DNA of 64,000 nt, taken from positions 2,294,001 through 2,358,000 of the forward strand of contig JAMWBK010000006.1 in the NCBI GenBank assembly GCA_029953675.1, in the 5' to 3' direction. The notes under the pieces were generated by a model. The model was not told the origin of the DNA, searched no databases, and saw only the letters and a list, made by a program, of their open reading frames with translations. The number at the start of each line of letters is the position of its first letter. The first letter of the stretch is position 1. The stretch is from Rhodosorus marinus CCMP1338. Lineage: Eukaryota > Plantae > Rhodophyta. Below, one piece after another: positions 1 through 64,000 of the stretch. The position numbers were made by a program, and so were the translations under genes.

Positions 1-1173
1 GATTCAGTCTCCTAATTTATTGGCTGTATGTGCTCCTTTCTCTGATGGATAGCGCATCTTGTATAGTACGGGATTCTAAGTTAAATCCTGCGCAGCTGCT
101 GATGTGGTATGCGTGCGGCCGCTAGTTGTTTACACAGCCGCCCGCTTCAAACGGCAGCTCAGTGTCAGTCTATTTTTTTTTCTAGGCTCTACGCGTTTGT
201 TAGCGTCAAGGTGTTATCACTATTTTCGAGATAGGGTTCTCCTTTACACTGTTGATGCAGCATGTTCGTGCTCATCAAATTGACGGTCATGAACCCACCA
301 CGACAAAGTAAACGAAACCAGTCACGTTTTTGTGGCTTTTTTTCAAGCATTTGCAGATGTTGACGAATCCTAGCTTTGACCTATCCGTTTGGCACTAACT
401 GCTTCTGGCCAGAGACAGAAGAACAAGTGCAGTATCCCAGTAGCTTCCACGCGCAGGCAGCTTCATTCCACTTCTCAGGTGCAATATAGTCATCCTGAGG
501 ATCCAAGATTACTCCACTGCTCAACTTTCGCGAGGTCTCGGGATTTGATCGAATTCATAACAGACTCCTGCATATGCAGTTTGCTTGCGAGGTCCCTACT
601 AGCATTGCGAAGGCAGTCCGCGTGTCCATGTACTGTTCAACTACAATCCGTGGATAGACGTTTAACAGTACAGTACTATAGATTCCTAATTATTACTAAC
701 ATTATTCGTTTTCTGGTTATGTATATCGTAATTATAGGTTCATTTCCTTATCTTTTGAGACCCCTTATGATACGATATTCAAAAATAGTTTTAAATTAGG
801 AACACGTTGTTTTCCTTCCATATTTTAACCGGGGGTATCCAGGCATATTGGTTTATGGGATTAAACGGTTCAAGGTACTGAACGATTGATTTCCCTCGCC
901 GGCGTCGTCGAGAATTCCTCTTTGCTGAATTTTTTTATTTTTCTTGAAGGTCCCAAACCCTGTGGGACAATTTTTTTGTAGTTTCTTTTCGGACTGCGGT
1001 TTTCATTTTTTTGTGATGTTTTCAATGGGTCAAGCAACGGTGTGGGAACATTGGTCGTCGTGATGACGGGATGCGCATTTGCTCATCGACGGAAGAGCAG
1101 AAAACGGGGGGGGGGGAGGGTGAGGTGGTTGAATGAGGATTGTAGAGGGTACTGATTATTTTCATTTGTAACC

Positions 1174-1878
1174 ATGGTGAGTAATTGAAATATGAACTTC
1201 TTGCTGTGGTCTAATAGAGCTCGTTTTAAGACAAGCATTTGGAATTTTTTTAACGCGTGAAAGATGGGTTTGCTGAGGTTTGGTTTGTTGCGTTTTGTTG
1301 TTTTTGTTTTGTTCAGCCTACCAGATTACATAAGAATAGGAAGAAGAGGGGTCACGTCTCCGCCGGTCATGGACGTATTGGAAAGCACCGAAAGCATCCG
1401 GGAGGACGTGGAAACGCTGGTGGTATGCACCACCATAGGATTCTTTTTGATAAGTACCATCCTGGATTCTTCGGGAAGGTCGGTATGAGATACTTCCACA
1501 AGACCCAGAATAAGTTCTTCTGCCCGACTTTGAATTTGGACAGGTAAGAGCTTTCACCACGAGGGGTTCTCACGCTCAATTATCTACTTGGAGGCCTTCA
1601 AGGTCGCAGTTCAACGTTCGATTGGGCCATATGCTTAACGTTTACCGTTTAATTTTTTTATCAGATTGTGGCCTATGCTTGGAGATGAGGTGAGGAAGGA
1701 GTATGCAGAGAAGAAGGATGTTGCTCCGGTGATTGATGTCACGGATAAGGGATACTTCAAAGTACTGGGTAGAGGTGCTTTGCCCAAGCAGCCTATCATC
1801 GTGAAAGCCAAGTATTTCTCGAAGCTTGCGGAGACTAAGATTAAGAAGGTCGGAGGCACATGTGTGCTGGTTGCATAA
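1174..1878 (+). CDS. RPL27A: 60S ribosomal protein L27a (uL15); exons 1174-1176 (ATG only), 1317-1543, 1665-1878
   Basis: Spliced product is [42 protein letters not shown]...[27 protein letters not shown], with the uL15 signature. GT-AG boundaries keep the frame. Confidence 0.97.
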
Positions 1879-2661
1879 GCCCCGAGAAATATGCTATATT
1901 TTGTGACTTTGCGAGTTCTTTCTACATAAATTTACTTTCTCAATGCTTTCATTCACTCCCTCAAATATGGGGAAGAGCAAGCCCCTGCATCAAATTGGCC
2001 TATATGCATGGTCTAGATATCCTGGCGAAAACCCGCAGCCAGCGCACTAGTGATCAATATCTGATCTGAAGGGATAGGATAGACACAGGAACTGGTGCCC
2101 TCGCTGGTGGCTGGCCCTAGGTCTTCGAAGACTATGAAAAGAGACTTCTGGGGAGATTGGGGGATTGGCTGACTACCAACATGGAACCTGGCTCGATTTT
2201 GGGATTGCTTGTTCTGCACAACTCTACTTCCACTGATCTCTACTTTTTTTTTGGCTTGACTTGTAGAACCGTTCTGCCAAGAGCTTTTGCGAACTCCGTT
2301 CCCTTGAGTCGGTTGTGTTCAGAGGCCTTGACAACTAATGACGAGCCAGCAACCCCCGACTAGCCTCGTCCCATGTGATCAAGACACGAATTAACTTAAA
2401 AAGATAATATTGCTTTAGCTGCTAATTGCATACCCTTCCCAACCGGCTCTCTGCAGATGCACCGGGGATTGCATATATCAAAAAATAGTTTTTCAGTTTT
2501 ATCGCGACGGATATGATGCGATCTCTCAGTAGCTCAAAATGTCCCCCCTATGAGCACGTGAAATCCCACAACGAACCCCAAGACCGTTGAAGGCTCAAAT
2601 CACTGCATCACAAAGAAGTCGATCTCCGGGCATCACGAAAACATCACCATTATGACGACGT

Positions 2662-4212
2662 TCATTGCTCTGGGTCATCCACAGCTACTGTGCAGAATTG
2701 ATTCTTAGATGCTCGTGTCTTGTCCAAGTACTTTAGATCATGGGAACTCGTCTCCCCTGGTCTGGTCGTGATGTCCCACTTTTGACAACCGTACATTTCC
2801 CTGAACTGGCCAGTTATTCCAGCAAGCACCAGGAAAAAAACAAACGGAATAAAGCAAACAATTCCCAGCAGAATCCACGGATAGGAAAGTCTCTGTTGAC
2901 GTGGAATGGTCGCGTACGAGTAGAGCAACTCCACTGAGAAAGTTATGATGAACATCAAGAAAATAACGTTAGAAACGGTACCCTCGTGAACATGCAGCGT
3001 TGATTTTCCGTCAACTTCCAAGTAACGACGAAGAGCTGTAGCAGCGGTGATGACGATCGAAGTCGGCATCAGATAGTACCAAACTTCCCGCATCAAAAAC
3101 ATCACGGTTACGCCCAGCTTTTGCTGAAGACTCGTTTTGCGACTTCTCATGAGCCCTCCGAAATGCTTGTAAGAACACTGGAACCATCCTTGTGCCCACC
3201 GAAGTCGCTGTCGCCAAAGATCGTGCACAGTTTCCGGCACGAGCTCAGAGGACAGAACGGATGGCTCGTGTCTTATGATACCACCGAGCAGTAAGGCTCT
3301 GAGGCTAACGTCGATGTCTTCAGTCAGCATGTCCTTATCGAAAAGAAGCTGAGACAGGTAGCTCTTTCTCCAAAATCCATTGGAACCACCAAAGACGCCG
3401 AAGCCTCTCCAAAACGAACCCCCACAATGGTGAACGTTGTACACAAGCCCTTCCTCGATTGACACGATTCTCGTAAGCATATTTCGGTCCTGATTTCTCA
3501 CAAAGCTGGAGCCCTGTAGGGCACAGGTCTCTGGCGTCCACAAGCGAGCCACCTCGCTCAGGGAGTTGGACATCGGCAGGTGATCAGCGTCAAGAATACC
3601 TACGACGTTACCCGAGGAGAGACCTACGCCATAGTTTACGTTTTCAGCTTTTGACGACGATGTGTTACATCGTTTAACTACTAGTTCTCTCTCTGAAGAA
3701 CCGACTTTAACGACTTTTTCCCTCGACTTCAATCGATATTCAAGTTGCTGTACTTCTGTCTTCAATTCTTCGGATGGTGTATAGTTGTAGACCACGACAA
3801 CTTGGTAGTCCGCATCATAGTCCATCCGGTACATTAACTGATCGATCGTGTTCTCGATAATATCAACCTCGTTCGGCAAATAGCAAGGAATGACTACCGA
3901 AAGCCTTATGTCTTCGGGTTTGCCTCCCACTTCAACGTCCTCGTCTAGGACCTTCCCCATAAGCAAGCTGCTCTTCTCATCAGGTTTCGACCCTGGCGGG
4001 GACTTCCAGCGGCTCATATCCAGAGCGCAGATGAAATCAACAATACTCAGCGACGTGATAAGCGCCAGGGTCCCAATAGACGTCCTGTTAAGCAAGTCAA
4101 TCAGCACCGCCGGCGCCGACATCGTTAGCACGCATACAGGAATCACCAACAATACGACAAATAATATGGAAATTTCTGCCCATGGGGGCATCTCTGTTCC
4201 CTTCCTCCACAT
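2662..4212 (-). CDS. Processive family-2 glycosyltransferase (cellulose-synthase-like), intronless, 516 aa, multi-pass membrane protein
   Basis: N-terminal hydrophobic helices, then IPCYLPNE, SKAEN, GILDADH (DxD), LTEDID (TED) and QRLRWAQG (QxxRW), followed by C-terminal TM helices. This is the D,D,D,QxxRW signature of processive GT2 enzymes. Confidence 0.9.
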   Translation of the reverse strand: MWRKGTEMPPWAEISILFVVLLVIPVCVLTMSAPAVLIDLLNRTSIGTLALITSLSIVDFICALDMSRWKSPPGSKPDEKSSLLMGKVLDEDVEVGGKPEDIRLSVVIPCYLPNEVDIIENTIDQLMYRMDYDADYQVVVVYNYTPSEELKTEVQQLEYRLKSREKVVKVGSSERELVVKRCNTSSSKAENVNYGVGLSSGNVVGILDADHLPMSNSLSEVARLWTPETCALQGSSFVRNQDRNMLTRIVSIEEGLVYNVHHCGGSFWRGFGVFGGSNGFWRKSYLSQLLFDKDMLTEDIDVSLRALLLGGIIRHEPSVLSSELVPETVHDLWRQRLRWAQGWFQCSYKHFGGLMRSRKTSLQQKLGVTVMFLMREVWYYLMPTSIVITAATALRRYLEVDGKSTLHVHEGTVSNVIFLMFIITFSVELLYSYATIPRQQRLSYPWILLGIVCFIPFVFFLVLAGITGQFREMYGCQKWDITTRPGETSSHDLKYLDKTRASKNQFCTVAVDDPEQ

Positions 4213-6578
4213 CTCCCACTATCTGCTAACTCTTCATGAGCAACCTCTTCAATCAACCCCCTCAATCCCCAAAAATCCCGACCCCTACCTCCACCCTTTA
4301 TCCACCACACTCTACGCCTTTCAATTCACAGGTAAGCCAAGCTCTTAAAAACTCAACACCTCATCCCCTACTGCCCGCATCCCAACACAAAAATTTCACT
4401 GCCAACAACAATAAACTCACACCCTTGCCATCAGCTTCGACCCTGCTCTCCCATCTGCTCCTATTCCTAATCCTAATATGGCAAAATGGCACGCACGCAC
4501 AGGGAAAAAGAGGACAATAGTGTCACCCTGTTTATCATAATCCGAAGTGTCTCCCTCCCGCCATGTTCTCGGAAGCGGAAATATAACTACTCATTCTTCT
4601 CCCATTCATCCCTCCCATTCACTCCCGTTATCATCAACAACCGTAAATCGCCAATATTTCATATACAATTCCATTTATACATCAATCATTTTCAATGATC
4701 ACTGACCAACAATCACCGATTAGATTTTTAGATAATGATTGAGAAAAAGCCGCTCAACTGGGGAAGCTAGAATTTCAATAATGTTTAGTAGGCATTTTTC
4801 TCCGGGAAATTGGGAGGGGGTAGATGAAGGAATTTTACCGCATTGCCCAATCGCATCTAGTTTCTCCCCCCCTTTACGCCATCCAAAAAATTGCAGATAT
4901 TCGAATTATGTTTCATATTTTGAAGGTTTTCGTTTCCATTGTTCGAATCGAATGTGGGGGTTGGCAAAGGACGCGTTTCAAGCGGATATTTATTTCGTTG
5001 CGTTTTCCGGGTCAAAGCGCTAGTTGTCAAATTGTATTTGAATGGTAAAGTTTGTTCGGCCCATGGAACTGATCAGTCATACGAGATATCATTGGTTGGG
5101 ACATCCTCGATATCTCATATTATTTAAAAGAATTGTAAATAAACTGCTCAATAATATTAGTAAATTCATCAAAAATAGATCTTTCGTCGACGAAGGTCCT
5201 ATTGGTCAATATTCTAAACGGAATTCTTTGTTTCCGTCAACCTTATGAACACTGTAAATATGTCTCTCTATTTTCGAGAAAATTAGATCAACTTGCATAA
5301 AAGGGAAATTCAGTCTCGATGAATCATATAGATTGATATAGCCGTAATAATATTTTAATTCTGTAAGGTTCGATATCGAATATTTTTGTTTTCAATGGGG
5401 GAAGGGGACCGGGATTTGAGATTGCACCTGTTGCATGCATGGGCAAGGTGAGTCCAATCTTAAACATTTGGCACTGGCTCCTGGTTCTCCTAGGTCTTTG
5501 GCAATAGGCGCCTGGCCAGCCCCTATTCGTTGGTTCCATATCTGTCGAGATGGGAAAAGCAGGAATTCGATCAGGGAAGCATCGATCTTAGAGTATGGAA
5601 CCCCGAAGAGCAATCGTTTTTGTCGAATTAAGAACTAACTCCCTTAGAGACCGTAGACCCTAGTCGTGTATGTTTACAGTAGGAGAGGCGGCGAAGGGTT
5701 TGCTGCAATATTGTTCACATAAGCAGAAAAGTCAGTGTACGCAGACACAAGCGGAGTGTAAGTTCATGCAAAGGTGCTGATAGTAGAAGCAGAAGCCCTG
5801 GTCTTGGTGGCCCGGTTTTGACCTGAAGTCTATATTCTGAGGAGGTATTTCTTAAGCAGGAACCTTTCAGCCCCATCCACCCCGGCCAGATGTTTAGTTC
5901 GTGCGCTGGAGGGGAGCATCAAAATACAGGACCTTGATCAAATAGTGTTGGCCCACGGTTTGGACCCTTCTATCCCACCCGGTATCTACCTATCTCTATG
6001 CCATCGTAATAAATCCATCGTAGCTTCTATCTCAAACAAGGGGTGCTTCATCGCAAACCGCGGAAGGACCTTCAGCTGTGAACAACCCGGGCGAAGAACA
6101 TGGGCATAGGACTGCCACGGATGGTTGTTGTTTTCTTGTTTTTGAGCTTGCCAGTATTTGGATGATGACCTTAGTGTAGACGGGCGTAATCGAACAAACG
6201 CAACGCGCACACAAACATGCACCACTATTTCGGGCCAACACGACAAGCCACTACCCGTACTCGAAGACCGGCCATGTAAAACGCAAAAGCAAGAAATCGC
6301 GAAGTACCTGCCGGGTTCGAACTAAATACAACACTCGACAACTCGTGCTGCGATGTACAGGTTCCAGTAGTGATCCTATGTTGTCTTCATTAGTCCTTCT
6401 GAAAATTCAGATGGTTTCCTGATACTCTGTTCACTCTCACAACAGTGACGGAGGCCCCTCACTTGAAAACCACGTTGCTCCGAAACTTTGTAAAACGGAC
6501 AACTACACCCACAGATCATGTTCAAGAGCAAAGCAACAAGGTGGTATGAAAGAATCTCCAATCCCTCCTCTCTCCATA

Positions 6579-6729
6579 CTAAGATTCCAACGCCTCTTTA
6601 CGTGGATGGAGTCACGCAACTACCTTTCAGTATCCCGTAGTAACTGCTGCTCCATGTGCAGTCATCTGGGATACCTGAAAGGTAGTTGCGTGTAATTCCA
6701 TCCACGGAAAGCACGTGTTGGAATCTTAG
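6579..6729. ncRNA. Long imperfect inverted repeat / foldback hairpin, pre-miRNA-like
   Basis: The left arm 6579-6636 and the reverse complement of the right arm 6668-6729 share perfect blocks CTAAGATTCCAAC (13), CGTGGATGGA (10), CACGCAACTACCTTTCAG (18) and TATCCC (6), separated by small bulges. The loop holds a further ACTGC/GCAGT stem. The inverted repeat is certain; the ncRNA call is inference. Confidence 0.6.
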
Positions 6730-7139
6730 AACTTCTTCCCTATTCAGTACCAAACATCGTAGGACTCCCCCAGCGGCTTCTACTTATCTGCTCGGAACTT
6801 GTAGCCTACATGGAGCAAGTCAAGAGACAATCATGACGAGATTACAACATACCCAGGGTCTACACATTTAGCATCTAGTTTTCAAGACCATCATCGAACA
6901 AAAGTCTGTGCAACACTAAAAAGGTTACTCCATTCCTATGATGACCACGACCCACCGAATGTCTGCTATTATCGAAGCGGTATTCGCAGCGACCATCACA
7001 CGAGGGAAGAGATACGCTGAAGAGGATATTGTCGGGTTAAGAAGGGCAGGATGACCAGATTCCGCTGGGGGTATTGGAGGGAGATGTTGAGTTGTTGAAG
7101 ATCAACATTTCGGGTTTCTAGGAGATTGGTTGAAGGAGG

Positions 7140-7744
7140 ATGGGAAAAAAGGGCGGAGGAGGAGGAGGTGGCGGTGGTAAGGGGGGTAAAGGTGGAGGTG
7201 ATACGAAACTGAAGACATGCAACTTTGTGAAAGCGAGGCATATCCTGTGTGAAAAGCAAGGGAAAATCAATGAATGCTGGAAGGAGATGGGTGAGGCGTA
7301 TTTGGATGATGGTGACAAGATTCCCGGACCAAAGTTTGGAGAGGTGAGTAATTGATGGAGAGCTTGAGCACATTTGATGTTAGGCTTTTGGAATATGAGA
7401 CGATGGTGATTTAACTCGCTATCTTCTGCGCGAACGTTGGTCCGATTTTGACTTGTTTAGTATGCGATGAAGTATAGCGAGTGCAGCTCAGCGAAGAGCG
7501 GGGGAAACCTGGGATGGTTTCCTCGCGGCAAGATGGAGGGAAAATTTCAGGAGGTGGCATTCTCAACCGAAGTCGGCAAGGTTGCACCCCCTTTCAAGGG
7601 CGCCAATGGTAAGTTACTGGACGCCCAATAGGCTGCGACGTATCCTATACCCTATCGTCGGCTCCACGAAACCCTGACCACTTAACAACACGATCTCCCT
7701 GACCAGGTTGGCATATTCTTCTAGTCGAAGGCCGCAGAGCATAG
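7140..7744 (+). CDS. PIN4: Parvulin-type peptidyl-prolyl cis-trans isomerase PIN4/Par14; exons 7140-7343, 7461-7608, 7707-7744
   Basis: Gly/Lys-rich N-terminus, then VKARHILCEKQGKI, YSECSSAKSGGNLGWFPRGKMEGKFQEVAF and GWHILLVEGRRA. Splice sites are canonical. Confidence 0.95.
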
Positions 7745-7914
7745 CGAGGGGATCCGTATGGCTGTCGAATCTGTTGATCGTTTGCCAAGTTGAGTCTCCG
7801 CTGGAATGGTTCTAGGAGTTCTACTCTGCACGTTCCGTGAGCCGTCGTCGTTATACCGTTTCCAATATACAATTTCTTTATCACTGTAAGTAATGCAATG
7901 ATGCGTCCCCTTTT

Positions 7915-8966
7915 TTACATATTTTGAACCGCGACTTGCTCTTCAGCTGATGTGCCACTGATGGAACAGCTGGCTGAACACGTCAACAGAACAGCAGTTC
8001 CCCAGTCCATTCCCTCAGCTAAGCGGTCTTCTCCAAGCAAGTAGATGACGTTCGGTAGCAGCTGTAGTTCAGGAACCCTTTCTGACCCACAAAGCTGACA
8101 AACTGATGTAGAATCCTGCTGCTCAGAGAGCCAGAGAACAGTCCCTCCATAGCAATACCTGCAATTGGACAGCCACAACAAATGACTCAACACATAGGCT
8201 TACAGAAAACGAGCTATCCGAAACATGTGCGTCCTGTTTGTTACCTCATGCACTGCTCGGGGCATCGCTCCACTATTTTCATTAGCCTCTGAAAAGCTTT
8301 CGAATGGTCAGGCAGGTTGTCCTTTTCATATGTCTCACCCTGCCATCCGTCAGCCGAATCAGGTGTTTCTATTGAAGCTACTTCCTCCTCGTAGCGCCTC
8401 TGCAGGTCCAAAACATGCTGTTTCTCCTTGTTCGTCATTCGCTCTGCCGTACATGGCTCTTCGCCCCATTCGATTCCTGTACATCGCCATTCGGACCGGG
8501 CTGAGACTTTGCTAGCACTAGCACTGCCCGCTGGCTTTCCTTGAGGCTGCGTTTCTGGTGCTTTCTCTCTCTTGATGCTGCTTAGCTCAAGAAGGTCAGT
8601 CAGTTCGTCCATGTCAATCTCATCCTCAGCACCCCAGCCATCGTCAGTCTCCGACGAGGTGCCACCACCTTCGTCCTTCAATTCTCCCGGAGATTCTCGG
8701 ACCTGCCGGAGGACTACCCACCCAGAGTTGGAGCCAGAACACTCCGTCCGTTCGCAGGCGAATATGTACAAGCACCTTTCGTACTGATGATCCACAGGTG
8801 CATGAACTTGGCCCAAGAACGTGAGCTCCCTTTCGCATCTTCGGCAGGCAGGGAAAGTGTTCAAACCCTCCGACAACCATGTAGGTCGACCGCCTAGCTT
8901 GCTCGTCAATGGATCCTCCTCGTCAACTGTCCATGACGCCGGAAATCCCAGCTGTGACGGACCCAT
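7915..8966 (-). CDS. PDCD2L: Programmed cell death 2-like protein (TSR4/PDCD2L family); exons 8966-8245, 8158-7915
   Basis: SKLGGRPTWL, CRRC, FLGQVHAP and LYIFAC at the N-terminus. PDCD2_C-like C-terminus PEQCMRYCYGG...CQLCGSERVPELQLLP...DWGT. Confidence 0.9.
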
Positions 8967-10869
8967 CTGCGCTCACCCAGCTCATGATACTTCAGCACCA
9001 TCCACGCGATGAACGTTTTCCCACCGGTTGAAACCTGCTTAGCATTTCGGGCAGCTGAAGCAACACCCTTCCTGACGCACGACGGGCAACCCTCTTGAAG
9101 GACTTTTCTGTTGGGGGCACTGCTGGTAAAGCGTGTAAGGAGTAACAACAGTATCAAAACGCTTCTGAGCTTCATTCGAGAGAGAGGGTGCTTGTGTTCT
9201 GCCCCAGCCTAACGAGGTATGCAAGTCCAGGCGCACGTGAGTGGCTTGCAAGGTTGGGGAGTCGATGGTGCATTATGTGCGAACATTAGAATCTGCAGCA
9301 GCCGAAGTCGAAAAGCTCTGTGAGCGAGGTCTATATAGTTTTGATAGAAGGCGGGAATGGTGATTTTGGGGTTGTGTGAACACCGAGGAATGGAGAACCT
9401 TCTGATATGGGACTTGGTGAAGGCGTAGGTTAGCACGTAGCTTTGCGATTGTCGATTACACGGCTTGGTACAAAAAAATTCCTTGAACCTCGTATGGGAC
9501 GATATGGCAGCTTCCGCTAGGAAGCGATCAACTCCTAATCCCCATGTTCATGGTTCAGAGAGCGTGAAGCAAAGCCGAAAGGGTTGAAAGCGTTCGAGCG
9601 CCACTGTCTTCAGAACGCGCAGACTTCTCCTAGATGTTCGTGGGAAATGATTGAGGAACAGACCAAGGCACACACACATAACTAGACGATGGAACTCCCA
9701 TCTCCCCCTTTCCGACGATTAGATGAGGTTCGGAAAAACACCGCATATGGTCTGAAAATCCTGCCCACAACTCGCTCCAAGTTTTTTAATTTCAACGGAA
9801 ATTCTGTGACCACACAGAACTTAATCACTCATCAAATTTCTATTTCGTTCAAATGTTTACCCCCCGGGTTATCATGCTTTTGCGACATCCGAAGTAAATA
9901 GATCTAATGATCATAAACATATCAAATTTGATTCTGCGTCGTCGGCAGGGATCCATTCTTAAAGAGATATACTACCCCCTCAACTAAACAATTCTTCAAT
10001 TTTTGAATTGTATTCATCGATTTGGCGAGAAGGGGCCATTGTTGGCCTGAAAAACGAAACCTTGTGCAATCCAAAAAAGTACTATGAAAAGAAATCAAAT
10101 CACGTCCAAGATGAGATGAAAACTCCTGCCGCAAAACACTTCTATCTCGCCCCTCTATTAGTAGAATGGAAACCAAAATGTATCCAATTTCCTCAATACA
10201 TAGAGGGGGTAAAATAAATTCACTTTATTACCATAATATAATAAAATTCTTCTCTTTCATTTCTTCTTTAATTGGGTAAGGAGGGTACCGTATATAAATT
10301 TAGAGGCGGTTTAGAAGTATACCAAAGGGGTCGGATTTTATTTGGTATGCAATGGAAGACTATGATGTTCTGTTTTTTTGATAAAGTTAGTGCTGTTGGG
10401 GTGTGGGGATTGAAATGGTCGGTGGATTGATTCGTCATGGGCTTTTTTTGGAGCAGATTGTGAGGATTGAGGGGGTTCCCTCTAGCTTAGGTTGAATGTG
10501 GGAGATAAAGGAGGGGGTTAACCCCAGGGTTTTTGATGTCTGTAAGATGATAGTGGAATTTTTTGTTTTGGAAGTGTGAAGATTAGTAATGATTGAGAAG
10601 ATGATGTGATATACTAAGGTGGGTAGGGGGAGCTTGGGTGGTAAGCTTGATTGGGGGAGGAGGCTGGGTGAGTTCTGGGAGATTCTCACTCTCTGGGGTT
10701 GTTTGGAGGTGTGAGGGGTTTTTGGTATCTTCCGAAAGGATGAGGAAGAGCTGAGGTTTTAAGGAGGTGGTTGTTTTTTTTTGGTTTGGTTTTGGTTTGG
10801 TTTTGGTTTGGGTTAGGTAGTTACATTTTTGTTTTTTTGGTAGGGGCTTCTGCGAGGGGTGCGGGCATT

Positions 10870-13800
10870 ATGGAGGGGGAGGAGGGTGTTTTGGGATTTG
10901 TTAGTGGCGTGCAGCTGCTGCGGGGAAGGTGCCAGAGCTTTACGGTGGATCCGAGGAGGACGCCTTTTGCCAGAAAGGGCGTTCTAAGGGCTAGCGTTGG
11001 GGAGGACTTTGGGGAGGAGAACGGGGTGGAGCTGGAGAGCTATAATGTCAAGGGGTTGATGGCGGAGAAGGTGCGTAAACGGTAGATCCTCCTGGTTCTC
11101 TCTGTTTTTCCGTAGGATCAGAGAGATGGGAGAAATTTTGTTTTGACGATTGAGTGCACGATTTCTGCTCTGGTGTTAGATTGATGCGGATCTGGGAAAT
11201 GGACCGGAGATCATGTTCAGCCAGCTCTCATCCACTGCTCAGAAAGCAATCGTTGGTGCAGCCGTCGCTGGAGCTGGTCTGGTTGGCTACGCTATCGTTC
11301 CGTCTCCAAACCAAGCACTTCACGTTGGATCGGGAGTAGTTGCAGCTGGTGCGGCAGTAGCCGGATCGTCTGCTCTTCTCACCGCCAGCAAGAAAGGCAC
11401 CAAGAAGGTTGCCGCGCAAATCTTGGCCACGCTTGGTCCAACGAATCCTAGTCTTCGAAACTCCCTTGGAGCTGCGAAAGTCGAGTAAGTTCGAGTTGCT
11501 CGGATGTGCCAGCTCCCGGTGTCCCTTAAACCTGCGTCTGACTGTGTTCGTTGTCATCCTCGAATAGGGCTGCAGTTGACGACGCGGAATGGCAATTGAC
11601 CATGAGAGATCTCTACATGAACTACTTCTACCAAATGATCTCATCTACCAAAGGAAAGGTTTTCTACAAGGAGATTAACCAGCTGACTGCACTCAAGCAG
11701 TCTCTCGGCCTGAGCGGACCCGAGGTCGGAGATGCACATTTCGAAGTCGGTAGACAATTCTACAGAGACAACATCATGTTCCTCGGCGATCCGGATGGGT
11801 AAGGGACTGCGCGGTCCACCGCATACCCAGAAAACGTATGCGTGGAGTAGTTGGTCTTGGCAGCCGGCTTGAGCTCAAGTGTTTTTGGTGCTTTTTTTAT
11901 TCACCTGTATTCAAGCGGCGAGGCTGCAGATACTTCTCAGAACAAGCTCAACAAGCTCCTGTTTCTGTCAGATCGAATGTTCACCGACAAGGAACCTGAG
12001 GAAGCCTACATGTATGAAACGGCGAGGTTGAGAAAACATTTCTCCCTGGAGGAGGACGAGTACAACAGCCGTGTTTCTTCCATTTCAGAGCCTTTCTATG
12101 CGGATTGCTTGTTGTTCGGAATGAACAACGATAGTGTGAAGCAGAGCGACTTACGTGCGGTGCAGAAGCTTCTCGGAGTCGCCGTGAGTTTTGCCCAAAT
12201 CTTCAAAAGCGTTTAGATGCGAAACTAGGGTAGTGTCGAGGGGAGCATTGAATTTTTTTTGCTGATCCGTCGTACCCCCCATTGAACACTTCGTACGCGA
12301 GGACTCCCAAGCCCGACAACTTGAAAAGGTTCAGTATTCAGATTACTTTGCGGAACTGATTAAGGAGACCGGTGAGGTCGCGGAGGAGGACGCTGAGGAG
12401 CTAGCACGCCTTCAGGAACTCCTGAACGTCTCCAGTCAAGAGGCCGAGAACGTGCTCCGTCGTGTTGCTGAGCCCGAGTTCAAGGCTACTGTATGTCTCA
12501 ACCCATCTGTCCACGCGCATGTTTTTCCGTGTTCCATATGTCCGATCGTGGCAACTCTGAGGTTAACGGACTGCGCTATTTTGTGTTAGGTGACTGGTGC
12601 ATTCGATACGGTCTTTGAGTCCGCGGACAACGTTGGCGAGGCGGCGAAGACGCTTACGGAGGAGAAGGAAAAGCTGAGAGTTCCCGATGATCTCGCAGCC
12701 GATTTGATTGGAACAGAGGCTCGATCTCGTATCCAGCCTTACGTTGAGTAAGCTTTACGATAACTTTGTGCGCAATCGGGGAGGCTGAATGTTTGGGAGC
12801 GTTGTTTTTGCTAAGAAAAAAACGCAACTTGCTCTTTGTCTAATGCAAACCTAGTTCATCCGTCAAGTTTCTGAGAGTTTCGAACGTGTTCGCGAGTGCC
12901 AAGGAAATCGTGAAGCTGCTCGATGCAGTGGGCAAGATTTCGAATTTTTTGATTGCCTTGAACCCGGGAATGGGTGAACTAGACGCTCTTACAATGTACA
13001 CAAAGCAAGACGGCGCCATACGAGAAGCAAGCCAGTTGTATAGTATTTACCTTCAGGAGCTGCTCAAAGCGGACGGGAAAGTGCGTGTTTGAAAGGCACC
13101 AGTTGACCGGGGGCCAAGCTGACCGCCTTGTAGATATGGTACTCATGCTTTGCCTGTTGCTTATGTTTCATCATCAGGTCACAGACGAGGCCAAGGGGTA
13201 CCTTGAGCGCTTGAAGCTTATTCTCGGCCTTTCGTCGTTTGATGCTGACGAGGCTTATAGGAAAGCCACTGGGCCCTTGTTCAAAAATCAGGTACGTGCG
13301 AAAGGAACTGCTTTCGGCTATTTCATATCGCCAGGAGATGTTCGAGAGAGCCCGTCGCTGAATGAGCTCGTTTGGGTTGCAACGTTATTTAACAGTTGAC
13401 GTCGATATTCAAAGCGAACACCTTCGATGACGCAGCGAGGGAGCTGCTCAATGGACTGCAGAGTGACTTAACTCTTCCGGACGCCGTAGCAGCTACTATG
13501 AAGCTGGACGCTTACGGGGACAGGCTAGCCAGCTTTGTGAAGGACAACAGGATCCTCACCACCGAGGAAGGAGAGCGGCTCAGGAATATTCGCGACTTCC
13601 TAGGACTCGACGTCGATGATGTAAGGCGCAGCCAACAACCCCGGGAAAAAGCCTGCGTGATCCAGAAATGCCTTTAGGCGCCTCACACGCATGGCTCCGT
13701 ATCATGCGCCGGTTTCTTTCTTGTATAGGTTACCGACGTTCACAACAGGCTGTGCAGCGCAGTTTATGAGCAGAGCGTCATCGAAGCAATGGGAAGTACT

Positions 13801-15224
13801 GGAATAATAATGGACAACGTGAGAGATGCTCTAGGCAAGCTCAAGGACCGGCTTATGCTGTCCGAAGAGACCGCGAATGAGATCCTCTATGCTGTTTCGA
13901 AGGGAAGAATGAAGGGGTACGCTATGCGAGCTCTTGACAGCCTGGAGAAGAAGCGATCTATGCGTGGCCAGACAGAACAGCGGGATACCGGTGACGATCC
14001 GTTCATTAAGAGGGCGGGAGCCCAGCTTGGAATCGACGCGGGTGGATTGAACGTGGAACTGCACAACCTTGTGGACTTTTACACTCGCAACAACCTCATG
14101 GTAGTTACGGAGGTGCCGTCTGAGGAAGATGGAGAAACGAAGACCAAGAAAGTGGCGGAATTCCCCGTTACGTTGCGAGATGTGTTGAAGATGGACGTTT
14201 TGAACGAGCTGTACAAGCAATACTTGATACAGTGTTTTTCGGCGAAGTCCCGAGAGGAGAAGGAGAGGCTATTTGCCTCCTTGGATCAGCTCGGCTCGAT
14301 TCTCGGACTAGAGCAGGAGGAAGTTGATAAGATCCACTCCGACATTGGCTCCGTGATTTACAGGAACTACATCTCTCAGCAGCTGCTGGTTGGCAGCTTG
14401 GAACAGAAAGACATAGAGTTCCTGGCGAGCATTCAGAAATCCCTGGCCATGACGCCGAAGCAATGCGCTGATATCATGCAGGAGGCGAAGAAATCGCGAG
14501 TATCGGTTCTCTTGGAGCAGACAATATCGCGTCAGAAGATCTTCCCCGAGAATGCTAGAAAAGTTCGAACCACAGCGAAGGAGCTCGATGTCGACATTGT
14601 GAAGGATCTTGGGGTAAGTGCAAGTATCTTGCACTTATAAAGATGCTTGATATTAGACTTTGTTCTAATTCACTAGCCGTCGTTTTGGCTAGGTACCAAA
14701 TGTCGATCGGATGAGGACCTTCAATGTGGAGATCGACAACGGCATTGAGACAGGGGAGATTACCGAAGATGAGCAGGCGCTTATTCGCGACGCCAAGGAG
14801 GGATGGCAGTTGAGCGACGACGATGCGAAAACTGTTTTGCTCGAGAATATCGAGAAACGAACCTCAGGTTTGCTTGTTCAGGCAGCGTCATCGGTGCGAC
14901 AAGGAAACCAGGATAATGCTGTAGCAGAAGTAGCAACGCTGCTGAAGTTTGGAAGGCTCCTTCCAGCGGAGGTAATACTTAACTATTCGGGTGTTCGAGT
15001 CGGTCCATGCATTTGCGCGGAGTTTTGACTAAGCCTCTTTTTTGTTTTCCGTATCTCCCCAGGTTGCCTCACCGGTAGTTTCAGATGCAGAGAAGCAAGA
15101 GCTTCTACTGTTGTATCAGGCGTCCTTGATCTCCGATTCAGCTATGACGGAGAAGTCCAAGGGCGACATTGATCTGCTCACAACAATGCTCGGCATCAGT
15201 GACGAAGTTATGCAAGGTGCTTAA
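10870..15224 (+). CDS. TIC110: Plastid inner-envelope translocon component Tic110, multi-exon
   Basis: Transit-peptide-like start (GFVSGVQLL), two adjacent hydrophobic helices, then a long helical body. The segment LTALKQSLGLSGPEVGDAHFEVGRQFY resembles the plant Tic110 region ALGIDEPDAAAMHMEIGRRIF as recalled. The exons I traced join in frame; later junctions were not all checked. Confidence 0.78.
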
Positions 15225-15370
15225 TCGTGTTGAAAATCCATACAAAATTGACTAAACCCAAACCAGCCAATCCCTTTTTGAAGATGGACTCTTTTCCTTG
15301 AAGTAGTTATTTCAAACCTCTCCGATGTTCACCTGACGTTCACCCCTCACCCGCTGTTATCACAACCAGC

Positions 15371-15552
15371 GTCCGCCAAACCATGCCAATGCCAATCTCC
15401 AATATCAACAAATCGCAACCAGAGTCCGCCAACTATGTCCAATGCCAATCGACAATCTCAACAAATCACAAAAGGGGGTCCACCCCCCACCCCGCCCGCC
15501 CCCCCCCCGCCGCCAACTATGAATGCCCCTCGCCAATCTCAGCAAATCACCA
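15371..15552 (+). repeat. Three degenerate ~45-50 nt direct repeats with six CCAAT motifs, interrupted by a C-tract
   Basis: Copies start at 15371, 15424 and 15509 (core CCGCCAA.(C/T)ATG...CAAT(A/C)TCA(A/G)CAAATC). CCAAT occurs at 15386, 15392, 15399, 15439, 15445 and 15533. Confidence 0.75.
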
Positions 15553-16180
15553 CCTTGTGCTTTCTCACTCGCGAAATACATGTTAAAATCATCAATCATC
15601 GAGCTTTCTGTTTTAATCCAAAATTCTAGAAATTCATGGATGATCTCAGAAAGGAAGTTCGTGGATAACATTACCTTTTAGTACCTACTACTTTTTACCT
15701 CTCCAAAAAGAATCGGAAAACCCTTTAGATATTTAAAATAAGTAGTTTTTAAAGCGATATCGTTCCCCACATACTTTTTATACCCCCCCCCCCCTCCCTT
15801 CTTTCCCGTCTTTCTTTGACTCCAAAAGGACCCCGAAGGATAAATTAGATTCTTCAATTAAAAAACGAGGGCGAGTTTTTACGTGCATTTCGGGGGATAT
15901 TTTCGGAGAAATCAATCAAAAAAATAAAAAATATAGCCTCAAAATATATAAAACTTCAAGGAACACCCGACCACGCCATTGCGGGATAGGTGACAGTTAT
16001 AGCCTACTATGGAGCAATACTTGTTTTAGTACTTGATGATTTATTATATAATAGTATAATTAACGTGTTTTGTACGTTAGTGTATGTACTATAAAATATT
16101 TACTTGTCATATCTAGGTCTTGTGCTTCTTGTTCTTGGCGCTTTTAATGGAGGGAGAACTTTAGAAGGTATGGACAGTTT

Positions 16181-16204
16181 GGGGTGGGGGTGGGGAAGCT
16201 AGGG
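16181..16204 (+). promoter_or_regulatory. Canonical G-quadruplex motif about 110 nt upstream of the ISCU start codon
   Basis: GGGG-T-GGGGG-T-GGGG-AAGCTA-GGG gives four G-runs with short loops. Function is not shown. Confidence 0.45.
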
Positions 16205-16316
16205 AGAGATAGCTGCGTTGGAAGAGGTTGGATGGCAAATCCGTGGAAAGGTTTTGTATTGGTTTTAGTCACTTGGAGGTTGTGGGATAATTGTTGAACA
16301 GGTTGTTTTGTGGAAG

Positions 16317-16823
16317 ATGTCGTTGAGTTTGCTTAACTATGCGCGGGTGGCGGGGAGTGGTCGATGGGCGTTGGGGGTGATGGCTGGGAATTCACGTGCT
16401 TATCATCAGAAGGTTATTGATCACTACGAGAATCCTAGGAATGTTGGCTCGCTGTCGAAGGAGGACCCTGACGTTGGGACTGGGCTCGTTGGGGCTCCTG
16501 CTTGTGGTGATGTTATGAAGCTGCAGATTCGTGTCGATAAGGAAGGGAACATTGTGGAGAGCAAGTTTAAGACCTTCGGTTGCGGCTCGGCAATTGCTTC
16601 GTCTTCGTTGGCAACGGAAATGGTGAAGGGTATGAACGTCAATGACGCAGTGAAGATTAAGAATGCAGAAATCGCGAGCGAGCTGAAGCTCCCCCCTGTC
16701 AAGCTGCATTGCAGTATGCTGGCAGAGGATGCCATCAAGGCCGCTGTGAAGAACTTGGAGGAGAAGCGTGCTAAATCTGACCTGAATGAGGCGGAGGCGG
16801 AGGCGGAGGCGACGACGGCGTAA
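16317..16823 (+). CDS. ISCU: Mitochondrial iron-sulfur cluster scaffold protein IscU/ISU1, intronless
   Basis: Presequence-like N-terminus, then YHQKVIDHYENPRNVGSL, GAPACGDVMKLQI, FKTFGCGSAIASSS and LPPVKLHCSMLAEDAIKAA, with all three conserved cysteines. Confidence 0.97.
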   Translation: MSLSLLNYARVAGSGRWALGVMAGNSRAYHQKVIDHYENPRNVGSLSKEDPDVGTGLVGAPACGDVMKLQIRVDKEGNIVESKFKTFGCGSAIASSSLATEMVKGMNVNDAVKIKNAEIASELKLPPVKLHCSMLAEDAIKAAVKNLEEKRAKSDLNEAEAEAEATTA

Positions 16824-17311
16824 GGACACGTCAGGTTGTCGTTTGGACTCTCTTGGTCTCTAAACAAGAAGTCTATAGTCCAATTTCATCATTTCCTCCG
16901 TCTTCCAAGCCTAGATAGCTCGGATTAGTCCGAGCTTTAGTTGCATATGTATATATTGCTTACCCAGCGATGAATTTGCTGAAACGCGTGCGCGTATGAA
17001 ACCACCACCCTATAATGCTGAAATTCGGGATATGAATTTTTGGCTTCTTCGACTTTGTTTGTTTAAAGTGTTTTAAGCTTTGATAAATATGCTTGGAGAC
17101 GGTACAACCACTCCTTTGATTCTAAACTTGACTGTCCAGAGCTTTCCAGTGTCATCTTTGTGTACAAGGCAGTGTCCTTCGAGGAAGCCAATACTCTCCA
17201 TCTCAAGAACACTCGTCGAACTATGTTGTCTTACATACGGCGGGGGGTTGGTTGTCCGACACTTAAGAACTTTTCTCCACCGTTTCGCGCTCGGGCGAGG
17301 TATTGTGAGCT

Positions 17312-20300
17312 TCATCCTGCGGTTTTTTTCGCGTCATCTTCTCGAGCAGCCTGCTTCGCAGAATCCGACCCAGAGGGTGCTGTATCGGGTTCTAGAGGTG
17401 CCTCACTTCTGTCCGCAACTCGTCCCGATGCCTCAACAGCTTCCTCGAATTTCCCTGGACTAAGGTCACTGCCATTCTGCACGTCTCGTGAGACTGGGTC
17501 AGTCGGTTCGCTTTGCACCTCGGATTCAGGGTGCGCCTCGGGTTCGGGCTCCACTTCCGAATCAGGGTGCGCCTCAGAATCGGGTTGCTCTTCTGTTCTG
17601 TTTTGTGGGGTCTCGGCTTCGTCGGTATCGGCTTGTTCGTCGGCATCGGCTTGTTCGTCGGCATCGGCTTGTTCGTCGACGGCATCGGCTTGTTCGTCGG
17701 CATCGGCTTGTTCGTCGGCATCGGCTTGTTCGTCGGCATCGGCTTGTTCGTCGGCATCGGCTTGTTCGTCGGCATCGGCTTGTTCGTCGACTGCATCGGC
17801 TTGTTCGTCGACTGCATCGGCTTGTTCGTCGACTGCATCGGCTTGTTCGTCGACTGCATCGGCTTGTTCGTCGACTGCATCGGCTTGTTCGTCGACTGCA
17901 TCGGCTTGTTCGTCAGCATCGGCTTGTGCGTCAGCACCGGCTTGTTCGTCAGCACCGGCTTGTTCGTCGGCATCGGCTTGTTCGTAGACATCGGCTTGCT
18001 CGTCGGCAGCGGCTTTCTCGTCGGCATCGGCTTGCTCGTCGGCATCGGTTTGTTCGCCGGCATCGGCTTGTACGTCGTCATCGGCTTGTTCGTCGGCATC
18101 GGCTTGGTCGTCGACATCGGCTTGTTCGTCGGAAGCGGCTTGTCCGTCGGAATCGGCGTGTGCTTTGGTTGCATCAGCTTGCTCGTCGGAATCGGTTGGG
18201 GCTTTGGCATTTGCCTGAATTTCGGCAGCGGCTTGCGCTTCGGAATCAGACTCTTCTTCGCTCTGCATTTCCGAGTCTGGCTGAACTTCAGAATCGAGTC
18301 GCGCCTCGGGTTCCAGTCTGACCTCGGGTCTCGCTTCAGATTTTTCTTCTCCTTCCAAGGCAGCATCACCCTGAACCTGCTCCGCTTTCTTTGTCTCTGG
18401 TGACCCAACCTCAGCCTTGATCGACGGGTCCTTCTCAGCATCGACCTTCTCCTGAATGTCCTGGTGTACCTCTTGGCCTGCGGTTAGCGTTCCCAATGGC
18501 CTGTCCGCATCTGTGTATTCTTGATTTACGGGTTTCTCTGAAACTTCAAGCTCCATCGGACTTGCTGAAGTTCCCCTTTCTTCAGCAGCCGAGTCTACTT
18601 GATCCGAGGGTCCAGGAGAATCTTGTGCGGGTTCGTGATCTACGTCCTCCGACCTGATATCGACTTCAGACACCTTTGCGGAAACATCAGGCCCTTCCGC
18701 TCCTCCGTCAACGTCCATAGCATCACCCTTATCCTCTTGCACACCACCAGCATCCTTCGCAACCTCCTCGTTCCCGTCTTCCCCACTTCCGTCCTCCTCA
18801 TCAGCGGCTTCCGCTTGTGCCTCTCCTCCATCCGACATACTCTCCGCCGGCCTGAGCTCCTTCTGAAGCTCATCAGCAACGCTACTTTTCTCGTCATATT
18901 TGGTGGCCTCCTTACCCTCCGTCTGATCCTCTGCCTTACTAGCAGCCATAGGCTCTTCAGATTCGTCCTCTTCCGCACCCTCTTCGCTGTCTTGAGTATT
19001 AGCACCCACCGCAACATCAACATCCATTCCTTCCTCCGCTGCTCCTTCATCTACAGTCTTTTCTTCGTTTCCCGGTGCTGAGCTCACGTTCTGATTCTTT
19101 TCCTCCCGCTTCTCCCCATGACCGGTTCTATTTTCCCCAATCTCTGGTCCCACTTTCTCAGCATCTGCTGGTTCACCGGGCACTGGTGACTCCCTTAACG
19201 GCTCCTTTGGAGGAGTCACTGACAGATTGCTAGCTCCCGCAGCGCTATCAACCGCATCCGGTTGTCCCACACTGTCTGAGAGCATCTGCTGATTCTCTGA
19301 AGAGCTGGGATTTGGTAGATCTTGCGTATCCACTTGCATTTTGTCATTGGAGCCTGCCGCCTCTCTCTCCCCTAGTGCCTGCTCCTCCGCTTTCCTATCG
19401 CCCGTTGCTCCTACTTGTCCCTCTTCGCTTCGGTCTTTGTCATCTTTAACCTCTTCGGTTCCGGACTGCGAAGGAGCCATACTGCCATCTTCCTCACCGT
19501 ACACATCCATTGGCTCGGGCTTTTCTCCTTGCTCCTTGGGGACGTCCTCGTTGGAGCCTTCTTCTTTCGTACCAATTGTGTCCTCATTTGAATGTGCATC
19601 CTGCGCTGAGTCTGTACCGCTCATGTCCTTTTTCGCAGTGCCTTTGTCGGATCCCTCGAGGTCCTGCCTGGCTTTTTCGAGTTCATGGGCAGCGAACCCA
19701 ACAAGGTATTTGTCGTAAGTTGCTGACAAGCTTGCTTTGATATCATCATCTGACGATTCTGCGCTGTCGTACATGGCCTTCCACACCAGAGCTCGGCTCT
19801 CGGGGCTCAACTCGGCAACCGGCCCACCGTCTTGTTTCCTGATCGCGAGATACAGTGGGTAGAGATCTAGCTCTGAGCTCTGCTTCCCGTTTCCCGCCTC
19901 AAGTTTCAGCCCACGAAGGTTGAGAAACTCTCTCAAGGTGCTTCTGAAGGATTCCTCATCAGCGGACGAAGATTCTGGAGTACTCGAGTCCTGATCCAGT
20001 TCCTGTTCTTTCTTCTGTTTTGTAGTAGCCCCGTCCCCCGTCCCACCCCTTTCGCGAGGAAGTTTCTTAGCTGCGATCTTCGTCTTGTGGATAGTGGTTC
20101 TCAGCTCATCCCACTTTTCCGCACGGCGAACCTTAGCCACAGCTACTTGGACGTTGTGGGCGAGGCTCTCGCTCTTCAGGCCCAGACCCTTGTGCGAGCA
20201 TAGAAAACAGCGATAATCGCTCCAAATCACGTCCAACGAGTCTCCATCATCCAAACCAAGACAATAGGCGTGTGAACGGCATCTACAAATACAACACTCC

Positions 20301-21289
20301 ACAAGAGTCCCGACCTTCCTGCTCGAGCCACAAGCGCACTTCACAATTTCTGAAGCCATGCCCTGACCCGACACTTGCTTGTCCTTGACACTCAGTTGCC
20401 TCCGTTTACCTCTACGTCCGGGTTCTGTCCAAGAGTTGACGTACGCAGCCGAGTCAAAGAGCGGGCGATTGTACTCCCCTGTGGAGTCTCCGGGATCAAC
20501 AGCATTCCGCGTCCTTTTCCGCTGTGAAAGAATCTGATGTGAGGCGACATCCAAAGAAGCCGGATCGAGCTCAATTCGATCCTTTTCGACCGGAGGCAGT
20601 CGAAGAACAGGACTCGGCGGAGTCTTGCAGTCAAAATCTGTTTCTTTAGCTCCGAGTTGGACCTCGAGATCGTCCACTTGCAATCTCATGATCCGTTCAT
20701 CATCAAACAAGACGTCGTGTTCGCCATCCGCATCATTGTATCCCAAAATCAGCCCCCATCGGTAGTAGAAGTGGTCACCCTGCTGATCAAAAAATCTCAC
20801 TTTAAGCGTATGTCCGACGAGATCCTTTGCCGCACGTAATGATTTTCCAGCGGGAAATTCTTTGGCCTTTCTTTCTCTTTCGTAACTGAGTAGTACAGAC
20901 TGGTAAAGCTTTGCCAGACGATGTGAAATTGAAGTCAACGTTTTGCTGAGGCCAAGGGCCGTCCTCACTTGCGACCAGCTTCTCGATTCTTCGACGTTCC
21001 TGTACCCACCGCGATTGACATACACTTCAGTGAAAAGACTCGGCAAAAACCTGGACAAGCTCATAGTACCGATTCGACCCGGGAGATCCGATACAATGAT
21101 CCCAAGTTCCCGATTATAAGACAAAATGTCATTGTACAGATCCATCTCCGGATCCAGGGAGTAGGTTACCCCTTGCAATTCTTTGGAGCAATATACGGAA
21201 CCTTCCAAGGCACCCCGACGGCCAGCAGACCGAGCCCTACGCCCTGATCTATCCACCGGTTTCTCATCCGCATCTCCTATCCCACCCAT
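17312..21289 (-). CDS. Chromatin protein: ARID, Tudor-like, PHD finger, second ARID-like domain and ~800-aa acidic disordered tail; intronless, 1325 aa
   Basis: ARID-like SLFTEVYVNRGGYRNVEESRSWSQVRTALGL...RLAKLYQSVLLSYE. Tudor-like LVGHTLKVRF...WGLILGYNDADGEHDVLFDD. PHD C4HC3 VKCACG...ECCICRCRSHAYC...YRCFLC. Second ARID-like ELDLYPLYLAIRKQDGG...TYDKYLVGF. Confidence 0.85.
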   Translation of the reverse strand: MGGIGDADEKPVDRSGRRARSAGRRGALEGSVYCSKELQGVTYSLDPEMDLYNDILSYNRELGIIVSDLPGRIGTMSLSRFLPSLFTEVYVNRGGYRNVEESRSWSQVRTALGLSKTLTSISHRLAKLYQSVLLSYERERKAKEFPAGKSLRAAKDLVGHTLKVRFFDQQGDHFYYRWGLILGYNDADGEHDVLFDDERIMRLQVDDLEVQLGAKETDFDCKTPPSPVLRLPPVEKDRIELDPASLDVASHQILSQRKRTRNAVDPGDSTGEYNRPLFDSAAYVNSWTEPGRRGKRRQLSVKDKQVSGQGMASEIVKCACGSSRKVGTLVECCICRCRSHAYCLGLDDGDSLDVIWSDYRCFLCSHKGLGLKSESLAHNVQVAVAKVRRAEKWDELRTTIHKTKIAAKKLPRERGGTGDGATTKQKKEQELDQDSSTPESSSADEESFRSTLREFLNLRGLKLEAGNGKQSSELDLYPLYLAIRKQDGGPVAELSPESRALVWKAMYDSAESSDDDIKASLSATYDKYLVGFAAHELEKARQDLEGSDKGTAKKDMSGTDSAQDAHSNEDTIGTKEEGSNEDVPKEQGEKPEPMDVYGEEDGSMAPSQSGTEEVKDDKDRSEEGQVGATGDRKAEEQALGEREAAGSNDKMQVDTQDLPNPSSSENQQMLSDSVGQPDAVDSAAGASNLSVTPPKEPLRESPVPGEPADAEKVGPEIGENRTGHGEKREEKNQNVSSAPGNEEKTVDEGAAEEGMDVDVAVGANTQDSEEGAEEDESEEPMAASKAEDQTEGKEATKYDEKSSVADELQKELRPAESMSDGGEAQAEAADEEDGSGEDGNEEVAKDAGGVQEDKGDAMDVDGGAEGPDVSAKVSEVDIRSEDVDHEPAQDSPGPSDQVDSAAEERGTSASPMELEVSEKPVNQEYTDADRPLGTLTAGQEVHQDIQEKVDAEKDPSIKAEVGSPETKKAEQVQGDAALEGEEKSEARPEVRLEPEARLDSEVQPDSEMQSEEESDSEAQAAAEIQANAKAPTDSDEQADATKAHADSDGQAASDEQADVDDQADADEQADDDVQADAGEQTDADEQADADEKAAADEQADVYEQADADEQAGADEQAGADAQADADEQADAVDEQADAVDEQADAVDEQADAVDEQADAVDEQADAVDEQADADEQADADEQADADEQADADEQADADEQADAVDEQADADEQADADEQADTDEAETPQNRTEEQPDSEAHPDSEVEPEPEAHPESEVQSEPTDPVSRDVQNGSDLSPGKFEEAVEASGRVADRSEAPLEPDTAPSGSDSAKQAAREDDAKKTAG
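17615..18195 (-). repeat. Coding minisatellite of 18-nt and 21-nt units encoding DEQADA / DEQADAV (about 27 units, degenerate at the edges)
   Basis: Plus-strand units are CTTGTTCGTCGGCATCGG and CTTGTTCGTCGACTGCATCGG, in tandem without spacers. Confidence 0.97.
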
Positions 21290-22465
21290 CTTGATCTCCC
21301 TTTTCCCCGTTTAAGAAACTCCTCAAAGCAAACCTCGCCCTTCAAACTTCAAAACCTCATCTAAACTCGTCCCTTCCCAACCGCAAACCCACACTTCAGT
21401 GATTCAAAACCCTTCAATTCTAATCAAAATTCCGTTTTCTCAGATCTCATTTAAACCTTCGGACTATCCTCGTCATCACACGACTGTCCAAACCCGTTCT
21501 CCGACAAACAGTTAAACTACACCGGAACCCTTCCAGACCTCCCTCCCTCGTTTGCTCTACCTCTTCAGATCAGACACAGCTAATCTCAATATGCTTGTGA
21601 AAAACTTCAATTGCCTTAATGCTTCATGGAAGACGTTTGCTACTCTCTACCAACCTTCCCTCTCTCCCCACCACTACCACCACCACCACCATTCCACCTG
21701 CCCCAAGAGCTACTACCCCGACCTCACCACCTCATTCCAAACATATTTATTTCAAAGACCAGCGACCGTTTTCAAGGAATCTCTGTTCGCTGGTCGGGAT
21801 TAGGAATGTGTATCAAGTAGAGGGGCACTTGGGTGTCAAGATACGACCTTCGATGCTTCGTCATATAAGACCCTTTTTGAAACAATTCCCTGGATTATCA
21901 CAATCAGAGCCAGTGGAAACACCTGGTAAAGAGGATGTTGTTCTCTTTTAGAGGGCACGTTCTCGTCCACATCCACTTCTGCACTTGGTTATGTTGCTGT
22001 GTCGATTAGGGTGTCTCGGAATGGTTTGAGGGTGGTACTAGTCTTTGGACAGTTGAGCAGACCTGTTGTGATGGAAGAAGTTCATTGTTACTAGCGTATT
22101 CCGTGAACGAAATTCATTTTGAGTGAACTGGGGGGACAGAAAGGTGCAGATCGACCTAGTAGAATGTTAGGATTGATTTACGACCACTGTTTCGCGGGTC
22201 GAAATTTTCAGCTCAGAGGAGGGGAGGCCTGGGGCATGCTAACTCCAAGTAGAAACATTCTTTACGTACTCTTAGCTGTATCCCGATTGAGCCGCGTTAG
22301 ACGGAATCACTGGAGGTTGATTGCAGCGAGGGGGCTTTCCTTTGTACTTCGCATCAAGAGCAAGCTCTCGTTTGCTATGGTATGAGCCTTTTATTTCAAA
22401 GGACACAAGCTCTATTTACACCAGAAATTCCAGGGAGCTGCAGGACGAACAACGCTTGAGCCAAT

Positions 22466-23906
22466 CTAGGTCCACTTATACATCAGGTTCTGGTCTACAA
22501 CGCACGGTCCGACCAACTTCCGATATTGCTCGTCCCAGAGTCGCAAGGTTTTCTCGTCCGCGACCCATTTCAGGCTGTCTTTTCCCTTCTGTTCAATCGA
22601 GTTATCGCGCGCATGCATAGATTCTACTCGAGGAGGTAGGCCTGAGAGCACCAAAACAATGACCATTGACACTCGGTGAGTTTTCACCTTCCAGTGAAAA
22701 GTCGAAAACTTAGTCTGGCGTTCATTACCCGTTCCAACGAAAGCTGCGATCTTCTCATACTGCTCAACACCGTTGAGCTGAAGCAGAGATTCCATTTGCA
22801 CTTCCAGATAGTCAAATGCATATTCCCTCTTCAGTGACTGCCAGCGGCATTCTGTATCGTCCACGAGCCTAATGCAGTTCGCCAACTCGATTGAGTGGTT
22901 CCCTTTCAACTTGCATGCAAAGCGTCGAACTCTACAGAGTCTCATCCGTATCGAGATAGCTTACCATAGGTACCTTTGGAAGCGGTTGAAGCTGTTCCAG
23001 ACGCGTTGGTCTGGTCTTAATTTCACATGGACATCTGAAGGACGCGGAAACCACCTATGTTCGTTGTTTTGAAAGTCATTGCTGGTTTTGCTCAGTTCAA
23101 AACGTCAGTCTTAGTGAGAACTGAGCCCTGTCAGTTGAGCTTACCTCCTGCTCAGGCTTTCTGAGTCTTCCGACCAAGGATCTTCTGATTCTGGACCAAG
23201 CGCCATGAGGCTTAGGGCTTGCTGTATTCTATCCCGACGGATTCGAACGACGGCAAAAGTTTTGGAGCCAAGGAGTTTGAGTAGAATCGGTGCCATACCA
23301 AAGGCGAGAGGGACATGCCCAGTTTGAAAGTAAACTTTTGCATCATCGGCTGCTTGAAGCCGTGATTTTATCATCGGCAGTTTCACCTCAGACAGAAACT
23401 CTCTCGCTAGTTCAGTATCGTTTGTCGCCGCAAAAGGACGGTAGAATTTGTTCACGGCCTCTTTGGCAGAGACTGAATCAGCCTCGTCTTGATGGTTCAC
23501 CAAAGCTTCTTTTCCTCCAAAAACAGAGGAGAAATGCTTTGTACCCGTACGCCCAGTACTAAACACGAAGACAAGCTTCTTTCCTTCAAATTCCGCCTTA
23601 CAAATACGATCAGAGCAGAGCTTGCATCAATTTTCAGTAAGACAATGAGTGCACGCGGGTTTCGAGAGATGGGGAGGAGCCAACCTTCAAACTCGGTGCT
23701 ACGAGTCTCCTCGAAGGATCTATCGCTGCTCTATCAAAAGCTGCGTTATTAGACCGACAGAAGTGCACGGATCTTCCAAGCGCGAGCAAAAGAATAAAAC
23801 ACGCAGCCGGCCACACTAGGTTGAACTTCGATCGAGGAGGTGGTGGGGGATGATCCTTGAATCCCCGCTCTGAGCTCCTTGATGCCCCCCTGTTCCGCCG
23901 AAACAT
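22466..23906 (-). CDS. Type II membrane, sulfotransferase-like protein, multi-exon
   Basis: Short basic N-terminus and one TM helix (LVWPAACFILLLALG). After the first intron comes LVFVFSTGRTGTKHFSSVF, resembling the 5'-PSB loop, and later FAVVRIRRDRIQQALS, resembling the 3'-PB motif. Three GT-AG junctions keep the frame; the last junction is uncertain. Confidence 0.7.
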
Positions 23907-24662
23907 GTTCAATAAAGCATAAAAATAAAAGAAGCAGGACAAAATCCAAGCTCTTCCCAACACTGCCTCAAGCAAGCGACTCCAAAATCGTAAATGAGTG
24001 ATCAGTCCAGTTCAGAAACCCAACAGCGTTGGGTCTTTAACTCCCTCCCCCCACCAAAACCCTTATGTAGCAGTGGGATCTCGCCCTCCCTATATGCCAA
24101 ATATTCTTCTCCTAGTTCAGTTTTCAGGAATCCTGAGAACCTGAAAAGAAACAACATAAAATGTAATGGACTGTTAAACAGCTTGATCAACCGCTAGGCA
24201 GGGCCACACTGTCCTACTCGAAATTCCTCTCTATTGACAACCGTCATCAAACGACTATTCGAAAACGACACAAAACAGTTCCGAAGCTGACAGTCGTATT
24301 TTTGTTCATATATTCAAGTCAGAACCGACAATGAATTTGACTGATGTTCAATCAATATTCAGAAATTGGTTTTTACGTTTTTTTTTTGAATGGGGAGGAA
24401 GCGTTGACTGTTGTTAGGGCCTCTTCAAATCGATCGGCCAGTTGCTTTGATGATTGTATGATTCTAATTGCTGGTGACTGGAGGGGCAAAGGAGTTATTC
24501 CGCACTGGGAGGAGGGTGTCAGATGGTCGCAGGTTGAAGTTGTACTCTGGTAGGGGAGGTAGGACAACAGGACTTGTTAGGATTCTCGAGTGCAGGACTC
24601 TTTCAAAATTGGCTCATATTCGCAGATGGGCTTGAAGTTCTATGATGTTCTGCTCTCGTTGA

Positions 24663-26429
24663 TCAAGCACGTGGTACTATCGCTGCCGAGGAGTCCCGCG
24701 CGCTGATGGTTTTGGCTACTTTGGACCTCCGTGCTTCACCCTGCGGTCGGATGTGATCTGTTAGCAACGAAAAGAACAAATTCGTACAAGAATCGACACC
24801 CCACCTTCACTTTGCCCGGTAGAGCCGAGGGTTTCAAACTAGCATTTCCGAGCTGACCATACTCATTAGCTCCACATGAGTACAAGCGCCCATCCGTCGA
24901 TATTATTTGCGTATGGTTTGCACCAGCAGAAGCGCTCGTTGCACGTTTCCCCGTACCATCGAAGCCCTGGACGGCATGAACTGAGGCAAAGTGGATGAAA
25001 TTGTGATGTCCTAGTTGTCCCCACCTTCCAAGGCCAGTAGTGAACACAGTTCCTGGACGTTGTTATAAGGCTATTCAGTTTCCAGTGAGAACGACATCCG
25101 ACTGATCTTCAATTCATGCTCACCATCTTCAACCACTGCAACCGTGTGCTCTCCACCACAGTCGACGTCGTGAATCTTTTTCTTTCCAAGCTTTTCCACA
25201 ATTGTTGGCAACACCACATTCTTGTCTGAAACAGTATTTGACATGAACCAATAACGAAACACCAGGCAGTAGGCGTTGAGCTTTGATCCCTAAAAAAAAG
25301 CGGAAAGAGCGCATCTCCTACCTGCTAACAACCACGGCTCTTCGGCATGCCCGGCCTGGCACCACTCATCGGAACCACAGGTCCAGAGCTTCCCCGACCT
25401 AATTGCATGGGAGCCGATCCCAACTAGGAGTCAGCATACTTGAGCCGCGTACCGAGATGTCTCGGGGAAACGCTTACTTGTCTACAATCGCAGTATGTTG
25501 ATCACCACATGACGCCTTCTCAACCTCAACGTGTTTGGGAAACCCTGATCGCCACAGGCACGTCAAACGGTCAACATTACAAGAATCTTCCGTTTTCTAG
25601 ATTAGCGGGTATTGATGCTCCGTACTCATTCTTTTCGGGAATCCCTGGGCTTCGTCTGACTTTCCTCCATGTCCAAGCTGGCCGCACTCATTCTTCCCCC
25701 AGGCAAAGGCTTCCCCTATGCTTGAAATTGCGACACTAGAAACAAAGCAAGCATACGGAGCGTGGGGCGTCAAAGTCAGCTGCGGCGTGCTGGTACATTG
25801 TTTCCCGGCTGAATTCAACACGCTAACCAATGACCAGTCCCACACGTGACGTCGACGATCGTTGACCTGCTATGTTCACCGTCAAGGGTTGTGGCAGCAC
25901 CCCAATCGTCTGAATCACCGTTTGCATCCTTTGAAATGCTCATAAGATACCCTCTGTTGGTTGTCACTAGCACCTGGCAGCACACGTCAGCACGTATTGA
26001 TCATCAGCTAGCGGTTCGCTGAGAAGGACAGGGAAGCAATTATCGTGGAATAGACGCTACCTCATCGTTAGGCGTGACAGCAACAGACGTTGCTCTAGCT
26101 TTGATCGTTGTCAGCTTTTCCGCTTCAGCCGCATACATTGTGTCGGAGTCTTTGTGTCTGGAGATCGCATACACGCTGCCACTTGCATCGATCGCGGCAC
26201 CGACAGCACATCCGAGCGCTGCGTCGCGAACCAATGGTAAATCCTTTACATTTCGAGGGAGTTTCACTGCTGTCGTGCCTCCCCCAAAGCAATCCCCAGT
26301 ACCACCGCCCCACACAAGCAGCTCTCCAAGACCAGTCGAGTTCCGATCGCAGTACGCTGTCCAACTCATACATGCACATCCCAGAGTCGCACTCCCTAGG
26401 CCAAGGACCTTTCTCAAAACTCGAACCAT
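24663..26429 (-). CDS. RCC1-repeat (beta-propeller) protein, possibly organelle-targeted, multi-exon
   Basis: Repeated RCC1 motifs: AFAWGKNECGQLGHG, VDCGGEHTVAV, GLGRWGQLGH, ASAGANHT and LYSCGANEYGQLG. Confidence 0.85.
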
Positions 26430-28184
26430 TTTGTAATAAAACCTGAAAGTACCCTGGTCTCAGCAACGATTGATGACATGCAACCACTTCATCCACTCAT
26501 CACCTGCGATATATAGGTCAACGGCGAGATCCACATGTAAATATCCATCTCTACTTCATTTAGCCGTGTCCTGGATACCAAGGCTGGGGAATACCTTTTG
26601 GGAGTTTTTGTTCAATAGGGTACCATTTTCCAGTGTAAGAAGGTCCTGCGCCAACTCAAACCTGTCCAAAGAGGTTTAGAGTCTCCTGCGGTTGAATAAT
26701 TCTGTGCCGGACCAAAATTCTAGGATCGGATGCCTTTCGCCTGGAGGGAGTCGCGTCTCTCCGCGTTTGGGAAAATCGAGAGCACGAGGGCGCTGTGGGG
26801 GGGGGGGGCGATACTAGGATAGAAAATATCGCAGAAGTTTTGGATGAGCGTGCATGCCGTGCCCGTCTTGCACCTCATCGACTTGCCGGATGGGGATATG
26901 AAAAACTTGGATTCAACTGAATTCAGGCAAGCTCAACACGATCGCATGGTTGTTCGGCATAGCTGACGCTTGAACTTTGATCACACATAATCGCTTTAGT
27001 TTCACTGTTTACGGATCCCTATCTAGGTCGTACTAAAACCTTTCAACTCCGGAACCACTTGCTCAGTGTTCCCGTACCCGCAAGCGCTCTCAGGGCGGGT
27101 TGATGAGAGAGTTCCAAGGTATTTTCAGCACAAACGTGTGCCTGTTTCTGCATCAATAGTTATGCTCTCTAAAAAAAAGGAGCTGAGCGCACCGCGCTTT
27201 GCGAGCAGATCGATCCCTGTAAAAGAGAATCATCGTCGAAACACTGCTACTGTATGTACCATTCTCAAAAGCACGAAGCTACCCACCCAAAATCACAGTA
27301 CACGCAAGCGGTTTGTACAGACCGACAAATATGTTTATTAAATATAATTTAACCGTGCATCGTATTGTGGAATTTATTTTTTTCTAGTGCCGTCCGCGGG
27401 GGGCGTCCGTGTTTTTTTCATTCGCAGTACGGGAATGAGAAAAAAACCTTCTTAATATTATGCAAATCATGTACTTTTCAGTAAGAACGGAAGCACAGGA
27501 CTGATATCACTCTAGGTATGGGACCCTTCTTTAGGATAGTTATAGTCTTTATTTAGATTAAAAACTTTAATTTAGTCCTATATTCAAAATTACTTTAACT
27601 ATTCAAATATTATTAGACATATTCAGCTCCTAAAATGTTTTAGTTGGTTGTTAGGTTTAATGGATGTAAACGGCGATGACGACAATGGCAGAATGCAAGA
27701 TGGATGCACAGATACCACACCCCCCGTACGAAGAGCACGATATTGTGACCGGTGTCAAAATATGGCGAAAATGGTATCATTATTAAGCCTTTTTGTGTTC
27801 TTAGGCGATTTTCATCCACACAGGTTGTGAACGTGGAGAATGGGGTTTGGGGAAGAGGGAGATTATGAGATTGGGACATTAGGAGGGTTCTCTAGCAGAA
27901 AAGTAGGGGCGGGATGTAGTTGAAAATGTTCGGCAGTGAAGGGATTCTCTGAGTATATCTTCGAGTAGCAGATTTTTTAACGTTTTGTATATGGAAACCG
28001 CTGGGGTCCCTGGGGGTACTAGATGCTAACGATATTGAGCGAGATGTGGGTTTGCCGACGTGTGTTACGAGCGGGGTAGGAGGGGCTTGTTTTGCCGAAC
28101 TAGGAGGGGGGAAACTATTTAGGGTTTTGGAAACAAGAAACTCTCCTTCTTTGTTCCTTGGGGTTCACTTACATCTGTGTTAGA

Positions 28185-31100
28185 ATGGTAAGGATTCAAA
28201 TGACTTTGTTTATCGGTGCTAGTTGGTCATGCGTTGCTTACTCCATAGTCTTTTGTTGGTTACTAGGGTATTCCCAAGTTTTATCGATGGCTGTCAGATC
28301 GGTACCCGCTGATCAGTCAGACTTTGGACGAGTCTCACGAGTTTGATAACTTCTATTTGGACATGAACGGCATTATTCATCAATGCACTCATCCGAACGA
28401 TGACGAGGTCGTCGAAACAGATTTTGAGGCAATGCTTCGCGCAATATTTAATTATACTGATAGGTGAGAAGAAACGTCTTAGTGGATGGATCATAAGAAG
28501 TCCTGGTTGTTCATCGAGCTCCTCAACGTATTTTGACCGCGCAAACGTGTTCTGTCCCTCCACGACAAAACCCAGACTTTATCGGATTGTCCGTCCAAGA
28601 AAGCTCCTGTTTTTGGCTATAGATGGTGTCGCGCCTAGAGCGAAGATGAACCAGCAGCGGAGCAGACGTTTTCGCAGTGCCAAGGACAATGAACGTGTTC
28701 TTGCAGAGGTGCGCATACTTGCCATCCCCCCCTGTGATTGGACCCGTAGGAGTCGAAATGACAAGATTTCTGAAAACTTTAGTTGTGCTCTACCTTGGAT
28801 TGATGAAAAATAGGCGATTGCGAAGGGAAAGAGTGTTCCGAAAGAAAAACCGTTTGACTCCAACTGCATCACTCCTGGGACTCAGTTTATGCTCGAGCTT
28901 AGCAGAAAGTTCAAGGTAACCTGATTCTGAACGCTCAAATTTTCCCCTTGTCTTTGCGATGAAGTTCGTGCTCACCCTTTCCGCGATGAATTTGCTTTTT
29001 GCTAGTCATGGATCAACTACAAGATGACGACAGATCCCGCCTGGCAGCAAGGTTGCGAAGTTGTTTTCTCAGGATCTGAGGTGACTTACACGCGCCAGTG
29101 GCATGCTGATCTTAAACGTCTTGTTTTCGTAAGCTGCGAGGGTCACCAGAGCTAATCGCCTTGTCTGCATTAAACATTGGATCAGGTTCCGGGCGAAGGC
29201 GAGCATAAGATTATGGATTATATTCGGGACTGGAGGGCGTCAGATGACTGGATACCGACTAGGAAGCACTGTATGTACGGATTGGATGCGGATCTGATTA
29301 TGCTAGGGCTGGTGACTCATGAACCTCATTTCACTCTTCTGCGCGAGAGGATGAAGTGGAGGGGAGGTCGAAGAAGGTGCGCAGAATGCCGAATCTGGCC
29401 ACCCACTTCGGTTAGAGACCTTAGCGTTATTTTTGCTTACACTCCGCCGTTGTTGGTCCGAAAACGTGCAGAGTACCGGTGATGAAGGGGGACATGTCAG
29501 ACGCTGCGGAGTTTGAGCTTCTGGAAATATCACTGCTTAGGGACATGCTGTACCTCGAGTTTCGACCGCAGGGTACTCGAGCGCAGCCAAGACGTGGCTA
29601 CTCAGGATCCACTCAGCAGCCTCCTCTTAACGCGAAGAAGCTATCATTTAAATATGAAGCCATGCGAGTAGTAGACGATTTCGTGTTTATGTGCATGCTC
29701 GTGGGAAACGACTTTGTGCCGCATATTCCACATCTTGATATTGCCGAAGGAGCACTTAACTTAATGTTCAGATCGTATAAGGAGCTCATGCCTACCTGGG
29801 GTATGCCCCAATTCACCCCGGGGGGGAGGAGGGGTGGGGGGGAGGACTGAAGTGAGATTCTAAAATTTGGTATTTTTTCCTGCTTACAGGAGGCTATCTC
29901 ACCGATTTGCACCGGCTGCATCCCCAACGTCTTGAGAGCTTTTTCGAAGTCATTTCGGAACCAGAGGAGGACTTTTTCCACCAGCGGGGTCTGGAGGAGC
30001 AACAACCGATGTACGAAGCGAGCAAGTACAGGTCGTTCTATTACAAGTCAAAGCTGGACATAGATGCTGATGATGAACAGAGCATGCGCCGGCTGGTTCT
30101 CAACTTCGTCGAGGGTCTCCACTGGGTCTTGCAGTACTACCACAATGGATGCCCGAGCTGGAATTGGTAAGAGGCAGATGCCTGAAGACAATTTAGATTG
30201 GGATGCAAGATTACCCACATTTCTCGTCAAACGGCATGTCACCTCTGCTTCCGGTTGCAGGTACTATGAAACCTTTTACGGCCCTCTTGCCAGCGATCTG
30301 AGAGACCTAAAATCGTACCGCGTACGGTTCCGAAAAGGAAAGCCTTTCAGGCCTCTAACTCAGCTTCTAGCGGTACGTTGACTCGACAGCGGGGGACCCC
30401 GGCTCGAGCTGGGTTGATATGAGTATTTGACTCACTGATGGATACAACGCCGAAACAGGTTTTACCTCCAGAGAGCTCGGACTTCCTGCCGAAGCCCTTC
30501 AAGGAGCTAATGACTATGCCCGAGTCGGAAGTGTTGGAATTCTACCCGAAGGAATTCCAAATTGACTTCAACGGAAAGAAAAATGCATGGGAAGCAGTTG
30601 TCTTGATTCCGTTCATCGATGAAAAGCGACTGCAGTCGGCAGTGAGGCAGATAGACCCATCAAGGATTAGCCCTGAGGAAATGAAGAGAAATCGACTCGG
30701 TGAGTTTGCGAGTCTCGTCCATTGTGGTCCGTGTGCAACAACTTCTTTCTAACAAAGCAACGATTTCAACGTTTTTTTACCTTCTCCGTAGGCAAGGAAC
30801 GCAGGTTTTTGCCCGAGAACTATCCACGATGTACAAGAAAAATCTCACCCGTGCGTCCGGAGATGAGAAACCCGCTGAGAACAGAGAGGTACGGAATCCT
30901 GTTGTCTCTAGCGATAGCAACGTCGACAGCATCCATTCTGAAGCTGAACGCGGTGATTTTCTTACAGGACGAAGAATAAATCCTCCAAGATTCGCTCAAA
31001 GGCCAAGCAAATCGAGGAACAAAACAAACCTCCTTTCAACAGCAAATCTCGACCAAAAAATCGACCAACGGCACAATCCAAGGACGATGCTGGGAGAGAA

Positions 31101-31316
31101 CAACCACCACCACGAAGGCCGAAGGGAGATTCTTCACCTCGATCTCCGAACAAGCCACTCAAGAAATCTCCGGATGGTGAGGACCCTCAAGCACAGTCTC
31201 TTGACTACGTGGAAATGTACTCCTACAAAAGCGTAGCTAACCTCCTCTATCGCTCCGTTGTGAAATCTACAGAGAAAGCATCGGATATAAGCAATTCTTC
31301 CGACACTGATACCTGA
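28185..31316 (+). CDS. XRN1: 5'-3' exoribonuclease, XRN1-like, compact form, multi-exon with ATG-only first coding exon (3' end approximate)
   Basis: [110 protein letters not shown] and [18 protein letters not shown]. Confidence 0.9.
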
Positions 31317-31796
31317 GAGAGCGAGAACTCGTAGCAAGCCGAGGTTCAGACCGCATCCGGAGCTGAGCCCTCTTTCAAACGCGTGAAGTATCGTTCGAAG
31401 TCGCTATCGGGCCAGATTAGGCGTTTATGGTTAACCAGGAGTCCTTCCATCGGCGAGAGCTCGAGCTGAGTTTGTTTGTTCACGAGACTGGTTGTACTTG
31501 TGAATCCGTCCAGAGTCTATACCTAGATCCGCACTGATGGAGATCTGTGGCGTCAAGTTAGTTTTATGGGTGGATTCGATTGTAGCGGAGTTGAATGCTC
31601 TTCGTGTGTAGTGTGTATTGCCATGAGACTGGAAATCGGGGATTTCATTGGAATGAGGATACGGGGTTTGCAGCGGAAGATTCATCCCCGCTTGGGAGTT
31701 AGAGGGGTTCAGAGGGTCAGGAAAAATTACACAAATATTAGATCAATTTATCACGTTGAAAGAAACCATCCTAATCCTAGTCGTATAGCCTTTGCC

Positions 31797-32246
31797 CTAT
31801 TTAGTTTTCTTGGGTTCCTTTTCCTGGTCAATGGCTTCGCTCTCTTCTACGGCTTTTGAGGTATCCTCTTTGGCGCCCGGCGGTAGAGTCGCTGTGGAAG
31901 CTGTAACTGTGGTGGTTGCTGTAGTTTGTACGCTAGACTCGGATTCTTCTCTTTCTCGATGTGCTGTCATAGCCGAATCCTCCTTGAGGGCCATGACCAC
32001 GAACATAACCAAGATAATGTTAACTACAAGCACCGCCGAGAGCGCTCCGACGGTCGTAGCGCCATGCTTATTTTCAGCCAAGCCAAGCTTGCCCAATACG
32101 CTCCGTCCATATTCTCCGTCCACCCCCTGAAGGACCCCGAAAAAAGTCGCGATAGGAAGCACTATAAGGGCAACCGAGAACTTCACAAACTTCTCCAAAA
32201 CAGGACGATTCGATTTCTCATCCACTATCGCCCTCATACCATCCAT
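31797..32246 (-). CDS. VMA21: V-ATPase assembly factor VMA21-like ER membrane protein, 149 aa
   Basis: Two TM helices (FSVALIVLPIATFF and GALSAVLVVNIILVMFVVMALKED) and a C-terminal di-lysine ER-retrieval motif KKTK-stop. Confidence 0.8.
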   Translation of the reverse strand: MDGMRAIVDEKSNRPVLEKFVKFSVALIVLPIATFFGVLQGVDGEYGRSVLGKLGLAENKHGATTVGALSAVLVVNIILVMFVVMALKEDSAMTAHREREESESSVQTTATTTVTASTATLPPGAKEDTSKAVEESEAIDQEKEPKKTK

Positions 32247-32311
32247 CGTGCCCGTTCATAAGCGAAACTTTGATCAACAGAGATTGAAAGCACGAAGCAG
32301 GAACATAGACA

Positions 32312-33250
32312 TCACATCTGCGGCATCGTCTCCAACGCACACACTCCCTTTATAACGACTTCCGGGGTTTGGCCCCCCGGAAGTCTGCTGGTGACTGAGT
32401 GTGCCCCCAATATGAATCCATTTTTTGAGGGGTAGGAGGGGGAGAGGCGGCTCAAGTTGCGACTGATTGTGTCCATTCCATCTTCTACACCAAAAGAAAG
32501 CTTCAAGATTCTTGCCAAGCTCGCGGACGACCTTTTCAACCACGCCAAACCAGCTCGTCGACTCCGGCGATCGATATCATATGGGATGCCCCAGGTACTG
32601 GGGTCCGGACAGCCATTTCGGACCGCGGCGACTGCAATTCGCCAGACTTCTGCCGTTTCGCTCATTAGGAGTTAATCCCAGAGACGTCGTCGAGCATAAT
32701 CGTTGACAGTTGATACGTTTCCTTCTTAGCCGGTGGACTGCATTTGCCTCCGACGGAACGCTTCAAAGGAGGACAGAAGTCTTGACATGAAGAAGCGTGC
32801 AGCGCCTCCGGAAACGAAGTAGCTCCGCAGCGCCTTGTTGAATTGAAGAGCAGGATAAGTGCTGGGCAAGTACCTGCGATGTGGACGCTCCGGATTACAA
32901 GAATCTACCAGCTGCCATGCCGGGCGCTCGACAACAAATCTCTCTGGGGAGTCAACGAAATCAGATTGTGCTCAAAAAAAATGCATGCTACACAAACGCG
33001 AAGACGGATTGCAAAGCTTGCCGTGTCCCGCCCTGCTCCGTGCGAATCGTATACGAAAACTTTTTACATAATAGGTACTCCAATACGTGCTAAAACCTGC
33101 AGGGCTGGTACAGGGTACCTAGTAAGGCTCCTTAGCAGCTCCTGGTCTACTCCCGACTGAAACGACTAGTAAATCTCGCTGAAGTCGAGACCTTCCATAC
33201 GCTCTCCCGACGCTCTGACTTCGGTTATATCCCCAGTCCGAAGTTAGAGA
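32312..33250 (-). CDS. Hypothetical multi-exon protein (5' end uncertain)
   Basis: A 117-codon terminal ORF (32665-32312) joins in phase to upstream segments through GT-AG junctions (...ERPHR/SVPSEANAVHRLRRK/QVWRIAVAAVRNGCPDPSTWGIPY...). No family recognised. Confidence 0.4.
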
Positions 33251-33322
33251 GCGCAAAACAAACATGAACGAAATATTGTGAACAGCTTCTAAAGCTGCTC
33301 GGAAAGAAAACACTTGCAGAAT

Positions 33323-34698
33323 CTAGTTGCTACCATCACTGTGCTGATTGCGACCTTCAAGCGATTCTATCCTTCTCATGAGCTCTTTCTTGTCTTCAAT
33401 CCGCCAAAGGAAGAATTTCAGCTCCCAATCAAAAATCTGGTCCCGCAAGGACGCCGCGTCTAGGTATCTGCAATTGGAAAGAAAAGGTTTCCACATGTCA
33501 GGACAGGACTCGAGCGTGCTCTTTCAAAAGCTGATCTACTGATTCTCATTCAAAACGAGAGCCGCATACCTCTGTTCACTCACGGCCTCTTCCAGATCGA
33601 TCTTCAATTTGTCGATTGGGCACAACTCTCGAAGCTCATCCCTAATTCTTGCTGCGTCAGCGAATCTTTGCAAGCGCACCGCAAGTTGCAGCTCCATTCT
33701 CTTCTTCTCAAGTTTTGTCTTCAGGGTCTCCTTCTGCTCCGTCGCCTTCTCTTGCTTGTTGTCCATCGCGACAAAAATACTTTGCAGTCTGTAATACGAG
33801 CCTCTCTCCACTTCCTTTTCAACAATCTTGATTGGCGTACCCCAATCTTCCATGAGCCGCATATTAAGATATACAGGTGCGCGGCAGCGTACCGCAAGTG
33901 CCAATGCATCAGAAGGCCTTGAGTCCAAACATATAACGGTGTTGTCCTGAACACGCATCCATATTCTAGAGTAGAAGATAACTCCGTTCGTATGGGTTAT
34001 AGCAACCTTGAGAATCTTCGCGTGCTGAGAGTGAATAAAGGAGTACATCAGATCGTGTGAATTAGGCCTGCTAGGTCCATCCTGATCTCTCTGGTGTGAA
34101 AATGTAGCGAAACAAACATAAATGAGCGAAAAATACAAACTACAAAGCCATTGCCGACGCTAGCACAAAAGGGCTCCGCTCGTGCGCAATCACGTACTTT
34201 CAAAACGTTCAGAATTGACTCGGCCTGCGGTCGCGTTACCGAAAGTTTGAGGGCATGCGTGCTGCTCTTGATCGGTTTCAGGACAAGAAGACGCCCACCA
34301 ACGTTCTTATCCACGGGGCTGAGGGAGAAAATCTTTACGATCTCATAGTCCTTATCCTATGTGCGTTGAGAGGAAAAACGAACATGTTCAAAAGCTGCAA
34401 ATTTACTTGGAGAACGGAGTGCATGTTCGAGGACGGAACAAGCGAAGCGCCCACCCGTTTCACTACAAACTGACAGATTTTAACTCACCTTCTCTGGCTC
34501 CCAGTCGGAGTCGAATTGAGGAGATTCATCGGGCGCTTGACATCTAGTCACCAGCGCTCGAGGTTTTGACGCCTTCCTCACCACAGTCCTTCCGCAAAAT
34601 CCACTGATCCCGAGTTTGCTGCTTCCACGGAGACCATTCCCAGTCAGTACCGATCCGCCCGCCGGTGAAACAAATAGTATTGGTCCCATCTCAAGCAT
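33323..34698 (-). CDS. Plastid-targeted bifunctional-nuclease-family (DUF151) protein with UVR motifs; 4 exons
   Basis: Transit-peptide-like start (ILFVSPAGGSVL), DUF151 motifs RPNSHDL and LDSRPSDALALAVRCRAPVYL, then two UVR-like motifs: LQLAVRLQRFADAARIRDEL and LEEAVSEQRYLDAASLRDQI. Confidence 0.82.
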
Positions 34699-35792
34699 TC
34701 ACTTCTACAAAACTTCTTCTCCACTTCCCCCTGAAGTCCTCTCAGTTTGTCAAAATCACTCCATACACATCCCCACCACCCCCTCCACCTTTAACTACCC
34801 TTAATGACCTTTCTTTCCTTGAGCCCTTCCTCCTGCAAACCCTTGGAAACGCGGAATCTCTATGAAAAAAAAACAACAGGATGGCCCCCCCCCACCAGAA
34901 TAGTTAGAAAAATTATTTTCTTATTAATAATCCTACCAGAAAACCTCACACTCCTTGCAGTAAAAAAAAAAGGCAAGATATCCACCTACAGCATTCTTCT
35001 ACCCCCCCTCTCGTGGGCTTCAATATTCTCCGAAAATAGCAATATATTCTTACCCATAATACATCAATCCTCCGAGACATCAGGAAGGGCAAAACTATAT
35101 CACTAAACGGATTTTTGCAGAATCGGCTGCAAAGATTTGGCATCTCCCCCCCCCGTAGATACTGTCTGCTACCTGGATTATACTGGAAATCAGAGGGTAC
35201 TTGGGATGATATTGGATACCAGCACAATTTCGAGTATACTACTAACATGGAAAGATGGCTGTGGCCAAAGAGGCGGTTTGAGACTTCGGGGGGAATTGTG
35301 CGCTTCCGGCTTAAGAACAAATGTTTAAAATTTATCCCTCAAAAAGGGAGTTCCTGTTTGTAAACCTTAAATCTCAAAGACAGGAATTGGAGGTGTCGAT
35401 TCCTAGACCCGGTAGTAGCAAGTCATGCGAATGTCCTTTACGACTCAAAACCAAAAAAACGGCTCATTTAACTTTTTTAAAATGGCGATTCAGCGGGGAG
35501 CTCAGTTTAAGAAAAAACCTAGTTAGCAAGTTGGGGAGATACGCACCCCACCCCCACCCCCCACCACGTGCATGTTATTTCCAAAGGATTAAGCAGAAAA
35601 ATGGGGTTTTTGTAGCCACGAGGGGGGGGGGAGTGGGAATGCGGGTAGGAGGATTCATCAAAGGTCTTGGATTTTACGTTTTTTGACAAACCCTAATAGA
35701 AGAGGAATCGTACCCCCCCGCCAAGTTCCCCCCCTGGAGTGAGATTTTGACTTCATGATATGCCCTGTTTTGAAAAAAACTAAAGCTTGGAT

Positions 35793-35889
35793 TGTGAAAT
35801 ATCCGTAACTTCGCGGAAGGGCGTTGGCTGAACTCCAAGATTCGATCGTTGGCCCTGCAACGACCTCGGGCGTGGAGAGATATTTCACA
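35793..35889. other. 97-nt element closed by an 11-bp perfect inverted repeat with internal hairpins
   Basis: TGTGAAATATC (35793-35803) pairs with GATATTTCACA (35879-35889). Internal stems are CTTC/GAAG, TTGG/CCAA and TCGTTG/CAACGA. Confidence 0.45.
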
Positions 35890-36625
35890 TAGATATCAGT
35901 AGATCAGGACAGCTGGCGATAATGTATTGGAAAGTTCTAACGTTTAACATGGCTTTTTGGGGGTCTAATCTATGGTCCGTTCAAACCTACGAATTTTGCC
36001 AAATCATTGCTTGCAATGGGGTGCAACCCGAGATATGATCTGCGCAAGCTTTGTCGTTACCAAGAGGCCAATGAAAAGAGCTTTTCGGCGCAGCAAGCCA
36101 ATGAAACATCTGATAAGGAATCCAACCCGCATATCATTATGTAAGGACCTGAAAATACAATCATTTAACAGTTTATCGATTGAAATTGGGTTTTTATTTC
36201 CATAGTTTATACATTTGCCTTATTGAAGAACGATGAAATATTTGGGTTCGTTGAGACAGGGATTGACTTTATTTTATGTTGAATAGCCACACGAGACGGG
36301 AACGAACGGAACCAGATTCCAATGTGTTTTGGGAGTTCTGTCATGTTGATAGGATCAATTTACCTGTTCGGAAAGGGATGGGAAGGGGCACACATCTTTC
36401 TCACCCATTTTGACACATTTTGGCAGAACCCGCGTTTTTGCCAGGATATGCACAGTTTTTGCGTGCGGGGGAAAGAGGGGAAGAGGTTTTGATACGAATT
36501 TCGGGATTAGGTCTTAGGTTTTTGTTGTTGGGGCTCTGGTCTGCTTGGCGTTGTGATGAGAAAGTAGAAGTAGCGGAATAGATGTGTTGAATTTCGTATT
36601 GCCTCCTTAGGTGTGGAATTGTGAA

Positions 36626-37521
36626 ATGGCGTTTGTGCTTGTGCCTGGTGGGTCCAGGGAGGGGAGTGCTAAGAGGCCCCGCGTCTGTGCTAGAGGTGGT
36701 CCCTTGTATGCTCTTGAGTTTTACAGGGCAAGGGATGGTAGCGTCCGGAAATTGACTCTATGGACGGAAGAGGTAGGTATCGTTGTTGTGCTTTGACTTC
36801 GGCCTCGCTACGTCGTTGAACACGTCATTTCTCATCTCATTGAATATGCTCTGTGAGTCTAGGATATCGAGAGCTGTGAGGAGAAGAGCAAGGTAAACGC
36901 AAAGCCGGCAAAAGAGGGCTCGTCCGTCCTTTTTGACGGTGCCGTTGTTTCCTTCAAAGCTGGGTCATATTCGGAGGCTGCCAGAGGGTTCCAAGCTGCT
37001 GCGGATTGCGCTAAGTACGATGAGTTGATCAGAGCTGAATATGAACTCTGGGCAGTTCAGTCATACGCGGCTGCGAAGGACATGGAACAAGCTATGCACC
37101 TGCTGCACAAGTAAGGATGGCAGAATTCACTGCCCCTGCAGCTTGAATCTGTTTCTGAACTTTGCTTATTGCGCACAGGCTGGCCCAGCATGAAGACATC
37201 AACATACGAAAAGCGACACACAGTTTGGAACGAAGGCTCGTCTGTAGTCAAGGAACGACAAGTAACGACGAGTTCCTCGAAATACCTTCGTTTCACAAAG
37301 GTACCGCGTTCCCGCGAGTACGTGACAAGTTTATCGCGGATACTCCAACGCGTCATGCCTCCCAACACTGGGCGCCATTGCCGGTGGAAAGTGAACGATA
37401 CTCTCTCGAGTGGTACAAGGATAGAAAACCCGCAGACGCTGCTGACGAGGTGGAAATGAATCACCTTGTTGTTCTCGCGGGCACCATCTTCGGCCTTTTG
37501 TTTTTGATTTCCGCACTCTAG
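36626..37521 (+). CDS. Plastid-targeted TPR-like protein with a C-terminal transmembrane helix; 3 exons
   Basis: Starts MAFVLVPGG (red-algal transit motif). TPR-like helices FKAGSYSEAARGFQAA...ELWAVQSYAAAKDMEQAMHLL, and a hydrophobic C-terminus LVVLAGTIFGLLFLISAL. Confidence 0.7.
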
Positions 37522-38247
37522 TCGCAGCTCGTTGGAAACGCCTTTCGTGTTAAGTGTAATAATTAGTTGTTCAAATAAATGTTGTTTCTAAAACAGCAGA
37601 GCAAAATGCCTATGTCTCGCGTCACCGTTCGCCTTAAAAACCTGGCGTTCCGGTTTGTTGATGACACGCCTTCCTGCAAACCGGTGGCAGCATACGCCGC
37701 GAGGCGTGCTTTTTGGGACCTGGAAGTAGGTTTAGCCAAGACTCAATTCAGTCACTTCCATTGGAATGTCACCAGGCAAGTCATGGTCTTCTAGTGGGGT
37801 GGTTTTCAGTTGAAAGCTAAAACAAACTTGGAACTTGGCGTCCCAGTTCAGCTCTGAGGAGCAGCTCGGGGTTCGCATAGATGTGGATGAACTGGCCTCC
37901 AGCGTCCATTTCTGGCTGCACACCTCTTTGAGTCACTACTGCGTATCGTGGACATTCTACTAACAAGATGAGCTTGAGATTCGCTGAATGGGAATCCAAA
38001 GTCTAAAGCGTTGTCGCAGTAGGTGCTGTGACAGCCACCTGGTTTTTCAGAACTTTACAATGTCGGCAGTTTCTTCGGGTTTGCTAGGGAGCGCGGGTCA
38101 ACACGAGGGGAGTGGTACAGCTTCTGTCCTACTCGCTTGCCACTACTTAGTGGTCAAGATCAAAAGGTGAACATACCTACCGATTCTTGAGGTACCCTCA
38201 ATGGGCGAAGCCTTGACGTTGCTCACCGCTGTTCAACTGCCTCTAGG

Positions 38248-39500
38248 TTAGTTTAAATCTTGTCGGTCGATGTGTTTCTCTTGGATATGTGAATCCCCGT
38301 CGTCCATAGCCGCTTCTATCAGATCTGCCGAGCTTGTATTAGTAGCTGGGACAGTTCTTGACAGCGGATGCGTGGAATCCTCTACCCGGCCTAGCTCTCA
38401 TTGCAATACAAGTGATTATGCTGACTGCGCTGTTGGAAGATGGCGGGCGACCTTTTTCCCCTGCCAAGGCTGTGCGTGATGCTATGCTCACACCGGATAG
38501 TAGTGTAGGCCTTTTTGAGTGCATGACGAATGAGCAAATGCTCCTGCAGTTCAGTACGACTTCCCACGAAAACACAACAACGCTTGTTCTCCTGTTATGG
38601 TCCAGGTTTCGCATCTGCAGCTGCTGATGCAAACTGAGCTCCAGAGACGTGAGACGCACCGTTCAAGAAAAGCTGACGCTCATCGACATTGTTGAGGGAG
38701 GTGCTTGAATTTATTACGCGAACTCTCCCGAAACCCCTCGCTGGCGCCCGTTAGCTTTGTCAGCCAAGATTACCCAACCAGTAATCCGCATGGTCGTTTT
38801 CCTGAGGGTATGTGTGTGACCTTTGAAGACGTGAAAACTTTCTCACTCGCTTATCCGATTGTTATTCACGGCAAGCCGGTTCGCGTGAGCCTCAAAAACT
38901 TCGTTCCTGGGCAGTTCGAGCACGATTAGCCGTTGGAATTTTCTGTTCAGATCCAGCTACCAGGAGCTTGGGGCTGCGTGGTAGCTCGCAGTCAAGTAAA
39001 ACGTAGTGCAACTTGCAGTCACCACGCCCTCAATCAGGACGAGCTAACGACTACTGCACATTCCACCGATTAGATCCTCCAAGTGCGCATTGTTTCGAAA
39101 GCTCGGTGAGACGATCTGCGGTGTAGTTGTTTGGACGGGATCCAGCCGATGTCGTGGAGTCGACCAGAAGGACAAGGATCTGTGACTGTAGGTACTTCGA
39201 TCCAAAACCGTACAGTTCTTCATCCCAGCAGATTTCCAACCAAGACCTAGTATAAGATTTCGAGATCACTATCAAAGTAGAAAGTTCTTCCAGCAAATGC
39301 CCCCGGTGCCGCGACGCCTTAGGACCTTTGCGATTCAGGGGGATCCGGTCTGATCCAGATCCAGAGATCGAGGATGTAGGTTTAGAACCTGTCATGCAGT
39401 CAGTTGTGCCCGCCCCTTCTTGCGAGAAGATCACACTCTGGCGATCGAGAGCTCCTACACGTGGATGGTTGCCTTGCTATTCTTTGCGCAAGTTCCTTTC
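38248..39500 (-). CDS. Hypothetical fragmented or multi-exon gene with a possible Zn-finger half-motif
   Basis: Protein-like segments on the minus strand (a 127-codon ORF at 39434-39051, NEVFEAHANRLAV, ENKRCCVFVGSRTELQEHLLIRH, DLIEAAMDDGD) lie near plausible splice signals. A full in-phase model could not be closed. Confidence 0.33.
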
Positions 39501-41908
39501 GAATAAGGCGCAAACCCCCATTCCTCCGACCTGAAAACTAACTAATTTCGATCTTCCCAACGAAGGCCACTGTGAAGGCCACTACACTAGGATAACGACC
39601 GGCACTGCGACCCGCTGACAAGCCCCCAACCAAAAAATCCAGTTGTCGTGTGCCATATTGCAACAAGCCATGGGTGATCGGCTCGTGATCGAACGTGCTC
39701 CCATTCTACACATTGAAAACAATTCCATATGGACTTCAATAGCTCCCGCACAACGATCCGCTCATCCAAAAACGAGAAACACGAGTTGAAAAACTGGTCT
39801 AGCTCAACAACTGGCTCATCAAATTTTGTTGTGGACGTTGAGATTGTCTGAGATATGGATTCGAGGAAGCTGGTTGATATAGTCGACTAGTCGACTGTTG
39901 GGAGAGGGTTTCTATTAGTCGGGCGGAGACGATGCATATTTCACTCAAAATATGTGAATGAAACGCTCAAGAGACAATCATTCATTGTTGTTGGAGTTCG
40001 AAGTAATTGCGAAATCTACCAATTCGTGTTTTTTTGACCAACTTGTAAATGACGAGCCGCCCCCGACTCCTGTGCACTGCACGTGTGCAGATCGAATCTC
40101 CTAACCGCCGGTAGTGGTGTCAGGGTTAGGCCAGGATCCGACGATCGGGAAACTGCGATTCTAACCGTATGGCTCGGTAGCGTTGATTCTCCAAATCATA
40201 CTTTGGAACACTGAGAAACGGATATTCGACCTTTATGAAGACTCTCTGCGGTCCCATATAGATCTGGCCAGTTATTCCTGGCAAAGCCTTCTCCCGATTT
40301 CTGAGCAAGCGAACGCAGTCTTGACTAGGTCGAGGAGATCAGACCAAAGTCAAAGGCCTTAACCCAACGTAGTCACTCGCAGGTCTCGGGTCCCCGGACG
40401 TCCAGCTGATCCAACGTGTTCGATCCTTTTCCCCCTGCTGGCTTTGTGAGAGCCGCACACAACAGTCATAGGTTGTTCGGGGCCAAAATCTTGTATGGGG
40501 CTCGAAACTTTTTGCCGTAGACTTTCTTGGACACATAAGCGAGATTCTAAGTCATCCACTCGCCGCGGGTTTGCTGAAAAGAGACCTTACATCGGGCAAG
40601 CGAGCGGCCCTTCGCCAAATATAAATCGTATTTAGGACTCCCTCTCCGACGGAAAAACCCTGCTCGGAATACGGGATTCTAAATCTAAAAAAAGGGGGAA
40701 ACTTTGTAACTTGCTCACTTTTCAGAAATCATACTCATTATGTGAGAATTTTAATTTATAAGCAGGAAAAAACAAGAACTAAAAACCAAAAAAACGCAAA
40801 GGGTCATTTTAAATTGTTTGCTAGTACATAAAAGCCATGTTCAAGATTCAATGTATTCGTTTATTTTACGACGAGTGCAGTTGTTTGCTGCCAAATTTAG
40901 GTAGATATTCCTTCTTTATTAAGGGTAATGATTGTTTATAATGGTTGTCATAGTTTTATCGTCCAATCTATGCAGATTTCGTCAACCGGAACTCCAATTA
41001 ATGACGAGCAAATTCAGCGGAATCGGGCGCTTCGGGAAGCCCACTGTTTCATGGAATTCTTGGCAGGGTTATTATTTATATACTGATCAACTGAAGTTGG
41101 AACAAACGATCCTCTAAAATCTTTTGAGAATAGGGGGGCGTTTTACCGTTTCTTGATTGGAGAACAGGTAAGCCAATGAAGTTATAAGTCGCCCTTAGCT
41201 GACGATTTGTATAGAAGGGCGCGAACACGCCTATTGTTGAATTGCGATAATAACGTGATTGTTTGTCATGGAGCTGTTTCTAACCCCCCGCTCCAACTTT
41301 CTTCCAAACACTGGGCTGCTTTTTTTCCTTAGAGGAAAAAACGAAAACATTAGATAGCAAGAACGTCGGAATCTGTCAATTGCCCCTTTCATTTTTAGGA
41401 GTAATATGTTCAATTAATTATATATATTTGGCGGTATAGTCAATAATATTCAACTAAAAGCAAAACCTCGGTGCTTTTTTTCCTTCAATATTTTATTAAG
41501 AAAACAAGTACCGCATGAGACTGTTTGAAACCGATCAAAATTTGCATTTAGTGGATCATAAATGTGAGCTCCCCATGAACCGTCCACTTTTTTATTTGGA
41601 AATGATAAAAATAATGGACGAGTGAAAAGTTGGAGAGCGATGTGAGGATGGAGGGGAAGCCCATGATGCGTGCCTGATGTGTATGCGGAACGAGGGTTGA
41701 ACAGCTCCCTTAACTTATCCCTGGAGAGCTGCAGCTTAAGTGTAAAAGGGGGCTCAAGTTTGGTGCGGGAAGATCAAAGAGCAGGGCATTAGGGTATATA
41801 TGAGGAACACCGAGACTGTGTCTTCAGCCTTGCGGTTTGTGGAGTGTATGGGATGACGAAACCTCGTGGTAGATCAAAGTAGTACCGTTTGTTTGTTGAG
41901 AGTTCGAG

Positions 41909-42605
41909 ATGACTGCGTTTGCCTTTGTGAATGGACCTGGGAGCGCGTCTGTGGGCCACAGAAGACCCAGTTCCAGCTGCACGAGAAGGACGGTGAGATT
42001 TTGTGCAACTGAGGCTGGGTCGTTGCAATTTGCTAAGCTGGTGACTGCTCTGCTGTTTTTTCGTTCGGTTCCAGGTTATGACCCCTTCTATGGTATCAGT
42101 ATCGAGCAACTCAACTACGAATGTTGTAAAGAGCATTAACACGGTAAGGCTATACTGGAGACTGTTCCCAAGCGTCCTAACAACCTCTAAACGGAGTTGA
42201 ATTTCTCCTACAGGACGAGTTCAAGAGTCTTTTAGACGCTGCCGAGTGGGCGAGCAATGTCATTGTTGTTAAGTTCTCCGCTGGTTTTTGTAAGAGCTGC
42301 AAGAGTATGGAGCCCAAGTTCAAGGTGAGCTTGCTTCATTGTCCTTGACGGGAGAGATATGGGTTCGCTAACCATGAGTTGATCTCCGTTCTTGCTATTT
42401 GTAGAGGCTCGCAAAGGTCTACGACAAGTTTAATTATTTTGAAGTTAGCTATGAGAAGAACAAGCAGCTGTGTGAAGAGTTGGGAGTTGACAAGTTGCCG
42501 CACTTCCAAGTTTACGACAGAAGGACAAATCAGTCTGAGGGAGTCTCCTGTACATGGACGGAGGCAGCAAAGCTAAGGGACCTCTTGGACAGGTTTAATA
42601 TTTAA
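41909..42605 (+). CDS. Plastid-targeted thioredoxin-like protein with atypical active site FCKSC; 4 exons
   Basis: MTAFAFVNG transit peptide and thioredoxin fold VIVVKFSAGFCKSCKSMEPKFKRLAK...LGVDKLPHFQVY. Canonical junctions keep the frame. Confidence 0.85.
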
Positions 42606-43792
42606 ATGAGTTTTTGCCTTGTGGCTGTGCCAGAGCCAGCGGCCGAGATCCCTTTTTTTCCGAGAGGGGAAGTTGAAGCTTACCCAAGCTGGGCGTGCAG
42701 AACCTTCCGCTTGCCCAATAACTTATTTGAGGAGAAAAATAGTTAGTTGCTTTGGTATTTATTAGTACGGACGTCATCGCTTTCGTAGTATTGCTAGACC
42801 TGGGATCAAATAGTCGCCCAACACCGTGTAGTTAAATAGCAAGCGATAACCGAAGGTGTGGATTGGAGCCAGCTAACAAAGTAGGAAGCCAATGCTGGCT
42901 GCATACCAATGTATGCAACCACTTTTAGAACTGATAGAAGCGAAATCATATCAAATTTTCCGAAGAAATGTAATACATTGTATACCCTGCCGAATTATAG
43001 TTTCTCCGGATTCCAAGAAATCTGAATAATGAGGTCCACTCTCACAGACTCGCGATACAAAGGAGGCGAACAGCATTTCAAGTTGGGAATTGCCTGGGCG
43101 TCTCCCATCAGCATGTCACATCGTTCAGATATAACTTAAAAACAGAATCAAAGGATGGCCAAAGATCAAGCACCACGCGTCCTCGCCATTAAATTCACAA
43201 ATGGATTGTTTCAATCGCTACCTGTGCCAATTCGGAATTCATAGATTTTTTGAGAGGTTTGGGCGAGTAATATAGGTTTTTTTGAGTTGAGTGATTTGAG
43301 GCGGCGGCATGGCACCCTCAATTCTGAGAGGGCGTTCGGCAGACATCAGGAAACTTGGTAAAATAAGTTGTTTTGCATATCTTGTGCCAAGACCGCTGAA
43401 TTCTATTTACATCGTTTAAATGATGAGCGTCTAGGATAATGTCATCATACATTCCTATTTTTATATTTAATATGAAAATAATTATCGTTTTTTTGGATGG
43501 ATCGTATATGCTTTTTTGCTACTCACTCACATAATGTGTGGAATTCAGTGTGTTGTTGCTGACTCTCCGAGTTGGGCATCATATCGGGGGTATTGCCGGT
43601 CAAGCTTCGAAGACAGAAAGGCTCGGGATAAATACATGAGCATAAGCGCACATGCCTGACAGAGGTCGCCCAGCGGGTAGGGTGAGAGTTGAGCAGGCTG
43701 CGTGAAGAGTGGTTTTCGTGACTTCCGTTTAAGATTTGAAAGTGAGAGCTTTATTAGTTTGATTTGATTTTTGGTTTTTGGTTTTGTCTATA

Positions 43793-44242
43793 ATGGGCCT
43801 GTTTCGTAGGCAGAAGGTCGAATACTTCTACTTGGAGAAGAATCTGAAGGGGAACACACTCAAGTACGGTCCCTTTACATTTGAACAGATGGCTACGGTA
43901 AGTTCGTTCTGAATTGGTTTTAAGCGGCATGCAGCCCGTTTGTTCTCCACTAAAGGGTTCTCTTGCTCATGCTTTTGTCGGGGACTATAGGTGTACAAGG
44001 AATCTCAAATTGCTGGCGATACGTACATATGGACCAATGAGAAGTGTTTCGTTGATGACAAGGGAAGACCGGCTCGTGCTGCGGCCTGGACTATGATTGG
44101 TGACATGCCTGAAGAATGGCAGGAGAAGTTGGAGGAGGCTGCAGCTACAGCGAACGATCGACGTCAGAAAATGAATACTGGAGAAACCTCTTTCGGAACT
44201 AAGGGTAGCGGAATGGGTCCACCACCGGTACCAATGCTCTAG
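43793..44242 (+). CDS. Small GYF_2 (DUF4339-like) domain protein; 2 exons
   Basis: YFYLEK...YGPFTFEQMAT/VYKESQIAGDTYIW...WTMIGDMP matches the GYF_2 pattern (Y-x-GP...I-x3-T-x-V/I-W...W). The C-terminus ends in PPPVPM. Confidence 0.65.
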
Positions 44243-44465
44243 GCGAACTATAGCTCCTCTATATGTAATTAATCAATCGCTAAATGAAAGCAAAACGACT
44301 GCACGTATTGTACCACGCACAAGCACTTGGTGCCGGTCGGAGAGCTTAAGATGTAAAGGCCGCAACTATGGAATACAATTGTGTCCTTGCTAATCTCGTT
44401 TGCAGAAGCTTACCCCCAACCAATTGACAGCGTATTCCCTCCGCAACTGGGAAAAAAACATAATT

Positions 44466-45335
44466 CTAGATTACATGTTCCAACGCACCCTGTCTTACAA
44501 GGTGCTCAACGTCCACCCGCGGAAGAAAATGTGCAGTCCCGCTCTTCAGGTTGACAGTCCCACTGTCTGTTAGAATGCTGCCACAGTCTTTAAGGACGCG
44601 AACCTCAATGTACAAGTCCTTCGGAGGTTGCAGCTCCTAAAACGAAAAGACAGTATAGGGGAGTGGGGCCAGGATTCAGGTCTATGCGGCATTCCATGAC
44701 TCTGGTCGAAGAGTGCATTTAGACGGCAGCTGCTTACCGCTGTCAAATCCAGACCGACGGATTCACAGTATTCGCCTAGCAGTCGGTTGTACTTCGATAA
44801 GTAATCTCTTTCGTGCATACTCAAGTTGTTGCTCAATTCTGCAAAGTTGATTGAACTGTACTCCCAGCGCATTCGCCTCATTCGCTCGAGGCGCTTGTAC
44901 CTGATTATTATTCGAATGTCAAAGGACGAGCCGAGATATGTCCCAGTTCAGCAATGCGGACAAGAGTTCTGCCCCTGATATGTCCAGCTAGCACGATACT
45001 CACAAATACGCTAGAACGCAGCGCTTGTTTCTCTGTACACTGCGGTGGAATACCATTACCGTTGCGAGGACCTCCGGCTGGTCAAGTTTCTCCCTGAATT
45101 GTGACACAGTGGACGTGATCATCTCCATGATCGATCTGGTCTCGATTGCAATTGTGCGCAAGGAGCTTTCCTGTGAAGGTCAGCAAATTTCCAAATACCG
45201 TCAGCAGAAAAAAATTTATTTCGCGGCAACATGCACGCCATGCGAACCTTATTTCGCCAAGCTTACGTTAAAAGGCAATAGCCATTTACTGTTTTTCAAC
45301 TCCCTGACCAAATCGGCAGCCACTGACCCAAACAT
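44466..45335 (-). CDS. GINS1: DNA replication GINS complex subunit PSF1, multi-exon
   Basis: MFGSVAADLVRELK...LPFN, RNKRCVLAY, RWEY, DLTADLQPPKDLYIEVRVLKDCG and HFLPRVDVEHLVRQGALEHV. Confidence 0.93.
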
Positions 45336-46285
45336 AGTTGGCTCCCCGTTCGCAAGAACACCTCAAACGCACAGAAACGAAGTCACGCAATGCTCCCCAC
45401 TCCAACAGCTCCCCACTATCTCCAGCATACAAGTAGTCAACTCAAGAATTCACCGTCATCCTCTACATCCGATCCGCATCCTTCTTTGGTCCTTGCAGAA
45501 CTCTCCTTGAGTCCCTCTCAAAAATGAAATCATCCCCCGTACCAAGAGTTCCAACTATAAAATTCCCACTCCTTTCTCCTCCATACCCCCCAGCCCCGCC
45601 CCTCTCCACTCCGCCCCCGCACGCCCTTTTCTCATTTGATTTTCTCATGCTGCTTTTAGAAAAGTTCTTCACCCTCCCCCCCCCCCTGTTCTCTTTTCTG
45701 TATCTGTTGGATTAATTGAAGCCTTTGTGCTTGATTTTGAATATGTCCAATCGGATTCTTGGATTGCCACTGGTTTGGATCCTCGACTTTTTGGCAACGA
45801 TTCTTTTCGGGGGGCCTTTTCCCGCGTTTTCTTGATAATGACAGGGATTGGAGCAGTGGCTCGTGAAGGCGGAGTCTTGAGGTGCCCGTGTGAGAAGAAA
45901 CTCCAGGAGGCCTTTTAGAATCGCAACAGAATAGCTCGATATACCCGATTTGAATTAGGCTGCGTCGACGCGTAGTACGAGTCCTCCTAAACGACTTGGG
46001 TCGCAATAGTACGACAGGCTTGTGGGGAGCTTCAATCACTTTGGACCTGCCTAACTTGTCCTTGCTTCATGAGTATTCCCAAATTGAACTTTGGACGTGA
46101 ATATGTAGTTGTTTAAGGCTCTCCGGAAAGTAGCTACCCTGCATTAGCCTGGCACTGTAACCCCAGGTGGTGTTTCATAGTTATCAAGTATGGGAAAGTT
46201 AGTTTTGGACCGTGTTCGTCATGGACGCTTCCATTCGCGAGCTTCTCTTGTACAACAGTTCGTTTCAGTTCCAATGGATTTGTTA

Positions 46286-47214
46286 CTAGGTCCCGTCCGC
46301 GAGGTCAAAGATGGATGGGAACGGAGATTCCGGGGACCTTTGCAGCCAGTTTTGGGGACTCCACAAGCAGTCTTTGCTCTCAATGATATGAAAGGTGTAC
46401 GCAAGCCTGTCGGGATCCAAGAACAGTAGGAATCAGCGTCCCGATAAAGTACGTCATGAGGGGTCTTCGCTAATGCGCACCTTGTCCTTTGGCTTCTATT
46501 TGCTGCGCTTCTATGCAGAACTGCGCCGTGTATTAGGATGAGATCTCCTTCATTCATCGGCAAGCTAGCCCATGACGCTTCATCATACTTCCTCAGCGGC
46601 TGACCCGAAATCGCAGGCTTCTGTCCGGTTTCCGTCACGGCAAACCTTAGCTCGACAGGGTCATGATGAGAACCGGGGACTGCATATAAACATCCGTTTT
46701 CCGTGGTTGTATCTTCCAAGGCTATCCAGTAAGCCATGCATGAAGGTGGATCTGTCCACAAGAACGTGGAGTCCCTATGCGCTCGCACCTCCCCTCCGAT
46801 TCTAGGCTGCTTGAATATGAACATGCTCTGGACGACCGCGGGTTCCTTGAGCCCCAGACTTGTTGCAATATCACCGCATCGACCTGTGAATCGGCGTACA
46901 TCGGGGTCCAGCTCGTGCAAAGCGTGACCAATTTTGTTTACCGAATCTTTAAGCGGTCGCGTCAGGTTCCCACTTTCATCTAGAGCCTCTTCTTCTAGAA
47001 ACGAGGCTATGCCGTATGCTGAATCCATGAACTTGTCCCCAGTCTTCCTCGACTGATCATTGGTTGTGAATACTTCCGAACCCTCCAATTCGCTTGCATA
47101 CTTCCAAGCTACGTCTCGTAGTCTCTTCGTCTCTTCCAAAGAAGCACAGCCTCGCACGATCAAAAACCCGTCTCTCTGGAACTGTTCAACCTGTTCTTCA
47201 CTTAAGCCGACCAT
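46286..47214 (-). CDS. PHYHD1: Phytanoyl-CoA dioxygenase domain-containing 2OG-Fe(II) oxygenase; 2 exons
   Basis: FQRDGFL, NKIGHALH, QSMFIFKQPRIGGEVRAHRDSTFL (HxD), WIALED, NGCLYAVPGSH, LIHGAVLHRSAANRS and spliced tail LAYTFHIIE...NWLQ. Confidence 0.9.
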
Positions 47215-47921
47215 GGTACCTCAGATTCCTAGCCCATCATTCCTACCTCAGAGTACACACAAGTCCCGACTCCGCATCAGAAGCCAGCTCTCTTCATACC
47301 ACCTTCGCGTACGAGACGGTGGTTGCCCCCTACCTGGCCCCCTAGAGAAGTTCAGTCGACGCAGTTTTTAACGTGCGCGTGTCCAGAATTTTGACGACGT
47401 GATCTTCGTCACAAGCAAAGTTCCAGGTTTGCCCTTCACGACCCATTTGAGAAGGAGGGCGCTATTGCCGAGAGAGAACGGAGTGGGACTTGCTCAAACA
47501 GACGGTTCGGCTAAAAAAAATCTCTGCTAGTACACTAGGTGTATCAAAAGTTGGAGATATACAGGCGAAATACGATGTAACTGTGTTCTGTACTCCGACC
47601 CTCCCTGAACACTTCTGTAGAGTTGCTCCCTAGAGGATGTAGCTACTGGGTATTTGGCTAAGATTCTACAAAGCCCACAGAAGCTTCTCACTGCTTTCTA
47701 ACAGCCCGGGTAGGTTTCCCGGTCTTTCCTTCTTCAGCCGCACCCGTGTGCACCCAAAGCGCTTCCTTAAGCAGGGCTACGCGCAGGATATCTGGGTTTT
47801 CCGTCGAAGATGAAAAGCTTGTGAACTCTTGAACTCACAAGGGGTGGGGATTCTGAAAGCGGCATCGCTGGGGCACGCGTCGAAAGTGACAAATTTCGCT
47901 TCGTTTTTACTGGCAAGATAA

Positions 47922-51639
<3,718 letters not shown>

Positions 51640-52790
51640 CTTCACAACCGACAGGAAACACGAAAGATCTAATCAGATCTTCAACCCTCCTTTATCCAAG
51701 CAATCAATACAAGATCTCTATTTTTGCAATCTACCCTCCTCCAATGTCACACACCACGTCCATCCACCCTTCTCCTCACACCTTAAAACCCTTAAAATGG
51801 GCCATCAAACCCCGGCACACGTCCACACGTTCATGATTCGCCGTCCCGGGATTCGACAAAGAAAAACCAACAGTTTAGCAAACAAACCACCAAAACCACC
51901 AAACCACTAAAAAAAGGACATTCTACAGGTGCAAAAGCGGAAACATTATCGAAAAGGCATTCCCACAAAGGCACATCTTCTCCGTCAGATGCATTTTGTT
52001 TCTTGGATAAAAAATCAAGTGCATTGAGGATCGGGTTGTGAATCCAAGCGATGTTTCTGGAAGCCCAATTGGATAATGTAATGTAGAAGTCAACTTTTAG
52101 CGTCCCCAGTTTATCGTCCTCAGCGTCTCTAATAATAGAGCCAAAAAGAAAACAAAGTTTCTAGAAATTACCTGTGCACACCTGTTTCTGAAATTTTTCA
52201 TGTTTTTAAATTACTAAATATTCCTATTTCCGTTCTTTTAGTATTTACTAGGGTACCAACTACTTTTTGTATAGGGGTAGTCCAGGAACTGAGTTAATTT
52301 TGGCGGACGTTCATTTTGGGTGTGTAGCTTAAATAGTACGGAGCAAAGTTGCTAGGTTGCCTCCCCCCCAACTTGGTTCATCTAGATGTTTCTTGGTAGA
52401 GATTGATCTGAGTCAATATGGTTGGGTTGACTGATGCGAAAAATTGAGCTAGTCCTAGATGTTTGGACCTCGTCTTGGTTGTTCGTCGTTTGTCTTGACT
52501 AGCGCTGTGCCTTTGCTATTCACACCACCCCTGCAATAGATCCATTCTTTACTTGCATCCCAAAAGTCCAACCGTAAAACTGCTCTTGGCTGTCCAGTGG
52601 TTGCCTGAACGAACCCGTTCGCCAATGAATCGCGTTGAAAAGCTCGTTCTCCAAATCCATTTTTGCTCGAGGTAGGACACGTTCCCAAGTGGATGTACCC
52701 TGCACCGTTCAGATTATCAGCACGACTACGGGTTTTCGCTTGAGCTGGGAAGCGTATGGTTCTAGCGCTCGCTTTGTTTGTGCGAGAATC

Positions 52791-54106
52791 ATGAAGAGCA
52801 GCCATGGAGATGACGGCGGTGACGAGGCTTCCATGAGTAGTGACGATGAAGAATATGACCCTGGTAACCCTCAAATCCGTATCCGTCCCTCCTCGCCGTT
52901 TGTATGGAAGCGTACTCAAAATCACGGCTTTCCCTCGAAATATAGGAAAGGACCCTGACGCAGGGACAAGCGATCAAGACGGAAAACCTGATAGCCGCGA
53001 AAAGAAGGTTGCCAGAAAGAATGGAAAACCGAAAGGAAAGGGTTTGCTACTAGAAGAAGATGTCGATGAAACAGCACAGGAGACGACAAACGTCGTTGGT
53101 ACTAAAACTGGGTCGTCTCCACCTAAGGAAAAGATCAACGTGAGGTCTAGCGCTACGTTGCTAGTATATCCCCCTAGACCACGCCCTGAAACTTTTACGA
53201 TGCCCACGATCATGAATAGGAGGGCAAGGTAGAAGGAGCTTTGGGAGTGGTGGACAATGCGAATGGCGAGCAGCCACAAGAATCGAGCGCGAAAGATGGC
53301 GACAAGCCATCAAAATCAGAAACGCCCAAGCGGACCGCGATTGATGATATCTGGGCGTCGATGAACAAACCTATTCCCGTGAAGAAGAAAAAGAAGGCGC
53401 CCGTGGCGTTTGATAGCAGCTGGATTTCTCAGCCCTCCGCAGTCTCGCAGACAGCGGCCCCGAAGCCCGGTATGATCTCAAACCTTATAGCGTGTTTCTG
53501 AAAGAAGCATCTAGCAACCCGTGCTAACCCTTTTTTTTTCTCTGGGACAGGGAGTTTGGATATTTTGACGGATTCCGTCTCGACGAAACCATCAACTGAC
53601 CCAAAGCAACCTAAACAGAATCTTGATGATGCACATCCCAAACCGGCAGCTTCAAAGGTGAATTTCGGCTGTATTGCCTTTTTCCTGTGACGGAGTTTTC
53701 GCTGAACGCTGATATTGGGTCCTGGGCTCTATTAGAGCTGGAGTCGCCTTTGAGCGGAAATTCTGTGTTTTGAACGTTCTTCGTGCTCTCCGCGTTTTTC
53801 GTAGGGTCTTGAGGGCATAGTAGCAGACCTATCGTCGAGGAAGGCTTCAGTCATGGATCGCAGCAAGAGCGATTGGAAGGAATTCAAGGAGTCGAACAAG
53901 CTCCAAGATGAGTTGGAGGCGCACAAGAAGGATAAGTATGAAAACTAGCTTCCGCTGCCGTTGAACGAAACCCCTAGTCCGGGCGGAAAGAGCGCTGAAC
54001 CGGATTGCACATGTTTAGGAACCGTTTTACTGATCGTGTGGCGTTCCTCGATCGAGTGGATGTCCGAGAGTGGAAAGCAGAGCAGGAAAGGAAAAGACGA
54101 AGATAA
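52791..54106 (+). CDS. CFDP1: Craniofacial development protein 1 / SWC5 (BCNT-C domain), multi-exon
   Basis: Acidic N-terminus SSDDEEYDP and BCNT-C-like C-terminus GLEGIVADLSSRKASVMDRSKSDWKEFK...LEAHKKDKNRFTDRVAFLDRVDVREW. Confidence 0.85.
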
Positions 54107-55435
54107 TGAACTAACGCACATTGATCTATTGAAGAGCGAGGAAGCAATTAGGCTATCGCAGAACGGACGACATTCCAATCAGCGACGCGGTTCAAGGCTT
54201 TGAACTGAAGTGGATGAATGAGATCCGTGCAAAAAGTCTACTACCATGCACACGGTTGCAACTCCGCAAATAAGGCGAAGCAGCTTTACACCGAGGTCGG
54301 TGGCTAAAAGGGTCGCTTCTCCCGAGCCCCTAGCTTCCAAAATCCAAGGAAACACGGCGGTTGGCCTGAAAACTTGTAGGACGGCGCCCAGAACCTCTGT
54401 GCTTATTCAGGGGAGCTGTTGTTCCAGGCCAATAGCGCCCCCCCCAAGGACTTAACGGTTTTGATCATTTGAAGGGGACAGCAGAGGGAAGGGCATCTTC
54501 AATTTTCAGGAATCCTCATAAAACAAGCCCAAGAAAATGTCCCGGTGCTCAACATCAAAATATGCCAATGGCCCCACCAACTCGAACCACATCTATTTCA
54601 TACACATCCCAATGGCGTATAAAATTAAGAAAAAATTCCGACCAGGATGAACTCCACGCACAGCACTCATTACTAACAAAGTGTTTGGAATTTCACTCGA
54701 AATCCGCGATGATAGAGTTTGCTCTTTGTGAATACTAACTGGTACTATGTACATAAGAAACAAGGTTGCCTGGCGACCCCTATCAGCAGGGATATCTACC
54801 GGCATGAGAAAGAGGGGGTAATCAGGAGTGGAATCTATGGTCGTTGTCTACAAATTTCATAATATATTTTAGGACTAATGCTCCTTTCTTGCATGAAGCC
54901 TCTACATTCTATAGGAGGGGTAAGGAAAGTAGCTCCGAGTTCCACGTTGGTGGTTTGTAACAGATTATTTTATAGTGATTAAAGAAACTTGTTTTTCTAG
55001 ATATCGTCCACATTTTTAGATATTTTTTATGTTTTCTAGCGAACCTTCTGTTGGTGTTCCTAAGAATACTTACAATTTTTTTGATAATACAATTTTTTGC
55101 GAAACAACGGCTTTTGGGAGTGGAGGCGGTATATCTCAGCGTTTGTCCTACGAGAAAATTTTTTGAGGAGTGTTTAACTGGATAAGGCTTTCTGTTACTA
55201 TGAAAATGGAAAGCATAGTATTTATGAGGAAATTTGTTTTTAAGGAATTATTTGTATACGAATTCTGAGTTCCATGTCTGACACCAGACTCTAGCCATAT
55301 CATGGGGGTATAAAAGGCCAGTGGGTTCCAGAATGCTTACTGAACGTGTTGTGGGAGGGCGAAGAAGATAGGGAGAGGCTTGAAGGGGAGACCTTTTTTG
55401 TTGTTGATGTGTGAGGAGAGGGTGGTTGTAGAGAA

Positions 55436-56159
55436 ATGGTTGCGAGTGTAAATATCGAGAATATGGGTGACTGGAACGGAGTAATGAATCATTCTCGGAC
55501 CTCTTCTTTGGAGTCGATTCCGGACAAGAAGCATCTCAAGGTGGAGCTGTACAAAACTGAAATGTGAGTAGCTGTAGTGCAAATGAGAATGGGAGGAAGA
55601 TTGTTTAGTGTTGATTGTCTAAGGCTTGATGTTTGCTTGTTCTTTTTGCAGGTGTAGGTCTTTTGTTGAACGTGGATATTGCCCTTACGGAGAAAAATGC
55701 CAGGTACGTCGTAGAACACTTACGGAAGGGCACCAAGTGAGAATACTTCCTAGAAACATTCTAAGGATTTTTTTTTTGCTTTTCTTCTAAATGTTTAGTT
55801 TGCGCACGGTGAGCATGAGCTTAGACCGGTGACGCGACACCCAAAGTACAGAACGAAGAAATGCAAAAACTTTGCTGAGGTGAGCTTGTTCCCATCTTGC
55901 TTGCCGTAGATGAAACTAGCACTCTGTGGCGTAAAGGGTTAACACCCGATTTTTGTTTTGGATTTATCGAAAACAGACTGGCGTTTGTACCTACGGTGTT
56001 CGATGCCGGTTTATTCACGAGCGCACCGTGGCTAATCCATCTGAACTTTCAAGTATGCTGCATAGTCACGATGAAAAGATCGAGCGTGATAAACACCAGG
56101 AGAATGAAGGACATCAGAGACTTCCAGTGTTTGCACGGTTCCACGTGAGTACCGAGTGA
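55436..56159 (+). CDS. Tandem CCCH zinc-finger ARE-binding protein (TIS11/ZFP36 family); 4 exons
   Basis: [64 protein letters not shown], and a C-terminal RLPVF like the NOT1-binding motif of tristetraprolin. Confidence 0.93.
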
Positions 56160-57248
56160 ATTCGCGAAAGGAGAGACTACCGTTCCTTTCTCGTCAAATG
56201 CTTAAGCACCGTAATTCCATCCCTCGTCCCATGCAGAACAAGTAATGCGAGTTGCAAGACTGAGTGAGCGCGGCGGGAACTGTCCCGAGTACCGTGGAGT
56301 GACTTTTAACCAGCAACGGTGAACGTAGTATCATGTAGATATAGATACTGACAAGGGTGAAACTATTATATATTATCAATTGCATGTGAGCAAAATACTT
56401 ATTTAGAATGCGACAATAGGATATGTGAATGATTGAGTTGGCTTTGATAGCACAGAATGCGCGAGGATCTATAGATCAAGGAAATAAACATTGGGAATGA
56501 TCCCTGACTCGCGAACCCCTCAGAAGCTTCGAATTGTTCTTGCGAAGCTACGGACTCTGAAGACCATGATCAGGGTATGAAGTTTCAGGGCTTCGGCATC
56601 AAGAAAACTAGTACTTGGGTGAGTGGTCATTGCCATCCGTGACTTGAAACCTCGCCAAGTTTGGACGCGATTATTTTGCAATACAAGAGATCATGAGCAC
56701 GATGTAGTGTCAGTACCGGACTGGGTGGTGTCTGAGAAGGGAAGGCCCAGCGGAACAAAGTCCCCAAACTGTCTCCAAATTTCCTACTACGCGTGACCGA
56801 CATACAGACAAATACGCGTGAAGTGCATGCATTGAGCCCGGTCGGACATGGGTCTGCGGACCTCGTGTGACCCATCCCGGATGAATCTGAAGCACACCGC
56901 AGCGTTCAAGGGTTGCTTTACATTTCGGTCCGATTTGCCCTTTGAAAGGAATGTGAGAGTAAAATTGGTTTCAGTAGATCAAAACGATAAGGTTGTAGAC
57001 CCGGTCGTCTAGACAGCACACCAGTCGAGACGAGGATTCATCACAAGTAATCCAAAACTGTGCAGCTGAATCTTCAAAGCAGGTATTTCCAGTGTACCAC
57101 ATTGGTGTCGATTCATGTGAGCTGCGGCAAAGAAGTGGTGCCTTTGGGTCTGATGCGCTCGATGCGAATCGTGCATCAGTCCGAGATGCAGTGAGATTAA
57201 CGGAAACTCCCACTCTCTCGCTCTCTCGATGGAAATCTGGAAAAATGT

Positions 57249-58271
57249 TCAAGATATTGAACAGCACCTCTTTCTGCGGGCTCGTTGCTCTGCTTGCGCG
57301 GCGCTCTGCTGTTCGACATAGGCGGGCGGGGGACCCTGAATTACCCGAAGATTGTTCATATTCTCCTCATCCTCGCCTACCGTAGGATGCCTAGTGCTAT
57401 GCTTCCATTCACCGTCGACAATAAACTTGAACTCGTGCGTGCCAGCTGGAACCGGGGTTACAACGGACCACATGCCTCCTAATGCAACGGTGAATGTTTC
57501 TAGTGGTCAGGACATAAACCAAATTTCGAGATTGCACCATTTGAACGAATAGCTCCTCATTACCTCCTTCATGATACATTTGAATCGGCATCCAGCCATT
57601 CCAGGAGCCAGCGAGTTTTGCATCCTTTTCCGCTCCGTCTGCCCATACGAACTCCGTTTTCACGAGCACTTCGCCTTCTCCTAGAGGGTTCTGCGCTGTA
57701 TGCTCGCCTTGTACCATCGGAATACTGAACAAAGTTCCAATAGAGCAGTATGAACAGTCAGTGATAAGCAGAAGAATACGTCCTCATGCATGATCAGTTG
57801 TTCAGGGCGTTGGCACGTACTGAGGTCTTTGCTCCTACACATTTCCCAACAAGATATCCCACAGGAAAGAACGTGGAGTTTAGAAACAAGAACGATCGCG
57901 GGCCGTCATCGTCCCCTCACGTCATCGTACGGTAGAATCAATCAGGGGCAATCAGGGGCAATCAGGGGCAAAAAAAACATGAGTTGCTAGCTTACCACTG
58001 GTCCAGTATCCTCGTACTCCTCGAGCATTTCCCCGTCCCCTTCCTCCTCGTACTCTTCCTCATCGTCATCGTACTCATCGTCATCATCATATCCATCATC
58101 CTCCTCTACAACCTTGGGAGCAGGTGGTGGAGGGACTTGTACAGGCAGAGGTGGAGGGGCAGGTGCGTCAGCGCCCACGGGCATTGGCGGAGGCTTTGGC
58201 ACGACGCCACCTACTGGTGTCGCTTGAGCACCCGGTGGCCGCGGTGGGGGCGGAGGCGCTACACTCGACAT
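57249..58271 (-). CDS. Proline-rich/acidic protein with an AMPK-beta-type carbohydrate-binding module (CBM48) and C-terminal polybasic-CCSIS; exons 58271-57996, 57834-57821, 57724-57564, 57478-57249
   Basis: CBM48 motif TEFVWADG...LAGSWNGW...WSVVTPVPAGTHEFKFIVDGEW. The ORF ends RARRKRCCSIS-stop. All junctions are GT-AG and in phase. Confidence 0.82.
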
Positions 58272-59906
58272 CGATGCCTTCCAATCCAAAGTAGGAAATT
58301 TCTCCGATTCCCCTAAAAATTAATGCAACGCTCCGCCTTTCGGTACCCCAGATCGATTTTTCGCCTTTCAAAACTAGGACAGACCTGCTTGAGGCGACTC
58401 CTCATCAAACTGCGCACGATCGTGCTAAGCAACTTCGTCAGCTACCGCAAACACCCTCAACTTGCAACTCCGGGGCAATTCAAGGTCACCCCCGCCAAGC
58501 ACAGACACAGGGTCTACAACGCGCACCAACTATCATCAGGAGAATAATGATTGACTGGTTCCATACAATCCAAGAACTTTGAGGAAAACAACAAGCACGA
58601 GGGCAATCGCGAGGTTTTTAGGAAAAACAGATTTCCTTTAGGTCTCTTCTGCCCCAATTATGATCTCTAGGAATGACTAATATTGACCTTTTCGATGGTG
58701 TTGGTATTGCTTATGGACTTACTTCTTTCATCATCCAGGGGTTGATGGATTTCATCATAAGGAGTATTTAAAGTTTTTATTCAAGTATTCAAAGAAAGAC
58801 TTGCTTCATGGTTGGAAGCTCACTGTGAGTCTTTGCCTGCCAATGTCAAGTTTGTCTTCATGGCAACCCCTTGAATTCTCTTCCAGCCTCATTAATTAGG
58901 ATGATCGGCGCTTTAATTAGGAAAGATTGAATATCGAAGCCTTCTCAATATTGTTGTTACTTTATCAAGCCCTCGAAATTCTACTGTTTTGTTTTCTTTT
59001 TTAATAGTGAAGAAATCTGAAGCACCCTCCCCCCCCCCCCGCCGGGGATTTTGAACTCGAATTGACTGTGAATCGTTCGTTTTCTAGAGACCGTACTACC
59101 CCTCCCTCAATGGTTTTTGAATTCAACTTCTCACCTGATTGCATAGAATTTTTGATCGAAACAACACAAGAACAGGACGCAGTTTTCATTCATTCGATGC
59201 TTACATCCGAATGGGACACGTGGAAATAAACAGTTTGTTTTTGGGACTATCGTGGACTACATACATCTATGATTGGGTATTTTTTCATCGACTGGTTGAT
59301 GATTGGGTAAATTCGAATATTTCGCGTGGGCACGAGGTCTAGCCCGATAGCCCGAAAAGCAGGGGGGAAACGGCGCTCTATTACCTGAACCGCTTAGCAA
59401 AGTAGGGGCGGAAGGAGTCCCTCTGCTTGGCTTCAGAAGACGTGGGATTAATGAATTCCGCAATCCATGTTTTAGGTCGCTACACTACATGATCCCTCGC
59501 GTTGACGCATCGCTTTTCCAAGATGACGCAAGTGCAAGTAATGATTCATCTGAAAGCCAGGCGTCAACCTCGCTGAGTTGAGCACCGATGTCCTCCCACT
59601 ACTTATCTTTCTACAAGGCTATGCATTTGAAACCCGCTCAGCTCCTATCCGAAGCGTGGAAACCCAAAACCCGCAAGCCCAAACAAATCTACTGCGCATC
59701 TCCTGTAACGGATTCAGTACGGAGGTGCTCGTTACAATCGGCATTAGTTTCCGATCGGGAGGGCAGGTCGGCAGGAATTTGCTGAGGGAGGCTGTCGAGC
59801 GTATCCTTGTAAAAGCGTTGTAGGGCTTTTTATTGTTTTGCTCTGCATCTGAAGCGTTTGCACATCTCGACTTTGACTCTGTTCGGCGATTCTGCGGCGT
59901 CACGGT

Positions 59907-60581
59907 ATGAGCAAATACAAGCAGCTACGAGGGTCAGAGGCGGCGAGGAATCCATACTTGATCGATGAGAGGTACCCGTATGAACACTTCTACTCAGGAG
60001 AGCCTCGTTCTGGAACCTTAACTCCCTACAGCCTCAAGTTGCTTGCACATTTGATCATTCTCGTGGGCAGCGTTGTTGTGTGGGGAGATGTATCGAATTT
60101 TGCACTTACGGTGGAAACTTGCTCCGAACTGTGCGCCGCAATTGTTCCGTTTGCGCTCGTGCTCTCTGGCGTGGCCCTTGGATTTCTACTGTTGAACTTA
60201 ATGATACGGCTGGGCTACATGGTGAGCTGTGCGAAGCAGCGATTGGTGTTGGGGTCCCGAGCTGACCGCTTGCTGGAACTTACCCGTTTTCTTTCTTTTC
60301 TGTGTTCGCGTGAACAGTCGCGATTAGGTCCAGTAACGCATTTTCGGGAGTTTTTGTTCATATGCCTGCTATACACGCCCTTCACTGTCATTGTTGTGGC
60401 TATCGCGTCAGACCCTGGCGCTGCTATTTCAAATACGGGCCTTGCGATGGCCTGGATGTGCTTCTTCTTCGCTTTCTACGCAGCACTCAAGGCATTTCAT
60501 GTCTTCAAAGAACAGGATCAGCCTAGCTCCGAGGGTGACCACTACGGGATGCTTGATGAGGACAACTTCATTTATGGTTGA
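59907..60581 (+). CDS. Four-transmembrane protein (MARVEL/CASP-like topology), with a probable 96-nt intron at 60222-60317
   Basis: Four hydrophobic segments of TM length and an acidic, Tyr-containing tail. GTGAGC...GCTGAC...AACAG intron signals lie inside the ORF. Confidence 0.65.
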   Translation: MSKYKQLRGSEAARNPYLIDERYPYEHFYSGEPRSGTLTPYSLKLLAHLIILVGSVVVWGDVSNFALTVETCSELCAAIVPFALVLSGVALGFLLLNLMIRLGYMVSCAKQRLVLGSRADRLLELTRFLSFLCSREQSRLGPVTHFREFLFICLLYTPFTVIVVAIASDPGAAISNTGLAMAWMCFFFAFYAALKAFHVFKEQDQPSSEGDHYGMLDEDNFIYG

Positions 60582-61030
60582 GATCACCGATTCGATTGAA
60601 TTCCAAAGCGAAGGTCACGCGAGCTTGCTGAATATTCTAATTACCCCGCTTGTGAAAATGGGCTCACTCCGACATGGAACGTGTCAAAGTTCGATTCATC
60701 TTCTTCTCTCCATGCGGATTTTTTTGGGTTTGGTTTTTTTTTTATCAGAGTGCAGAGCCCAGGAACATGGTTCTGCGCGTGTGAGGTATGGTGACAGACA
60801 GAAAGGTACTCAGGTATTCGGTGTACAAGGTCAACCAAAAATCTGTCCGCTGATAGTCAAAAGTAGTAAATATCGAGCGAGCGCCTGAATTCTCAGAAGT
60901 TTCTCATCCCACCAAGAAAGTTCTTACCATAACGCGGATTGCCATGGGTCGTCCACTGCCCCGGGACGCTCATCTCGTTCAAAGCGCTGTACCGGACTTG
61001 TCCTCGGAAATTGTTATTGACCTTCTGATT

Positions 61031-62859
61031 TCAAATGTGCATGGTTTGCGGTAGCCGCGACTGTCTTTCTGGTTCTCTATACGGGAAGATCTCAATTGTT
61101 TTTGAGAACTTTCTTCCCGATGTTTCAGCCTGAGAGCGGAGCGGAGCGGAGGAAGGTCACAATCTGTAGTTAGTTCACGGTGTTATGAGGCACCCGGAAT
61201 CACTGATGGATTGTCCTACCAGCTCCAACTTGAGATAATAGCGAACTGAGAATTGGTTGTTGACGCAGTTGTATGTCCTGAAGCAGATCGTCAGGAATGC
61301 GAAGAAAAAGCGCCTGTTAGAACGTACGATAACTCGCGAGTTTGGCCTCAACGAGAAGGGAGCGGAAGTCATATATTTGTGTGGAAAGCATCCAGGAGGA
61401 GGGGCAAATTCAAACATCGTTGACGGCGGCCAAGTGCTAGGTTGCGATCAGAGGATAAATTAGGAAATTCCCTCTTCCTTATTCATCCTCTTGAACTGAT
61501 TCAGCAGCACTTACGGCGACAGACCCGGAAAGCTTCCAAAGTCTAAGTGTACGGGAACGCAGGTATGCAGAATCGGTTCCCAATCGAGAATCTGAACCGC
61601 AAAAAACCCACAGGGAGCCCTGAGCAGCGCTTCGACTTCGTATCCAAAGTACCGATTTTTGTTTCCTTTGACGAACCTGAACTCTTCCCATCTCGGTAGT
61701 TGTGTCGATCTGAATCTCCGCTCCCGAATCGGAGGCTTCCAATCGAATGACTTCAACGGTTACAGCGTTGATAGGCAGACCAACCTGGTGGTTTGTTTCA
61801 AAGGTGCAGAAGTTGAATGAGCAATCTCATCTTTCGCACTGAACGGTAACTGCTTCTTGGGCCAACCTTGACAAACTCTACTTGTCCCTGAACCAGTTCG
61901 TTCATTCCCATCCTCTGACTTGGCAATTGCAAACGAACATCGAGAAGGTCGTTGTAGCGCAGATCTAGTTATCGTGTTAAAGCACACCATCAGACTTATA
62001 TCCCAGCCACAAACGCACATTTCTCGTTTGAATTTTCCAGGAAGAGGATACCAAACTGTGCTAATTCATCCGCCCGCGTTCGCTCAGCATCATTCAGCTC
62101 ATGTTCGTGTTGGACTGCTACTTCAAAATCCCGCATGACCCCGGCCAGGGGTGGGTATCTGATCACATTGACTCGCAGGAAGTATCTCACTCTAACCTGG
62201 GTTGAGTTTAAACAAACGCTGATTCTTCAGAGGGTCACCCGTGAGTGAGCTCGCAAGATCCCTTCACAAAACGTGCGATGAACCTTACATGTTCGCTCTC
62301 GAACGTTTCATAATCTTTATCCACTTCAGCAAAGGTGAATGGCAAATCCTTTCTCCCCGCCACTACTCCAGAATTGTCCAGCACCCGCGTCATACTGAAG
62401 AACTCTTCTGGTGCGCATCTCTTCCTGCGCAACAACTCCGGAATCAGAGTCTCGACAAGGAACTAGTAGAGCAAGTTCATTGAACATCGTACGTAGCGGT
62501 CTCACCGCGCAACTCAATCGAAATCCGAGAGTACTTGAGACTGCCATTGACAAACACGGATACCTAAACGACGAGTCCTGCTGTCAATTCCAATTCGAAC
62601 TTGCGATTTCCGTTCTGTATGAACTACTCACTGTCCCAGAAACACTGTCGCTCGCTCCGTAGACCGCGACTTCCTCTGATCTACTCGAAGTTTTCAGCCG
62701 TCTCACTGAATGATCAAGGTCCTGGAAAAAGGGGGCAAAGCTTCAGCTAAACCAAAGCCATTCCCGCCCGGACACGGACAAATGTTAAAATCAACATACG
62801 GCACTCACCAAAACTATACGAGGATCATCCAATCCAACGAGCCCAGCCAGCACATCCAT
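61031..62859 (-). CDS. VPS26: Divergent VPS26 (retromer, arrestin-fold) family protein, about 9 exons
   Basis: Spliced segments DSVSGTVSVFV, EVDKDYETFESEHVRVRYFLRVNVIR, TYNCVNNQFSVRYYLKLEL and GRKFSKTIEIFPYR parallel the VPS26 motifs ESVSGKV, VEKPYESY...RLRYFLKV, VNKKFSVRYFLNL and RRYFKQQEI. Confidence 0.78.
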
Positions 62860-63681
62860 CGTAGCTTTACTAAATGCTCCATTGAACCTCACATTGACCA
62901 CCATAGCATGTTGAGATATGATATGATAGTTCCCCTCTATACCACACTCCAGGATTAGTATCCCTTCTACTTGGCACCACAGGTAAAAGCAAATCCGAGA
63001 ATCGATTGTTTTATTTCCAAAAACTTAATTTTGTCAGCATTCGAATAAAGCCCAATCCTCTCCACAACTTTATTGATTGATATACAATCAAAAAAATGAA
63101 TTTTGCACAACTTGGATTGACAATATGGGGCGAGCTGTTATGGATAGCTCGTGATGGGTGGTACGGTGAACCGATGGAGGAGCTTAAGCTGCTAGACTAC
63201 GCGACCTAGTAAGCGAACTATAGATTCTTGAAGTAGTTCTTAGTCCAAAAGCGCTTTCTGGAACAACCTCGTGCTGCCCCTAGACTGAGTTGTCGCAGTT
63301 GTCCCACCAGTAGCTGCACCCCTCCAGTGTATTCGTCGATCAGAGTACGGTCAGTCTCCCGAGCAGGCTGTCCGTATCTAATCGATCGCTTTGCTTCTTG
63401 AGATCTGGCACGCTACAAGGTTCCTCTGGATTGCCCCGCGTCATGACATTTTCTACCTCAACAGGAGGACAAACGGACAACCCTGCTATCCATTTTAGAA
63501 ACTTGGCGTGTTTGACAAAGGGGCTGCAGCTTCCATTCCAGCCAGAGTTCGCAAGACGGCGGCTCAATGAAAGACCAAGCGAAACAGGAAAGTGGCGAGG
63601 CTCGCAGGGAGTTCGCTAGTGTTGTAGTGTCCATTTCTGGAGAAAGGCGCTTCTGATCAAGGCGTTTCTCCGTGAGGAGGG

Positions 63682-64000
63682 ATGGAGAATTTGTGGCTCC
63701 GATGGCTGCCAGTGTTCTACATCTCCGGCTTTGCCTTGCCGTTTCTACTTTATGGAGGGCAGAGGGACGTGAGATGGTGGTCTAGTACTAACAAGTTTGC
63801 GACTGACGAGACGTTTCTGGATTCTGAAACTGTTAACGGATGGGGGGATGACAGCGGCAAGTTGGTCACGATAATCCAGGTACTGCTGAGTTTGTCTAGT
63901 TTGGTTCATCATTATCAGTCATATCTGGGTGACTTAGACGTCCTTGTCTTGCGACTCTTCATAACTTGGGCAGATAACGGATACGCACATGAACTTCTTT
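63682..64000 (+). CDS. 5' part of a putative membrane protein running off the right edge, probable intron 63769-63879
   Basis: The frame is open from ATG 63682 to the window end: MENLWLRWLPVFYISGFALPFLLYGG...VLLSLSSLVHHYQSYLGDLDVLVLRLF. GTGAG, TACTAAC and CAG intron signals are present. Confidence 0.45.
   Translation, partial: MENLWLRWLPVFYISGFALPFLLYGGQRDVRWWSSTNKFATDETFLDSETVNGWGDDSGKLVTIIQVLLSLSSLVHHYQSYLGDLDVLVLRLFITWADNGYAHELL

Follow-up and report, generated by a model that had tools for sequence, protein, structure and literature searches.

Palindromic MITEs of the Tc1/mariner-Stowaway type, such as plant Stowaway and human MADE1, are non-coding elements that are palindromic over nearly their whole length and for which a size of about 150 bp is typical. 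They measure 100–250 bp, consist of two long inverted arms, and often yield miRNA-like hairpins; MITE-derived hairpins are a known source of miRNAs. The MIRNA precursors of plants and green algae, including those of Chlamydomonas and young Arabidopsis MIRNA genes, are unbranched, bulged stem-loops of about 150 nt with intergenic locations, and in algae such as Chlamydomonas they are often long near-perfect hairpins. In a third kind of described locus, the hpRNA endo-siRNA loci known from animals and plants, transcription of a genomic inverted repeat yields an intramolecular dsRNA, usually with a stem of several hundred base pairs. The existence of true miRNAs in red algae is unsettled; the published sets depend for the most part on resemblance to plant miRNAs and have yet to pass stringent filters. 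Red algae are so far missing from the lineages in which stringent surveys recognise validated miRNAs (PMC5381526). The groups known to satisfy such criteria are animals, land plants, chlorophytes, slime moulds and brown algae.

The 151-nt foldback described here, from the unicellular red alga Rhodosorus marinus, has traits of each of these systems. Like the palindromic MITEs it is non-coding, has a short centre between two long inverted arms, is found in intergenic DNA close to genes and may be flanked by a TA duplication; unlike them, it has no second copy in the 71 kb searched, is not AT-rich, and comes from a genome whose repeat table lists no Tc1/mariner transposase. It matches the shape, size and intergenic location of plant and green-algal MIRNA precursors, and its candidate 21-nt duplexes stay within the MIRNA limits on mismatches and bulges, but it belongs to no conserved family, has no identified target and sits in a lineage without stringently validated miRNAs. 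As in hpRNA loci, a genomic inverted repeat could give a stem with room for more than one Dicer product, although that stem is about 58 bp rather than several hundred. Our best guess, held with somewhat less than even confidence, is that the hairpin may be a stranded, TA-flanked, MITE-like foldback insertion.

The nuclear genome of R. marinus CCMP1338 (Stylonematophyceae) comprises 31.2 Mb and 8,392 genes, with abundant NUMTs (PMC10250338). We analysed a 64,000-nt stretch of the nuclear contig JAMWBK010000006.1 (assembly GCA_029953675.1), referred to below as the window, in which 2,294,000 is added to a window coordinate to give the contig position. Together with 7.3 kb to its left (L001), the window makes up the 71 kb searched for repeats, or 0.2% of the 31-Mb genome. 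The foldback occupies 6579–6729 (contig position ~2,300,579–2,300,729) and is an imperfect inverted repeat around a short spacer, delimited irrespective of strand by RNA folds and by an inverted self-match. On the + strand, its 5′ arm (6579–6636, 58 nt; placed by alignment against the reverse complement of the 3′ arm) and its 3′ arm (6668–6729, 62 nt; placed by the MFE structure and the arm alignment) enclose a terminal loop of 31 nt (6637–6667, + strand). The arms pair through perfect blocks of 13 bp (6579–6591 with 6717–6729), 10 bp (6601–6610 with 6697–6706), 18 bp (6613–6630 with 6675–6692) and 6 bp (6631–6636 with 6668–6673), and the stem holds a further 4-bp block, CTTT/AAAG. The longest of these, the 18-bp block CACGCAACTACCTTTCAG on the + strand, was returned by an inverted-repeat finder and is the core that a preliminary description of this DNA had proposed for a miRNA/miRNA* duplex. 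Irregularities in the 3′ arm comprise a 1-nt bulge at 6674, a 2-nt bulge at 6693–6694 and one extra base near 6712. In the arm alignment 54 of 62 columns are identical, with four substitutions and three indels totalling 4 nt. The arm lengths and the 13-, 10-, 18- and 6-bp blocks given in the preliminary description were borne out when the sequence was read and aligned, and the MFE structure reproduced the 31-nt loop with its inner stem of 5 bp (6643–6647 with 6658–6662).

The preliminary description had also proposed RNA folding of both strands as a check, and each strand gave one long bulged hairpin at a z-score of about −15. The + strand folds at −94.3 kcal/mol, compared with a shuffle mean of −35.9 (sd 3.7, z −15.6; 0 of 200 shuffles as good), and the − strand at −91.0 kcal/mol (z −15.1). 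The same stem formed when the hairpin was folded in a 351-nt context. A 150-nt sliding fold along the entire + strand of the window had a mean of −34.2 (sd 8.9) and reached its extreme at the hairpin locus, and self-BLAST of the 71 kb returned the inverted self-match of the hairpin (E=1.4e-24) as the sole match outside a coding tandem repeat. The foldback is thus confirmed as real and statistically extreme. The runner-up of the sliding fold, 58141–58290 (−74.9 kcal/mol), was considered as a second hairpin and rejected: it is GC- and Pro-rich coding sequence, and with a z-score of only −3 and a Pro/Asp/Glu-rich ORF (57987–58289, − strand) running antisense to it, its energy is attributed to composition and not to a hairpin gene.

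Fold-back chimeras occur in Nanopore data, and the assembly was made from Nanopore reads with Illumina polishing, so that the hairpin could in principle be an assembly artefact, for example a fold-back chimeric read. We give this explanation hardly any weight. Such chimeras usually extend over kilobases and lie at contig ends, whereas this hairpin measures 151 nt, has imperfect arms and is separated by ~172 kb from the closer end of its contig, which is 2.47 Mb long.

The hairpin lies within a 2.9-kb unannotated, divergent intergenic gap between a glycosyltransferase gene on the left and a Par14 gene on the right. Its placement in a gene-free interval, as in the preliminary description, agrees with the GenBank annotation, which has no calls between the glycosyltransferase and the rotamase gene. 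The accompanying claim that no ORF covers it also held, in that only noise-length ORFs of 40–61 aa cross 6579–6729; their peptides were absent from the protein collection searched, as were those of nearby control ORFs. The nearest downstream gene encodes a Par14/PIN4 parvulin, for which we built a 129 aa hand model from ORFs and splice sites (7140–7744, + strand; exons 7140–7343, 7461–7608 and 7707–7744). The locus gives Rotamase Pfam matches, and homologues from Pyropia and Porphyra are 76% identical. The deposited model, NDN08_000951, has 80 aa, starts at an internal Met (7287) and appears truncated; starting instead from the ATG at 7140, which is in frame, supplies a Gly/Lys-rich N-terminus of the kind typical of Par14. 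This ATG lies 410 nt downstream of the end of the hairpin.

On the other side, to the left, 2.4 kb separate the hairpin from the start of a divergently oriented, single-exon family-2 glycosyltransferase gene (2662–4191, − strand; from ORF and annotation), whose ORF product is identical to a protein recorded on JAMWBK010000006.1. With the exception of one relative from a JGI sample at 56%, the top matches to this protein come from actinobacteria and Closterium at 33–41% identity, and the gene is a candidate for an old horizontal transfer. The sole contig carrying a relative of it (L003) is 1.6 kb long and has no flanks. In the closest available Par14 contig (L002; JGI sample 3300016811), which comes from a related alga and has 83% amino-acid identity, Par14 lies between a bZIP gene on its upstream side and a mitochondrial-carrier gene on its downstream side. 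This contig shares no synteny with the window and has no such foldback at its Par14 locus, and no remnant of the bZIP gene was found in the window. At 1603–2055 of that contig the Par14 frame is broken by an unspliced GTGAGT...AG intron; since the contig also joins three genes, it represents genomic or pre-mRNA sequence. Its Par14 protein also bears an MMETSP source name.

A position this close to the Par14 ATG, in a divergent intergenic region, would also suit a cis-acting DNA palindrome in a shared promoter, acting as a cruciform or as paired transcription-factor sites for Par14 and/or the glycosyltransferase gene. As single-stranded DNA the hairpin folds strongly (−54.8 kcal/mol, z −14.7), and it contains two ACGT-core motifs, a G-box/E-box CACGTG at 6710–6715 in the 3′ arm and ACGTGG at 6600–6605 in the 5′ arm. 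Each motif is present in one arm only, however, and such a hexamer is expected by chance at the few-percent level. Regulatory palindromes normally span 10–30 bp, against 150 bp here, and the related Par14 locus described above, with its different upstream gene, is without such an element. We consider a cis-acting role very improbable. Both motifs coincide with positions at which the arms differ.

The hairpin is unique within the 71 kb. Neither blastn-short of the whole element nor repeat finders detected a second copy there, even a partial one, and within the window the 18-mer core with up to 3 mismatches occurred only at its two arm positions, and the 13-mer terminus with mismatches only in the element itself. 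No complementary site that might serve as a target was found elsewhere in the 71 kb. Among JGI metagenome and metatranscriptome contigs the 18-mer core gave six single-arm matches only, which we regard as chance because their flanks fail to match, and no counterpart of the hairpin was found in IMG/VR (two patterns) or in GTDB genomes. The hairpin is unannotated and belongs to no described RNA family: Rfam 15 gave no match anywhere in the window at the gathering threshold, and a tRNA/tmRNA search of the window was likewise negative. A permissive Rfam search over 4200–7200 returned mir-2062 as its sole match, with a score of 20.5 bits where the gathering threshold is 90 (E=0.66). Membership was rejected, and the match is a chance one to the generic hairpin shape that the family has in common with 6608–6698.

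Self-BLAST of the 71 kb revealed no dispersed repeat of any kind. The published figure for the genome is 15% repeats (9% of it CRE/SLACS-type LINEs), from which it follows that repeats are strongly clustered elsewhere. The 71 kb represent 0.2% of the genome, a sample so small that our searches could easily have missed a family even with a few hundred members. In the published RepeatMasker table for the assembly, 6,757 interspersed repeats, 186 bp long on average, are left unclassified; this is the bin in which MITE families would be filed, and it could hide a related element. The same table lists 0 Tc1/mariner, 0 Harbinger and 0 piggyBac elements, and 35 hAT fragments.

According to the preliminary description the flanks give no target-site duplication, which would speak against a MITE. 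This absence is not established, and the argument does not hold, since the palindrome itself may contain a TA/TA duplication. The palindrome ends are C-TA-AGATTCC...GGAATCT-TA-G, or in context ...CCATA C TA AGATTCCAAC ... GTTGGAATCT TA G AACTT.... Direct reading of these ends gives a candidate left copy of the duplication at 6580–6581 and a candidate right copy at 6727–6728, neither assignable to a strand. As TA is its own reverse complement, its duplication would extend the apparent palindrome by 2 bp and may thereby be concealed within it. Outside the palindrome there is no direct repeat of any length. TA makes up only 4.4% of dinucleotides in the window, and its occurrence on both sides, just inside the outermost C:G pair, is therefore a modest hint of a duplication and not proof. 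The same property weighs against the MITE reading, since a duplication that is itself palindromic looks the same as a longer inverted repeat, and the C:G pair at the outer ends has to be taken as coincidence. To our knowledge, none of the canonical mariner or Stowaway termini is similar to the terminus AGATTCCAAC... of this element. Insertion into a pyrimidine tract was also considered from the composition of the flanks and rejected as not significant, the pyrimidine-richness of the joined flanks being at the unremarkable 85th percentile.

Several further features speak for a MITE. The element has terminal inverted repeats, perfect over 13 bp, is shorter than ~800 bp and has no coding capacity; complementarity stops sharply on both sides. 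The substitutions between the arms show no significant bias towards RNA pairing and are accompanied by three indels, as neutral decay predicts, and the absence of an Rfam family is in keeping with the same interpretation. On the opposing side, no autonomous partner or transposase superfamily is apparent in the published repeat table, the 71 kb contain no second copy, and the GC content of 47.7% is near the genome average of 49%. The structure of the hairpin, its statistical extremity, its position, its uniqueness within the 71 kb and its lack of a known RNA family are direct results; a transposon origin, a TA duplication and any transcription or dicing are inferred.

Under the MITE reading, the element would be a palindromic, non-autonomous transposon insert of 145 bp (6582–6726) flanked by duplicated TA. 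A TA-targeting, cut-and-paste transposase supplied in trans would have recognised the terminal inverted repeats and inserted it into the 2.9-kb region between the divergent glycosyltransferase and Par14 genes, and the arms would since have drifted to about 87% identity. The copy would now be stranded, as the present-day genome has no recognisable transposase of this kind. The one activity that can be predicted for it is physical: RNA transcribed across it would form a nearly perfect ~58-bp stem, from which a Dicer-type RNase III would be expected to cut siRNA- or miRNA-like duplexes; the + strand, running towards Par14, would be the slightly better folder. The insertion would at most provide raw material for a proto-miRNA or hairpin-RNA locus.

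A single copy in the 71 kb searched, no conventional target-site duplication outside the palindrome, a GC content at genome background and arm substitutions and indels that follow no compensatory pattern would be compatible with a neutral local inverted duplication, as would the near absence of class II transposons from the published repeat table. Here a template switch or fold-back repair would have copied ~60 bp in reverse and left a 31-nt spacer; the resulting structure would be single-copy, would never have been mobile, and would have no function other than occasional secondary-structure effects. Typical template-switch quasi-palindromes are smaller, however, and arms of ~60 nt with a clean 31-nt spacer exceed them. 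Moreover, neither arm is visibly continuous in composition with its flank, and the TA/TA could be explained only by chance, at about 5–10%. An origin of this kind seems to us unlikely.

A third interpretation takes the hairpin for a hairpin-RNA or young MIRNA-like gene. A + strand transcript, either independent or read-through, would fold into the 58-bp stem and be diced and loaded into Argonaute, and would silence complementary RNAs in trans; Dicer-like cleavage would release one or two duplexes of 21–22 nt, for example from 6601–6636 paired with 6668–6706. The foldback itself suggests as much, with 151 nt and an MFE of −94.3 kcal/mol (z −15.6) in the long near-perfect form of Chlamydomonas precursors. 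It also lies in an unannotated interval upstream of, and on the same strand as, an expressed housekeeping gene, Par14. We compared it with the miRNA criteria of Axtell & Meyers 2018 and of Tarver/Taylor, in the form in which they are quoted in PMC5381526. As quoted there, a precursor is a single hairpin of at most 300 nt with an unbranched stem, and the foldback is one continuous unbranched stem of 151 nt. For the duplex, the same quotation requires 15 or more paired nt and allows up to 5 mismatched positions and up to 3 nt in asymmetric bulges, but no inner secondary stem. The 21-mers starting at 6601–6617 are fully paired on the 5′ arm and face one or two bulged bases in the 3′ arm, which places these candidate duplexes inside the structural limits quoted for plants and brown algae. 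Beyond structure, the criteria call for a locus that is no repeat or transposon copy, for a host with Dicer-like and Argonaute proteins, and for reads of both miRNA and miRNA* that have precise 5′ ends and 2-nt 3′ overhangs and fall mainly into one duplex instead of a diffuse ladder.

With respect to machinery, both a DCL and an AGO are encoded in a second red alga, Chondrus crispus (PMC12026948, a review), which lends the hairpin-RNA interpretation some plausibility. Within the window neither Dicer nor Argonaute is encoded, and a literature search found no paper linking Rhodosorus with Argonaute. The + strand carries five G:U pairs, the − strand has one, and the fold of the + strand is the better by 3.3 kcal/mol, but this strand bias stems from two substitutions (transitions) and is not significant. 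Of the four arm substitutions, two keep a G:U pair on the + strand and two break the pair; as these latter two and the three indels break pairing, there is no sign of selection for structure. The lack of an Rfam match and of a complementary site elsewhere in the 71 kb also count against such a gene. So do two points from PMC5381526, namely that red-algal miRNA reports have not so far passed stringent criteria and that stems with room for more than two duplexes tend towards heterogeneous siRNAs, which the criteria exclude. Overall, we regard a hairpin-RNA or MIRNA-like gene as possible but doubtful. Its strictly canonical subset, a miRNA that has defined targets and a single precise duplex, is improbable, and we are no less sceptical of a genuine, precisely processed miRNA gene in a stylonematophycean red alga, which may in turn stem from a palindromic transposon insertion. 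We know of no small-RNA library for R. marinus, the listed run SRR19576337 being mRNA RNA-seq.

All of the evidence testable from sequence alone fits both readings put forward in the preliminary description, a Dicer substrate giving a miRNA and a decayed MITE, and cannot tell them apart. Since miRNAs are known to arise from MITE-derived hairpins, the readings of its origin and a small-RNA outcome are not mutually exclusive. A single clean, strong hairpin such as this, in a red-algal genome that is compact and well assembled, lends itself to a direct test. Were the miRNA reading true, this would be the first red-algal miRNA locus able to meet stringent criteria. A MITE would be an ordinary result, yet it would add a class II-type element to a genome annotated with almost none.

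The remainder of the window is occupied by housekeeping genes (Tic110, PDCD2, ARID, NifU, XRN, VMA21, PhyH and Hsp70), among which there is no transposon. The XRN-family 5′–3′ exoribonuclease is represented by an exon at 28400–28813 (+ strand); the enzyme is ubiquitous and is no evidence for an RNAi pathway. A near-perfect 30-nt palindrome, AATAGATCTTTCGTCGACGAAGGTCCTATT, is present at 5174–5203, in the same intergenic gap as the hairpin and 1.4 kb to its left. Finally, ~45 tandem copies of an 18-nt unit were observed at 17505–18296, inside a 1,325-aa ARID-domain ORF (17312–21289, − strand), where the array constitutes a 6-residue coding repeat.
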